From Dicyema japonicum (taxonomy: Eukaryota > Animalia > Dicyemida), in contig RDEW01000009.1 of the NCBI GenBank assembly GCA_011109175.1, positions 578,875-642,874 of the forward strand: a stretch of DNA of 64,000 nucleotides, read 5' to 3'. Below the pieces are notes generated by a model, which was not told where the DNA came from, did no database searches, and saw only the letters and a program-made list of their open reading frames with translations. Made by a program: the position numbers and the translations under genes. Numbering within the stretch: position 1 is the first letter of the stretch; every line of letters starts with the position of its first letter. Shown piece by piece: positions 1 through 64,000 of this stretch.

Positions 1-429
1 ATAACCGAAGCCATCAGTAGTCATCGAAATGTATATTTAAAATCACTTAAACGACTGACATAATTTCACCGTCAATGAGAGATAGAATATCTTATTTATC
101 ATAACAGGGGGAACTTCGGAGGTTGAAAAGGATTTTAGAAACAGGAGGCAGTTTTTGAGCGTAAAAATCCATCATGATTCTCTAGAAAAATCAAACTGTT
201 GGCAAACCTGACCAGAAGCGTTATTTATCATCCTACGATTCCCTTATTCGATTTCTTATTATTTCACACCAAAAAATTCAAGAGAGGGAAATTTGAGACA
301 ATATCCTCTATTTGTATTCGAAAAAAGGTAAAACATTCAGCACTCATGATCGGAAAGAAAAAGAAGGGGACCGCTTTCATTTCCAAAAACGAGGGAAAGA
401 CTCGAATAAAGTAAATGAACAAATGGATA

Positions 430-930
430 AATTTTCGATGTTCTTTTCATGCTAACGCCAAGTAGGACATCTTTGACAGAGTTAAAGGCTTTCGCAAATC
501 CAATTTCTCCTCAGATTCAGATAATAGCTTTACGAACTTTTTTGCCTTATTGATCCCCACTTCGCATCCGCCTTTGATTCCCACGCCCGGCTGTAAAGAG
601 TTAATGTCGCCTGAAATATTCACAATTACTGATCGACAAGCAATCTTTTTGACAAACGATGGAGAATTTTACTGACTGTAATGGGACGATTTCCACCGTC
701 TTTCTTTCCCAGCGTAGTTAAGTTTTCAGAAAATAGGATTTTACGTCAAAAATCGAAGCATTCTAGAAAGCGACGCGTTCAAAAGATTCAAAATTCTTCC
801 AGATAGAAGTGTAGCTGACTGACCAACAAATTGAGATAAAAGGTCCATGAGATGTCCGGATTTAAAACCATCAACTCCCCTAATACTAATCCTTCAGCAT
901 CATGAAGGTCGGCATAATGAGCGGTCTCTC
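430..930 (-). mobile_element. CRE-like non-LTR retrotransposon RT fragment (decayed)
   Basis: Manual minus-strand translation gives GVDGFKSGHL, KKDGGNRPITV, LQPGVGIKGGCEVG and a D..KAFNSV-like motif, matching the CRE-like RT at 38.6-40.6 kb; broken by stops and frameshifts. Confidence 0.7.
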
Positions 931-1646
931 GAAGACAGACAGGCGTATAGAGATTGTTTATAATTGGAGGTTGCTTTTACCTTAGAAGAGAAACTGTCTC
1001 AAGGGAACAATTCGCTAGGCTTGAATCAGTACACACAGTCCGAAGTGCCAGAGTCAGATCTTTTTACATCAATTTTTTTCTAGTGTATGAACGAAGCATT
1101 TCAAGCCACGAGGACGGTTGGCTGATAAATGAGGTTAGTGGTGTCCTTAAAGCTAAGTACCTGAAAGACAAAGGCATAATCCAGTCTCTTTTAGAGTCAT
1201 TGAGAATAACTTTTTAAATACAAGACACGAGTTCAGAGGAAAAAACCTAGAGGATCCTAACAAGAATACCTTTTTGCGTTGATTATTTGAGATGACAGTC
1301 AACAACGATTCTGTGGTGATATGATCGATATTTTCCAATTGGGAGGTACTTTTGTATTGATGACAAAATTATGAAAAACTATCTGCTCACATCGCTCATT
1401 ACCAACTAATTCCAGTGGAGAAAGCTTAATCGTTTTTTTCACTCATAGAACACGCTATGCCTGCTGTCAGCTTAGTATTTTATTAAATAGACACAACTCT
1501 TTTGAACTGACAGACACAAGACACACAACTCTACTGGAGAGAGCAAAAAGGACACAGACGAACTTATTTTATTATATGAATAAGACTATAGAAGCAAGAA
1601 AGACAAAACTAACAAAAAATTGAACGAGGGTTAACCACTAAAAAGA

Positions 1647-2079
1647 TTAAGAATCCGCATAGACATCATCATCGTCAATGATGACAGTCTTCATCCTAAA
1701 ATTTAGAGAATAACGATAACCTTTAAAACTCTCGACTGGCACGTGATACATTAGTAATCCAATCTTCAGATTCATCTTGACGTTCCTACTTATACGACTC
1801 TAATGCGTTTTGGAACATTTCTGAGTGGTAAAAATGAGTTACTTTATTCCATTCTTCCACAAAAATTATTAAGCTCAACGTCAATTTTGACATTGTCGAC
1901 GCACATGCACTTCTTCGCAAATTTTTCGATAACCTTCACTGCAAGTGGGGCACGAGATTTCGATTTTCTTAATTATTAAAAATGAGAAGAATACTTTCCG
2001 TGTAGATGTCTATTCAAGTGAATGTATAATCCCGACAAGCAGAAACCATCGGTTTCCTGGTTCTAGTAACGTCCTCCAT
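1647..2079 (-). CDS. RPL31: 60S ribosomal protein L31, 3 tiny introns, at least 4 single-base frame breaks (assembly error or pseudogene)
   Basis: Pieces RDYT/IHLNRHLHGK, KSRAPLAVKVIEKFAKK..VKIDVELNNF/WKNGIKNVPKRIRV, HVPVESFKG, KTVIIDDDD align colinearly with eL31; GT-AG introns of 22-27 nt; AT-rich upstream region 2090-2230. Confidence 0.8.
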
Positions 2080-2859
2080 TCTTGACTAACAAAATTAACT
2101 AACAAACCACGTTTATTAAAATAATTTAAAAATAATTAATTTATATTTTATATTAATATTATAAATAACAATATTTATACGTTTTAACAATTTTTGTACT
2201 AAAAATAATTTAATTTAGTTTCTGACACTTCCAAGTTTAATTTTCAAGTAAGAAATTTCTAGCTAGAGGTCAACTATGGTTCTGGATCTTTTTTTCCAGA
2301 CCAACTTATTAATTTTATTTAAAGGATTTTCGCAGATTTGGCTTCCTCACTTTATGGAAAGATTTATGGAAGCGCCTGGCAGTTGTGGCTTGTGTTTAAA
2401 GTCAATTGACACCTTTGGTGAGGTTCCATTAGTTCCATGAATCTACGATGCCCCCTGGATTGACGAGTAACAAATCACTGCGGAACCGAAGAAATTAAGA
2501 AAGTTACCAATCCCTTAGATTTTTATAATTAGCATAACTTTTATTATTTGCGAAAATAAAAATGTATGTTTTTTCTCTGTGGAGGTAAGTAGTGGAAACA
2601 TTACTTCATTTCTAATAAAAATAATTTGATTATTTTACTAGCAAATGCTTACAACGCGCTAGCTCATGTGGAATATAATTTTCAAAAAGGTACCTTGCTA
2701 TGTTTCCCATGCATTTTAGGGCGACAGATCTATATGGACGGACAGACGTCCAGAAAAACTTAGTATTTTATTATTTAGATTATGTAGCTTATTTTCATTA
2801 AGATTTTTTTTAAGAAAGAAATTTTATTATCAAATGAATAAAAATTAAATTAAGGCATC

Positions 2860-3215
2860 TGAATGGCCATACTATTTCCCCTAACAATAGCCAACGAGAT
2901 ACGTTCTCGGAACCAACCAGTCTCTCGCGGATCCTTGGTCACAGCTTGAATCATGGAGCCGATCTTACGAACCAACTCATCTGCTTGGGGGCCAAGGATT
3001 CCTGACGTTTCCACCGCGAATTGAACAAAAAGATACTCCTCCGAAATTTTCTGGTACTTCCTCCTCTTCGTTCCTCGGCCTGCTTTGAACCATGTCCTGG
3101 GTCTGAAGCAGAAGCAACCAAATTAGACGGGGAATAAGTATCAACACACGTCGCGTCCCAAATCAGGTTTCGTCCGTTGGCGAATGGAAAAGTCGTCATC
3201 CCATCAGGGCGTTTT
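2860..3215 (-). mobile_element. CRE-like element 3' fragment (restriction-like endonuclease region)
   Basis: RPDGMTTFPFANGRNLIWDATCVDT...AVETSG...RERISLAIVRGN. Confidence 0.8.
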
Positions 3216-3239
3216 TATTAGATTAATAAGCGTGCCGAT

Positions 3240-4200
3240 GGATTAAAAGAAAGTCACGGATTATGATCCAATCAATCACTAAGTTAAAAAAATTGTCCGT
3301 GATTAATTAATTGATCTCAAATCGACAAGGGAGAGCGAATCCGGGGGCTTTTTTCATGTACTATTCTTCTCATTTTCCATGGCGTCATCTTTTAAGGATT
3401 TTAAGAAATGAACTGTTTTGTAGTGACTTCCAGTTGTCGTTCAAACAGAAGTACTCCCTAAAGCTTTGATTAGAAGTCAAGTCTGAATACTCTCTTTGAA
3501 GCTTTTTGGTGACAGGGATCTTGTCAATAACAGGCTAGGTGTCTTCTCGTCCCTTGGATATTTTTTGAAGTATTTGATAAAGTCGTCGTAGAGGGGGTTG
3601 CTTGGTTGGTTGGAAACCCTCACGAATTTTCGGTTTCGATCAAGTAGTAATGCTTCAAAAGTCATAGGCTCGGAATTAGGACCAAGTATTCCTTTTATGA
3701 CCTCAGTGTGTAGTTAGTCTCTATCCCCGACAGTTTCATTTGTAGTTATTTATCAGAGAAATCCCAAGATCACCAAGAATGTGTCAAGCCAACTAGTTGA
3801 GTGATCCCAGCTTCGAGTAATTCCCGGACTCTCCTCGAGTAGTCCGTCAACAATCCCACATTTTTCAAGAAGTGTCTCCTTGAATTTCTGAGGAGGAACT
3901 CAATCATGATTCTCCCCAATAATAACTTTCCTTCCAAGTGGGTTTCTTGGTTCCTTGCAGAAACACTGGAAACCTTGGCTTTTGTTTCTGATCAACTCCT
4001 CTGAAAGGAGAATCTATGGAATGTTCATTTTTATTTTAAAACCAAGAATCACCGACAAATTAGGAGGGAATACATGCCCGTCAGGTTATCCTGGCCTACT
4101 TAAGCGGCCATCTCACCTTTGTTGGTGTTCGTCCCGAGATCTGACGCACTTTTTGTATACATGTGCTACTTTTAAAACGTTGGAGGTGTAATTAGGGCTC
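3240..4200 (-). mobile_element. Mosaic of LINE 3' ends, including a Vingi-like 3' end at about 4030-4200
   Basis: GGGATCACT terminal motif near 3800; 4030-4200 resembles the 3' ends at 16.9-17.05 kb and 26.6-26.76 kb (gagatggc...cctgacgg...taatttgtcggtgatt). Confidence 0.55.
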
Positions 4201-5039
4201 CAGCTCTTCTCACATGTGGCTCGAAAGGAGTTGGTCTTAACAAACCGAAACAACTTCATTAAAGACAAACTGAGTTATATTAGAGAATTATTTAATAGTC
4301 CTGCTTCTACGGCCTGGACACTTCACAAGTCCTTCTCCATCCATTTCACATGTCTTGATTGGGTTCGAACGGGCGGCCCTAGGGGTCTAAACAAACCGAT
4401 GAATATGATAGTCCAACGGGAGGTCCCAGGGGTCCAAGCAATCCGTTATAAGCGGCTAAACCCATAGAACCTCGAGGTGGAGAACCTTTGTAGAGTCCTA
4501 GTCACTATTGCTTGAAAGACTTAAACCTTCTATAAATTTGCACTGGACTGGTTTGTCCCCCATGCAACACAGTCATAGCTGGTTGTCTGTTGTATGCACT
4601 GCGTATAGTGTACGCTTAACGTTGAGTTGAAGCAGCCTTTGCATTGTCCAATGAGTGTTATACAAAGTTTAGTTTTCGTTGTAACAAGAGATGACGTCGT
4701 TAACTTGTTTACTGGATGTTATGCTGGAGTCGTACTTGATACCTGATAACTTGACGGAGTTTGTGGAGGGGATTAAGTCCCCATTAATGGTTAAGAGCGG
4801 TAGAGAGTTAGTTAGTCTTCTATGTGAAGTAAAAAATAATTGTGTATGTAGTGTAAGATATGTAAACGGGCAGCATCAGTATTGTTGCAATGATTATATT
4901 GTCAGAATATGCGAGAACCGGTATATCGTCACTGATATGGGAGGGCATATCGTTCAAGAAGATGTCGAACAAAATGGGTGATAAAGGGGATACCTATGGG
5001 GCCTTGTATTGCAGAAATTGAATGACAGATTTAATGGAA

Positions 5040-5330
5040 CGTGCAACACATCCGCGTTACCAGTAAACACTGTTTATGGTTTCGCTTGTGCCATGTTTTT
5101 CGACTATCCTTTCTGTAGGTCTTCTCCATCCTTTTCTTTGTCGTGCTCGTCTCTTAATTTCGTCCAGATCGTCTGCATTCATCAATCGGCCCCCGATCAT
5201 TGCGTAATCCTCCGCAATGTCCTTGGAAGACAACTTCTTGGAAGTCCTCTGAATGTAGGAGATACAGTATGGGCGAAAAATTTTTCCATGGCGGCATTGC
5301 ATGGTGTCAGTTCATCCATCCGTATAATGT
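5040..5330 (-). mobile_element. RTE-like LINE 3' end fragment
   Basis: FRGLPRSCLPRTL..EDYAMIGGRLMNADDLDEIKRRARQRKGW, similar to C-termini at 24.7-25.0 kb and 58.0 kb. Confidence 0.65.
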
Positions 5331-5339
5331 AGTTAGCGT

Positions 5340-6560
5340 GCGTCATGTGGTTCACCGTTTCTGGTGGTGTCGGATATAGTCCTAAACTATATCTAAAAAG
5401 AACCATTTGCTCCCTACCAACCAGAGGACTTCCCACTGGATGACATTCTCTCAATGTTGGAACATTCTATCGATTGAGATTGTTGACCTCAGGAAACGTG
5501 GAACAAAATCCAGGCCCAAAGAAGTTAACAATCCAGAGCGTAAACATAAACGGGAGAGAGAAGATTGCCGAACTTTCCTTATTCTTGGAGAGGAACAGAA
5601 TAAATATCTGCCTTCTTTAGGAAACGAAGCTTTAAAATAACATTCCTACTCCTCTCTTTAATGGATACAACACCATAAGATCCGACCGTCCATCTGGCCA
5701 AGGAGGGGGTCTACTGACTCTTGTGAGAAAAGGAATAAAATACCTCGAGAACCCTTTTCCCTACAAGAGCCTAATGGAAGACTCGAACACAGAGCTAATT
5801 GGAATTCTTTTGTAACTTCCATTGGAAAAATTGAAATTGCGAATGTTTATGTTCCTCCTCCGGCTTCTGCAAAAAAATTCTATTTTGACCTATCGACCTT
5901 GGACAAACTGGAAAAGTTGTTTTTATGTGGAGTCCTGAATGCGAAGCATTCTTCTTGGTTCCGCTACCAGGCTGCTGATAACAGAGGAAACCTGCTATTA
6001 TCCAAATGAAAAACTTAATAATCATCAACAATCCGAAAAAGAACACTATGACACCATACAACACAAAGGACATGGTGACATCTCCGGACTTATCAATCTG
6101 CTCGCCTCGTCTTTCCGATCATTAATTGGACGGTCCGTTATAATCCGGAGTGACCATCATTCAGTGATAATGAAGCTGAACTGCTAGCCACGTTTTTTCC
6201 GAAGCCTATTCATTTCTATGATTACAACAATGCAATTGGACTGACTTTACAAATTTTGTTGATTCAAAACTGCAAAATTTCCACCTGAAAATTTCTCCTC
6301 CATAGACAGAGCTGTATACTATTTCGACAAAACAATAATTGACGGGAGAAAAATTTTGTCAGAAAAGCATATATAAAAAACGAAAAATTAAAATACGACT
6401 CAAAAACAAAGAAAATAATTATGGAAAAAAAACATCCTTAAGAGAATGACACATCGATCACGACAGGTCATTAATCTAATCAGGGCACTAAACAGTCTGA
6501 TCACGAAAAGCACGAACAACACCCGAAGGAAGAAACTCATGCGAATCTCTGTTGCCATGA
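5340..6560 (+). mobile_element. Vingi/ingi-like LINE 5' part: pseudoknot, 2A-like motif, APE endonuclease
   Basis: Pseudoknot 5340-5406; RLRLLTSGNVEQNPGP runs into KKLTIQSVNING; APE motifs ANVYVPP, CG.LNAKHSSW, SDH. Confidence 0.8.
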
Positions 6561-6589
6561 AAAGATGGCCCGATTATTGAGAGATGCCG

Positions 6590-7470
6590 GGGTTACCTGA
6601 ATATTAGTTAGTGATTAGTTTCTTTGGCTTAAATAATAATATCTTTGATGTTCCCCAAGTACCTGCTTTGTACATGAGGACTGGTCGGACAAATCCATTA
6701 TTTAAGCGTAATCGCATCTTAGTAGGAATTTGATTCTTTCTCATCAGAATGGATAAAATTTTTCGATTACTATTGTGGCCAATATCTTTCGTCTTGTGAT
6801 ATCTTCTGAATCGCCAAGTAACGATTCGAGTGTTCTTCCACTTCTCAACGTGGGTTGGCGTTCTTTCAATAGTGGTTATTTCAGTTTTGTCTTCATTGAT
6901 TTTGTTTTCACTTTTTCCATAATAACGTCTATAAATTCCCGATCTTCCGCGACGAAATCGACATCATCTGCGTAAATGAGTTCTATAAAGTGGTTTTCCA
7001 GACATCCAATTTGTTCTCTTAGATCTCTCAAAGCTGCCTCCAGGTAGATGATAAATAATATAGGAGAGAGTGTCTCCTTGTGGGGTCCCAACATTGATAG
7101 AAAAAGGTCTAGACTCCTTAGAGCCAACTCTGACGAGTAGTTCAGTTTCAGATAATAGCTTATGGATCATGCGCAGACTTTCTTCATCGACAACGTCTTT
7201 CAACACGGTAAGTAGTTTACTCCTGTTGATGCTGTCAAAAGCCTTGCTCATGTCGATTCCCATGATATGAAAGGATCGTTTGTACTTCTGACATATTGCA
7301 GTGATCCAGCGATGGCTCCAGACAACATCAGCCGTAAATCTTCCAGGCCAGAAACCACTCGGACTGCAAAAGAGATATCGATCGACCGACATTGATATAC
7401 GGCCTCGAACAATAGTCGATAGAGTTTTTCTTAGAGTGGTGACTAGCACAATAGGTCTTAATTAATTATT
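6590..7470 (-). mobile_element. RTE-like LINE reverse transcriptase fragment
   Basis: ORFs 6964-7449 and 6876-7127: IDMSKAFDSINR, GTPQGDTLSP, IYADDVDF. Confidence 0.85.
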
Positions 7471-7477
7471 ATTATTA

Positions 7478-8170
7478 CCCCCAGGATCACTGGGTCAAAA
7501 TGAAAGAAATAAAAGTTCTCATCTAACTAAGTGATCCCAGACCGACAAAGGAGAGGACGAGTCCGACGGGGTCGAGAATCCTGAACAACTCTTCTCATTG
7601 GACATGGCATCGGATTAAATTTTCAATATGATTGTAGATATTTCGATAGTGTTTGGAATAGAGGACAGATCAGTAAAATAGCCTCCTTTAAGAGGTTACG
7701 TTGTAATTCGATTAAGAAATTTTCAATGGGCTGGATTTTGAGTTTTGGTCCAATTATCATTATTGCAGTCTCCTCGATTGCGGATAGTTTTAATGAGGAG
7801 AATCATGAAATCTGCATTGCCCACGAAGGAGTTGCATACGTCATCGTTGGTTTGATAAATTGTTCATAAATCGTGGCAAGGCCACCAGTTTGGTCTCTAA
7901 GTGTTTTTGAGAGCACTTTTAAAATTCTCATTTTCTTCAGAGCAGAAGTTACTTTGTTCTCAACATGTCGGATAAAGGTGAGTCCCTGATCAAAGGTTAC
8001 TCCAGAATCTTCGGTGTTTTGTTAATAGAGATAGCTTCGTTCTTCATAAAGACTTTTGGTTCGATACAGAGCTGTCTTTTGTAAGTGGTAAACAGCGTAC
8101 TTTGTTGCTGGTGTGTCGAGTCTCCGCTTCGAGAGCCATAGTGCCAGCTTGTCAAGCATTTGTTGAGCGG
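7478..8170 (-). mobile_element. Vingi-like LINE 3' fragment, same family as 29.5-32.4 kb
   Basis: 7480-7620 is the reverse complement of a close match to 32220-32357; ends in a (TAA)n tail. Confidence 0.8.
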
Positions 8171-8292
8171 ACTTATTAAATGTCATAAAATTGTAATAAA
8201 TTTTATTTATTATAAATAATTAAAATTATATGATAGTCCAATTAATATAGGAAATTTTTAAATTAAATAAGTTTGATCTATTTAAGTCAGTT

Positions 8293-9750
8293 ATGAATAA
8301 GTTAAGCATTGATCAATTAAATTTAGAGAATAAAAGAGTGCTAATCAGGTAACTATAGTCTAACAATTATAGAGTTGACTTTAATGTCCCTATGAAAGGA
8401 AATACTATTACCAACAATCAACGGTATTTAATAATTTTAATTTCAAGTATTGTTGCCGCTCTTCCAACCATTAAATACGCCCTCTCTAAAGCCAAAAGTG
8501 TAGTTCTCATTTCGCATTTGGGGAGACCTGATGGAAAATTTAATCCGAAGTACTCTCTAAGACCAGTTGCGGAGGAACTTAAAAAACTTCTTAAAACGTA
8601 ATTCATTTTCATTCACAACTAGTGACGTCACGTTTATCGAAGATTATGTAGGATCTGTGGCCAAATCGACTTTTGGCGAAAACCCACCACGAGTGATCTT
8701 GCTGGAAAATTTAAGGTTCCATGTGGCAGAGGAAGGTAAGGGTCTCGATGAAGAAGGGAAAAAGGTTACTAAACAACTCAATATCGACAGGTTGTGGGAA
8801 CGAAGGACGAAATAGAAGCTTTTGGAAATATTTTGTCGTCTTTTGGAGACGTTTTTGTAAACGACGCTTTTGGAACTGCTCACAGGGCTCACTGGTTGAT
8901 TCTCTCTTTCCAATTTCTAGTTCAATGGTTAAGATTAAACTTGATCAGAGGGCTTCAGGGTTTTTGCTGAAGAAAGAACTTGAGTACTTTGGAAAAGCTT
9001 TAAAGAACCCTGCGAGACCCTTTTTAGCCATTCTTGGAGGGTGACGATTGTGATAATTGTTAGTGCCAAAGTCTTAGATAAGATTCCAATAATCGAGAAT
9101 CTGCTGGAGGTTGTGGACGAACTGATAATTGGTGGAGGAATGGCTTTCACATTTTTAAAAAAACTAAAACAAATGAAGGTTTACCAAACTGTCATTTCAG
9201 ATTGGGTCGTCATTGTTTGATGAAGTTGGCGCTGAGAAAGTCGTTGGGTTCTGGAAGAAGGCTAAAGAAAAAGGAGTCACAATAACCCTTCCTCTCGACT
9301 TTTATGAGGCTTCTGAATTCTCAGAAAATGCCGATAGAGAAGAAACAACCGTTGATAAAGGAATTAAGGACACGTGGATGGGGCTGGATATTGGTCCCAA
9401 GTCATCTGCTCTCTTTGAAGAAATTATTAAGCGATCAAAGACTATTGTTTGGAATGGGTTGTGATTTTTGTGACTTTGTTAGTCCTCCCGGAGTTTTTGA
9501 ATTTGAAAAATTTTCTAAAGGGACTGAAAAAATGGCTGAGGCAGTTGTGAATGCCACGGAAAATGGGACGGTGTCAATTGTTGGTGGTGGGGACACAGCC
9601 ACTGCAATAACCAAGTTCGGAATGGAAGAAAAAGTCAGTATGGTTAGCACAGGTGGGGGAGCTAGCTTAGAATTGCTTGAAGGTTGGGAATTTATTAATT
9701 TCTAAGGTAAAGTATTGCCCGGAGTTGATTATTTGACTGATGCTAATTAA
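8293..9750 (+). CDS. PGK: Phosphoglycerate kinase, 10 exons, nine introns of 22-26 nt
   Basis: Spliced frame is intact: [78 protein letters not shown]. Introns 8349-72, 8424-47, 8598-622, 8765-90, 8895-920, 9041-63, 9179-200, 9458-82, 9683-706. Confidence 0.98.
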
Positions 9751-9929
9751 TCATTACTAATCTTTAACAGTTCAAATAACATTAACTCATAATTTGTCAG
9801 AAATTTAGCAGGAATTTATTTAGACGTTAATGGGAGTTTTGATTTAAAGTTGGAATTATTATATTTTTCGAGTCGTAATATCTCGTTCTGTTTTTTCAAT
9901 CGAAAAGACCAGTAAGCTAAATGGCTAAT

Positions 9930-10600
9930 TGATCGGAAAGCTGAACTGGCAATCCACCCCTGGAGACGTATATACTTGGAGACGGCGCCACATAACCTTC
10001 GAAAATTTTATGGGGGTGACAGAAGAATCCATTTATGCTGACGACATCGATTTCATAACGAAATATCGATCAGCTCATTTTTGCCTATTGGAAGAGCTCA
10101 CAGTGAATTTAAGAAATGGTGTATGCTTCAAAAACGGAATTAATGGATATCATAAGGATGGAAAAAAGATCGGATTAACCATGGAGGGAGACCACTAAGC
10201 TTTGGCCATTTTACTTGGAGAACTGAGGACATCGTTAGAAGACATGTAAATTTAAGAAGATCTAAATTTGAAAAGAAGTGAATTGACAGAAGACGATCAA
10301 TATATCATCCTTGCTAAGGTTATACAACGCTTTGTTAGACCAATCCTACTGTATAATTTATCAACGTGGGTAATGTCCAAGGCTGAAGAACATGGGATAG
10401 ACTCGTTTCATCTAAAACAGCACAGGACATTGCTTGGATTGAATTGACCAAAGAAAATAGACAGAATGCTTTAACGATTTTTGCTTCACTGGTCCTTCTC
10501 GAGGTCAATGATTTGAGATGAAAGCTCTTCGGACATATATTGAGATAGGAAATGGATACCCCCGCTATTACTTCGTTGAGAGTGGATCACGTTTTTGTGG
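9930..10600 (+). mobile_element. Decayed RTE-like RT fragment
   Basis: SIYADDIDFI motif and downstream thumb-like remnants. Confidence 0.6.
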
Positions 10601-10799
10601 ATGATAATTTCTTAAAAGATTTGTATTTCCAGATTTTTTCAAGTTAAAAATTTCGGTCTTTGATAATAATTTTAGCGATAATAAAACTTTTACCTTAAGC
10701 ATTAAATGTAAGGAGTTGTTGGACAGTCAATTAAATAATAAAAAATAAGACATCACTTATCTCCAGAGACATAATATATAGCTTCGCACAGGCAGGACA

Positions 10800-11030
10800 C
10801 AATTTATTAGAGTAAATAATATAATTCAATGTCACAGAAACATAGAAGACTTTCACATAAGTCCATCCAAATCCAGCATAAAAAGTGGAAGACGTCCATT
10901 CTTTGCAGCTGTGACAACCCTTTAGTAGAGGGAGACTCAATGATCCTTTTTTGTGCTACCCTGGCACTGGGAGCCATCTGAGACAGGTGGATCATATGAC
11001 GCCACTATTTTAGAAACGTTGGGACCATGC
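10800..11030 (-). mobile_element. Diverged copy of the short Vingi-derived element
   Basis: Similar to 11823-12108 and 26813-27123 (cccagtgccagg..gcac.aaaaaggatcatt); pseudoknot 10940-11003. Confidence 0.75.
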
Positions 11031-11499
11031 GTCTACAGACCTTAATTACGATTTTTATTACATATCCATTTTATTGTGAGAATATACAAAGTTAGATTGC
11101 GTCTTGGACTTTCAACCTTTCACCTTTTAATGAAAATAAACTCAACTCCTTTAACCTGTCAAGCGTCAGCGACGAAGTATGCCGTTTCTAAGAAATTTAT
11201 CGAAGAATCCGAAGTGGCTTTGTGTGTTGTGCCATGCTTTAGAAATGTCAGGATAATTTAATAAGGGATAATTAATTTTTTAATGGCCAACTACCTCATT
11301 AATTCAATAAAGACCCTTACATTTTTAGAGCTGAAATCTCCGACCATGCCATATCAGAGGACTCTTTTTTGCATCCAAACTGATCGTCTTCAGAAAGAAT
11401 ATCTCTGATTTCGGAAGGATTAGTTCATCTAGAATTTGACATCGAACGAAGGAATGATGCCAGTCTATATGAAGCCTGTTTCTTTTTTCATTTTTTTTA

Positions 11500-11810
11500 T
11501 TTTATTTAATAACCCCGAGAAGGGAACACCAAGAAAGAAGGATTAAACCAACTAATTAAGTGATCCCGGTACACCTCAAAAGGATCGAGAGGTTTTTCTT
11601 ATGTTCCTCCAAAGAACCCACGGCTTTCCTGTATCGACGACGATCACCTTTCATTAAGATTTGAAGAGGTATTTGAGGCTTCTAGTCTTGAATGGAAGAA
11701 ACGACTTGTTTCGTGACCACACAGACCGATAAAACTGGAGCCGTTGTTTCGATTGAGGCGTGGTCAAGCATTGGGGGGAAAGATCGGCAGGTAGATTCGT
11801 TAGACGTACC
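11500..11810 (-). mobile_element. Vingi-like LINE 3' end
   Basis: gggatcacttaattag...gtgttccc...cggggttattaaataa; closely similar to 44320-44400. Confidence 0.7.
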
Positions 11811-11822
11811 AATTTGGCTGTT

Positions 11823-12108
11823 TATTTATTAACTCCGGATACACCGACAGAGAAGTTAAAGTAAACAACTAATTAAGTATATCCAGTTTCCACTTCTACA
11901 GAAACGTCCATTACATGCAGTTGTGGAAACCCCTCCAGTGGAGTGGGGGAGAGCAAATGATCCTTTTTCGTGCCGGCCTGGCACTGGGAGTCACCTAGAC
12001 AGGTGAATCACATGACCCCACTCTAATAGGAAGAGACAGGAGGAACATACAAGAAAGCAGAAAACTTCAACCAATTAACCACGCAACACCACATGGCGTT
12101 ACGCGGCT
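11823..12108 (-). mobile_element. Short non-autonomous Vingi-derived retroelement (286 bp) with 12-bp TSD
   Basis: aatttggctgtt at 11811-11822 and 12109-12120; 5' hairpin, pseudoknot and Vingi-type 3' end. Confidence 0.85.
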
Positions 12109-12129
12109 AATTTGGCTGTTAGGGAATTG

Positions 12130-13420
12130 ATCCTGTACAAATTGAATATTGAAACTCCATAAGCCCATGAGGCACAAGCATACTCAACCGTAGTTTAAAA
12201 GTTGATTGTACAAGACACAGCACATTCCCGTGACGGCCCGGACTTTAAGAACGATTTCATTACCATTCAGTTTTCGAGACCCTTTGTCATAACGTTTTCA
12301 CATTTAAGAAATGTTATCAAAGGGTCGAAAGTCACTCCCAGAATAGTTGGATGAATCTGTAAAGGTAAAGAGTCTCCATATATGCTCAAATCCAGTATAT
12401 ATTTTTCTTTTCTGTCTGTGGTGAAGATAGTAATCCGGAAAGAAAAGAGAATTGGCTATCCATCTTTTCAAAGCGGACTGAATGGTGGTGTCAAAAAACT
12501 TTTTCGTGAGTAATGTTCTCGGGACAGAATCGAACGCCTTCTGGATATCCAGGGAGACCAATATTCTCCTTAGATGGCATTTCGGTTTGTTGAACCTTCT
12601 GATATATATAGACAGTGAAGTCAAATGTGTCGTAGTTGAACGCTCACATTTGAAACTATGTTGAAAGTGGCTGTCGGGAAAATGGGATTTAATTTTCCAG
12701 ACTAGGACTTTCTTCATTAGGCGCGATAATGCGCACATCAATGAAATTGGAATGGTAGGAAGAAGGTAAGGTTTTCGGTTTTTTTATTTTTAAGAAGGGA
12801 TATTATAAGAGTTTCTTTCCATTTGCATGAAATGACGTTCTTGTTAGAAGACAAATAAAAAATTGACGTAATCGAATTGATTGCAACATTACCAAGCAAA
12901 ATTCCCGGAATACCGTCAGGACCACACGTAAGAGATCTCTTCATCGATCTTATAGCCTGTGTGACCTCGGCATGCGTAAATAAATCGATCCACGAGGTTG
13001 GTTTAGGCATTAAATTCTGAAAGTGACAAGAATGAGATTTCGAGAAGTCCTTGTGACTTATATATGCGTAATATTTCATTAGGTTGTTAGCTTGTTCAGT
13101 ATTTGGAGCAGAAAAGGATTCTGATACATCGTGGATTTCATATGTCCAATAGATGATAATAGGCGGTTCCACGGCATATCTTTCTTTTTTGATGAGTTTT
13201 GTTACTCTCTAATTTAAACATTTTATATTTTCCAAATCAGAAGAGGTTTGTTGATGATTCATCTTCAGGCAGTTTCTTTGCTTGATAAGGAGACGAGTTT
13301 CCGAGTCCAGAGTAGTCTTGTAGGATTTGTAAACTGCACGTGGTACAAACAACTTTTCAGCTCGAAGGATTACATGGTTTAGATGGTCCACTGCTTTCAT
13401 GTTTCATAATGGTTCAATGT
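12130..13420 (-). mobile_element. Vingi-like LINE RT region (decayed)
   Basis: ORFs 12304-12741 and 12738-13172: CGPDGIPG, QHSFKCERSTTTHL, LDIQKAFDSVPR. Confidence 0.85.
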
Positions 13421-14299
13421 TTCATAAGGGGACGAATGTGCGACTTTCCCCATTGACGTGATAGAATTTGTATTGATTGGAATTAACGGAAGTGTTTCAG
13501 TGGCAAATTTGTATCTATAAAGTGATGAGCTCTATCTCCGACCTAAGTTTCCCACTTGATCTTAAATAGTTTAAGGTTATGGTCACTTTGTATGTCGTAA
13601 ATAATTGACCAAACAGTGACTTAGTCAAAAATTATATTGAATATTATTTCTATAGCAACATCGAATGTCCGAACTACACATTATTGGGCAAATATACAGT
13701 GCTTCGGATTTTAATAAAAAGAATATATCTTGTAAATGGGCGTTAAGCTTTGGTATGGCAAATAATATTATATAAAAGGTCAAGGGTTCAAATTATTGGA
13801 GGGGAAGACTGATGGACATTCACACAGCGATTACACCCGTCCTCGATGAGACAACATCCTATCTCTGTCATCCGTTTGACATTCATTTATCTTTAAAAAG
13901 TCTTCAAGGTAAAGGGAGATATTAATTTAGGCTGGCCGCGTTTTAATTTTGAAGTCTGGAACTACGGAATCTTTGGAAACTATGAGTTCTTAGGATACGG
14001 GACCTGTCACGTTCCTACTACTCCAGGAATGCACAAAGTTAAATGTCATATATGGCAGCCTTCAGGGGGAAGTTTAAGGGAGCAAGTAATTAATTTTACC
14101 TAAAATAAGCTCATGCAAAGATTATTGGGGGGTTGTATAGAATTAAGGGATTCAACATTAGCCCACAGCGTGAATGCGAGGCAAAATATTAGAGCCGTTT
14201 CAATGGGAACAATCGAACTCCGTATTATGCTCATCTTCAGAAATTTTCAACGCTACGGGATTGAATATTGATTCCATAGTTCAATTAAATAATTTATTG

Positions 14300-14520
14300 T
14301 ATTAAAACATTAATTTTTTGAAAAAAGAAAACAAGTAAAGTCTTTTGGTTAAGAAGTCAGGTTTGCTAAGGCGTTCCTTCAGATCACCGCCATTCGAGCC
14401 TCGGCTCCAACCAGAATCCTCGCAGGGGTCACATTTCTTCGAAGCAAGCATTTGTCCTATACTGGAGAGAAATTCGTCCGTCTTCTCTCCCACGACCCCG
14501 GAAGTCTTCACCGCAAAAGG
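14300..14520 (-). mobile_element. CRE-like 3' fragment
   Basis: AVKTSGVVGEKTDEFLSSIGQMLASKKC. Confidence 0.7.
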
Positions 14521-14669
14521 AGTGAAATATTAGTTATCCCTGAGTGATCCATACTTTCGGATTTTCCCGATCTCCGTATTGTATTCAATATTTTCAAATT
14601 ATGTCAATATCTTCAAATTCGGCCTTCTGATTGATAGGACAAATTTTTGTGATTAGAATTTAATTTTAA

Positions 14670-17050
14670 CGTCATGTGGTTCGCCGTTTCTGGTGACGAA
14701 AACTGTGGAATATACTTCACAGACAAAAGAACCATCCGATACCTCCAATCCAAGAGGAATGTCTTTCTTGGACGGTCTCCCCACTGGCCTCTCTCTCCTA
14801 CCTTGATGGAAGCCCACCTAATGCTTTCTGGCGATGTGAACCCCCACCTCGAAAACCCATTATTTTGATTCAACTAAACATAAATGGAGTGAAAGGGAAG
14901 ATCCTCGAACTCAGAAACCTCTTAAAAGGGTATAATACTGACATTTGCCTACTCCAAGAAACAAGACTGACTCCTCTTCTTCCACTCCCGTCTTCCCAAA
15001 CTATCACGTTATCAGGCGCGATCGCCCAGCTGGGCGGAGTGGTGGACTGCTTACCCTTATCAAAAAAGAAATTCCGTACGCAAACGAAACTTTTGTCAAC
15101 ATCAAGTCTCCCGTCGAATATATTGGTATTCTAGTCAAGACAAGCATCGGAAACATAAACATATTGATTGTGTATGTGCCACCGCCCAACTCATGCCTCA
15201 AGGAATTCAGGTTCTCCCTGTCAGACATCGACAAATCAAAAAATATAGAAGGCCACTGACCTCAAAAAGACGTCTTCCCCCAGAGCCGATCCACTCATAA
15301 AAGAAAGAAATTACCTAAAAGCCTCCAAAAACAATCCTGGGAAACAAGATTGAGAATTCGTACATTAGAAAGAGAGATCAGGAACAATGCAAAGAAAAAA
15401 CAAGAGAAAGTTTGGAAAAACCTCATGTCCAATCTAAACAAGCAGAACTCCCTTACAAAAATGTGGAAAACACTTAGAAGCTTTAGTAACGCTGACAACC
15501 CGGCCACACGTGATGAAATAGAAAACAAGATCTTCCTAAACAAACTTATGAAGTACTACTCCTCCACGAGTTTCATCCCACACAAAAATTCGAAGGTCCA
15601 TCCATCCTAGCCCTCAAACCTAAAAGAGCTACTCCCCGATTGTCCTCTCTGTGGAGAACATACAGGATATGGTCAAGGGTCAAAAGTCGACTTATTCTTG
15701 TGGTCCGGACGGAATCCCTGCAATAGTTCTGAGAAACATAGGCTTCTATGCTATCATATCTTTCACAAAATTTTCAACTTTTCAATCAACGAAAATTGTT
15801 CTTCCTTCCATATGGAAGCTATCAAACATAAGACCAATTCTGAAACCCGGGACCAAAGGGATCACCATCCTCATACAGACCAATCTCTCTCCTATGTGTT
15901 ACGTCAAAACTTTTGGAAAAGCTGATTCTTGAACCAATCAAATCATACCTTCCTGATGCACTTTTTCAACACGGATTCAGAAAAGGACACTCCACGGAAA
16001 CGCATCTTACATGCCCTACAAATTTAATCAAGGATAGGCTAAAGCGCAAACCTAATCAGAAGTCTTTGTTATGCTCTATCGATATGAAAAAGTTTTCGAC
16101 ATTTTCCCAAGAAAGCTTTTGACAAGTAAGATCTTTACGTCAAAAATTCTAAACAACCTAAAAATCTGGATCGCAAATTTCCTAAATAGAAGAAGAATAA
16201 CTGCTGGAAAAACTAGATCAGTGACCAAGTTCCTTTCAAATGGGGTCCCTCAAGGATCTCCACTTTCACCACATCTATTCAACTATTCTTAAATGAGATG
16301 CCCTCCCTACCAGTGACGATACTCTGGTTCTGACATATGCGATGATATAATCATCCCAGTCAAAGACCAGTGCGTTAATACTGCTGTTTACCGGATGCAA
16401 GCTTCATTGGACGATCTGAACTGTTGACTCGTTAAGAACATTCTACATACAAATCCCGAAAAGTCTTAGACAACAATTTTTATAACAAACAGAAGATTTA
16501 CAAACTCCGCTCCATGTGTAACCATAAATGAAAACTCAATCCCCACGACCAACTCGGTCAAGATACTGGGCGTAACTTACGACCCACACTTGACCTTTAG
16601 CAAACACGTCGACAACGTCATCTCTTCGGCACAACGAATGCTAAATTTTATTAAAACACTCCTTGGACAATATAATAAGTGTTTCAACTCAAATTTGGAC
16701 TCGCTCTACGTGCAGTATATTCAACCGTCTCTAACTTATGGGTGTGCGCATGGGGAACCAACCTATCAAACATGAATATAGAAAAAATCAATACCTTCCA
16801 AAAAATGGCCAGTAAGGCTTTGCAAAGGTTTTCTTGGACACCTCTAAACCCTACACCTTTTGAGGGAACTAGTGAGGAAAACTGGAGCCTTACTACCCTT
16901 CAAAAAAGTTAGAAACCCCCGCCCAATCCGGTAATGCGTTGGAACCCAGGAAGAACACCGAGCAAGAATGAGATGGCTACTCGAGGCGGCCAGAATCACC
17001 TGACGGCTATGTAGTTATTTAATTTGTCGGTGATTTTTGGTTTTTAATAA
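14670..17050 (+). mobile_element. Vingi-like LINE, near full length, decayed
   Basis: Pseudoknot 14670-14735; degenerate 2A LMLSGDVNPH; IQLNINGVKGKILEL; RT motifs GVPQGSPLSP and (Y)ADD-like; terminal stem with (TAA)n. Confidence 0.88.
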
Positions 17051-18430
17051 TAATAATTTCGAGTCTCTGCCTCAACCAGAGTCCCTTCCGTGGCTCGCAC
17101 CTTTTTGAAGCGAGTTTGCTTCCAATGCTGTGAAAAAAGGCGTCCGTCTTCGCGCCTACAGTTCCAGTTGTCTCCACAGCAATGGGGGCGAAATGGTAAT
17201 GGTCTCCGAAGGATTTGTACTTATGGATATTCTTGACCTCCGCCTGGTCGGCTGCGTCTCCAAGAGAGTGCGTCGCCGTCAGCAATATGGCTCCTGAGAA
17301 GGTTTCCACACACGTTGCGTCCCAGACGAGTGATTTTCCGTGGGAGTATGGGAATAACGTCATTTCATCCGGCCTCTTCCCGTCGCCTCTGTCTAAACCC
17401 AATGGTTCCAATTGGGCCGGAAATTCCGCAACCTTGAGGGCTGCGTGGCGCGGGGCTCGACCAGCATTCCGTCGACAAGAGAGTGGATGTAAGCCTTTCG
17501 TATCAACGTCCCCTCCGCAAAGGCATTTGTCTCTCTGGCATATTTCCAGTCCTAGGCGCAGTGCCACCCCGATCCTCAGGCTGTTTTCGTCAAGGAAGGT
17601 CCCCAAATGTAGGCACGGTAGGGCCTCGAACCAGATTCCATTTCCGCGATGTGCGGCCGACTTAATGTTTGCTAGTCGATGTTGGTTGCCGCTTGTCTTC
17701 GCGGCTTCCAGAGTGTTCATATATGAAATTGAGTCCCAACTCTTCTGGCAAGCAAAGTTCGACGGGAATTCCAAGCCCAACTCTTCCACAACTTGCTAAC
17801 TCTATCAAGCTCCGAGTCCAAGGTATGTCCGGTTGCGTTACGTAGGACTGGTTGGATCAAGCGACTGCAGCTCGCAAGGGATGAAAGGTAGGCAGGCAGG
17901 GCGGCCTCAAGGGGGATCTTAACCCAATACCCCCATTTCTCGCAGGTAGTTTGCACATTGTCCAGCCCAGATGATCGAATTTGACAATCAATATTGACTC
18001 CGCCGATCGTCTCAGAGTCCTATCAGCCGACAATAGTGCTCTCCGGTGTTCAAAACATGGTAAACATTTCAAAGTATACATCATCTTCGACATGAAAATA
18101 CATTTTTTGAGCAAGAAGAAAGACATATGTGGATCCAAAGATGATACTCTCTTTGTAAAGGCTTCAACTTCATTATCCTTACTGGTAGGGAAGTTTTCCA
18201 GCTCGTCGTTTACGAGAGGGCAGCCGAGGAAGTGTGCCTTGTCCAAGGAGGATATGCTGAAACCTGGAATTAGGGATCTGAATTCTTGGCAGGCAGTAGA
18301 AAAGCTTGGAGATGAGAAGGAAATATTGATCAGTTCCGATTTCATAACATGACACAAATTTAATTCATCTTCTGAAGGTGGATGTAATCTCCAGTCCTTT
18401 TTTAACATTAGAACCCAAGGTATTTGCATA
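17040..18430 (-). mobile_element. CRE-like element 3' 1.4 kb (RT thumb, zinc knuckle, endonuclease)
   Basis: ORFs 17857-18429, 17717-17956, 17019-17789: CLCGGDVDTKGLHPLSC, GKRPDEMT, VWDATCVET, AVETTG. Confidence 0.88.
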
Positions 18431-18657
18431 TCCTATGTTCTTTTTGGTTTTGAAATTTCTGATTTTTGATGTTCAGAGTCCACCCTTCCGTTCATCCATA
18501 CTTGAAAAAGACGAGGAATTGGGAAAGAAATTTAATAATCAAACTATGCCACCACATAAACCTTTAAAGCACGGTTTAAGTCAAAGTACTATTATTTGTA
18601 AATCCAAATAAATCAATGCATAAAAAGAAGGTACAAAAATTATCAGAAAAAAGACAA

Positions 18658-20732
18658 TTACTTTTTTAAAGTAATACTAATAATCTTAATTTCTTCTAAT
18701 GGTTTTTCTGTCTTCTCTGTAACCTTAGCATGTGATATATTCTGAACAACTTCCATTCCCTTGAAGACCCGTCCAAAAATAGTATGTTTGTTATCCAACC
18801 ACGGCTAAAATCATCTACCGACAAATACAGTAGGGACTGTTGTGATGAAAAACTGCGACCCATTTGTGTTGGGTCCACGATTGGCCATACTCACAGTAAA
18901 CGGTTTATCGTGGTTCAACGAAGGGTCGAACTCGTCCTCAAAGTTTCCTCCCCAAATGGACTCTCCCCAGTCCCTAGTCCATCTGGGTCTCCCGTCTGAA
19001 TCATGAAGCTCCTGATGACTCTATGAAACAAATGCCCATTGAAGTATGAATTCCTGGCGTGCACACAGAAGTTCTCAACAGCCTTAGGGGACCTGTTACC
19101 AGTAACACCAATAATACTCTTTCCCAAATAGTTTGATGTGAATATCCCCGTATGAGGTGTGCAGAATAGCCGAGGTTGAAATAAGGAAGGGCTCGAATTC
19201 CTGAGAATTCTCAGTGAGCTCGTCCTTTGTTGGTTTCTCGTTGAAGATATCTCGGTCCAATTCTCCGCTGAAAATAATAGAAAAACTAACTTTTCAGAGT
19301 CGGGTGGTTCATTCCGTGTGAACAGAAAAATCCGATTCTTCCTAAAGGCTGTGCAGAACAAAGTCGGGTCCGCCCGAACGTTGACGTAAAAGCTCCGGTT
19401 AACCACCATTTCCGCAGTGACGACGCTACTGATCCTATTCCCTCGTGGAATTCCTTGAAACAAAGCCAAATGGACAAATCTGCAATTCTCGTTCTTCCCA
19501 AAAATCGTGGAAACAGTGTTGCTGACAAGATTGACCACTACCATTACCAAAATTACTACCTTTAATGCCCAACATTGTTGCATATATAAGGAAGAACCCA
19601 CTGTCATCGTAAACTAGACATTATCTCACGAAATAAAACTAATATTGTAATATTTGTAGTAAATTGACTTTTCTAGGTCCTTTCTATGGCCATTCTCCTC
19701 CCAAACTCCATGTTGGGGATCACAGATTTTCGTTGCTGCAAATCTACCACCAAACTCAAAGATTCGTCGATTAGTTTGATTAATTTTCCCGTTAAGAAAT
19801 TGAAAATCCTAATCTTTCTGTCAGAACACATTGTGGCCATTTGGTCTCCACTGGGTGAAAAGGTCAAGTCCAATGGATAGCATTTAAGCTGTCATTAAAC
19901 ATCAAAAAACCTCCAACATGCAATATAAATCAGTAGAAATTTTCTCTGTTGCCGAGAACCCGACAATTCCTGTGGGAAAGCGGAATTCTGTCGTTTGATT
20001 AGTCCAGTACTCGATGAGCCCCTGTGCATCGCAGGACACAACCACATCATACACTCCATTGAACTGGAATTGATAAATAAGATACTTTAATGATATTAAC
20101 CGGGCAAAAATGTCGGTTTGAAATGACCGCCAAAACTGGTCTGGTGTTATCACGTGCTTCAAAAATGTGTATGTTGTTGGAATTCTTTTCAGAGACTGCT
20201 ATAATCAATTCTGGGTCGTTTTTTGAATAAATCCAACCACAAGAGAGTGGTTCAAAACTGAGTCTCTTCATAGTGATCATGTCTAAAGTCAGAAAACAAA
20301 GAAACCGAAGTTGACCACCTCAAAAATTTTCATGGTCTTGTCATTAGAGACCGTGGCTACCATCTTCCCATCAAAACTGACAGCTGTATGTTCCACGTTG
20401 CCAATGTGGCATCTGAAATGTTTGACAAATTCAATCCCATCGAGTGTTTTTTTCCAAAATTTAAGATGGCCGTCGTCGCTTACTGTAATTAGAAAATCAT
20501 CTCTGAAAGTAAATTTAAAAAATACGCTGCTGTGGCAACAAATGTGATGGTTCCTCTGTGCATGTAACTCTTCTCGTAAGAAGTAGCTGAGGGGAGACTA
20601 TCTAGGTAGTATTTTTCATTGTCAAGTTCTGAATAACTATGGACTTATACTTTTTTGTCTTTTGGGCTTTGGAATTGACGGTCCCACAAATTCACTAATT
20701 TCTTGCTGATCGCCTTGTATCTCGGATGACAT
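18658..20732 (-). CDS. PPWD1: Peptidylprolyl isomerase domain and WD repeat-containing protein 1, multi-exon
   Basis: [20 protein letters not shown] repeats, [62 protein letters not shown]-stop; tiny introns. Confidence 0.92.
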
Positions 20733-21109
20733 GAGAGCTCTAAAATTCAAATTATTTAATCATTAATTTTAAGATAATTAATATAGTTATTATTAATAAC
20801 TATATGCGTGTTAAATTCAGCAATTTATTATATTTCCAAAAATAAGCCTTCTCGATGAGTCAAGTCTAAGAATGGTCAGAGTTCTAATCTCCAATATTGA
20901 GTTCTTTGGGAGAATCGGAAAGACTTACTCAAGAAAATTTAAAACAAACGCGGGCACTCAGATCACTATAACTAAGAAAATAGAGGAAGTGATTTATGCA
21001 GACGACGTCGACGAATACTGTGCACTCTTGTATCTATTAGAAAAAGCACTGGATATACTTGGGAAATAATTTTTAACTGCAAACAGAGACAAAAAAAGAA
21101 TTCATGGAA

Positions 21110-23560
21110 TTATGTCAACTAGTTAGGTTATCCCAGTTCCCCCAACTAAACGTTCCATCCAAAGCCTGTGTTCCTCCATTGTTCCCACTGCCGAACGGAA
21201 ATGCCTTCTTTGATCCTTGCAGAGGAAAGTTCCAGCTATTCCCTTCTTTCTGGATTACCTTGGTCAATGTTACATCCCTCCACAGGAGTTCTGTCCAACT
21301 TCTATGTTCCCCAAATATTCCGCCTTTCAGGACTGAAGAATTTACTAATATGTTGCGATCTCAACGCTCGTCATCCCTTGTGGCTAACTTCACAGTCTAT
21401 TGACAACCGAGGTGATCTCCATGAAAATGGCATTAAAGACATGATTGTCCTAAATGACCCTAACGTCCATACGGGGACTCCACTTAGGACCACAGATGGT
21501 TGTACATCACCAGATTTGACGTTATGCTCTCCTTCATTGGCAAAACTGGCTTCGTGGAATGTGAGTTATGGTTTTTCCAGCGATCATAACCCTATATCTC
21601 TACATCTAAGAGGATTTCGGCGGAGCCGTATGCCCCAAAATCAAGTGAAAAAATTCAAGAATTATCGCAAGTTAGACTGGACCGGCTTTAGTAATTATGT
21701 CGATGATGTGTTGGACAAGGGTCTGTCATTGGAAATACGTTCAATTGACGAGGCTGCAAAACTTATCAGTGAAGCAATCCAACAGGCCGACAAGATTTTC
21801 ATTCTTCATATACAAAATTTGTCCCTACTTTAAACCCACGCACCCTTCAGCTCATAAAACGAAGAGACCTTTTAAAGCGATCGAAACTAATGGACGTAAA
21901 CTCCTTGGGAGCAATCAGAGGACTAAACAAGGAAATCAGTCAAGGCCATTAGAGAACATCGGAGCCAGAGATGGGGTCACTCTGTCAATTGCCTAAATAA
22001 AAAGTGCTCATCTTCCCAATTTTGGAGAACTCTAAAGAAAGTCAATATCGTGTTGAAAGACGATCACGAGGCAGGAAAGCCATCTCTAAGAGATGAATGT
22101 CAAATAAAGACATCCAAACTTACTCATGAAACATTATGCTACAATCAGTTTCAAAACTTTCTCAAAACAACTGGACACCAAGTTGAAAAAACCGAAGAAA
22201 AAGCAATACCAAAAACTGTTCTCAGGAAAAAGGTTCTAGAAGCTATCAACGAACTGAAAAGCTCACGAGCATGCGGCCCAGACAAGGTGTCTTTACTCCA
22301 TTTGAAACACTTGAGTAACTACGCAATCTCCTACCTAACGGAAATTTTTAATATGTCCGTTAACTGGCACATTATCTTTAAAATATGGAAGAATTCGCTC
22401 ATCACTCCAATTCATAAGGCCGGAAAACCAAAAGGAGATCCCAGTTCATATAGACCAATCTCACTGACCTCTACTATATCAAAAGTGTTGGAAAAGTTGG
22501 TTTTATCTGAGATTACTCCTTCCCTAACTCAACCGAATTTCCAACAGGATTCCGTTCTGAAGATCAACCACGAGGGATTCTTATCAACGCTTTCGCAGTT
22601 CATTGCGGATGGTTTCAACACTACCACAAAACACATGCGGACAACAATGGTCTCGCTCGACATCAACAAGGCGCTTGACTCGGTACCGAGGAAACATTTA
22701 ATTGGAAAAATCTTTGATTCAAAAATTCGCCCATAACTTGAAGCTATAGTGGCCAATTTTTTTTTCTGGAAGACGTGGAAGGTCATCTGTGACCACCTCA
22801 GATCACGATCACGTTTACTTCCAAACGGAGTACTATAAGGTTCGCCTTTGTCCCCTACTCTATTCAACCTTTTCTTCCACGACTTGCCAGCAGACATTGA
22901 CAAGGACTTCCTACTGCTTTCTTATGCTGACGATATTATCATTGCAACAAGAAGCAGTTCGACATCAGAAGCAGTCTTATTCGTACATAATAAAGTGAAT
23001 TGTGTCCATGATTGGCTGATAGCTAACCGTCTCTCGGTATCGGCTCCAAAATCAACATGCACTCTATTCACCTCCGACCGTAGGTCCAAAGAAGGACCAG
23101 AAATCTCATCGGACATACTCGGATACCTGTCATAAAAAACCCTCAATCTTAGGAGTGACTTACGACAGGCTGCTTAATTTTACCTACCATGCCAAACAAG
23201 TCCTCACCAAAGGACTACAGAAAATGAATTTCACACGGGCTCTTATCCAGGAGACCCCAGTGAATATAAATGAAGCAATCGGAATTATACATCGTCAGAC
23301 AATCGCACCGCCGTGGAATATGCCTCTGCTACGTGGAGATTCGCGTTATCAGAGGCCACTATCCAAAACTAAACTTACTGCAAAGGAAAACAATACCTAT
23401 GTTGGGACCACAACGTGGAACAAAAATACCTTCCCTGCTGACAGAATCTACAACCAATAGATGTGGTTCCGGATTTCTCCGCATTTGCGAGGAAGATGGA
23501 CACCCACTCAGCCTCCCACTGTTTCACGCAATGATATGTAGATAAACTTTTTCCCTTTGG
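21110..23560 (+). mobile_element. Vingi-like LINE (APE-RT), decayed
   Basis: CCDLNARHPLW, SPDLTL, SDHNPI, CGPDKV, YRPISLTS, LDINKALDSVPR, SYADD. Confidence 0.88.
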
Positions 23561-24337
23561 GAGATAGTGAGAATATTATAAGAGAAACCTTGGCTATGAA
23601 TAAACTAAACAATTTATGACTTAAACCAAAAACACCAGAATCAAGTTAAGGATACTCTTATACAACTCGTTTGTCAGATTTATACCTTTATGCAACACTG
23701 GGACTTGAGCTACCTCAAAAGAGGAAGTGGAGAAGTTGGACTCTTTGAAGAGGAATCAGCTGAGAAAAATAATAGGGACAGGATCTCATGTAAAGCAATT
23801 TACAAACATCCCGGCGTGGGCATATAAATAATGACTAAAGTAATTTTAATAATCTAAGGACCGCTTAGAAGGCCGAGAGGTTAAAACGGAAAATGTATGA
23901 CTGAGAATAAGTAATTGAATCCGATTGGAAATTTATGAACATCAACGACACTAAGCGATAGTGAAAATTTAAGTCGTGAAATGTAAACAATATCAAAATA
24001 GTACAGAGTGGCATTGCTGGATATTTGATTATCGCAAAATAAAATAAAGAATTCTTGTACTCAAACGGAAATTAAAGAGGTCCATTATGAAATTTAAATT
24101 TATGTTGATTGCAGATTCCTGGACTAACAAACTAGCATGTCTGTGCGATTAAAACTCTAAGGTTGCCTAACTTTAGAATTGACTGCATGCCATTATTCGT
24201 AAAAAATGAGTACTCTTGTCTCAAGAAATGGCTTATAAACAGTAGAACTCTTTACTGAAGCCAAATTCACGTTATATTTTGATTTTGGCGGCTGACAGTC
24301 CAATCAAAGATGATTATTAAAAAACACTCCCGAGAAA

Positions 24338-24659
24338 GTCGGGTGGCGTAGTGATTAGGTGTCGGGCTAAAGTGACTTATGTTACGGGTTCAATTCTCGC
24401 TGCTGTTCACCTGGTGGAAGGTTCCACGCATCTACGATGCCAAAAGGGTTTGACGAGTGACGCCGTCATCAGTGGATACTCACTGCGGAACTGGATTGTC
24501 TAGAAAGGACCCACACACAAGAAAAAGAAAAAAAAGAAGTGAAGATCTTGGTTCTGCGATTAGTTAAAATTAACTGTTCTTTACTTAAATAAAGTGTGTG
24601 TCCTGCCTATGCGGAGCTATAGATATTATGGCTCTCGTGAAAAGGCTATTATTATTATT
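24338..24659 (+). mobile_element. tRNA-derived SINE, full length, 10-bp TSD
   Basis: A box tggcgtagtgatt, B box ggttcaattc, (ATT)n tail; tcccgagaaa at 24328-37 and 24660-69; nearly identical to 42621-42957. Confidence 0.9.
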
Positions 24660-24674
24660 TCCCGAGAAAACATA

Positions 24675-25640
24675 AAATTAGTTAGTTTCTCTTGTGCCGT
24701 ATTCCGAATCATCATCCTCTCCGTCAGACTCCATCATGATTCTCTGTTGCGCGCTAGTTCTCTTAGGTAGTCCAGGTCGTCGACCGAAGTTAGTCTCATA
24801 CCAACCGCCGATAGGTCTTCGTTCAAGATAGTCGGAAGTGTCGTTCTTGGCATTCCGCGGAATCCAGCTCATGTGTGTGCGAAGTAATTGTACATTCCGA
24901 CATTTGCGGAGACCTGGTCATTTAGACGTAACACGTGGCTAAAGAGGATCCATCTTAATTTGAAAATATTATCTGACAGACGCCAGATTTGCATTTATTA
25001 TAAAGGTTTGCACTAGAGATCTTCATAGGCCAGTTGATCTTGATTACTGATTGGAGCAACTAAAGGACAATGCACAAATGTTCGCTGCAGTCCGACTAAT
25101 GCGAGGAAATAAAAAAGCGACAATACATGTTATGGATGGGAAGGGGGAACTTATCGAAAAAATTAGACGAACAGATCGAATTGATTGCTTCTCATTTTGA
25201 AAAAAACTGATCAATGCGAACGGCCATGAACTGCCTCTTTCATCGGAGAACCGCAGATGCTAGAAACTAAGGGAGTTCAGAGTGCGTGCAGTAAGCTAAA
25301 GAATCACAGAATCACTGGACCGGATGGTGTCTCCTCGGAACTGCTGAATATGGACGTCACATCGAAACCATTGCGACGTTATTTAATGGAATGTTTACAT
25401 CTCACTCGGTCCAACTCATGGGAACGGGATGTTGTTACCTATACAAAAGCCTAACAAACAAAAAGACCACTAGAAAGCCTACTTCCAGTCATATTGTTAA
25501 ACACATTACGCAAAGTTCTTGCATCTGTTGCTTTGAACCGCTTAAAATATCCCACAGGAATATACCTGTCAGCAAGAAAAAGCGGATTTCGTGAAGGAAG
25601 GTCGATAGCGGACATTCTGTGGAGGTATATGCACTGGAAA
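24675..25640. mobile_element. RTE-like fragments: 3' end on minus (24675-25000), RT N-terminal part on plus (25000-25640)
   Basis: Minus: FSHVLRL..GFRGMPRTTLPTILxEDL; plus: KLKNHRITGPDGVSSELL. Confidence 0.65.
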
Positions 25641-25699
25641 TGTTAATTCTGTTGAATATCAACGAATTCTTTCTGAAGGACTTGTTGAAATTTATCAAA

Positions 25700-25940
25700 A
25701 AGGATACTTTTTACAAGATGGTGCTCCTTCACATACTTCAAAGTCTACAAAAGAATATCTCCAAAACAAAGAGATCACAGTTTTAGAAAATTGGCCTCCA
25801 CACTCTCCAGACCTGAACATTATTGAGACTTGTTGAGTTATCTAAAATCAAAAATAAAAGTCCAAAAACAGTTTCAGAACTGTGGATAACAGATCGAAAT
25901 ATTTGAAACACTATGAACAATGAATATATACAATTATTAT
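25700..25940 (+). mobile_element. Tc1-like transposase C-terminal fragment
   Basis: QDGAPSHTSKSTKEYL...WPPHSPDLNIIE (second D and E of the DD34E triad). Confidence 0.8.
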
Positions 25941-26182
25941 ACAAATCCATTCCTAAAAAAACTGACGAAGTTTTTTGCAATTAAGGAGGAACTTCTAAAT
26001 ATTGATTTTACAATTTTTTTAACAAAATCTCGGTTTATTTTGAATTTTGAGTAAAGTGGTGGTAACATGCACGGATTAATTTTCGTTAAAAAAATAAAAA
26101 GTGGAAAAATCTCATTTTTAATGTTCAAAATAGAAAAATAAAAAATAGATTAGTTGTGCTAAAGTTTAAAAAGCATATTTGC

Positions 26183-26760
26183 CAACAAACAGAAGATTGA
26201 CAAACTCCGCTCCATGTGTAACCATAAATGAAAACTCAATCCCCACGACCAACTCGGTCAAGATACTGGGCGTAACTTACGTCTCACTCTTGACCTTCAG
26301 CAAACACATCGACAACGTCATCTCTTCGGCACAACGATAGCTAAATTTTGTTAAAACTCTCCTTGGACAATATAATAAGTGTTTCAACTCAAATTTGGAC
26401 TCGCTCTACGTGCAGTATATTCAACCGTCTCTAACTTACGAGTGTGCGCATGGGGAACCAACCTATCAAACAGGAATATAGAGAAAATTAATACCTTCCA
26501 AAAAATGGCCAGTAAGGTTTTGCAAAGGTTTTCTTGGACACCTCTAAACCCTACACCTTTTGAGGAATTAGTGAGGAAACCGGAGCCTTACTACCCTTCA
26601 AAAAAGTTAGAAACCCCAGCCCAATCCGGAAATGCGTTAAAACCCGGGAAGAACACCGAGCAAGAATGAGATGGCTACTCGAGGCGGCCAGAATCACCTG
26701 ACGGCTATGTAGTTATTTAATTTGTCGGTGATTTTTGGTTTTTAATCATAATAATAAAAA
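26183..26760 (+). mobile_element. 5'-truncated Vingi-like 3' fragment, close copy of 16485-17050
   Basis: Near-identical by eye over about 570 bp (compare ORFs 16679 and 26379). Confidence 0.88.
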
Positions 26761-26812
26761 TTATTAAATAAAAGTAACATTTTTGCTTATCTTATGAATT
26801 ACTTGACCCTGG

Positions 26813-27123
26813 AGTAACAAAAAATAGCCGCGTGGCGCCATGTGATGCTTCGTGGCTAATTGATTGAAGTTTCTGTTTTGTTTTTCTGTTCCTCTCTCTT
26901 CCTATTAGAGTGGCGCCCAGTGCCAGGCCGGCACGAAAAAGGATCATTTTCTCTCCCCCACTCCACTGGAGGGGTTTTCCACAACTGCAACTATGGACGT
27001 CTTACCCTTTATGCTGACTTCGGATGGACTCTTTCTGTAGAAGTGGAAACTGGATACATTTAATTAGTTGTTTACTATAACTTCTTTCTCGGTGTATCCG
27101 GGGTTAATAAATTAAATTAATTA
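26813..27123 (+). mobile_element. Short non-autonomous Vingi-derived retroelement (311 bp) with 16-bp TSD
   Basis: aattacttgaccctgg at 26797-26812 and 27124-27139; homologous to 11823-12108 but lacks about 26 nt of the pseudoknot. Confidence 0.88.
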
Positions 27124-27199
27124 AATTACTTGACCCTGGCGGTAACATTTGCACGGGCTGTAGGTAAAGATGTCAAACAGTTCAAAGATATAAAAATGT

Positions 27200-27650
27200 C
27201 ACGACCATCCCGGGATCGACATGTCTAGAGCTATCGATACTATTAGCAGACACAATCTAATGGATGTCGTACAACAATTCGTAGACCAATCGTTGCAAAT
27301 GATTATCCGAGTACTACCCTAGTACTGATCTGTCTGTCAGGATTGGAAAAACTATATTCAGCCTCCTCACGTAGATTCTCTCTCAGGATTATTACCAAGA
27401 CCCGATGAGGATTATTTGGGCACATATTACAGATGAATCATGCCGTTCCTGGTTACGATATTAAGGAATCATAATCCTCTGCTCAGTGGCTCTTAGAAGG
27501 AAGACACGAACAACTTTGCCACCAATGATGAACATCGATCTAAATCATGTTAAAATGGCATTAAAAGACGCAGATGATCTAGACAGCCTATGAAAAATCG
27601 TAATCTAGAAAAGAGCGTGGAGGAGTCTAACAGGCCGGATCATCTGAGGG
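27200..27650 (+). mobile_element. RTE-like LINE 3' fragment
   Basis: RLFGHILQMNHAVP-like and LPPMMNIDL..DADDL motifs. Confidence 0.55.
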
Positions 27651-27713
27651 GTAGCACAAGCGACGGGACGGATATAACTTTCTTATTGCGAATGTGCATT
27701 ACGTTTTCGAGTA

Positions 27714-27915
27714 TGACGAGTGACGTTGTTATCAGTGAATGCTTTACTTTGGCCCGGATTGTCTGAATAGGAATCATGCAAAAAAAAAAGAATCTTGGTT
27801 CCCTCCTCCCTTTCAACGATTAGTGAATATAACTGTTCTTGCTCAAATAAAGTGTGTTTCTTGCCTATGTAGAGTTATAAATATTATGGCTATCGTTAAA
27901 AGGCTGCTATTTTTA
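27714..27915 (+). mobile_element. SINE 3' half
   Basis: tgacgagtgacg..tcagtg core and aataaagtgtgt...ataaatattatggct tail. Confidence 0.8.
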
Positions 27916-28519
27916 TAATTTTTTTTATTGAGAATTCCAATTTTGAACGCTTCCTCCGGATTTGAAATACTTTACTGGAATTTTAGTAAACTGAAAATAC
28001 TACTGTTTCTTTTGAACCTACGAAAAAGAAGACGGGGACATTTATTATCATGAAGCTAAGTAGATATTCCATGCAAAAGAAACACGTCATCAGATCTTTC
28101 AAATTAAAAAAATATTTTTATGGAAAATCTCTTGTGTTGGGTGTGAAACATCGAATCATTTACTGTTTCATTGACACCCTTTCTAACTCTCAAATACTGA
28201 ATCTGAAAGGAAAAAGTTAAGAAATACTTTCTCCCTGGAGATCGTTTAAAACAACCTTTGGAGCGGTTTGGAGAATGAGTAAAGGAGTGGTCATCAAAAT
28301 CGGAAATGCGGTTGCAAAAGGACTCAGAGACCATCAGCACAGAGATGGTTTCCACATCTCTTGGGGATTCTTCTTGACACTTGGTGCTTGATTTATTACT
28401 AATGTCATTTTTATTAGTAAGCAATAATAGAATCATATAAAATATAGTTCTACACGTGGCGGGCTCGGGTGACCCTGGTTGGCAATTTTTTATATCTTCC
28501 TCTGTTCGCTGTCTGACTC

Positions 28520-29400
28520 CTCAAAGCATCAAGTCTTTGGCCGTTCCTCTGTGTTTTCTTTAACAACTTCAGATCATTATTAATAATTTCTGGAAAAGTC
28601 GTACGTGGACGTCAACTGAATCTTTTACCTTGATACTGCGAAGTAGTCTTCCATGATATTTCCTGGCGTGTTTTGACCCAACCTTAGAATATGTGGAAAC
28701 AGATACCACCTTGTTTCTGTGAATAATATACTTATGGGTCTCGTGAAGCATCTTTCGTATAACGCTTCATTCCTTATTCGCTTGGTCATACAGAATTCTC
28801 TTGGTCGTCTTCCTATCCATTCGTTGATTAATTTAGTCATAGTGACTGCTTATTCTATCGCTGATCCTCCAGAAACAGCATAGTCCATTAAGCAAGTCCT
28901 CATGCACTGCAAACCGCTGTCCATAATGTCACAGACAACAGGAAGTAAAATTAATCTGTAATTTCCGTGACTCATCGAGGCCTTGGACTTTCGTTTCTTA
29001 AAGGAAGCATATCGATCTTCCGCACTTGACAAAGCAGATGCCTCTTCGGCCGAGATTTCTCGAGGCCATTACGTTCCATCTGCAATGACACAGAGCTAAG
29101 CCACCACATGGTCTGGTGTATTCTCGCCGAAAATAATCAGGAACGCTATTTGAACGATAAAGCCTTTTCGTGAATGTGACCCTGACGGTGTTTCTATAAT
29201 TCTATTGAAGCATATCGGTAATATGGCCAACAAATCCAGCCGTTATCTTCGGACTTTGTTATATTGGACATTCAGAAACCATTCGACTCAGTATCCAGTA
29301 AAATACTGACTAGAAGTTTCCGACAGCGAGATTAACCGTAAATGAAGTTATGGATTGGTAATTTACTTAATGGATGCAGAAGACTAGTGTGTATTGACTC
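28520..29400 (-). mobile_element. RTE-like LINE internal fragment (decayed)
   Basis: ORFs 28850-29032 and 28569-28751 contain YRLILLPV and RT domain 1-2-like remnants. Confidence 0.45.
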
Positions 29401-29504
29401 TTTGAGATCAAATTCTCGTTTTAATTCCAATTGAGTCCCTCGAGGATTTCCGCTCTCATGCCTTCTTTAACCAATTTCCATAAGTTATTCCGTATCATGA
29501 AGGA

Positions 29505-32357
29505 GGTTCATTATGAAATTATTTTTTATTGCATTAATTTCATGCGGCTCGCCGACGACGAGGTGGCATTTGGAAAAAAAGAACCACACTTTCCCCTATC
29601 TTCACGGGTGGACCAATAAGGAAGGCCTGGCCGCTGCGGAGACGTTGAGGCAAACCCTGGACCAGCCAGATTAGTCCAACTCAACATAAATGGAATCAAG
29701 AACAAGATACTCGAACTTCGGACATTTGTGAAAGAAAATCACATTGATCTGTTGCTAATTCAAGAGTCTAAGCTTTCTCCAAAGAATTCAACACCAGTAT
29801 TTCCGGGATTCACAGTAATTCGCCGTGACAGAATTGGCAAACTTGGTGGGGGTCTTCTCACAGTTATCCGCAACGGCATTCCGTTTGAGGACTTAGCTAA
29901 CAGTGCTTACACTATGCTTAAAGGATATGGAAATCTCGAACTTTTGGTTACCAAAGTACGATTCCCAAGGCTATCAATAATAATTGTCAACGCAAGTCTC
30001 CCATTGTTGAGTTCCTACTCGTCCAGTGCTCCCAGACTCACTCCTCTCGCATCACTGAAGGATGTGATTATCTGTGGTGACTTCAATGCGAAGCACCCAC
30101 TGTGGCTGACAGGACAAACCTACGACAAAAGAGGGAAGATGATAATTGAGGACCTCCACAGCCTATGTATACTCAACGATCCTGCATCTCATACAAGAAC
30201 ACCTACTCGACGTAACGATAAACCTTCTATCAACATCTCATTGTCTAACACCGTCCTTGGCCCCTCTTATTGACTGGTCAGTGAAGTATGACACCAGGAG
30301 TGACCACAATCTAATATTTTTGGAGGTCAAAACAAGGTCACGGATAAAAGGACAATGCCCAACGATAACTAACTACATCCTTGCTAATTGGAAAGGATTC
30401 AAGGAATACGTCGATAATTGTATTGGACTATTAAATTTCCCCACTCCTTCCTCCGTCGAACAATTAGTGAATGGTTCAACTCCACCATAAACGCTGCGAA
30501 AAAGAAGTACATTCCTATGGGGAGACAACCTACGTCATCAAAACGTTTCAGCACAACGACGAAACATCTGATCAGAGAACGAAATAATCTAAAGATGGTA
30601 AAATCGCCAACAGAAGAGAACATCAGAAAAATACGAGAATTGAACAGAGAGATCGACAACAACATAAAGGCAGAAAATGTAAATAGATGGACGAGACTAT
30701 CGAAACTATCTCAAAAACCCTTCAATGCAGAGAGTGTGGAAGTGTGGAAGAACATCAAAAGATCCTCCCCAGAAGAAAAGTCGAAGTCTACATAAAACCA
30801 GACACTCTGATAAAATATTACACGTCTATATCCTACAAGAAGTTTTAAAAGAACACCAAGTATTCCTGTAAAAGATTGAACCGAAACGCTCCGATGACTG
30901 GATCCTATTTACTAGTCAGGATATTCGCAGAGCCATATCTAAGCCAACAACTCAGAGGCCAAAGGACCAGACAACATAACCAAATGTGAACTGAAGCACC
31001 TAGGACATCGAGCCCTGGGACTATTAGTCTATATCTTCAACCTATCCATTAACACAAATACAATCCCTGAAATACGGAAGAAGTCTCTAATCAAACCTAT
31101 TCGAAAACCCAACAAACCAATAGATGAACCATCTTCCTATCGCCCATTATCTATTCTAAGTCCGGTTTCAAGGATCCTTGAAAGGCTTGTCTTGGAAAAA
31201 TACAAGACTCAATTACCTCCGACCCAGCACAAATTCCGGGATAACCATTCGACAACAACACACCTTACAACCCTCACACAATTCTTTGCGGAAGGATTTA
31301 ACTCCTCCAAACCTCATTAGAGGACAGTACTTATATCCGTGGACATCACAAAAGCCTTTGACTCAGTCCCTAGGAAACTCCTAACAAATAAAATATTTGA
31401 AACCAACATCCATCAGAACCTGAAACTTTGGCTTGGAAACTTCCTAAATGAAGACGAGCACAAATACTCTGCAACAACATCAAATCAAGATCTCGCTATT
31501 TCCTAAATGGAGTCTCTCAAGGCTCCCCACTATCACCCCAACTCTTCATCTCTACATAAACGACATGCCACAAACCTGTAATGAAAGCTGTCTAATCCTC
31601 TCTATGCCGACGATATCACTCTTGCTTCCAAGGACAGAAACATTCAATCAGCGACTCAGTCCGCTCAACAAATGCTTGACAAGCTGGAACTATAGCTCTC
31701 GAAGCGGAGACTCGACACATCAGCAACAAAGTCCTCTGTCACTGTTTACCACTACAAAAGACAGCTCTGTATCGAACCAAAATCTTTATGAAAAACGAAG
31801 CTATTCTATTAACAAAACACCGAAGATTCTGGAGTAACCTTTGATCAGGGACTCACTTTATCCGACATGTTGAAAAACAAAATAACTTCTGCTCTGAAGA
31901 AAATGAGAATTTTAAAAGTGCTTTCAAAAACACTTAGAGACCAAACTGGTGGCCTTGCCACGATTTATGAACAATTTATCCAACCAACGATGACGTATGC
32001 AACTCCTTCATGGACAATGCAGATTTCACGATCCTCCTCATTGAAACTATCCGCAATCGAGGAAACTGCAATAAGGTTAATTGGACCAGAACACAAAATC
32101 CAGCCATTGAAAATTTCTTAATCGAATTACAACGGAATCTCCTAAAGGAGGCTATTTTACCGAGCTGCCCTCTATTCCAAACACTATCGAAATATCTACA
32201 ATCATACAGAAATTTTGAGCCGATGCCATGTCCAATGAGAAGAGCTGTTCAGGATTTTCGACCCCGCCGGACTCGTTCTTTCCTTTGTCGGTCTGGGATC
32301 ACTTAGATGAGAACTTTTATTTCTTTCTCTTTGACCCAGTGATCATGGAGGTAATAA
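29505..32357 (+). mobile_element. Vingi-like LINE, full-length insertion with 12-bp TSD, decayed ORF
   Basis: tatcatgaagga at 29493-29504 and 32358-32369; CGDVEANPGP in frame with LVQLNINGIKNKILEL; CGDFNAKHPLW; YRPLSILS; DITKAFDSVPR; YADD; 3' stem and TAATAA. Confidence 0.92.
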
Positions 32358-33334
32358 TATCATGAAGGAATCAATATACGCAAACCGATGACTTTATAAT
32401 TGGAAGTCGTGTTCCATACAGGAAGCAACGATAAAACCGTGGGGTTTTCTTGCGAAACTTGAGACCTGATTGGAATCGAACCGACTGTCAATCTCTATCG
32501 AGAAATCTTCCTATAAGATTTTCTTTAAGAGTGAGATTCTAAACCTCTAATTTTCCGACAGGTCTTCTAAGTGAAATGCTACAACCTCTGAGAGGATCAT
32601 TAAAGGACTTAAACGAAAGGTCGTTTCATATATGAAAGAAACCGGTGATTAAAAAGAAAGTATCCACGACTCTGTAAAATCTCCTGAAAAGGAACGGTTT
32701 AATTTCCGGTCTATGGTGGGCACACTGTAGACAAATTGCTTCCATTAAAAAGTACCAAAATCACATAATAAGTCGGATGACATCCTTCTTCATGTTCTTT
32801 AAGTCAAATAAATATGGGCAGTTCTGTGTGGATTTTACGATTGACTGCCTTTGATCTTTTTAGATGTTTCCTTTCACAAATAGGATCCAGAATTTCCCGG
32901 TTGAAATAAGATTGTAGTCTCAGTTGAATGGAAATAAATTATTTGTTGGCTGAAAGTATAACTGAGTAAAGAAAAGTTATAGACTCAATTGAGATGTTAA
33001 AATCGTCTTATCTTGCTTTCCTGTGGTTTAGTAATAAGCAATACGGGAAATTAGGAGTAGGGAAGGGACCAGAATCTGGATTTTTGTATCAATGCAATAC
33101 AAAACTCAACCATTCAAAGATCGTCCAGGACAACTGGGGAATGATTCTTAACCATCCACGGAAGCAAGGGTTATTAGACGTGAAGTAGCCCTAGGTTAAG
33201 TTATTAAGTAGCCATCCATGCACATGTTCGCCTAAACAGTAAACAACTAATTGTGACAAACTTAATATTCACTAAAATTTTGCATTTAAATTAAAAAAAA
33301 AATTAATTTAAATTCAAAAATTATAAAAGCATTC

Positions 33335-34192
33335 ATGATGTTTAGGGTTTCGTTATATTTATAATTAGATTACTGTGCAGATTCTTCAAAAGAGACTTGT
33401 CTACACGAGCTACTTGAAAGAAGAGGGATTCAAGAATTTCATCTACCTTAGGAGACCATTGGACAGTTTAAAATTCGATAGTACTTCAAATCATATTTTA
33501 GTATAGAAAACGAAGAATACCTTGATTATTGCAGAAAAGAATGGGAGAAGATGCCACCATATCGACAAAATGTAAAAATATTTGTATAAACCAGATTTAT
33601 GTGGGTGGGGCTCTAACAAGTAAACTGAAATACATTAAATTTACGAAATCCAGCAATGTTGAAAATTCTATCAATAGAATAGCTCGTTTGTTCACTAGTA
33701 ATTGTAGATCAATACTATAAATGGAATATAATTCCAAAATACCCAAGTATATTGTTGATAAAGCGTTTAATATTTCTACGGAATTGCATCGAAGGTGGAC
33801 TGGATGTCAGAAATACTGGAACTATGCTATTTGCTGAGAATTTTTCTAAGGAAAATGTTATTTATGAGCATTATTGAAGGAACTCTTCAAGAATCGGGCT
33901 GAATACATAGAAAATTATCGAAGGGCTGTAGACGTATGGATAGAGAAGAGCATAAGTCAGTCTCATTTTCTGATTGGTTGGATTATTTAATATAAAAGTC
34001 CCTTCGGCTGTTCTAAGTGAGGATGAAGCTATTGACAAGAGGAGACAAATCCTCGATATGATAGTATTCAAATATTACAGACGTCTCTTTAATCCCGCAT
34101 TTTTATGCTATGTGTACTCTCAGACGAAAGCCAAAGAATCGAGTCCGGTTGTAATGTTTGAACATTTTAGGAAGAAATTAATTTTTTTCTAA
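33335..34192 (+). CDS. Hypothetical multi-exon protein, family not recognised
   Basis: AT-rich upstream island; 22-26 nt GT-AG introns join open pieces (ITVQILQKRL.., NEEYLDYCRKEWEKMPPYRQN, IYVGGALTSK.., ..RKKLIFF-stop). Confidence 0.5.
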
Positions 34193-34806
34193 AATCGTGG
34201 AAGTTATTGAGCCGTGAACAAAGGAATGTTGTTATTTATATATATTTTATTAGGCATATTCGAGAATGTCATTTTTCTATAATTATGTCCCTGTCAATAT
34301 TGACTATGATCTTTATTAATAACTTGCATTAATAAACTGTGTTTACGATTATTTTACGTTGTTGATATTATTAATATCCAATATCAACGCTTTTTTGATT
34401 TCTCCTTCGATTAGTTGTGAGTTCAATTCCCACACCGCTGCCTACTTGGTCGAAGGATCTATTTCTGTTCTTTTCTTTATTCGATTCCTAATAGGTGTCA
34501 TGGGATTTGCATAACTCGGGAGGTTCCCATTGATGGTCGATATCCATAAGGGATCTTCCTCTTCTCTTACTCCAGCTGGAAGGGTTCACATAAATGGTTG
34601 ATATGGATTGATTTTTGGAAAGGATTCGTCTCACTCCGACCGTGGGAACTGGATATATATCTCAATAAGACGTTAATTAAATTTAACCTTTTCTCAGTGC
34701 ATCGGGGTTATTAAATAAATAATATTTTAAAATTGAGACCAGTCTGCCTTGCGATTAGATGATCGGAAGCCTAACTCAGGTCCACTATGAAATAACACTT
34801 AATGGC

Positions 34807-34875
34807 AATGGCCTTCTTGGCTGAATGTAACGTCTGATGACATCGGATCTGACAGTCGTGGGTTCGAACCTGAAA
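34807..34875 (+). mobile_element. tRNA-like SINE head without body
   Basis: A-box-like tggctgaatgtaa and B box ggttcgaacc; no closed acceptor stem. Confidence 0.45.
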
Positions 34876-34924
34876 GATTTTCAGCAAAAGTCCTTTCTTG
34901 ACAAATCCAATGATGAAGATTGCA

Positions 34925-36208
34925 TTATGGAAGTTCTGCCCTAAGAATGAAGAGATGCCCTCGGCAGTAGGACGTGTAATGAAAATGGAAAAGATGGGCC
35001 GTGGTGGATATAATTTTCTTAATGGACTTTTGAGACATCGGAAACCCTGAAATTTTGAAATAACTGGATATATATCTCAATAGCCATCTGGCTTGATAAT
35101 AACAAACAAAAATTTCTCGAATAGACATTATTTCGTGACATTTAGCAGCATCACTAGTTTTTCTGAAAGTTCCATGGGACCATGTTGTAGTAACTCTGAA
35201 CAAATATAATCGGGGTGCTGGAGAGTTTCTTTATTACTCTGATATCCTCGGTGAAATTTTGACAACCAAAATTGCTCGAGTCAGAAATTTTTTTCAAATG
35301 GAAATTGGATTTGTTGTTTATAGGAACAAAAATATTTATTTACCCCCCAGACAATGAATGAAACTGGTGGCTAACAAGAACGTCCCAGAGATCCAACAGG
35401 TGTATTTGATGCTGCTCATAACTCGAAGGAGGGTTCAGATAAGAGAAGAGGTATTTTGGTCGTCAAGAAGGCAGGATAGGTAAAGTGGAGAGGACGATTA
35501 TAAGATTCTCGTAAATCCATTTGGTGACCACAACCAAGTGGGCATGAACTTCCCGAAGTAGGGAAGCTTTGCTTTCGTCAATATTCGGTGGAAGAGGTCC
35601 AAGAAGCTTGTTGGTAGCAAGGCTTTTGATAGCATTTGTGCAAATTCAGTCATGGATCGTTTGAGATGGGTTTGTCTCTAAAATGGTTCTAAGAATTCTA
35701 ACTTTGTCAGAGGGAGTAAAAATAATTCCCCTTTTGCTTGTGGAGACCCAAAGGAATGACCCGGCGTTTTGAGACTGATCATTGTGAAATGTTCCCTAAT
35801 TGTGAGAATTTTTGAGTCAGTAAGCAGAGTTTTCAGTCAGTTGTAATTTTCGAGGTTTATTATTGATAAACAGGGACTCCATGCAGGACAACACAGTTTA
35901 TCGTTGTTACTATAAAAATTTTTTCTGATAAATTTTTTGTAGATTATCGTCATAATCTCTTTGATCCAGTCAAACGTAGGTGCCACAGCCGGAGTAAGTT
36001 GATCATCAGAGATTTTTCGCATACATATACGAACGAAAGTGCATTTAAATTTGGGGCATAAATAATCAATAGATATATTTATGTAATTATATCCTCTTAT
36101 TCTCAAACCTCCTTAGTTTGGAACTACTACACCGTTCCTTCACTACACACTCCTCCTCACCATCGTCCAGCTACTGTTAACTCACCATCGTCCAGCTACT
36201 GGTTCCAT
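34925..36208 (-). CDS. Hypothetical multi-exon gene, copy A; copy B about 36357-37630
   Basis: Several 60-90 aa open minus-strand segments, AT-rich upstream region, intron-like segments; product not recognised. Confidence 0.4.
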
Positions 36209-37781
36209 TTTCCCTCTTAGTAACTTTATTGACTCAAAATAAAATTTTTCATTTTTAAAAATCGACACTGGGTTGATAAAACTCTAAGGTATTTTTAAAT
36301 GATAAATTTTACTTATCACTCCGGACAGTATCAACAGCCCGGACCTGACATACAACAAGTTCTGCCTAAGAATGAAGCGATGTCCTCGACAGTAGGACGT
36401 GTAATGAAAATGGAAAAAGATGGGCCGTGGTGGATATAATTTTCTTAATGGACTTTTGAGACATCGGAAACCCTGAAATTTTGAAATAACTGGATATATA
36501 TCTCAATAGCCATCTGGCTTGATAATAAACAACAAAAATTTCTCGAATAGTCATTATTTCGTGACATTTAGCAGCATCACTAGTTTTTCTGAAAGTTCCA
36601 TGGGACCATGTTGTAGTAACTCTGAACAAATATAGTCGGGTGCTGGAGAGTTTCTTTATTACTCTGATATCCTCAGTGAAATTTTGACAACCAAAATTGC
36701 TCGAGTCAGAAATTTTTCAAATAGAAATTGGATTTGTTGTTTATAGGAACAAAAATATTTATTTACCCCCCAGACAATGAATGAAACTGGTGGCTAACAT
36801 GAACGTCCCAGAGATCCAACAGGTGTATTTGATGCTGCTCATAACTCGAAGGAGGGTTTAGATAAGAGAAGAGGTATTTTGGTCGTCAAGAAGGCAGGAT
36901 AGGTAAAGTGGAGAGGACGATTATAAGATTCTCGTAAATCCATTTGGTGACCACAACTAAGTGGACATGAACTTGCCGCAGTAGGGAAGCTTTGCTTTCG
37001 TCAATATTCTAAGGAAAACGTCCAAGAATCTTGTTGGTACCAAGGCTTTTGATAGCATTTGTGAAAATTCAGTCATGGATCGTTTGAGATGGGTTTGTCT
37101 CTAAAATGGTTCTAAGAATTCTAACTTTGTCAGAGGAGTAAAAATAATTCCCCTTTTGCTTGTGGAGACCCAAAGGAATGACCCGGCGTTTTGAGACTGA
37201 TCATTGTGAAATGTTCCCTAACTGTGAGAATTTTTGAGTCAGTAAGCAGAGTTTTCAGTCAGTTGTAATTTTCGAGGTTTATTATTGATAAACAGGGACT
37301 CCATGCAGGACAACACAGTTTATCGTTGTTACTATAAAAATTTTTTCTGATAAATTTTTTGTAGATTATCGTCAAAATCTCTTTGATCCAGTCAAACGTA
37401 GGTGCCACAGCCGGAGTAAGTTGATCATCAGAGATTTTTCGCATACATATACGAACGAAAGTGCATTTAAATTTGAAGCAGAAATAATCAATAGATATAT
37501 TTATGTAATTATATCCTCTTATTCTCAAACCTCCTTCGTTTGGAGCTACTACACAGTTCCTTCACTACACACTCCTCCTCATCATCGTCCAGCTACTGTT
37601 AACTCACCATCGTCCAGCTACTGGTTCCATTTTCTCTCTTAGTAACTTTATTGACTCAAAATAAAATTTTTCATTTTTAAAAAATCGACACTGGGTTGAT
37701 AAAACTCTAAGGTATTTTTAAATGATAAATTTTACTTATCACTCCGGACAGTATCAACAGCCCGGACCTGACATACAACAA
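34931..37781. repeat. Direct tandem duplication, unit about 1.43 kb (34931-36358 and 36357-37781)
   Basis: Both units start aagttctgcc and end gacctgacatacaacaa; paired ORFs 34925/36366 and 35837/37259 are nearly identical. Confidence 0.95.
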
Positions 37782-37943
37782 TTAATAAATCGGAAAGGTA
37801 AAAAATGACCCTTAACCATTGAGCCAATTGGCTAATAATAAGCCATCATTATAATATACAAACAAAAATTAAAAATTAAATTATCAATTAGCCATTAATT
37901 ATTTTTGAATGTGATAATTATATCGTTTTTGATGATTACTAAT

Positions 37944-38001
37944 AATGCCACGTGGCTCACCGATGTGGTTGCATTGCACAATTTATGTGAAAAAGAGCCG
38001 C
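37944..38001 (+). ncRNA. Solo Vingi-type 5' pseudoknot
   Basis: P1 aatgc/gcatt, P2 gtggctc/gagccgc, P3 acc/ggt, P4 caca/tgtg, A5 linker. Confidence 0.65.
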
Positions 38002-38387
38002 AAAATCCCTATCCCTTTTTCATTGAGACGTGGATGGTGTTGTGCATTTTTGATGATTAGTGCATAGATACCCTGCAAGCGTAGTCATGGAAGACTACTT
38101 TGGTTTGGATTTTCCAGGTTTTCATGTTCGATCAAGACAATCTTATTGGCCGCCCTGGATGAATACCTTAAAGAAACTGGAAAACGCCTCAAAGATGGGA
38201 AGGACCTTGACAGGCTACGAGACATAGCACTGAACTGTAAAAAGTGGAAGAGGTAGAATGAAAATTTTCATATATTCAGATAATGGAAGGGAAACCGAGT
38301 TGAAGGTAAATAGTTTTCTAAAATTGGTCAGAAAAAATATTTGATTTTTAAGGCTTTCAAGACTTTAACTCTGCTGCTGTCCATTCG

Positions 38388-38500
38388 CTTGAAGGTTCCA
38401 CGCATCTACGATGCTTTGGGTTTTACAAGTGATAGTGTCTCATCACTCCGGAACTGGATTGTCTTTTGGGACTCGCACACAATCAAAAAGAAAAGAACTA
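38388..38500 (+). mobile_element. SINE internal fragment
   Basis: gaaggttccacgcatctacgatgc...ggaactggattgtc. Confidence 0.75.
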
Positions 38501-38589
38501 GTCGAGAACATTTTCAATGTCTTGGGTATACTTTGGATTAATTAACATTACTCTTCTTTTTTTTAATTTAAAAACATTTATTTATAACA

Positions 38590-40600
38590 ATAAAATCGTT
38601 CTAAAGTCCAGCGGATATGATCGAGTGGCTGTTACCTCTGACTACTGCCAGGGATATCCTTTGGAAAAGCCACTCGGTTTCCCGACGCTCCCTCGAGGCT
38701 TTGGTCAATAGACACCCAAGTGCTCTAAGGAAAGAGACCGTCTTGGGGCCAAAGACTCCGCTCGTCTCGACGACCACTGGCTGTACATGGAAACGGTTTA
38801 GGAGGCTGCTGTATTTCTTTATTTTTGAGTTTTCATATAAACGGGCGGCCTCTCCCGCTTTCATTGCCGACCTCAAAAGTTTCGACTGGGAAAAGCTGTC
38901 AGTACAGGCAGCATCCCAAATTAAGCATTTGCCCCGAGAGAAGGGGAAGACAGTAATTCCATCGGGTCGCTTCCCATCATCCCTACTCAAGCCCGTTGGC
39001 TCTAGAATGGATGGGTATCCCGCCAACTCGAGGGCGCGCTTCACCACTTCATTTATAGCCTTGTGTCTAGCGAATCGACCTGCGCTTTTTCGACAAGAAA
39101 GGGCATGATGTCCATAGCAGTCGACCTTCCGGCCGCATCGGCACTCATGGGGTTGACAAACTTTCAATCCAAGTCTGATGGAGACTCCGGTGCGGACCGT
39201 TTCATCGTCTAGGTGAGTTCCCACTTTCCAATGGGTAGGGCATTGATCCAAGCCCCGCTCCACTCGCATCTTGCAGTTAAAAGACAGGCTCGTCGGTGTT
39301 GGTTAGATATTTTCAAAAGCCTCTCGTATTTATCCTCGCAAACAGACTCATAAAGGTCTCTCTGCCCGAGTTGTTTGACTTTAGGGTGTACCAAATCTTC
39401 GATCTTTGACGACTCTGATGGGAGCTGGAGAATCATCATGATCAAATTCTGATTGGAGTCCAATGAGGATTGATATGCCGGGTGTGCTAAATCAGATGGT
39501 GAGAGAATTCCGAGTCCACCAAAGCGAACGGGCAAGGTTGCTTGTTCCCATCCTTGTTCGTCGAATTCGACATTAGTAATACGTTCGGTCGTAGACCGGA
39601 ATAGGGAGTCAATCGCCCCGAGTTGTTGCATTTTCAGGTAACATGGAGCTCCTCGAAGGACGTAATTTAATTTCTGCGTGGATAAAGCGTTTTTCATGAG
39701 AAAAAGAGAGGTATGTGCATCCAGCATCCCAAGGCGTAAAAAAGTTTTTCTTAGTTGCTGTTCTTTAGCCAACAGAGTGTCGTTAATTCCAGTTTCAGCC
39801 AGAGGGCATCCAAGTATTTCCAAATGATCCGGCTCGATTTCCGATATTTTAGGAATAATCCCCCGAAACATTAATAGGATCCGATTCCATTCATATCGGG
39901 AGAATCCATAATTAACAATTTCGCATTTGGATGCGTTTAGCTTTAAACCAAGCGTATCCAATTGGGTTAGTAATCTCTGTAGACAGTCATATACATTGTT
40001 AGGATGACCTCCCAGGGTGCAATCATCCAAATACCACACGTTCAGCGGAGTAGTAAGGCATCTCATGACACGGTCGACACCGAGGCAGAGCAATGCCGGT
40101 CCTAGTGGGTCTCCTTGCTGAACCCCACACGACGAGGGAATGAAGTATTTCCCATGTACAAGACTGGACGGTTTTCCATACGAACAATGAACATAATTAT
40201 ATATAGACGGGTAATGGGTAAGACAATCTTCCAAAATTACATCGCGCCGTATGGTATTGAAGGCGTTTTTTATGTCAATCTTGAGGACTACACAAGGCAT
40301 GTTCGTTCTGTTTCCAGTAAACATCCGAACGGCATGAACCGCCGCCTCACATCCACCAGGAGTACCGACCCCTACTTGGGTTGGTCGCAGTTGTTTGACG
40401 AGCATCGGAAGGATTGCTCTGCTAGCAAGTTTAGAAGCCAGTCTACAAAAAACAAACCCAACAGCAATAGGACGAATTCCTCCTCCACTCTTATTTCTTA
40501 AAATAAAGTGCGAGTTCCCCCTAAGGTGAGGTTTAAGTAATAGAAACATTACCTACTCTTGCCGGAAGGACTGTTTTTCAGGACTTTAGGATCCCTATGA
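38590..40600 (-). mobile_element. CRE-like non-LTR retrotransposon, 3' 2 kb nearly intact
   Basis: 446-aa ORF (GIRPIAVG, QVGVGTPGGCEAAVH, DIKNAFN, GVQQGDPLGP, WYLDD) plus 222-aa ORF (CRCG..H..SC, GKRPDGIT, WDAAC, VETSG) separated by one frameshift near 39230. Confidence 0.93.
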
Positions 40601-40685
40601 TTTACTTCAGTTTCATCAAATGTAGGCCGTGTTAATCCATACATAAGCTATATATAACTAAAAAAATTAAGTAACTCAAAAAAAA

Positions 40686-43055
40686 TATATGGCTCCCATG
40701 CGGCGTGGTGGCATTTGAAAGAAAAGAGTTACACTTTTTTATCCTTCTGAGATGGACAAGGAAGGTCTATGCCGATGTGGAGATGTCTAACCAAACCCTT
40801 TAGAATAGTTCAACTGAATTCAAATGGAATCAAGAGTCAAATACTTGAACTTTGGACTTATGTGGAGAAATACCACATCGACATATTACTACTTCAAGAG
40901 TCCAAAGTTTCCGGCAGCAATGCAACTCCAAGATTCCCAGGATTCATGGTCATTTGTCGCGACAGCCGTGGGTAACTTGATGGAAGTCTTCTTATTGTCA
41001 TTTGTAACGGAATTCCATACGAGGTTATCACTGACTGTCTATTTTATGCTCCATGACTGTGGAAATCTCGAACTTGTGGCAACCAAAATCAGATTCCTCA
41101 GACTTTCTCTAACATTAGTAAACGCATATCTCCCGTCTTTAATTTCCTGCCCCTCCAGTGCTCCCAGATTACCTCACTGAAGGATGCAATTATCTGTGGT
41201 GACCTCAATGCGAAGCATCCATTATGACTAACAGGACAAGCCTATGACAAAAGGGGGAAGATGTTAATTGAGGACCTTCACAGTCTCTTCATTCTCAACA
41301 ATCCACATTTCCATACAAGAACACCTACTCGACGAAATAATAAACCCTCTTCCATCGACATCTCACAGTCATCTCCATCCCCGGTCCCTTTTATTAACTG
41401 GTCCGTAAAATATGACACCAGGAGCGACCACAATCCAATATTTTAAAAGTCAAAACGAGAAGACGGATGAAAGGACAGTGTCGAAGATAATTAATTACAT
41501 CCTTGGGAACTGGAGAGATTCAAAGACTATGTCAAAAACGCAGTTGGTCTTTTTCAGTTTCACTACAACCTCAGTTGAAAAATGGTTAGATGGTTCAAAT
41601 TATTCTCCCCAGGTAAGGAAGTTATTCATCCAGATGGGCCGACGTTTTTCCTCATCAAGAAGATATGATACTCGGAAAAAAGCTCCTGATCAAAGAACGA
41701 AACATTTTGAAGAAGAACCATTTCAAAAATGAAGACATTGTCAGAATACATTCGCTAAACAGAGAAATAGACAAACAAATCAAGGACACGAGCACAAAAA
41801 GGCGGACGAAGATATCACGAGATCTCTCTGTAAACCCTTATGTTATACGGGTCTGGAATACGATCAAATCAATCAAAAACTCCACTGCACAACATCAAAA
41901 ATCCATGTTAATCCCAACACTCTAATTAACTATTATACTTCAGTCTCGCACAAAGATTTCTTCTTTTTACTTGAAGAGGATAAGACCAGAAACCTCCACA
42001 GACTGGATCTTAGTCTCCGGAGCGAATGTTTGTCGGATAATATTCAGAAAGCGGAAATTAGGAGCCAGATTCCATCTCCACTATGCAGCTGGGGGGGATC
42101 TGGGTCCTCTGGCGCTGGAAATGCTAGCTCCAATATTCAATACGTCGATAAATACAAACTGTAGCCAGGAAGTTTGGAAGAGGTCTCACATAATACCAGT
42201 TCGTAAAGCAGGCAAACCCGTAGACCGACATCAATCCTATCCGCGTTTTCAAGAATTCTCGAAAGGATGGTCCTCGATTGTATTCATTACAATGTCTGCC
42301 TTTCAACATGGGTTCAGAGCAAACCATTCAACTTCGACTCATTTGACGACCTTATCCAAATTTATTTCTGAAGGATTCAAAACGCCGAAGCAAAATTTAA
42401 GGACTGTTCTTGTTTTTCTGGACATTGCCAAAGCATTTAATTCAGTCTCAAAAGTCCCTAACGAAAAGGACATTTGAGACGGATATCCACCCTAACCTGA
42501 AATGGCTCTAACTATAGGCGTGGGCAGGTAATCTGCAACAATGTGAAATCGAAGACACGCTTTCTCTCAAATGGGGTTCCCCTGTTACTGTCATCAACAC
42601 TATTCAACTTATATACACGATATAGCCGGGTGGCATAGTGGTTAGATGTCGGGCTTAAGTGGCTTAGGCTACGGGTTCGAATCTCGCTGCTGTTCGTTCA
42701 CCTGGTGGAAGGTTCCACGCATCTACGATGCAGAAAGGGTTTGACGAGTGACGCCGTCATCAGTGGATACTCACTGCGGAACTGGATGTCTAGAAAGGAC
42801 ACTCACACAAGAAAAAGAAAAAAAAGAAGTGAAGATCATTCCTTGGTTCTACGATTAGTTAAAATTAACTGTTCTTTACTTAAATAAAGTGTGTGTCCTG
42901 CCTATGCGGAGCTATAAATACTATGGCTCTCGTGAAAAGGCTATTATTATTATTTATTATACACGACATGCTGCAGCCAATAGGCGATAACTGTCTCCTA
43001 CTACCGCAGGCAGACAACATTGTCATTGGTGGAAGGGACAGGTACTATGAGAAAC
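40686..43055 (+). mobile_element. Vingi-like LINE (decayed) interrupted by a SINE
   Basis: Decayed pseudoknot, CGDV*PNP, VQLNSNGIKSQILEL, LDIAKAFNSV; the RT frame LFNLYIHD|MLQP..QADNIV continues across the SINE. Confidence 0.85.
42621..42957 (+). mobile_element. tRNA-derived SINE, full length, 9-bp TSD
   Basis: A box tggcatagtggtt, B box ggttcgaatc; tatacacga at 42612-20 and 42958-66. Confidence 0.9.
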
Positions 43056-43289
43056 CAGAGTCTCACATGCGTCGTGGCTTTTGAGTGTAGCCAGACGTCC
43101 CAGCTTTTTGAGGAACTGAGGTTGTCTCAACTACGATGGGCCGAAGCGTCAACTTGTCTAATAGCACCAAGTATTTGTTTCCTTAGATTTCATAGCTTTT
43201 TCCGCGAAATATAGCGTGTCTACCCCGTCCCGATAATGTTGGAGGGACAACGGGGGTCAATGCACGAGACATCCATACCAATGGCTTCC

Positions 43290-43990
43290 CCTCTTTGAAC
43301 AGAAAAATCGCAATTCCGTCCGACCGTTTTTTGTCTCCTCTGTCAGGTCGACTGATTCAAATATGGATCAGCAAATTCCAGAACTCGCTTCACAATTCCG
43401 TTTATTGCCTTATGTCCTGGGAATCTTCCTGCGCTTTTTCAGCAAGAAAGGGCATGATGAACATAAAAAATCGACGGTACCATCGCACCTGCACTTGTGA
43501 GTCTGGCAAATCTCCAGTCCAAGTCTGATAGAGATACTGGTGCGGACGGAATCTTCATCAAGGTAGGTCCAGGCACTTCCGATCGGGAAGGAATTGATCC
43601 AAGCGTCACTGCAATCGCATCTTCCAGTGACCAGACATGTAGTTTGATCGATTCAGAAGTCTCTCATATTTATTTACCCAAATGGACCTGTAGAGGTCTC
43701 TCTGCTCAGGTGATTTGACTTCCAGGTGCTCTATATCTCTGACGATTATGTTGGAAGTTGAAGAATAATCTTGATCAACAGCTGACTAGAGTTCAATGAG
43801 GATAGATATGCAGGGCGCGCTAAATCCGTGGGAAAGTGGATTCCCAGTCCGCCAAAGCGACCGGATAAGGTTACTTGGTCGTTAAATATAACGTTCGTAA
43901 AACGTTCGGTAATAGTCCAGAAGAGACATTCGATTGTTCTGAGTTGTTTTATTTTCAGGTGACAAGATGCCCCTCCCCGAAGACTCAAAG
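43290..43990 (-). mobile_element. CRE-like fragment
   Basis: RFGGLGIHFPTDLARPAYLSSL, similar to the 39.5 kb region. Confidence 0.7.
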
Positions 43991-44319
43991 TTCTAAACGA
44001 AGGAAATGTTGGATATCCGTAAAACCTGGTTCCAATCCCGTCGAGCCCTAAAATAAAGAACTTGTAGGATCATCTATAAAAAAACTGAATGCATGGGGCC
44101 ATACTTGAAATGATTCTATGTATGCTGCTAAAAAATTTATTATCGAAGAAGAACTATCAAGGTTAACTATTTTCACGTGTCTTTGCTTCCGTCCTTAGCA
44201 AAAAATTTGTCGAACTCTTTACTATTATCCACTTGCACTGTAAGTTGCAGAGGAGGATTCGTACGACGTGAGTCAAGAGACAAGCTATCAAGAATTGTAT
44301 GTTGTTAATAATATTATTA

Positions 44320-46110
44320 TCTAACCCCGATAAAGGGAACACCAAGAAAGAAGGAGTTCAATCATCTAATTAAGTGATCCCGATAGAACTCAACAGGGTC
44401 GAAAGCTTTTTGCTGAGCTCCTCCATAGTACCCACAGCTATTCTGAATCCACGAAGTTCCTCTTTCATGATAATTTTGAGAAGTGTGGGTTTTTTCCAAA
44501 TTTACGTGTATCAGTGGCTTCTATCGCTGATTGGTAGAAGCGATTGGATTCCGAGCCGCAGAGAGTGATGAACCCGGAACCATTGTTCCAGATTACCGTG
44601 TTGTCGAGTGAAGAGGGAATAGTTGAGCGAAGAAGTTGATTATTTGGACCATTTTTGCTCTTAGGGAATTTATCCTGTAGAAGTTTGAAATTGAAACTCC
44701 GTAAGCCCATAACTGTCTCCTCCTTTCGTATAATCTACCGTCGGCTTCAAGAACTGGTAATACAAGACGGCAACCCATTCTTGTGACAGCTGGGTCCTGA
44801 AGTTTAGCAATGTTGCGATGACGTTGAGTTTCCGGAGGCCCATTGTCAGAATGTCCTACACACGTTGGGAGAGAGTCACTCCAAGTATTCTTGGAAGTGT
44901 TTTCATTGGAATAATGTCACCATGAAAACTGATTTCTAGTGTATCCATTTGTCTTCAATCGGTTGTAAAAATTGTATATGAAGATTTTTCCGTGGATATG
45001 GAAATTCGGTTCGAAAACAGCCAAATCCCGAGGATGTGTGCTTAATAGGATTCTCGGGACTGAATCAAATGGTTTTTGGAAGTCTAACAAGACTAATACT
45101 ATCCGTAGATGCCGCTTAGGTCCATTGAAGTCTTCCGATATAAATTGTGTCAAGGAAATTATGTGTGTTGTTGTAGAACGTTCCGATCTGAATCTGTGTT
45201 GGTAGTGATAAAAGGGCAAATGAGGTTTAAGTACGAGTTTTTATATGAGGCGCCATAGCGCGCAGTGTGACGGTTGCAGGGCTAGAAGCCTGAAGGTCGT
45301 TAGTTCAAATCCCGATACTGTACATTCGGTTAAAGGTTCCACGCATCATATGCTTTGGCTTGACGAGTGACGCCGTCAACAGTGAACACTTACTTCACTG
45401 CGGAACCTGATCGTCTGTAAAGGACATATACGCAAGAAAAAGAAAGCAAAAAGTGAAGAGCATTCCTTAGTTCTCCCCCTACGATTAGTTATAATAACGG
45501 TTCTGTAGGCGACAGGAGTGAGTCTTCGAAAATTCCTTGTGACTTATAGAGACGTTATACCTCATCAGGTTGTTAGCTTCCTCAATATTTGGAGCAGGGC
45601 GAGATTATTTCATTGGATTTGTTTAATTTGATTCGAAGGATAGTATTCCAAAGTAGTCTCGTAGATTTCATTTGTCCAATATATGATAATAGTCGGTTCA
45701 AAGACTTTTCTTTCTTTTGATGAGGGTTGTGATTCTTTGATTTAAACATTTTATATTCTTCAGGTCAGATAAAGTTGGTTCATCTTCAGAGCATTCCTCT
45801 TTTTTACAAGTGAACGAGTCTCGGAATCGAGCGTAGTGTTATAGAAATTATACACTGCTTGAGGGACAAACAGTTTTTCTGCTCAGAGGATTACACGGTT
45901 TAGATGATCCACTCCCGTTTCGATAGAATCAAATATACAAGGATTAAATCTCATTAGGTTACGGTCGATAAATAGCTTGAAATTTGGCCAGTCTGCTTTC
46001 TTATAGTTCTTGAAGGTTGTTTTGTTCCTATGTGAGCTTTTGATTGGATTATGATCATTATGGAAGTCGTAGAAGGCGTTCCATTTCTTCCTCAAGGATT
46101 GCCTTGACTG
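44320..46110 (-). mobile_element. Vingi-like LINE (decayed) with a SINE inserted at about 45250
   Basis: NDHNPI..NYKKADWPNF, QHRFRSERSTTTH, LDFQKPFDSVPR, terminal gggatcacttaattag. Confidence 0.8.
45250..45500 (+). mobile_element. SINE with a different tRNA-like head and the same core
   Basis: Head gccatagcgcgcagtg...agttcaaatccc followed by aaggttccacgcat...tgacgagtgacgccgtca. Confidence 0.8.
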
Positions 46111-46219
46111 GCCGAGTAAAGTTGGCTTATTATTTATTCTAATAATAAATAATTTTTTAAGGAAAACTTATCGGTGAATTGCTCATCACCCACGGACCCT
46201 GAAGCAATCCTACGACTCA

Positions 46220-48140
46220 TCATGGAGCAACAAACATTATATCCGTAATAGATGACGCACTCACGTCCAATGACCAAGAGGCATGGCTCAAACTTCTCGG
46301 TTTCGCCCCGCTCGCACTTGGCATACCATTCATCGAGTCAAAGGAACAACACCGGAACAAGAGAAAGTGCGACACGTGGGAACTCACTTTCCTCGAAAAT
46401 GAAGAAGAACATACAGGTTTTCCACGCATATTCTCTCACCAAGACGGAAGTCCTGAAACCAAAAGACCCGGATGCCAATCCTCCGTTTTTTGAGTGTCGG
46501 ACAAACACAACTTCACCAGCATTCAGGCCCCGCAAATTTGTACCCCCTCAGCCAAACAACCCCCAATCCTGTCAAACTCAAAGAGGGGGTTAATCGAAAA
46601 CTTCTCGAAGGAAATATCAGAGCAGCTTTACAGGTGGTTGCTTCGGATGATACAGTACTTTCCCCGTCTCCGGCTGTTCATGAGACGCTAAGAAGAAAAC
46701 ATCCAAACCCTCAGGACGACCTTTGTATACCTACTACTCTTGAAACCATTTTAAAGATACCTATCAACGTGAGAGATGTGCGACTCAAGATTGCATCTTT
46801 TGCTGCCAGCAGTAGCGGAAGACTGGATGGACTGCGTTCGGGTCATATCAAGGATCTGACGTCTGGTCCTACAGCTGAGGCTGGACATATTCTCACTGCG
46901 TCGATCACTAATCTTACCTGCAGTATAATCAATGGGGATATTCCATTACATGCACGGGACCTTCGCTTCTCTGCTCACCTACTGGCATTCAATAAGAGTG
47001 ATGGAGGCGTCCGTCCCATTGCATTGGGGAACTATTTCCAAAGATTAGCTGCGAAAATTGCTTCCAGGCTTGTCTCTTCAAGGATCAGTGTGGAATTACC
47101 CCCAATTTAAGCTTACGTTTCCCGAAATTGCAATTCGTTCTGCGGAGTTCCCCGTGCTTCGGCCATCGAGATTTGCTACTGAGCCTGGATCAGACGCTAA
47201 AGCAAACAGTCGAGTCACTCTGAATTTACGTTTTGACGAACTGAGTTGGACACAATGTAAACTTCCTTCAAATCTCGGAGGAGTTGGCCTAAGATCGGGT
47301 TTAGAGATCGCCAATCTGGAATACCTATCGTTGCTTCTAGCTGCAGTCATCTCGTCCGATAAATCCTACGTCACCAAACTGGAATTCCTTGGACACAATA
47401 TTTGACGAAACTTGCTTGCAGTGGAGGAAAGCAGGATTTCCAATCCCATAAATGTCTTGAATCAGAACAAATGGGACACAATTTCCTGCAATCCTATCGT
47501 TGATAGCCTAAAGCAAGAGTCGAATCAACACCGGCTCGCCTGTTTTTTATCTGCTGCACAACATGGGAGTGGTGCACGGCTCCACGCATGCGCTTCTTCG
47601 GAACTCTGATGGACGACGACTGTGTGAGAATCGGAATAGCACAATGATTGGGACTTGACGTCTCCCAAAAACACAGATGACGCTGTGGAGTAACAGTTGA
47701 CACTAAAGGATTACATCCACTGTCTTGCAAAATGAGTGCAGGTTGCTCACCTCGTCACACCGCATTGATTAATGTCATTCTGCGAACCCTCGAGGCAGCA
47801 GGCTCAACTGGAGTTTGTCGGACTGGATCGTGGAGATGGCAGAATGACGCTTTTTTCCATATTCACACGGAAAATCATTGGTCTGGGATGTAACCTGTGT
47901 GGATACCTTCTCCACTTCTATCTTTCTGAGATCTGCTTAGAAACCTAGATCTGCGGCCAACGCAGCAAAATTGGCCAAAATCCAGAAGTACTCGGCATTG
48001 GAGACCGATACCGATTAACACAAGTGGCTATAAAAACGTCGGGAACCGTAGGATCCCTCATTGAGGCCTTTCTGAAAGAAATAGGAGGGAAACTAGCAAG
48101 CCAAAAAAGAACCCCGCGAATCGTTCTGGCTAAGACATAA
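46220..48140 (+). mobile_element. CRE-like element with internal RT deletion
   Basis: GRLDGLRSGHIKDL, DGGVRPIALGN, then jumps to CKLPSNLGGVGLRS, LHPLSC, VWDVTCVDT. Confidence 0.85.
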
Positions 48141-48358
48141 TTATTATTACAGCACTTATCGCCTTGCCATAATAGTTATAGCAAAGCATGTGCAATACAA
48201 GCTAAGACATAATAAATAATTATAATCGAGACAAGTGATCCATAACATAAAGTTTTTGTTGCGTGGCCTATGGAATGGCTCGTTGGAGTAATAAGTGCTT
48301 ATAAATGTATATTATTTATGCTAATTATATTACATTTAAATTTAAATATTTTTTTGTT

Positions 48359-50581
48359 ATGGTGGAGAATTTTGATGACAGAGTTGAAGTTGCTCGAAGA
48401 TGTGTTGAAACGAATCCAAACAACAAAGAAGCATGGAATATGCTAATTGCTGATTCACGGGTTTATCTTATAATATTTACTGCAGAACAAACCCATCGAA
48501 GAGTGCAGAGAGTTTTATGAACAATTAGTAAGGCAATTTCCAACACGTGGAATGTACTGGAAATACTATGTAGACAAATTAATGGTCACACGCGATTATG
48601 AGGGTGTTGAAGAAGTATTCAATCGTTGTCTAAAGAATGTATTGCACGTGGGACTATGGACAGCCTATTTGAATTATATAAAGGAGACAAAATATCCAAC
48701 TCAGTCATATCGGTATTGCCATGTAGTGATGTTAAGTGAAAGTATGGCTAAGGCATATGACTTTGCTATATCCAAGATTGGTCTTGACTATTTTTCATTT
48801 CCTATTTGGAATGATTACATAACCTTCCTGACGAGCGTGTATTAAATATTATAATTGTGACAGACAAACCATGAAAATGTCATCTGAGGGATTGAGAATT
48901 CAAATGATTAGGAAGATATTCCACAAGGGAGTTACCACGCCTATGGAGAACATTGACTTACTTTGGAATGATTATTGTCACTTTGAACAAGTCCACAGCC
49001 AGGCCATCTCCAAACGACAAATTGAGGATAAGAGACAGGAATACAGTACTGCCAGAGATGTCGCTAGTAAAATAAATACATTCATATCGCAAATTGATAA
49101 TTCTTCCGGGGATTCTCTTTTCAAAATATGTAAGGAATACATTAGTTATGAAAAGTCTAATCCAATGAATATTAATGATATGGCTTTGTTCACTGATAGA
49201 TGTACATGTTTGTTATATTTAGTAATATTTGTGTATGACAAGGCACTGCTGTCATTAGGACATAATTTAGAGATATTGATTGATGAGACTGTATTTCTCG
49301 AACAGATCAGGGTACACGTGGTTAGACAAGGAGTTTGTTGTTTACGATAATTAAAGGACGTTAATTTGATAGACAGATTAACGAACGAAATATCCCGAAT
49401 ATATGAGCAGGCTAATGATGACTCGCTGTTACTGCATTTGTCCCATGCAAAGTACGCTGAGGTTGATTTCCTTAATATTTCAGAGTTGTATGAACTATTT
49501 CAAAGTGCATTCCATTTATAGAAGTTTGCTCGCTAAAGGTGAACTTGTTGACCTCATTTACATTCACTATATGAGGTTTATTAGGAGAGTGGAGGGACTT
49601 ACATCAGTGAGGACACTGTTCGTAGAGGCCTGTAATAATCCACTGACAACATATCGTATATATGTAGCATTTGCTTATATGGAGTATTACTGTAATAAGG
49701 TTGTGTTTTTATTCAATACAGAATAAACATGTCCCAATTAAAATATTTTCTTTAGCTCTTGACAGATTTGGGGAGGAATGTAAGGAATTGATCAATGAAT
49801 ATTTGGAGTTTGTTTTGTCATTAAATGGTATTATTGTATTATTATGTTGATGATGGAATTATCCAGACTGCATTTGCTAGATATTTTCCTAATGATAGGT
49901 TATTTCCGTTATTACTGTAGACTACTTATTGGAAAATATGCCAACTTTGAGTCACATGTGGGTGATTTGGCTGCTATCAACAAAGTAGAAAGCCATAGAT
50001 TGAATTTATATGATGACGTATGTTTGATTGTTACTGTTAGGGGGATATTCTCACTCGTATTGCTGAGAGGTACTCTATTATGGATATGTGTCCTCTGCAT
50101 ATATGTGATGTGAGTACTGCTGATGTTAATTTAATTAATGAGAAACAATCAAATGTGGAAGTACAGTCGGTTAGACCAGACACATCTCAAATGCTTGTAT
50201 ATAAACCAAGATCGGGATTTATCAGTAATAATAATTTCCTAATTAGACACCTCATTTCATCCAGTTATTGGAGGACAATACCCTCCCATTGCTTCATTAG
50301 AATACCTTAATTCATCTCTTCCTCCATCTAATTTATTTACAGTTTTTGATTTACTTATACCAAGGGGCCATTCGTCAATGTTGACAAACTTATAGAAGTA
50401 ATAGTATCACTACCACTTATTGACACTAAAAGTGCTATTATGTAATTATTTAGATAACGTTATGTCGGGAATAGACGAACTAAAGAATGCTGATCCTGGT
50501 TGTACTGCTTATTTGGACAGTCGTGTGGACACTACCAAAGACACTTATGTGGATATTTATAGTAGTAGACATTTAAAATAA
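48359..50581 (+). CDS. CSTF3: Cleavage stimulation factor 77 kDa subunit (HAT repeats), multi-exon
   Basis: REFYEQLVRQFPTRG.YWKYY, FNRCLK.VLHVGLW..YLNYIKETK, AYDFAISKIG.D..S.PIW, IHYMRF.RR.EG, RPDTSQMLVYKP, GPFV.VD, DIYSSRH. Confidence 0.93.
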
Positions 50582-50601
50582 GAAACTTATTCCAAACAAA
50601 G

Positions 50602-52066
50602 TTAATTATTAATTGTAGTGCATATTCGCTCACATAATAAGCAAGCATGTATTCCTGCTGCCGATATTTGAGTTACTTTAAATCCACTTAATATTACAAT
50701 CGGTAATACCTGGGAACTTGGAACAATATGGGAGTCGGTTTGGTAACAAACATTGTACTATCACTTTCCCCTTGACCAAGATTGCTAGAACAGGCACCCC
50801 ACGAATACACAATACCGTCATCTCCCAGTGCAAATGATGATACTGGTCCACAAGCACATTGTACAAATTTGATGCCAGAATCCACCTTAACAGGATCACA
50901 ACTAATGTTATTTTCTAGGTTCTGGTCAACTCCTAATTGACCGTAAACATTACGTCCCATAGAGTACAAATCCCCTACAATATAGCACACAATTAACCAT
51001 TATTAAATAATAACAATGTATGGTGATCCCCAACCGCAATCTGTTTAATGGTTGAGTCTAAATTCCTTAGTATTACTGGACTATATTCATCGTTGAATGT
51101 GTCAATCCCTGGATAAATCAACTAATAACCGAGTTGTCCAAAATTGTTGATTCCGCATCCATAAATACCAAATTTTCCATTTTTGTCCTCCAATATAAAA
51201 AAAGTATTTCTTCCCCCACACCAAATATCGATGATCTTTGAAGTTATTCTACAATTGACAGGTTGGGGGGTCAAAAAAATATCTAAACTATAAAGGTAGA
51301 AAACCTTTCTTATCATCAAATCGTGAAGAAAAACAACTAGCAATTCGTCCCAACTGTCCTGACTCGGGGGTGCCTATAGTTATATCACAGAGCAACCAAG
51401 TGTGTAAATCTTCCCATCGGTCGATAATATTCCCAAATGGTTGTAGCCAGCAGATATTTTCTTAACTGGAAAGGTCAACTCCATACGTCGAAACTGTGGT
51501 TCCTTTAGGTCTCCTCCTGGGAATAATCCGAAATTTCCATCTTTATTCTAAATTGTCGCAAAAATTAGTACTCTGAATGTCCCACATAAATATATTATTC
51601 CACAATCACTGAGGACCGCAGTAAAGTTATCTCCTGCAGCAATTTGAACTGCCTTAAAGCCAGTTTCCACTTTAGAAGGTACTCCCTCCTCATCAATGTC
51701 CTCAACAAGTCTGCCCAATGCTCCGTCATCATTGCATCCAAAAGTAACCACCTATAATTAGAAATAGTGCATTACAGAAGAATCTGACAATATTGCGGTC
51801 GTATGCATTCCTCCACAGGCCACTTGAACGACTGGACTATCAATCTTAGAAATGAGGCAGGGTTTGTATTCCTCATCGATTGATTCACCCAAACCCAACT
51901 GTCCAGCCATATTACTCCCCATTGAGTAGAGGCGAGATTGGAAGTTTGAATCACATTTGAGTGAAATGAAACTATTCCCTACAATTAAGTCATTTATCGT
52001 ACATCATAGGTTTGATTGTCTTTTAGACTTATTTGCGATATACTTAGAACCTGGGCGTTTAGACAT
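50602..52066 (-). CDS. RCC1: Regulator of chromosome condensation 1, multi-exon; start uncertain
   Basis: MGSNMAGQLGLGE..QVACGGMHT, TFGCNDDGALGR..QIAAGDNFTAVL, GCGINNFGQLG, SMGRNVYGQLG, YSWG..SNLGQGE. Confidence 0.88.
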
Positions 52067-53371
52067 AAGTCAATTATGTATGTGCAAGCGCTTTTTAATA
52101 TAGTTTTCTTTTATTTAAATTTTTTGATAATTCTACTTTTAAAATAATTCATTTGTATTTTAACAATATCATTTATTTTATTGAAATTATCATACCTCAA
52201 AGTCTGGGAGCGTGAACTTTTGGTAGTTACTTTCATGTTAGCCACTGGTTGCCTTCACTTGAAGCGACTGGAGTAAATAAAATACCTCCAAGTGGTTAAT
52301 TTGGTCGGAAGGTCGAGATGGTGACGTATGGACGAATTGTCTACTTAGTTTCTTGACGAAAGTTCTCATCTTCCTTCTTTTCGTGAGCATGGACCAGGTA
52401 ACGGAATCGGGAGACATCAGAAACCCGAAGGACCCTAGTTAGAACTAGTACAACCCAAAATTGAATGAACTTGTAAGATCATCCCCAGAAGCTACAGATA
52501 AAATATTATTAATGCTCTTTCGCCATGTCATGTTCTTGGCAAAGAATGTGCATCTCGATAAACTAAAAAAACGTCATCCTCCTCCATTCGTTTCTATCGT
52601 GAGCAAGTCTATTCTCTCCCTTTCTGAGATGCTTTCCAATCTTTTGGTGGTTATCTTCCAGGACTATTTATAGGGTGGTCCTTAGTCCTTCACAGAATCA
52701 GGGAGCGTTTGAGGTGAAGAAATCCTCTATTGCCACCGTCCAAGACCATCGGTAGGGTGGTCCTTGGTCCCCCCAGAATCAGGTTCTTAGATCCAAGATA
52801 GAATAATGTGATTTTTAAATGGTAATCTAAATGATATATGGTTTTTAATAATAATAGTAGGTCACTTCGCTTCATTCACATGCTGTTAGTTCATATGACG
52901 GCTTTATCGCTCTTAGCCGATAAATGAGTTCTACATTGAGTTATGAGTTAAGTTGAAGATTTCTTCCTTCTAGTGGCGTCTTCGTATCAATCTTATTCAG
53001 GATACGACAATGCCTGGACGGCATTCAAAAGGAATCATTCCACTGGGAGATTATTTCGCACCCTGGCGACGAGTTCTGGATTTGACTTCAGATACCAGGA
53101 AAATATCCTTTAGATCACTGCGCTTGGATTGTGGCTCTATTGGAACGCGACAGGATCACTGGATTAGTTAGTTTGGTTATACCCTTGGTCTTTGGAATAA
53201 TTGAAATTAACTTCATAATCATAGTTAATGGTCGTAAATTTTTCGTCTTAATAAAAAAATTAAGTCAAAATTTCGTGTCTTCTAACTCGGGGATGATGTA
53301 AAATGGTGATTTTACTTTCATTTGTACTTCATTTTATGAAAATTAATTTTTTCTATTTTCTCAATTCAGGA

Positions 53372-53657
53372 ACTAGTGTCCTAAAATCCTGATGGTTCCG
53401 GGTTCGAGTCTCGTTGCTGCACATTCCGGCTGGGGGTTCCATGCATTAATAATTCTTTGGATTCGACAAATGAAGCCGTCATCAGTGAATACTTTACTAC
53501 AAGGACTCACAAGCAAAAAATTAAAAAGAAGAAGCTGAAGAACATTCTTTGGCTCCTTCCTTTTTAACCATAACTGTTTTTTACTCAAATAAAGCGTGTG
53601 TCTTGTCTATACGGAGCTATAAATATTATGGCTCTCATCTAAGGGCTGTAATTATTC
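53372..53657 (+). mobile_element. Older SINE copy
   Basis: B box ggttcgagtct, gccgtcatcagtg core, ggagctataaatattatggctctc tail. Confidence 0.8.
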
Positions 53658-55574
53658 AGGGACCAGTCTGAAATGGTGATTTAAATGTCATTTATATTTC
53701 ATTTTGTTAGAGTCAGCTCATCTTCCAACTCAGGAAACACGTGGTTTTATCTTATGCCGTAAAATGAATTTTTGATTTCTTCTAACTCCAGAATCAATCT
53801 CATATTATCTCAGGAATTGGTCTGGTAGAAAAGGATCGTTTTTGACACATTTTATGATTATCATTAAAAACATTCTGGAATTAATAATCTAACTAATAAT
53901 TCCTTCTATTCTCTCGTGGCAAAGTTGTCAAAATTTATCCATGTTTCGATACAAACGAGATTCGAACACAGAGCATAGTGTATCAGACTCTTTCTCATTC
54001 TGAAACTTTGTACATCCACTATTTACTGAATCCATCATTTCATTCATTCATGTGAGAAAAAGTGAAGCGAGAAGTCACATCCATCTTGAAGGGATAAATA
54101 AATTGTGTTCACTAAAACTAAGTCATCGATTCAACTATTCGACCAACTAATCATTTAAACTTATAGGTCAGGACCTGTCTTTTCTTGTGAAAGTTTAATA
54201 TGTAATAATGGTCTCTACTTGTTGGTTGAGTGGTTGGTGGTCTCTCTAATAATGTCTTTATCATACTCTCAGTCTGTCCATCCTACCCCTTTTATAACTA
54301 CAATTTTCGACGTCAGAGGACAGTGGACGACCTGGAAGGAAGATAGTTACATGGGGAAAACTGGTAGAGCGGATAGTGAAGAACACTGCACAAGCGGAAC
54401 CCTAAGTATTCATATGCTTACGGGTCAGATGAATTTACTGTATTTTTTCAACCCCAAATTCAATCTTTATCGGCGATCTGAATTCAAAGAACATTAATTT
54501 AAGCTACTAACGCATTAATCATGATGGGCCCCTATTCTTTTAACTTAAGTTTAACATCTGAAGAGTTAAACCACTTTTTCTTATATAGCGGCCACAAACA
54601 TGGTGTTTTCTATGTATCCTCTCCCTTTTTGCCGCATACGAAACATCCAATCATTCTTTTGAATATTTATTGAACATAAATCGTAATAAAAGTATTAATA
54701 AAAGACCCCCCTGTTTAAGTTAGAATAAAATCTTCCTAAAATCTTGAAACAAGTTGAGTGCTAAATGCGGGCTTCTTTTCAAAGGGCTGATCATGCGAAG
54801 GTCAAAATTGTTTTAATAGTACTCACTTGTAACTTTCCTCTTCGCACGTATCCGTAGTTCATCAAGGTTGTCCGCTGTTTTCATTTTTCCATCAACTTTT
54901 TTATAATCTTGATCCAGAAAAGTAAAGAAACAGTTATCTGTCGTCCACGAAAGCTTCCAGTTTCATTTATTAAAAATTTTTCATTCTTCACTGGAAAAGG
55001 TCAACGTAGAAAAATGTAAGCATTTTTTCTACGAGCAATATCTTCAGGATCTTTAGAATTGGCCGAACTTTTTGTGAACCTCCACTTTTTATCAACACGC
55101 GCTTTATATAAATGAATCTTTATATAAAAAGTAGATCTAACCATGCATCTTCTACGTGTGCGCTTCGTGGGGCCCAATCATCTTTGTTAGGGGTCGAGGG
55201 ACCAAGGTTGGTGCGTTGGGTCTCGTTGGAATTACTTAATTTAATTTATTAACTCAAGAACCACAAGAAAGAGGAAAAGAGTTATCTTGTAAATTAAATG
55301 ATCCCATTGTTCACAGCAGGCTTTCTCCGCAGTTAGTTTGGAGTCCTATATTAATCCCCACAAAGGGAAGGTTTTTTTTCGTACCTTGTGCGAGATATAT
55401 TGTAAGGATGCCGCGTGACTTACATACATGGTGGTATTTCTCACTTGAAGTGATGCAAAAGAGTCGCAAACTCCTTTCCCGCAATCATGACGGCGTGGAT
55501 GGTGGCTGGATCACTTAGTTCTGGTTTTAACGATAATCCTGGTTTATTAATGATAATAATTATAATTTCGCAAG

Positions 55575-56880
55575 TAAACCAGAGAATTGAGAAACTCGTG
55601 AATATCAAATTAAATTCAGTGAATGTGTTCAAGGCTATTAACGAGCATGCTCTGTCTTTATATAACTATTATATTGGACTTATTAATGTGGAACCCTGTG
55701 AATACGAATTGATTGACTCAGCTATCCGCACCATATCGATTAAACATCGAGTCCATCTCAAACCTGCATGCAAGCAGAGGCTTTATTTAACGAGGAATTA
55801 TCTGGGGAAGGCTACGTTCAATCTCTCTTCTAAGTGAGAAGATGTTTATGGATTTTTTCATGATTTAAAACTCAGAAGTACTGTTTGCAGTAGAAGTGCC
55901 GCAATTCTTCAAGCTGAAATTTCGGAGAAAACACATTTGGCATTAATCGAAGAATTTCTAGGACACAAGTATTCTGTTTGCGACACTTCTGAGTTGGATA
56001 TAAAATTGATATCGAACATGCAAAAAGAAGGTTTAATGAATCAAATAAGATTGAAGAGTCTTCATTCCGTTATTTATAAGAATTTGTTGGAGGATTATGT
56101 GAATATAGAAGATTCCTCTCATTGGCTTCTAAAAGGTAATAACTCCCCAAGATCGGAAGCCTTATTCTGCCTTATTCAAAATAGGAATCTGTCCTTTGGA
56201 GAACAAAATTCAATGTTCACCCATTGTAAAAAATGGAAGAAGACTGTGGATCATTGTGTCACAAGGTGTGAGAAGATGTTGCATGGGGAATATTTAAGAA
56301 GACATAACGAAGTCGTGAGGTGTCTACATTTTAACTTTTGCAGAGAATTTGGTCTCAAAAAACGAGAAGAAATTGAAGACTGATTAAGTGCAATCCATTT
56401 AATGAATTACTAGTTGAAATCAGAGTTGACACTTTATCAAAACGGACATAATTATTGAGCATAACAAGCCAGACCTGTTCGTTTTTGATAAAAGGAGAAA
56501 CAAAATTATCTTGGTCGAAGGGAATAACATCTTCCCAAAATCTACAGCAGGTGGAATACGAAAAGCTGAGGAAGTATGACCTTCTTTCCAAAAAGCTGGA
56601 GTTGATACACCACGCAGAGGGCAAGATTGTCCCGATTGTACTCACTTATGATGGCCTAATGACTTCACATTTGTGAAGTATGCCAGATCTTTGAATATAA
56701 GTGAAAGAACGTATGCGAATGTTCAATCGCTGGTAATCAAGAAGACTTTGGAGAGTATGATTGTATCATATAGGAACAAGTCGACGTTTCGCGGCGTTAT
56801 GATAAACTTAATGAAACGGTAAATGATATTTTCGAGCAGTTCGTCTTTTACAGAGGGGAGTTCAACCTACGAATATTTGT
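55575..56880 (+). mobile_element. R4/Dong-like RLE non-LTR retrotransposon 3' fragment
   Basis: LNSVNVFKAINEHALS..KQRLYL.R, C..C..TVDH..C..YLRRHNEV, IEHNKPDL, EKLRKYD. Confidence 0.75.
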
Positions 56881-57189
56881 ATTCACGACAGTTAAGAAGA
56901 AATGTAATGGATAATAAAGAAAAAACTGAGATTATTGCCGAAAATTTTTTCCAGGACTCTGATAACCCTTAGTCGGATATCTTGTGATGTTTATGAATTT
57001 TTGTCGCCGGGACAGAGTGGGTTCAGATAGGGACGCTTGACCGCAGATGCTGTTTGGTCTCACAGGTGGATATGTGCTGTGTGTCAACGATACAGGAGTG
57101 ATTTTAAGATTTTGGGCGTGGACATCTCCAGTGCGTTTGACATTGTCAACAGAGAAAAACATTGTTGACATTGTCAACAGAAAAAACAT

Positions 57190-58230
57190 TGTTGACGTTG
57201 CGGGAGTTTGTCCGTTTCCTACTATCAAACACTGAATTAACTGTACGAGTTGGGAACACAACATCGAAGCCTTTCGGGACAACAGTTGGAATACCTCAGG
57301 GGGACTCTCAATCTCCTGTTCTATTCGCCGTAAACCTGAAGCGGCATTGAGAGCTCTTAAACAAGATGTGAAGGATGCATGCCGATGGAGATTATATATG
57401 CAGATGACATAGATTTTGTGTCAGAAAATGATCTGGAACTTGGACTTGTTTTAGAGAAAATCCCTGGAGAATTTAAGAATTGGTCTCTGCGAGTTAATCA
57501 GGAAAAGACTGAACACATAAGAATCACAAGGGAATTAAAATATATTGATGAAAATTGGAAAAAAAAGGAAATTGGTATCCTTACTTGGTGATAGTGAGGA
57601 CATGATGTACAGAAGAGTTCTAGCCACTGCCATGTATAAGAAAATGCAGAAGATATGGATTTGACGAAAACTAATAAAACAAATCTAAGAATAAGACTAT
57701 ACAACGCATGTATAAAGCCGGTGCTTATGTACAACTCGGGTACATGGGGGTCACAGAGCTAGAGCTTAAGAAAATAAATATATTTCATCAAAAAATTACG
57801 CAATTTAATGGGCCTAGGTTGGCCCAATAAGATTTCAAATAAGAAATTATACTTGTGGCACAATCGAGGCCAATAAGCATTAACATTATTGAATCAAGAT
57901 GAAGACAGTTTGGGCACGTGCTTAGAATGGACATAAACGCCTCTGCAAATATAATAATGGAAAATTACTTTAACGATGAGAACAAACCATCGTTCAGAGG
58001 AAGAAAAACTAAAATCTGTAGAGTCACTCTACCCGTGGCTCTGAACAAGGATCTTAATGGAATTGGAGAAAACTTAAATCTGCAAAAGACATAGAAGATC
58101 TAAGGACAGATGCGCAAAGCAAGGGCGATGGAGACGCCTAGTGAAGCAGATTTGAAACGTGTGCACAAACGGGACTTAGTTAATATAACGTTCTTTGGTT
58201 CTGTGAAAGTGCTTTTAATATAATTAATAA
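57190..58230 (+). mobile_element. RTE-like LINE RT and 3' end
   Basis: GIPQGDSQSPVLF, IIYADDIDF, YNACIKPVL.YN, FGHVLRM, TLPVALNKDL. Confidence 0.85.
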
Positions 58231-58636
58231 TAAAGGATATTTACTCTCGGTCTAATTATGAAGAAATTCAAAAGAAGAGTGTGATCGAAGTGATGACTAT
58301 ATATATTGAGGAAAAGGACTGTGAAAATTGGTTTACTCCCATAGTTGCTCGAAGAGGAAACGAATTGGATAGAATTAACCTTTAAGATAAAAAGAGAATA
58401 AATAAAGAGAATAATTGTTTTTTATTATTAATAATTAGTCTGCTAGAGCTTGCTGGGATCACGTGATTAGTTAGTTTGTGTGATCGTGGTCTCTGGTTTT
58501 GTTATTATTATTATGACGTCTTATGTTTTTTCAATGTGAAATTTAAGTTTTCTGAAGTAGACATAATGTAACAAATCTTAACCCGGGGACCACATACGGA
58601 GGGTAAGAGTCATCACTATTGTACTGATCCCGCTGG

Positions 58637-58715
58637 CTTAACGAGTGACGCAGTCATCAGTGAAAAAATCACTGCAGAACTGGATTATCTCCTGGAACTC
58701 ACACGGAACAAAAAA
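58637..58715 (+). mobile_element. SINE core fragment
   Basis: acgagtgacgcagtcatcagtgaaaaaatcactgcagaactggatt. Confidence 0.65.
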
Positions 58716-59049
58716 TTCCTCCATATTTTGTGGTAGGCGAGTTTCTATCTCAGAGCTAAATTCGAATCCATAGTGGATCCGACTATTCTTTCATATATCA
58801 AATACCTCCGTTAATCATTTTACGCATTCACAAGAAAAGCAAAACGAGAAATTTCACTCTTCATGTTCAATCCATTTAGCAGACCACAAGTTAATTAAGT
58901 CAATAATTTAATGTGTCACATGGGTCTATTCTTTAGTGAGGTGAAGTCATTAATTATATAACATCAAAGGGATATTTATTGTGACTTCTAATCACCAATT
59001 GAAGCTAAAAAAATAGTCCAGAAATTCCTTATATGCTTTGTTATCCAAT

Positions 59050-59295
59050 TAAGTCGTGTCCGACCCTAGGAGATCTCATGAACAAGTTTCCTCACTCTCC
59101 CCGATCCGTCGCAATTTGAGTAGCCTTGATATAGGCATTCCGTGACGTCTTCCACCGTGGATAGCCACCGAGTCCTCGGTCGACCAGGTCTTCTCTTCTC
59201 AGTAATATTGCTCAGCATCAATATTACTCACGTGTGTTACAACGTGTTGTTGTGGTGTTTATACATTCTCAGAAACTTATCCCAATATAAGAGCT
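59050..59295 (-). mobile_element. BovB-like RTE 3' end
   Basis: RRPGRPRTRWL and terminal ggtcggacacgacttaa, resembling BovB-type ends. Confidence 0.7.
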
Positions 59296-59296
59296 G

Positions 59297-60150
59297 TTGG
59301 GGAAAGACCTGGCAACCTACTCTGTATTTAAATGCCAAGAAAATCTTATGAGCAAACTCTCCTACGATCTAATTGGAAGCAACGTTACTACAAAACATCA
59401 AATCTCGAGTCTTCTCACACAGAATCTCACAATTTAGCAACATGGAACGTAAGAGGCTTAAGCGAAGGGAAACTAGAAGTCGTAAAAAAAGAAATGAGAA
59501 GGCTTGATATTGACCTGCTTGGAGTAAGCGAATTGGATCGACAGTGGTTTTTTTCGTTCTGATGATTTCGTCATATATTAGTCTGGTAACATTAATGCGA
59601 AGAGAAATGGAGTGGCCTTCATTGCTTCAAAGAAAATTGCACCTGCTATTGAAAGTCATAGAATATTTAGAATATTACGGTCATGCAAGTGTATGGCCCA
59701 ACATCCATTGCCAAGGATGACGAAATTGACCAATTTTATTATGAATTTCAAAAGACACTAAAACTAATACCCAAAAAGAACATAATCTACATAATGGGGG
59801 ATTTCAATTCAAAAGTTGGGTGTATGCCACATACGGATATTGTGGGAAGTTTTAGTTTGGGGAAAAGAAATGATGCTGGGGATCGACTGGTCCAATTCTT
59901 CAGGAAAATGGATTTCAGATAACTAACACATGGTTCAAACAGCACAAACGACGATTATACACTTGGACGTCGCCAAATGGAATGTCTAGGAACCAGATTG
60001 ATTATATTTTATGCGCCAAACGCTGGAAAAGCTCTATAACAGCCGTCAAAACAAATCCAAGGGCAGACTGTGGAACAGACCATCAGCTACTTGTTGCAAA
60101 AATTAGGACGAAATTCAGTAACACTTGGAATACCCCCGAGTAAAGAAATT
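59297..60150 (+). mobile_element. BovB-like RTE 5' part (APE endonuclease)
   Basis: LATWNVRGLSEGKLEVVK.EM.RL.ID.LGVSE, MQVYGPTS, MGDFNSKVG, YTWTSPNG..RNQIDY, ADCGTDHQLL. Confidence 0.88.
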
Positions 60151-60986
60151 CGACGTCTCAAATATACCACCAGAGATTCCTTAAGTGAGGATAACCAAGT
60201 CGTCTCTATTTGCCAATGATGGATATTTCCTAACTTTTCTTTAATCAAACCTTAAGATGATTCCTCAAATCATCAAGATTAAAAGATAAGTGACAAGCGA
60301 TTTATTTTAATAATCCCCGCAATCCTGAGGAGGAATAGCCATGCAGTTACGGCTGCGGCCTGCTAACTCGATTTTTTCTCGCTCGTTTTTATTTTGACTG
60401 ATAAAATTTTCAATAGTCTACTACAGGAGTAAATCAATTTACTGTACACTTCACACCAAAGGCAGTTAATTTTCAAATTGATTCAACATCATCAATATCA
60501 AAAAATAAAAATCACTTTTGCTGATGTCAAGGTTAAAGTTTCAACCAACGTAATAGACCACTTCAATGTCTACACATAAATAGATATTAGAATACTAAAT
60601 TTACCTAAATTTAAATTTATTCGTTTACCTTCTCGAAAAAATGAAAGTAATACATAGAAACATAGTTTTAATTAATTAACACAGCAATCCATCCATAGTA
60701 GTCCCAGCCGACATTACCGATGTTGCCTCTCACGATTGTAACAGGGATCAACTGGAGAAGGCACTTGGTCTCACGTGCGTCGTGGCTTTTTAGTGTAGCT
60801 AGACGTACAAGTTTCTTTAGGAAGCGAAGTGATTTCCCATTTATTCCTCCAATGAAATATAAATAAAATTGGTTTGCTTAAGAACGGATTCCTCTTGGGA
60901 ATTTCCTTGAAATTATAAAAATATGATCGATTACGTAATACCGTTAAATACACCATTTTTAAATTCAGCTATTGACGCAGATAATA

Positions 60987-62480
60987 ATGTTCATTTTCTT
61001 CTTTTTTATATGTATGTTACACACGCATTCATTTATGAGCAATCCACTTATATAACTTGCAGATAACCTGGTTGCGGATATCACTGTATATCCAGAATAT
61101 ACCATAACGGAGCTGACTTATGCAGGCTCAATTTGCCAAGGGTATCAATCCGACGTTGGAGTGAGATGGTTAAGAAACAACAAATATATTCAGCCAAAGT
61201 GATTAATTGTTGATAAATTAGTGATAAATATTGTCATCTGGGTATTTTATCGCCAACAAGAGTTATTCTTAACATTGATGTAAACAACGGAACTGTTGGT
61301 GAATACAAGTGCATATCAGAAAAAACTAAACAAGTTGTGACTTTCAGACTCGAGACTCCTTGTAAATCAATTTTAAAATATTTTAGCTTCTTTAATCGAA
61401 TTTAAGAAATGTTACTCCACACAGGTTAACGCAAACGATGAGGCATTCCTCAACTGCTATGCGATCTCTAATAAAGTGCATTTCTCCATATTTTGGAAAA
61501 AGGATGGCGAGAAATTAGAAGGTATTAGACTATTCTAATGTTAGAAAATGGAAATTTCGGGTGAGTCCACTAGGACTTCACATTTCAAATTCGAATTTGA
61601 ATGACAATGGAATTTACACATTAGTAGTCGTGGAAGCTGAAAAATATACACAAACAATAAATGTCAGTTTGACCGTAATCTGTATTTTCCATAAAATATT
61701 CTTTAGTGAATCCAGTTATCTACTTTGAGTCTCGAAGATTAAAATTTGGCGATGATCATAATATCTCATGTCAAGTACATTCAAATACAAAATTCAAAAT
61801 GTACATATTAAACGCTGAGGATAAAAAGCCAGTATGTTTGGGTTTAAATTGTAGAAACAATCAATTATCAGTAATAATTATGGACTTTACAATATCACAC
61901 AATCCATTATTAGCCTGAACAAACCTGAGCCTTATACTTATTATAATTACACGTGCGTCGTTATTGGAGATAGAACTTATTTATCAAAAGAGGCTTCTTT
62001 TAATTTTCTCGGTATGAAACTAATGAGGTACTTTTAGATCTCCCAGAAAGGGTGAACCTTACTGTCTATGGAACCAATGTAGGTTGGATCCTCCCCGACG
62101 TGAATACTTTTCAAATAACTTGGTACGTTGTACAAATTGCTTCAAACGAAACCTCTTTTGCCATGAATTTAACATTGGGTGGAAAATCTCACCATGTCGA
62201 CATGAAGGCAAACGTGGAAAAAGCAGGGACCTACGTCATTACAGTGTGGGCGGTTAACGAGGTCGGAAGTTCACTACCGTCTACTACATCCATAGATATT
62301 TTTGGTTAGTGCACGTGGGTGACCGTATAGAATATAGTAAAGCCACCATGAAGAATAATACCACAATATATATTGTTGTGGGGTTTATTGGAGTCGTTGC
62401 TGCTTTTATAATTACTGGATCATATTTGTTTTAAATCGGAAAAGAAAGTTAATACATTGCAATAGAATTGAATTTCTAAG
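60987..62480 (+). CDS. Single-pass membrane protein with Ig-like and FN3 domains, multi-exon; boundaries approximate
   Basis: Hydrophobic N-terminus; G.YKC; FLNCYA..IFWKKDG..NGIYTL; FN3-like TYVITVWAVNEVGSS; TM segment IYIVVGFIGVVAAFIITG. Confidence 0.7.
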
Positions 62481-62739
62481 TGTCCTTGAGATTTCATAGA
62501 TTTGACGTATATTCTCTTTATTTTCTGTTAATCATCTTAATAAGAATTAACCACGTCGTATTTTATTATTATTGTTGGCACTTACAGCTTCTTTCATTTT
62601 TTGGCTACTCTTTGCCATGTCCCGTATCCTGTCAAAGTCTCTCCGACCTTGATGCGTTTCTCGATTACGCCGTATTTTGTGAAGATTAAATCCTTCCCTA
62701 CCTTGATGCGTCTCCTGATTACGCCGTATTTTGTAATAA

Positions 62740-63190
62740 TTGGTTAGTTAAGTAACCCCGACCTCACTAACTTGTAAGAGACCAGTGGCTATTAAGTAGG
62801 ACGCAGCAAATGCCGTTCATTCCCATAGATCAGACAGTCTGGCATTGTAGACGAACATTGTACTAATTTAGGAGATTATAAAAAATGATTTGCTGTCAAC
62901 TCAGAGAGGTTACAAAAGGAACAGACGACATCTTTTACATTGTCCAGTTTGCATACGTACGTCTGTAGAGAGGGGTGGTGCCCACATCGTAGACGAGCCA
63001 GGTTTACCCAGATGCCCTTCGGAAAAGAAGACTCATATTGGTCTATTGGAGGCAAGGGCTGATTTAGTATTTTATTATCACCGAGTCTTCGGATGGTTCT
63101 CGTATAAACATAATCGTGTATCTGTTTCAGACAACCCGAGTCAGGCAATGTCTGCTCATCTTTTTTTACTAGCAATCTAAACATCTGTAG
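62740..63190 (-). mobile_element. Vingi-like LINE 3' end with C-terminal zinc finger
   Basis: LARLRCGHHPSL..Y..CSFC....ANHFL; terminal ggggttacttaactaa. Confidence 0.8.
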
Positions 63191-63399
63191 CTTTATCCAA
63201 ACAAAACTGAAGCATGTAACTTCACTTCGTCGGTCACAAAATCTACATAGTCCTCATAGATTAGTTTAACTAAAAGTCCGTTTAGGTAACCAATTCTTTC
63301 CGAACGTCCATCAAAGTAGCTTCCAAACTAATCGCAAAAAGAACCTCCGAAAGTGAATCACCATGAGAGTACCAATACCAGTCGTAAATGTTTCTAAAT

Positions 63400-64000
63400 A
63401 ACTTTTATCCATCTTCAACTTAAGACGAGTAAGTAAGTAAGTTATATTATAAAGAAAAAACACTGTAAATTAACGATGGGAGAAGTAATATAAAACGGTA
63501 GGGCATGCCAACGACTTCTAACCCGACAGTCTCAACCAAAAAATTGGTAAACACAGTCATCTCTGAAGATATGTGCCAGATACTTTAGTGCGATTTTTGT
63601 AACCTCGAATAAATTTTCGATGTTCCGCCAACCTTGCACATTTTTCCTTCCAACCATAGGGAATTGGCATACGAGGACGAAGATATGTGCCAGATACTTT
63701 AGTGCGATTTTGTAACCTCGAATAAGATTTTCGATAGTTCCGCCAACCTTGCACATTTTTCCTTTTAACCATAGGGGAATTGGCATACGAGGACTTATCC
63801 CGTAAGCAAGCTTTAGAGCAAAATTTCTTGAAGATAGAGTCTCTTTTTCGAATCGTACCATCCTTCTAAACCGTATAGCATTGCAGGTAGTATTGTAGTG
63901 TTGAAGACATAAACAAAGGTCTTCCGGCTCGAGCTTTTAAATTTTCTAACGCAGTAAAGAGCGTTCGTAGCTTTTTTCTTTCGTATTTTAGCATATTCCA
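63400..64000 (-). mobile_element. LINE RT thumb fragment with an internal ~114-bp tandem duplication (63565-63678, 63679-63794)
   Basis: FNTTILPAMLYGLEGW..ALKLAYGISPR; two adjacent near-identical units. Confidence 0.7.

Follow-up and report, generated by a model that had tools for sequence, protein, structure and literature searches.

A double pseudoknot with hepatitis delta ribozyme architecture in octopus LINEs and SINEs

The stretch of DNA analysed here (64,000 nucleotides; hereafter the window) contains an RNA motif of approximately 65 bases with the architecture of the hepatitis delta virus (HDV) ribozyme, a double pseudoknot, and this motif is present in both LINEs and SINEs. The first-pass annotation described it as a new RNA motif with a non-canonical core. 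The locus raises the question of whether the motif is a self-cleaving ribozyme, a new class of RNA, or a variant of a known fold that serves another purpose. The window is rich in repeats, with a G+C content of 34–46% in 2-kb bins, and the best protein matches of one reverse-transcriptase ORF in it are from Octopus sinensis. These matches, together with an intact Octopus sinensis counterpart of the ORF that opens inside the motif, point to an octopus as the source of the window. On the minus strand, the ORF at 18915–19607 encodes part of a cyclophilin (Pro_isomerase) domain and is probably a host-gene exon or retrocopy.

Copies of the motif and covariation of their helices

Each copy was written segment by segment (P1-J1/2-P2-P3-L3-P3'-P1'-J1/4-P4-L4-P4'-J4/2-P2'), such that the joined segments reproduce the letters of the window exactly. 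Exact parses of eight octopus copies show the nested double pseudoknot order P1, P2, P3-L3-P3', P1', P4, J4/2, P2', with no spacer between P2 and P3 or between P3' and P1'. The helices and the HDV helix order noted in the first-pass annotation are all present, and the parses of the five copies named c1 to c5 match the window exactly. In the LINE copy c1 (5340–5406, plus strand), P1 (5340–5344) pairs with 5366–5370; J1/2 (5345–5346) is followed by P2 (5347–5353, paired with 5400–5406); P3 (5354–5356 with 5363–5365) encloses the L3 loop GUUUCU (5357–5362); and P4 (5373–5379 with 5387–5393) is followed by J4/2 (5394–5399), with the candidate catalytic C at 5393.

The other copies differ in context and in preservation. 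The second LINE copy, c2 (14670–14735, plus strand), has P1 cgtc/gacg, P2 gtggttc/gaaccat, P4 ctgtgga/ttcacag and J4/2 aCaaaa. Copy c3 (37943–38001, plus strand) lies inside a 108-nt mini-element, and c9 (55406–55467, plus strand), which was recovered in a descriptor scan and belongs to the c3 family, has P2 gtgactt/gagtcgc, J4/2 tgCaaaa and one broken P3 pair. Two copies are on the minus strand: c4 (12019–11957) is a full motif internal to a SINE-like element, and c5 (11003–10940) is an older SINE copy with P2 atgatcc/ggatcat and one mismatch each in P1 and P3. A further SINE copy, c8 (in the element at 26813–27124, plus strand), has a core deleted for the P2 5' strand, P3 and L3 and was recovered by the covariance model. 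The copies at 29536–29587 (c6, in a LINE) and 40686–40732 (c7), both on the plus strand, had been called decayed; they are indeed relatives of one family and have no P4. A weak covariance-model match at 34488–34561 resembles a decayed SINE relative. Outside the window, an intact copy (L001) was found in Octopus sinensis at 2996–3062 of its locus; the covariance model identified no other copy in 88 kb of Octopus sinensis loci, and a scan of metagenome contigs with the octopus-type pattern gave 0 matches. Since c1, c2 and c3 have little or no sequence in common beyond the first ~26 nt of the motif, they represent separate families.

The covariation proposed in the first-pass annotation is borne out. 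In alignment A4, P2 is paired in all seven sequences (100% of cells), and three of its seven pairs have changed on both sides: G-C to A-U in three sequences, U-A to C-G in two, and U-A to C-G in one. The sequences of P1 and P4 differ among families with pairing kept, and one P4 pair differs between c1 and L001 (U-A to C-G). Overall, 90.2% of the structure is paired in A4, compared to 34–55% when the 3' partners are slid by 1–3 columns, and none of 500 shuffles matches the observed pairing or covariation score. Strands also pair better with their own partners than with those swapped from other copies (P1, 0.98 against 0.65; P2, 1.00 against 0.83; P4, 0.98 against 0.34). P1 alone is short: its probability against random upstream sequence ranges from 0.008 to 0.63 copy by copy, and Fisher combination of these values gives approximately 0.002 for the three octopus families and approximately 5e-6 with the relatives described below added. 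The G-U pairs in the c1 P1 are G-C pairs that have undergone CpG decay. Compensatory changes thus maintain the octopus helices, pointing to selection mainly on the structure.

A simpler account would be that the resemblance arose by chance, or that it results from coding constraint on the leader peptide described below: loose descriptors match often in AT-rich DNA, and the motif overlaps an ORF. This explanation is extremely improbable. The shuffled and slid controls fail to reproduce the pairing, and the same fold is found in independent lineages of other organisms. Moreover, the peptide encoded across P4 differs between c1 and c2 although the P4 hairpin is kept, and the fold is also kept in non-coding SINEs; together, these two observations indicate that the constraint acts on the RNA.

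Position of the motif in LINEs and SINEs

Logan contigs of the source sample (one DNA-type sample) were aligned to 5200–11100; the limits that such contigs give are those of repeats rather than of transcripts. The alignment shows that the c1 family has a high copy number. Among the best-supported loose ends are those of 58 contigs that lose similarity just before 5332/5333: 31 have unrelated AT-rich flanks, and 27 have a conserved upstream sequence in common. This loss of similarity indicates that the c1 family begins TTAGCG..., 6–7 nt before P1, with a 5' leader TTAGCGT at 5333–5339 (plus strand). L001 has the same TTAG.G(T)G leader, and so does the sequence that precedes the SINE core; the SINE core includes the LINE leader, as TTAGAGTG, ahead of P1. 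The upstream consensus of the 27 contigs ends ...GGCTCCAGGGAGCTTGAATT and could be a longer 5' variant or the product of head-to-tail arrays. In the same contigs, 7367–8154 is a very high-copy repeat with a summed depth approximately 5–8x that of the c1 LINE region (5200–6775), and its depth exceeds that of neighbouring stretches by a far larger factor.

The other elements place the motif at varying distances from their 5' ends. The mini-element that contains c3 is 108 nt in length (37939–38046, plus strand) and is bounded by perfect 13-nt target site duplications (TSDs; 37926–37938 and 38047–38059), and its P1 starts 4 nt inside this boundary. This mini-element comprises the motif and ~45 nt in common with c9, and has no A/T-rich 3' tail. 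Copy c2 begins at or near P1. The SINE-like element of c4 (11822–12108, minus strand) has 11-nt TSDs at 12119–12109 and 11821–11811, the SINE of c8 (26813–27124, plus strand) has 15-nt TSDs at 26798–26812 and 27125–27139, and in both the motif is ~90 nt from the element 5' end. The description of the motif as lying at 5' ends therefore needs to be narrowed: it is close to the 5' end in LINEs, but 4–7 upstream nucleotides are kept in these, and in SINEs it lies ~90 nt inside. In the c1 family, c3 and the SINEs of c4 and c8, the expected cleavage site neither coincides with the retrotransposed 5' end nor lies upstream of it.

The LINE motif overlaps the start of an ORF. J1/2 together with the first P2 base spells an ATG at 5345 (5345–5347). 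In the frame of this ATG lie a 2A-like peptide, GNVEQNPGP (5492–5518, plus strand), and, downstream, an apurinic endonuclease (APE) domain. The c1 reading frame contains a stop at 5441–5443 that is private to this copy; in most contigs of the family, position 5441 is C and position 5443 is G. An intact homologue, P0001 (LOC115229065 of Octopus sinensis GCA_006345805.1), begins at the J1/2 ATG of L001 with the sequence MWFTFSGGAGYSPKRYLKRTI..., its N-terminus reading MWFTFSGG.... The LINE of c6 encodes a 2A-like GDVEANPGP at 29638–29664 (plus strand) followed by an APE ORF at 29728–30273, and a degenerate 2A-like peptide, GDVNPHLENP, is found at approximately 14826–14870 in the c2 LINE region. 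In the LINE copies, these 2A-like StopGo peptides sit between a leader of ~50 amino acids and the APE domain. No RNase H domain was identified in P0001, which is an APE fragment, or in four full- or near-full-length relatives from other organisms; these proteins were found to have APE and/or reverse transcriptase (RT) domains. The link to Ingi/Vingi-like LINEs made in the first-pass annotation is judged right.

In both SINEs, the head of the element (12108–12075, minus strand; 26826–26859, plus strand) repeats ~25 nt of the motif region: the leader, the P1 5' strand, J1/2 and the start of P2. A tRNA-derived SINE head was considered and rejected, as ARAGORN returned no match and the head instead duplicates the motif's 5' half. 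The partial head copy suggests that the first ~25 nt have a separate role at the extreme 5' end, such as promotion of transcription or definition of the 5' end. The J1/2-P2 junction forms an E-box-like hexamer (CATGTG or CACGTG, as at 5344–5349 and 37949–37954) in most copies; this may be a coincidence of the AUG and P2.

Such a role could be taken further, with the DNA rather than the RNA as the functional entity: the motif would work as Pr77 does in L1Tc, as a Pol II promoter inside the element or as a sequence that defines its 5' end, made up of an initiator at TTAG and downstream elements including the E-box-like hexamer, with the RNA fold secondary. The repetition of only the first ~25 nt at the SINE extremity and the uniform element 5' ends at TTAG/AGC are consistent with this, and Pr77 itself combines promoter and ribozyme functions (PMC3383444, PMC4748587). 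However, a DNA-level role leaves unexplained both the compensatory changes in P2 and the retention of P1 and P4 helices of wholly different sequence, and we consider it improbable as the main function. A promoter role of the first ~25 bp may instead add to, rather than replace, a function of the RNA.

The catalytic core and its canonical relatives

When the c6 APE domain was used as a HMMER query, many proteins with an N-terminal 2A site were recovered, and five of their loci were examined. In four of the five, a well-formed HDV-like ribozyme lies directly at the called ORF start. The L3 and J4/2 sequences are UGUUCGC and CAAA in L003 (1299–1372), UGCACGU and CAAAU in both L008 (1491–1556) and L010 (351–416), and UCUACGC and CCAAAU in L009 (1538–1616). 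A scan of metagenome contigs with the canonical L3 pattern gave 121 matches, of which only L025 (minus strand) folds, the other 120 being chance matches; L025 has the same core with different P1, P2 and P4 sequences, and ...LSGDIEPNPGP is encoded downstream. The five ribozymes come from ENA, Logan and JGI contigs. These canonical relatives have a P1 of 6–8 bp, a P3 of the form RCC/GGY and an L3 of 7 nt whose first base is U and whose sixth is G (fitting U-N-N-N-C-G-Y); in three of them, the 2-nt J1/4 is complementary to L3 positions 2–3. By analogy with HDV, the C that follows P4 should act as the catalytic residue, cutting 5' of P1. A c6-family relative, L002, was also tried as an HDV-type knot and was rejected, as it does not fold in this manner. 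Many of the related leaders (P0017, P0026, P0041, P0067, P0088, P0092, P0101 and L025) carry the peptide (T/P)VF(S/W)xS(R/C)P approximately 20 amino acids upstream of 2A; this peptide is absent from the octopus leader.

The octopus copies resemble these five relatives in helix order, in a P3 of RCC/GGY abutting both P2 and P1', in a J4/2 made up of a C followed by As, and in position at the start of an ORF with a leader and 2A; unlike them, they have neither the 7-nt U-N-N-N-C-G-Y L3 nor the 2-nt J1/4 matched to L3 positions 2–3 nor, as a set, a P1 of 6–8 bp. The comparison changes the reading of J4/2. It had been claimed that the octopus copies contain no conserved catalytic C in this segment, but a C is found 0–1 nt ahead of the A-run in seven of eight copies, in the contexts C-U-A5 (c1 and L001), C-G-A5 (c4 and c8), C-A6 (c5), A-C-A4 (c2) and G-C-A4 (c9); it is absent from c3, c6 and c7. 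In c1, c4 and c5 this C could alternatively close P4, which is how it was originally read, and the C in c2 (aCaaaa) and c9 (gCaaaa) was overlooked. Nor is the A-run the oddity that it was taken to be: an A-rich J4/2 is ordinary for the HDV-like class, as CAAA(U) in the canonical relatives illustrates, and the octopus C and A-run correspond to this segment.

The non-canonical character of L3, by comparison, was correctly recognized. The octopus loops read UUUUCU, GUUUCU, UGUCUA, UGUCUCA, GAUGU and UACAU, and the L3 U..G signature (a loop that opens with U and has a G close to its 3' end) is absent from all eight copies, which span at least three families. In HDV ribozymes these residues form a trans Watson-Crick pair (U20/G25 genomic, U23/G28 antigenomic) that is perfectly conserved in nature, is counted among the six invariant nucleotides used in searches for HDV-like ribozymes and is sensitive to mutation, although certain single mutants are still active at a reduced level (PMC3386971). 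P1.1 is less clear-cut: two L3-J1/4 pairs can be drawn by hand in seven of eight copies, but at varying L3 positions, and by our estimate this would occur by chance approximately half of the time. In the trypanosomatid L1Tc ribozyme (L1TcRz), a P1.1 of one pair is compatible with activity (PMC3185411).

P1 is also short. As drawn, c3, c4 and c9 each have a P1 of 6 bp, and c5 has one of 6 positions, of which one is mismatched; the helix comprises 5 bp in c1 and in L001, and 4 bp in c2. A mismatch occupies the first pair of c1, L001 and c2 (in a 6-nt register for the c1 family). In known ribozymes, a P1 of ~7 nt directly after P3' sets the cleavage site, and mismatches in this helix accompany loss of activity (PMC3774820). 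Inspection by eye for a longer P1 that takes in the 5' leader identified none, except for a bulged 7-bp version in the c1 family.

Searches of the window and L001 against Rfam 15 gave no HDV-family match at the gathering threshold or at E<=10, in keeping with the first-pass expectation of novelty. The canonical relatives are equally undetected by Rfam, so this blank says little about the octopus motif. The motif is not a new class of RNA: it is a diverged variant of the HDV fold, and comparison of the sequences suggests that it descends from canonical HDV-like ribozymes situated at the same place in related LINEs.

Cleavage, known systems and a possible role

Whether the variant still cuts can be judged from the core and from the ends of the elements. 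An active ribozyme with a remodelled active-site loop would cut 5' of P1, freeing LINE and SINE RNAs from read-through transcripts or from their own short leader; the RNA left would have a 5'-OH end, and its fold would promote translation from the J1/2 AUG, as reported for other LINE HDV-like ribozymes (PMC6765202). The complete HDV topology with its covariation, the C and A-run that match CAAA(U) of the canonical relatives, the start of c2 at P1, and a position and organisation like those of L1Tc/ingi (PMC3185411, PMC4035085) are all consistent with this reading. It is nonetheless doubtful, though clearly worth considering, since the L3 pair is missing from every octopus copy (PMC3386971), P1 is 4–6 bp rather than the usual ~7, with the cleavage-site pair mismatched in the c1 family (PMC3774820), and most full-length copies keep 4–7 nt before P1 (~90 nt in SINEs).

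The loss of the L3 pair, the short P1 with its mismatched first pair in the c1 family and the retained upstream nucleotides are three independent signs that the RNAs copied into DNA were not cut at P1. As judged from these features, the octopus motif probably cuts poorly or not at all. That cleavage has been weakened or lost while selection for another role has kept the compact fold is, in our estimation, the likeliest of the readings, at about even odds. The C before the A-run and the possible 1–2 bp P1.1 retained in octopus copies argue against it, as does the start of c2 at or near P1, which fits a cleaved template. Most copies in the window are also old and decayed, and active master elements may have a better core. 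A bolder view, put forward tentatively and rather unlikely, is that evolution has re-purposed the HDV fold. The RNA would cleave by means of a new active-site loop in which the U..G metal site is missing, or it would have given up cleavage and would serve as a 5' module that sets the start codon in J1/2 and brings in ribosomes or the LINE protein.

The closest known system is that of L1Tc/ingi with its short, bipartite partners NARTc and RIME. The first 77 nt of L1Tc/ingi are an active ribozyme (PMC3185411, PMC4035085), and the octopus LINEs resemble these trypanosomatid elements (L1TcRz/Pr77 of L1Tc, ingi, NARTc and RIME) in that a LINE with one ORF carries an HDV-like fold within its initial ~77 nt. 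As in L1Tc, the ORF opens with a 2A peptide and the fold is common to short non-autonomous partners (PMC3185411, PMC4035085, PMC3708506). L1TcRz has a P1.1 reduced to 1–2 bp (PMC3185411, PMC4035085, PMC3708506). However, L1TcRz cleaves at element position +1 and keeps the L3 U..G pair (PMC3386971), whereas the octopus motif is without the pair and lies 4–7 nt inside the element. The absence of RNase H from the scanned proteins of the octopus-related LINE group is a further difference from the L1Tc system.

The HDV-like ribozymes of R2, R1, R4, RTE and LOA/Baggins elements also place a nested double pseudoknot at the 5' end of a LINE; these are ribozymes which process co-transcripts and for which an IRES-like role has been proposed (PMC3774820, PMC6765202, PMC5786205). 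Their P1 of ~7 bp sets the cut, either at the end of the element or upstream of it, and their P1.1/P3/L3 nucleotides are conserved; relative to these ribozymes, the octopus motif, known here from its sequence, has a shorter P1 and a different L3. Kojima (2018) reported SINE bodies derived from the 5' ends of Vingi and RTE elements, including a SINE that contains the first ~74 nt of a Vingi element, with no structure named (PMC5786205). The octopus SINEs similarly reuse a LINE 5'-terminal segment as their middle 'core', but the earlier case is one of sequence similarity only, the same paper does not name Vingi among the ribozyme-bearing clades (PMC5786205), and the octopus LINEs are at most candidate members of Vingi. 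A full-text literature search identified no paper that joins octopus and HDV-like ribozymes.

We propose that the motif is a 5'-terminal RNA module of a clade of octopus single-ORF LINEs that encode a leader peptide, a 2A StopGo site, an APE endonuclease and an RT, and that their short non-autonomous derivatives carry the same module. The element RNA would start at UUAG... and then fold into the double pseudoknot; the first AUG would be in J1/2, ~12 nt from the RNA 5' end, and the ORF would be read through the fold. Under this model, the structure would be a compact 5' module for cap-independent use of the start codon and/or for recognition by the LINE machinery, the latter of which would account for its retention in non-coding SINEs.

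Two groups of elements are new here: a group of LINEs with a 2A leader and without RNase H that has canonical ribozymes in several organisms, and a very abundant octopus branch of it, where covariation maintains the fold although a signature catalytic element is missing. With these elements it becomes possible to test which share of the HDV core cleavage can do without, and whether the fold also serves translation or RNP assembly through its structure alone, which could explain why SINEs use LINE 5' ends as their cores. If the octopus motif is a non-cleaving 5' module, it would be a natural case of the exaptation of a ribozyme as an IRES or packaging signal, and would provide a structural explanation for SINE 'core' domains derived from LINE 5' ends.
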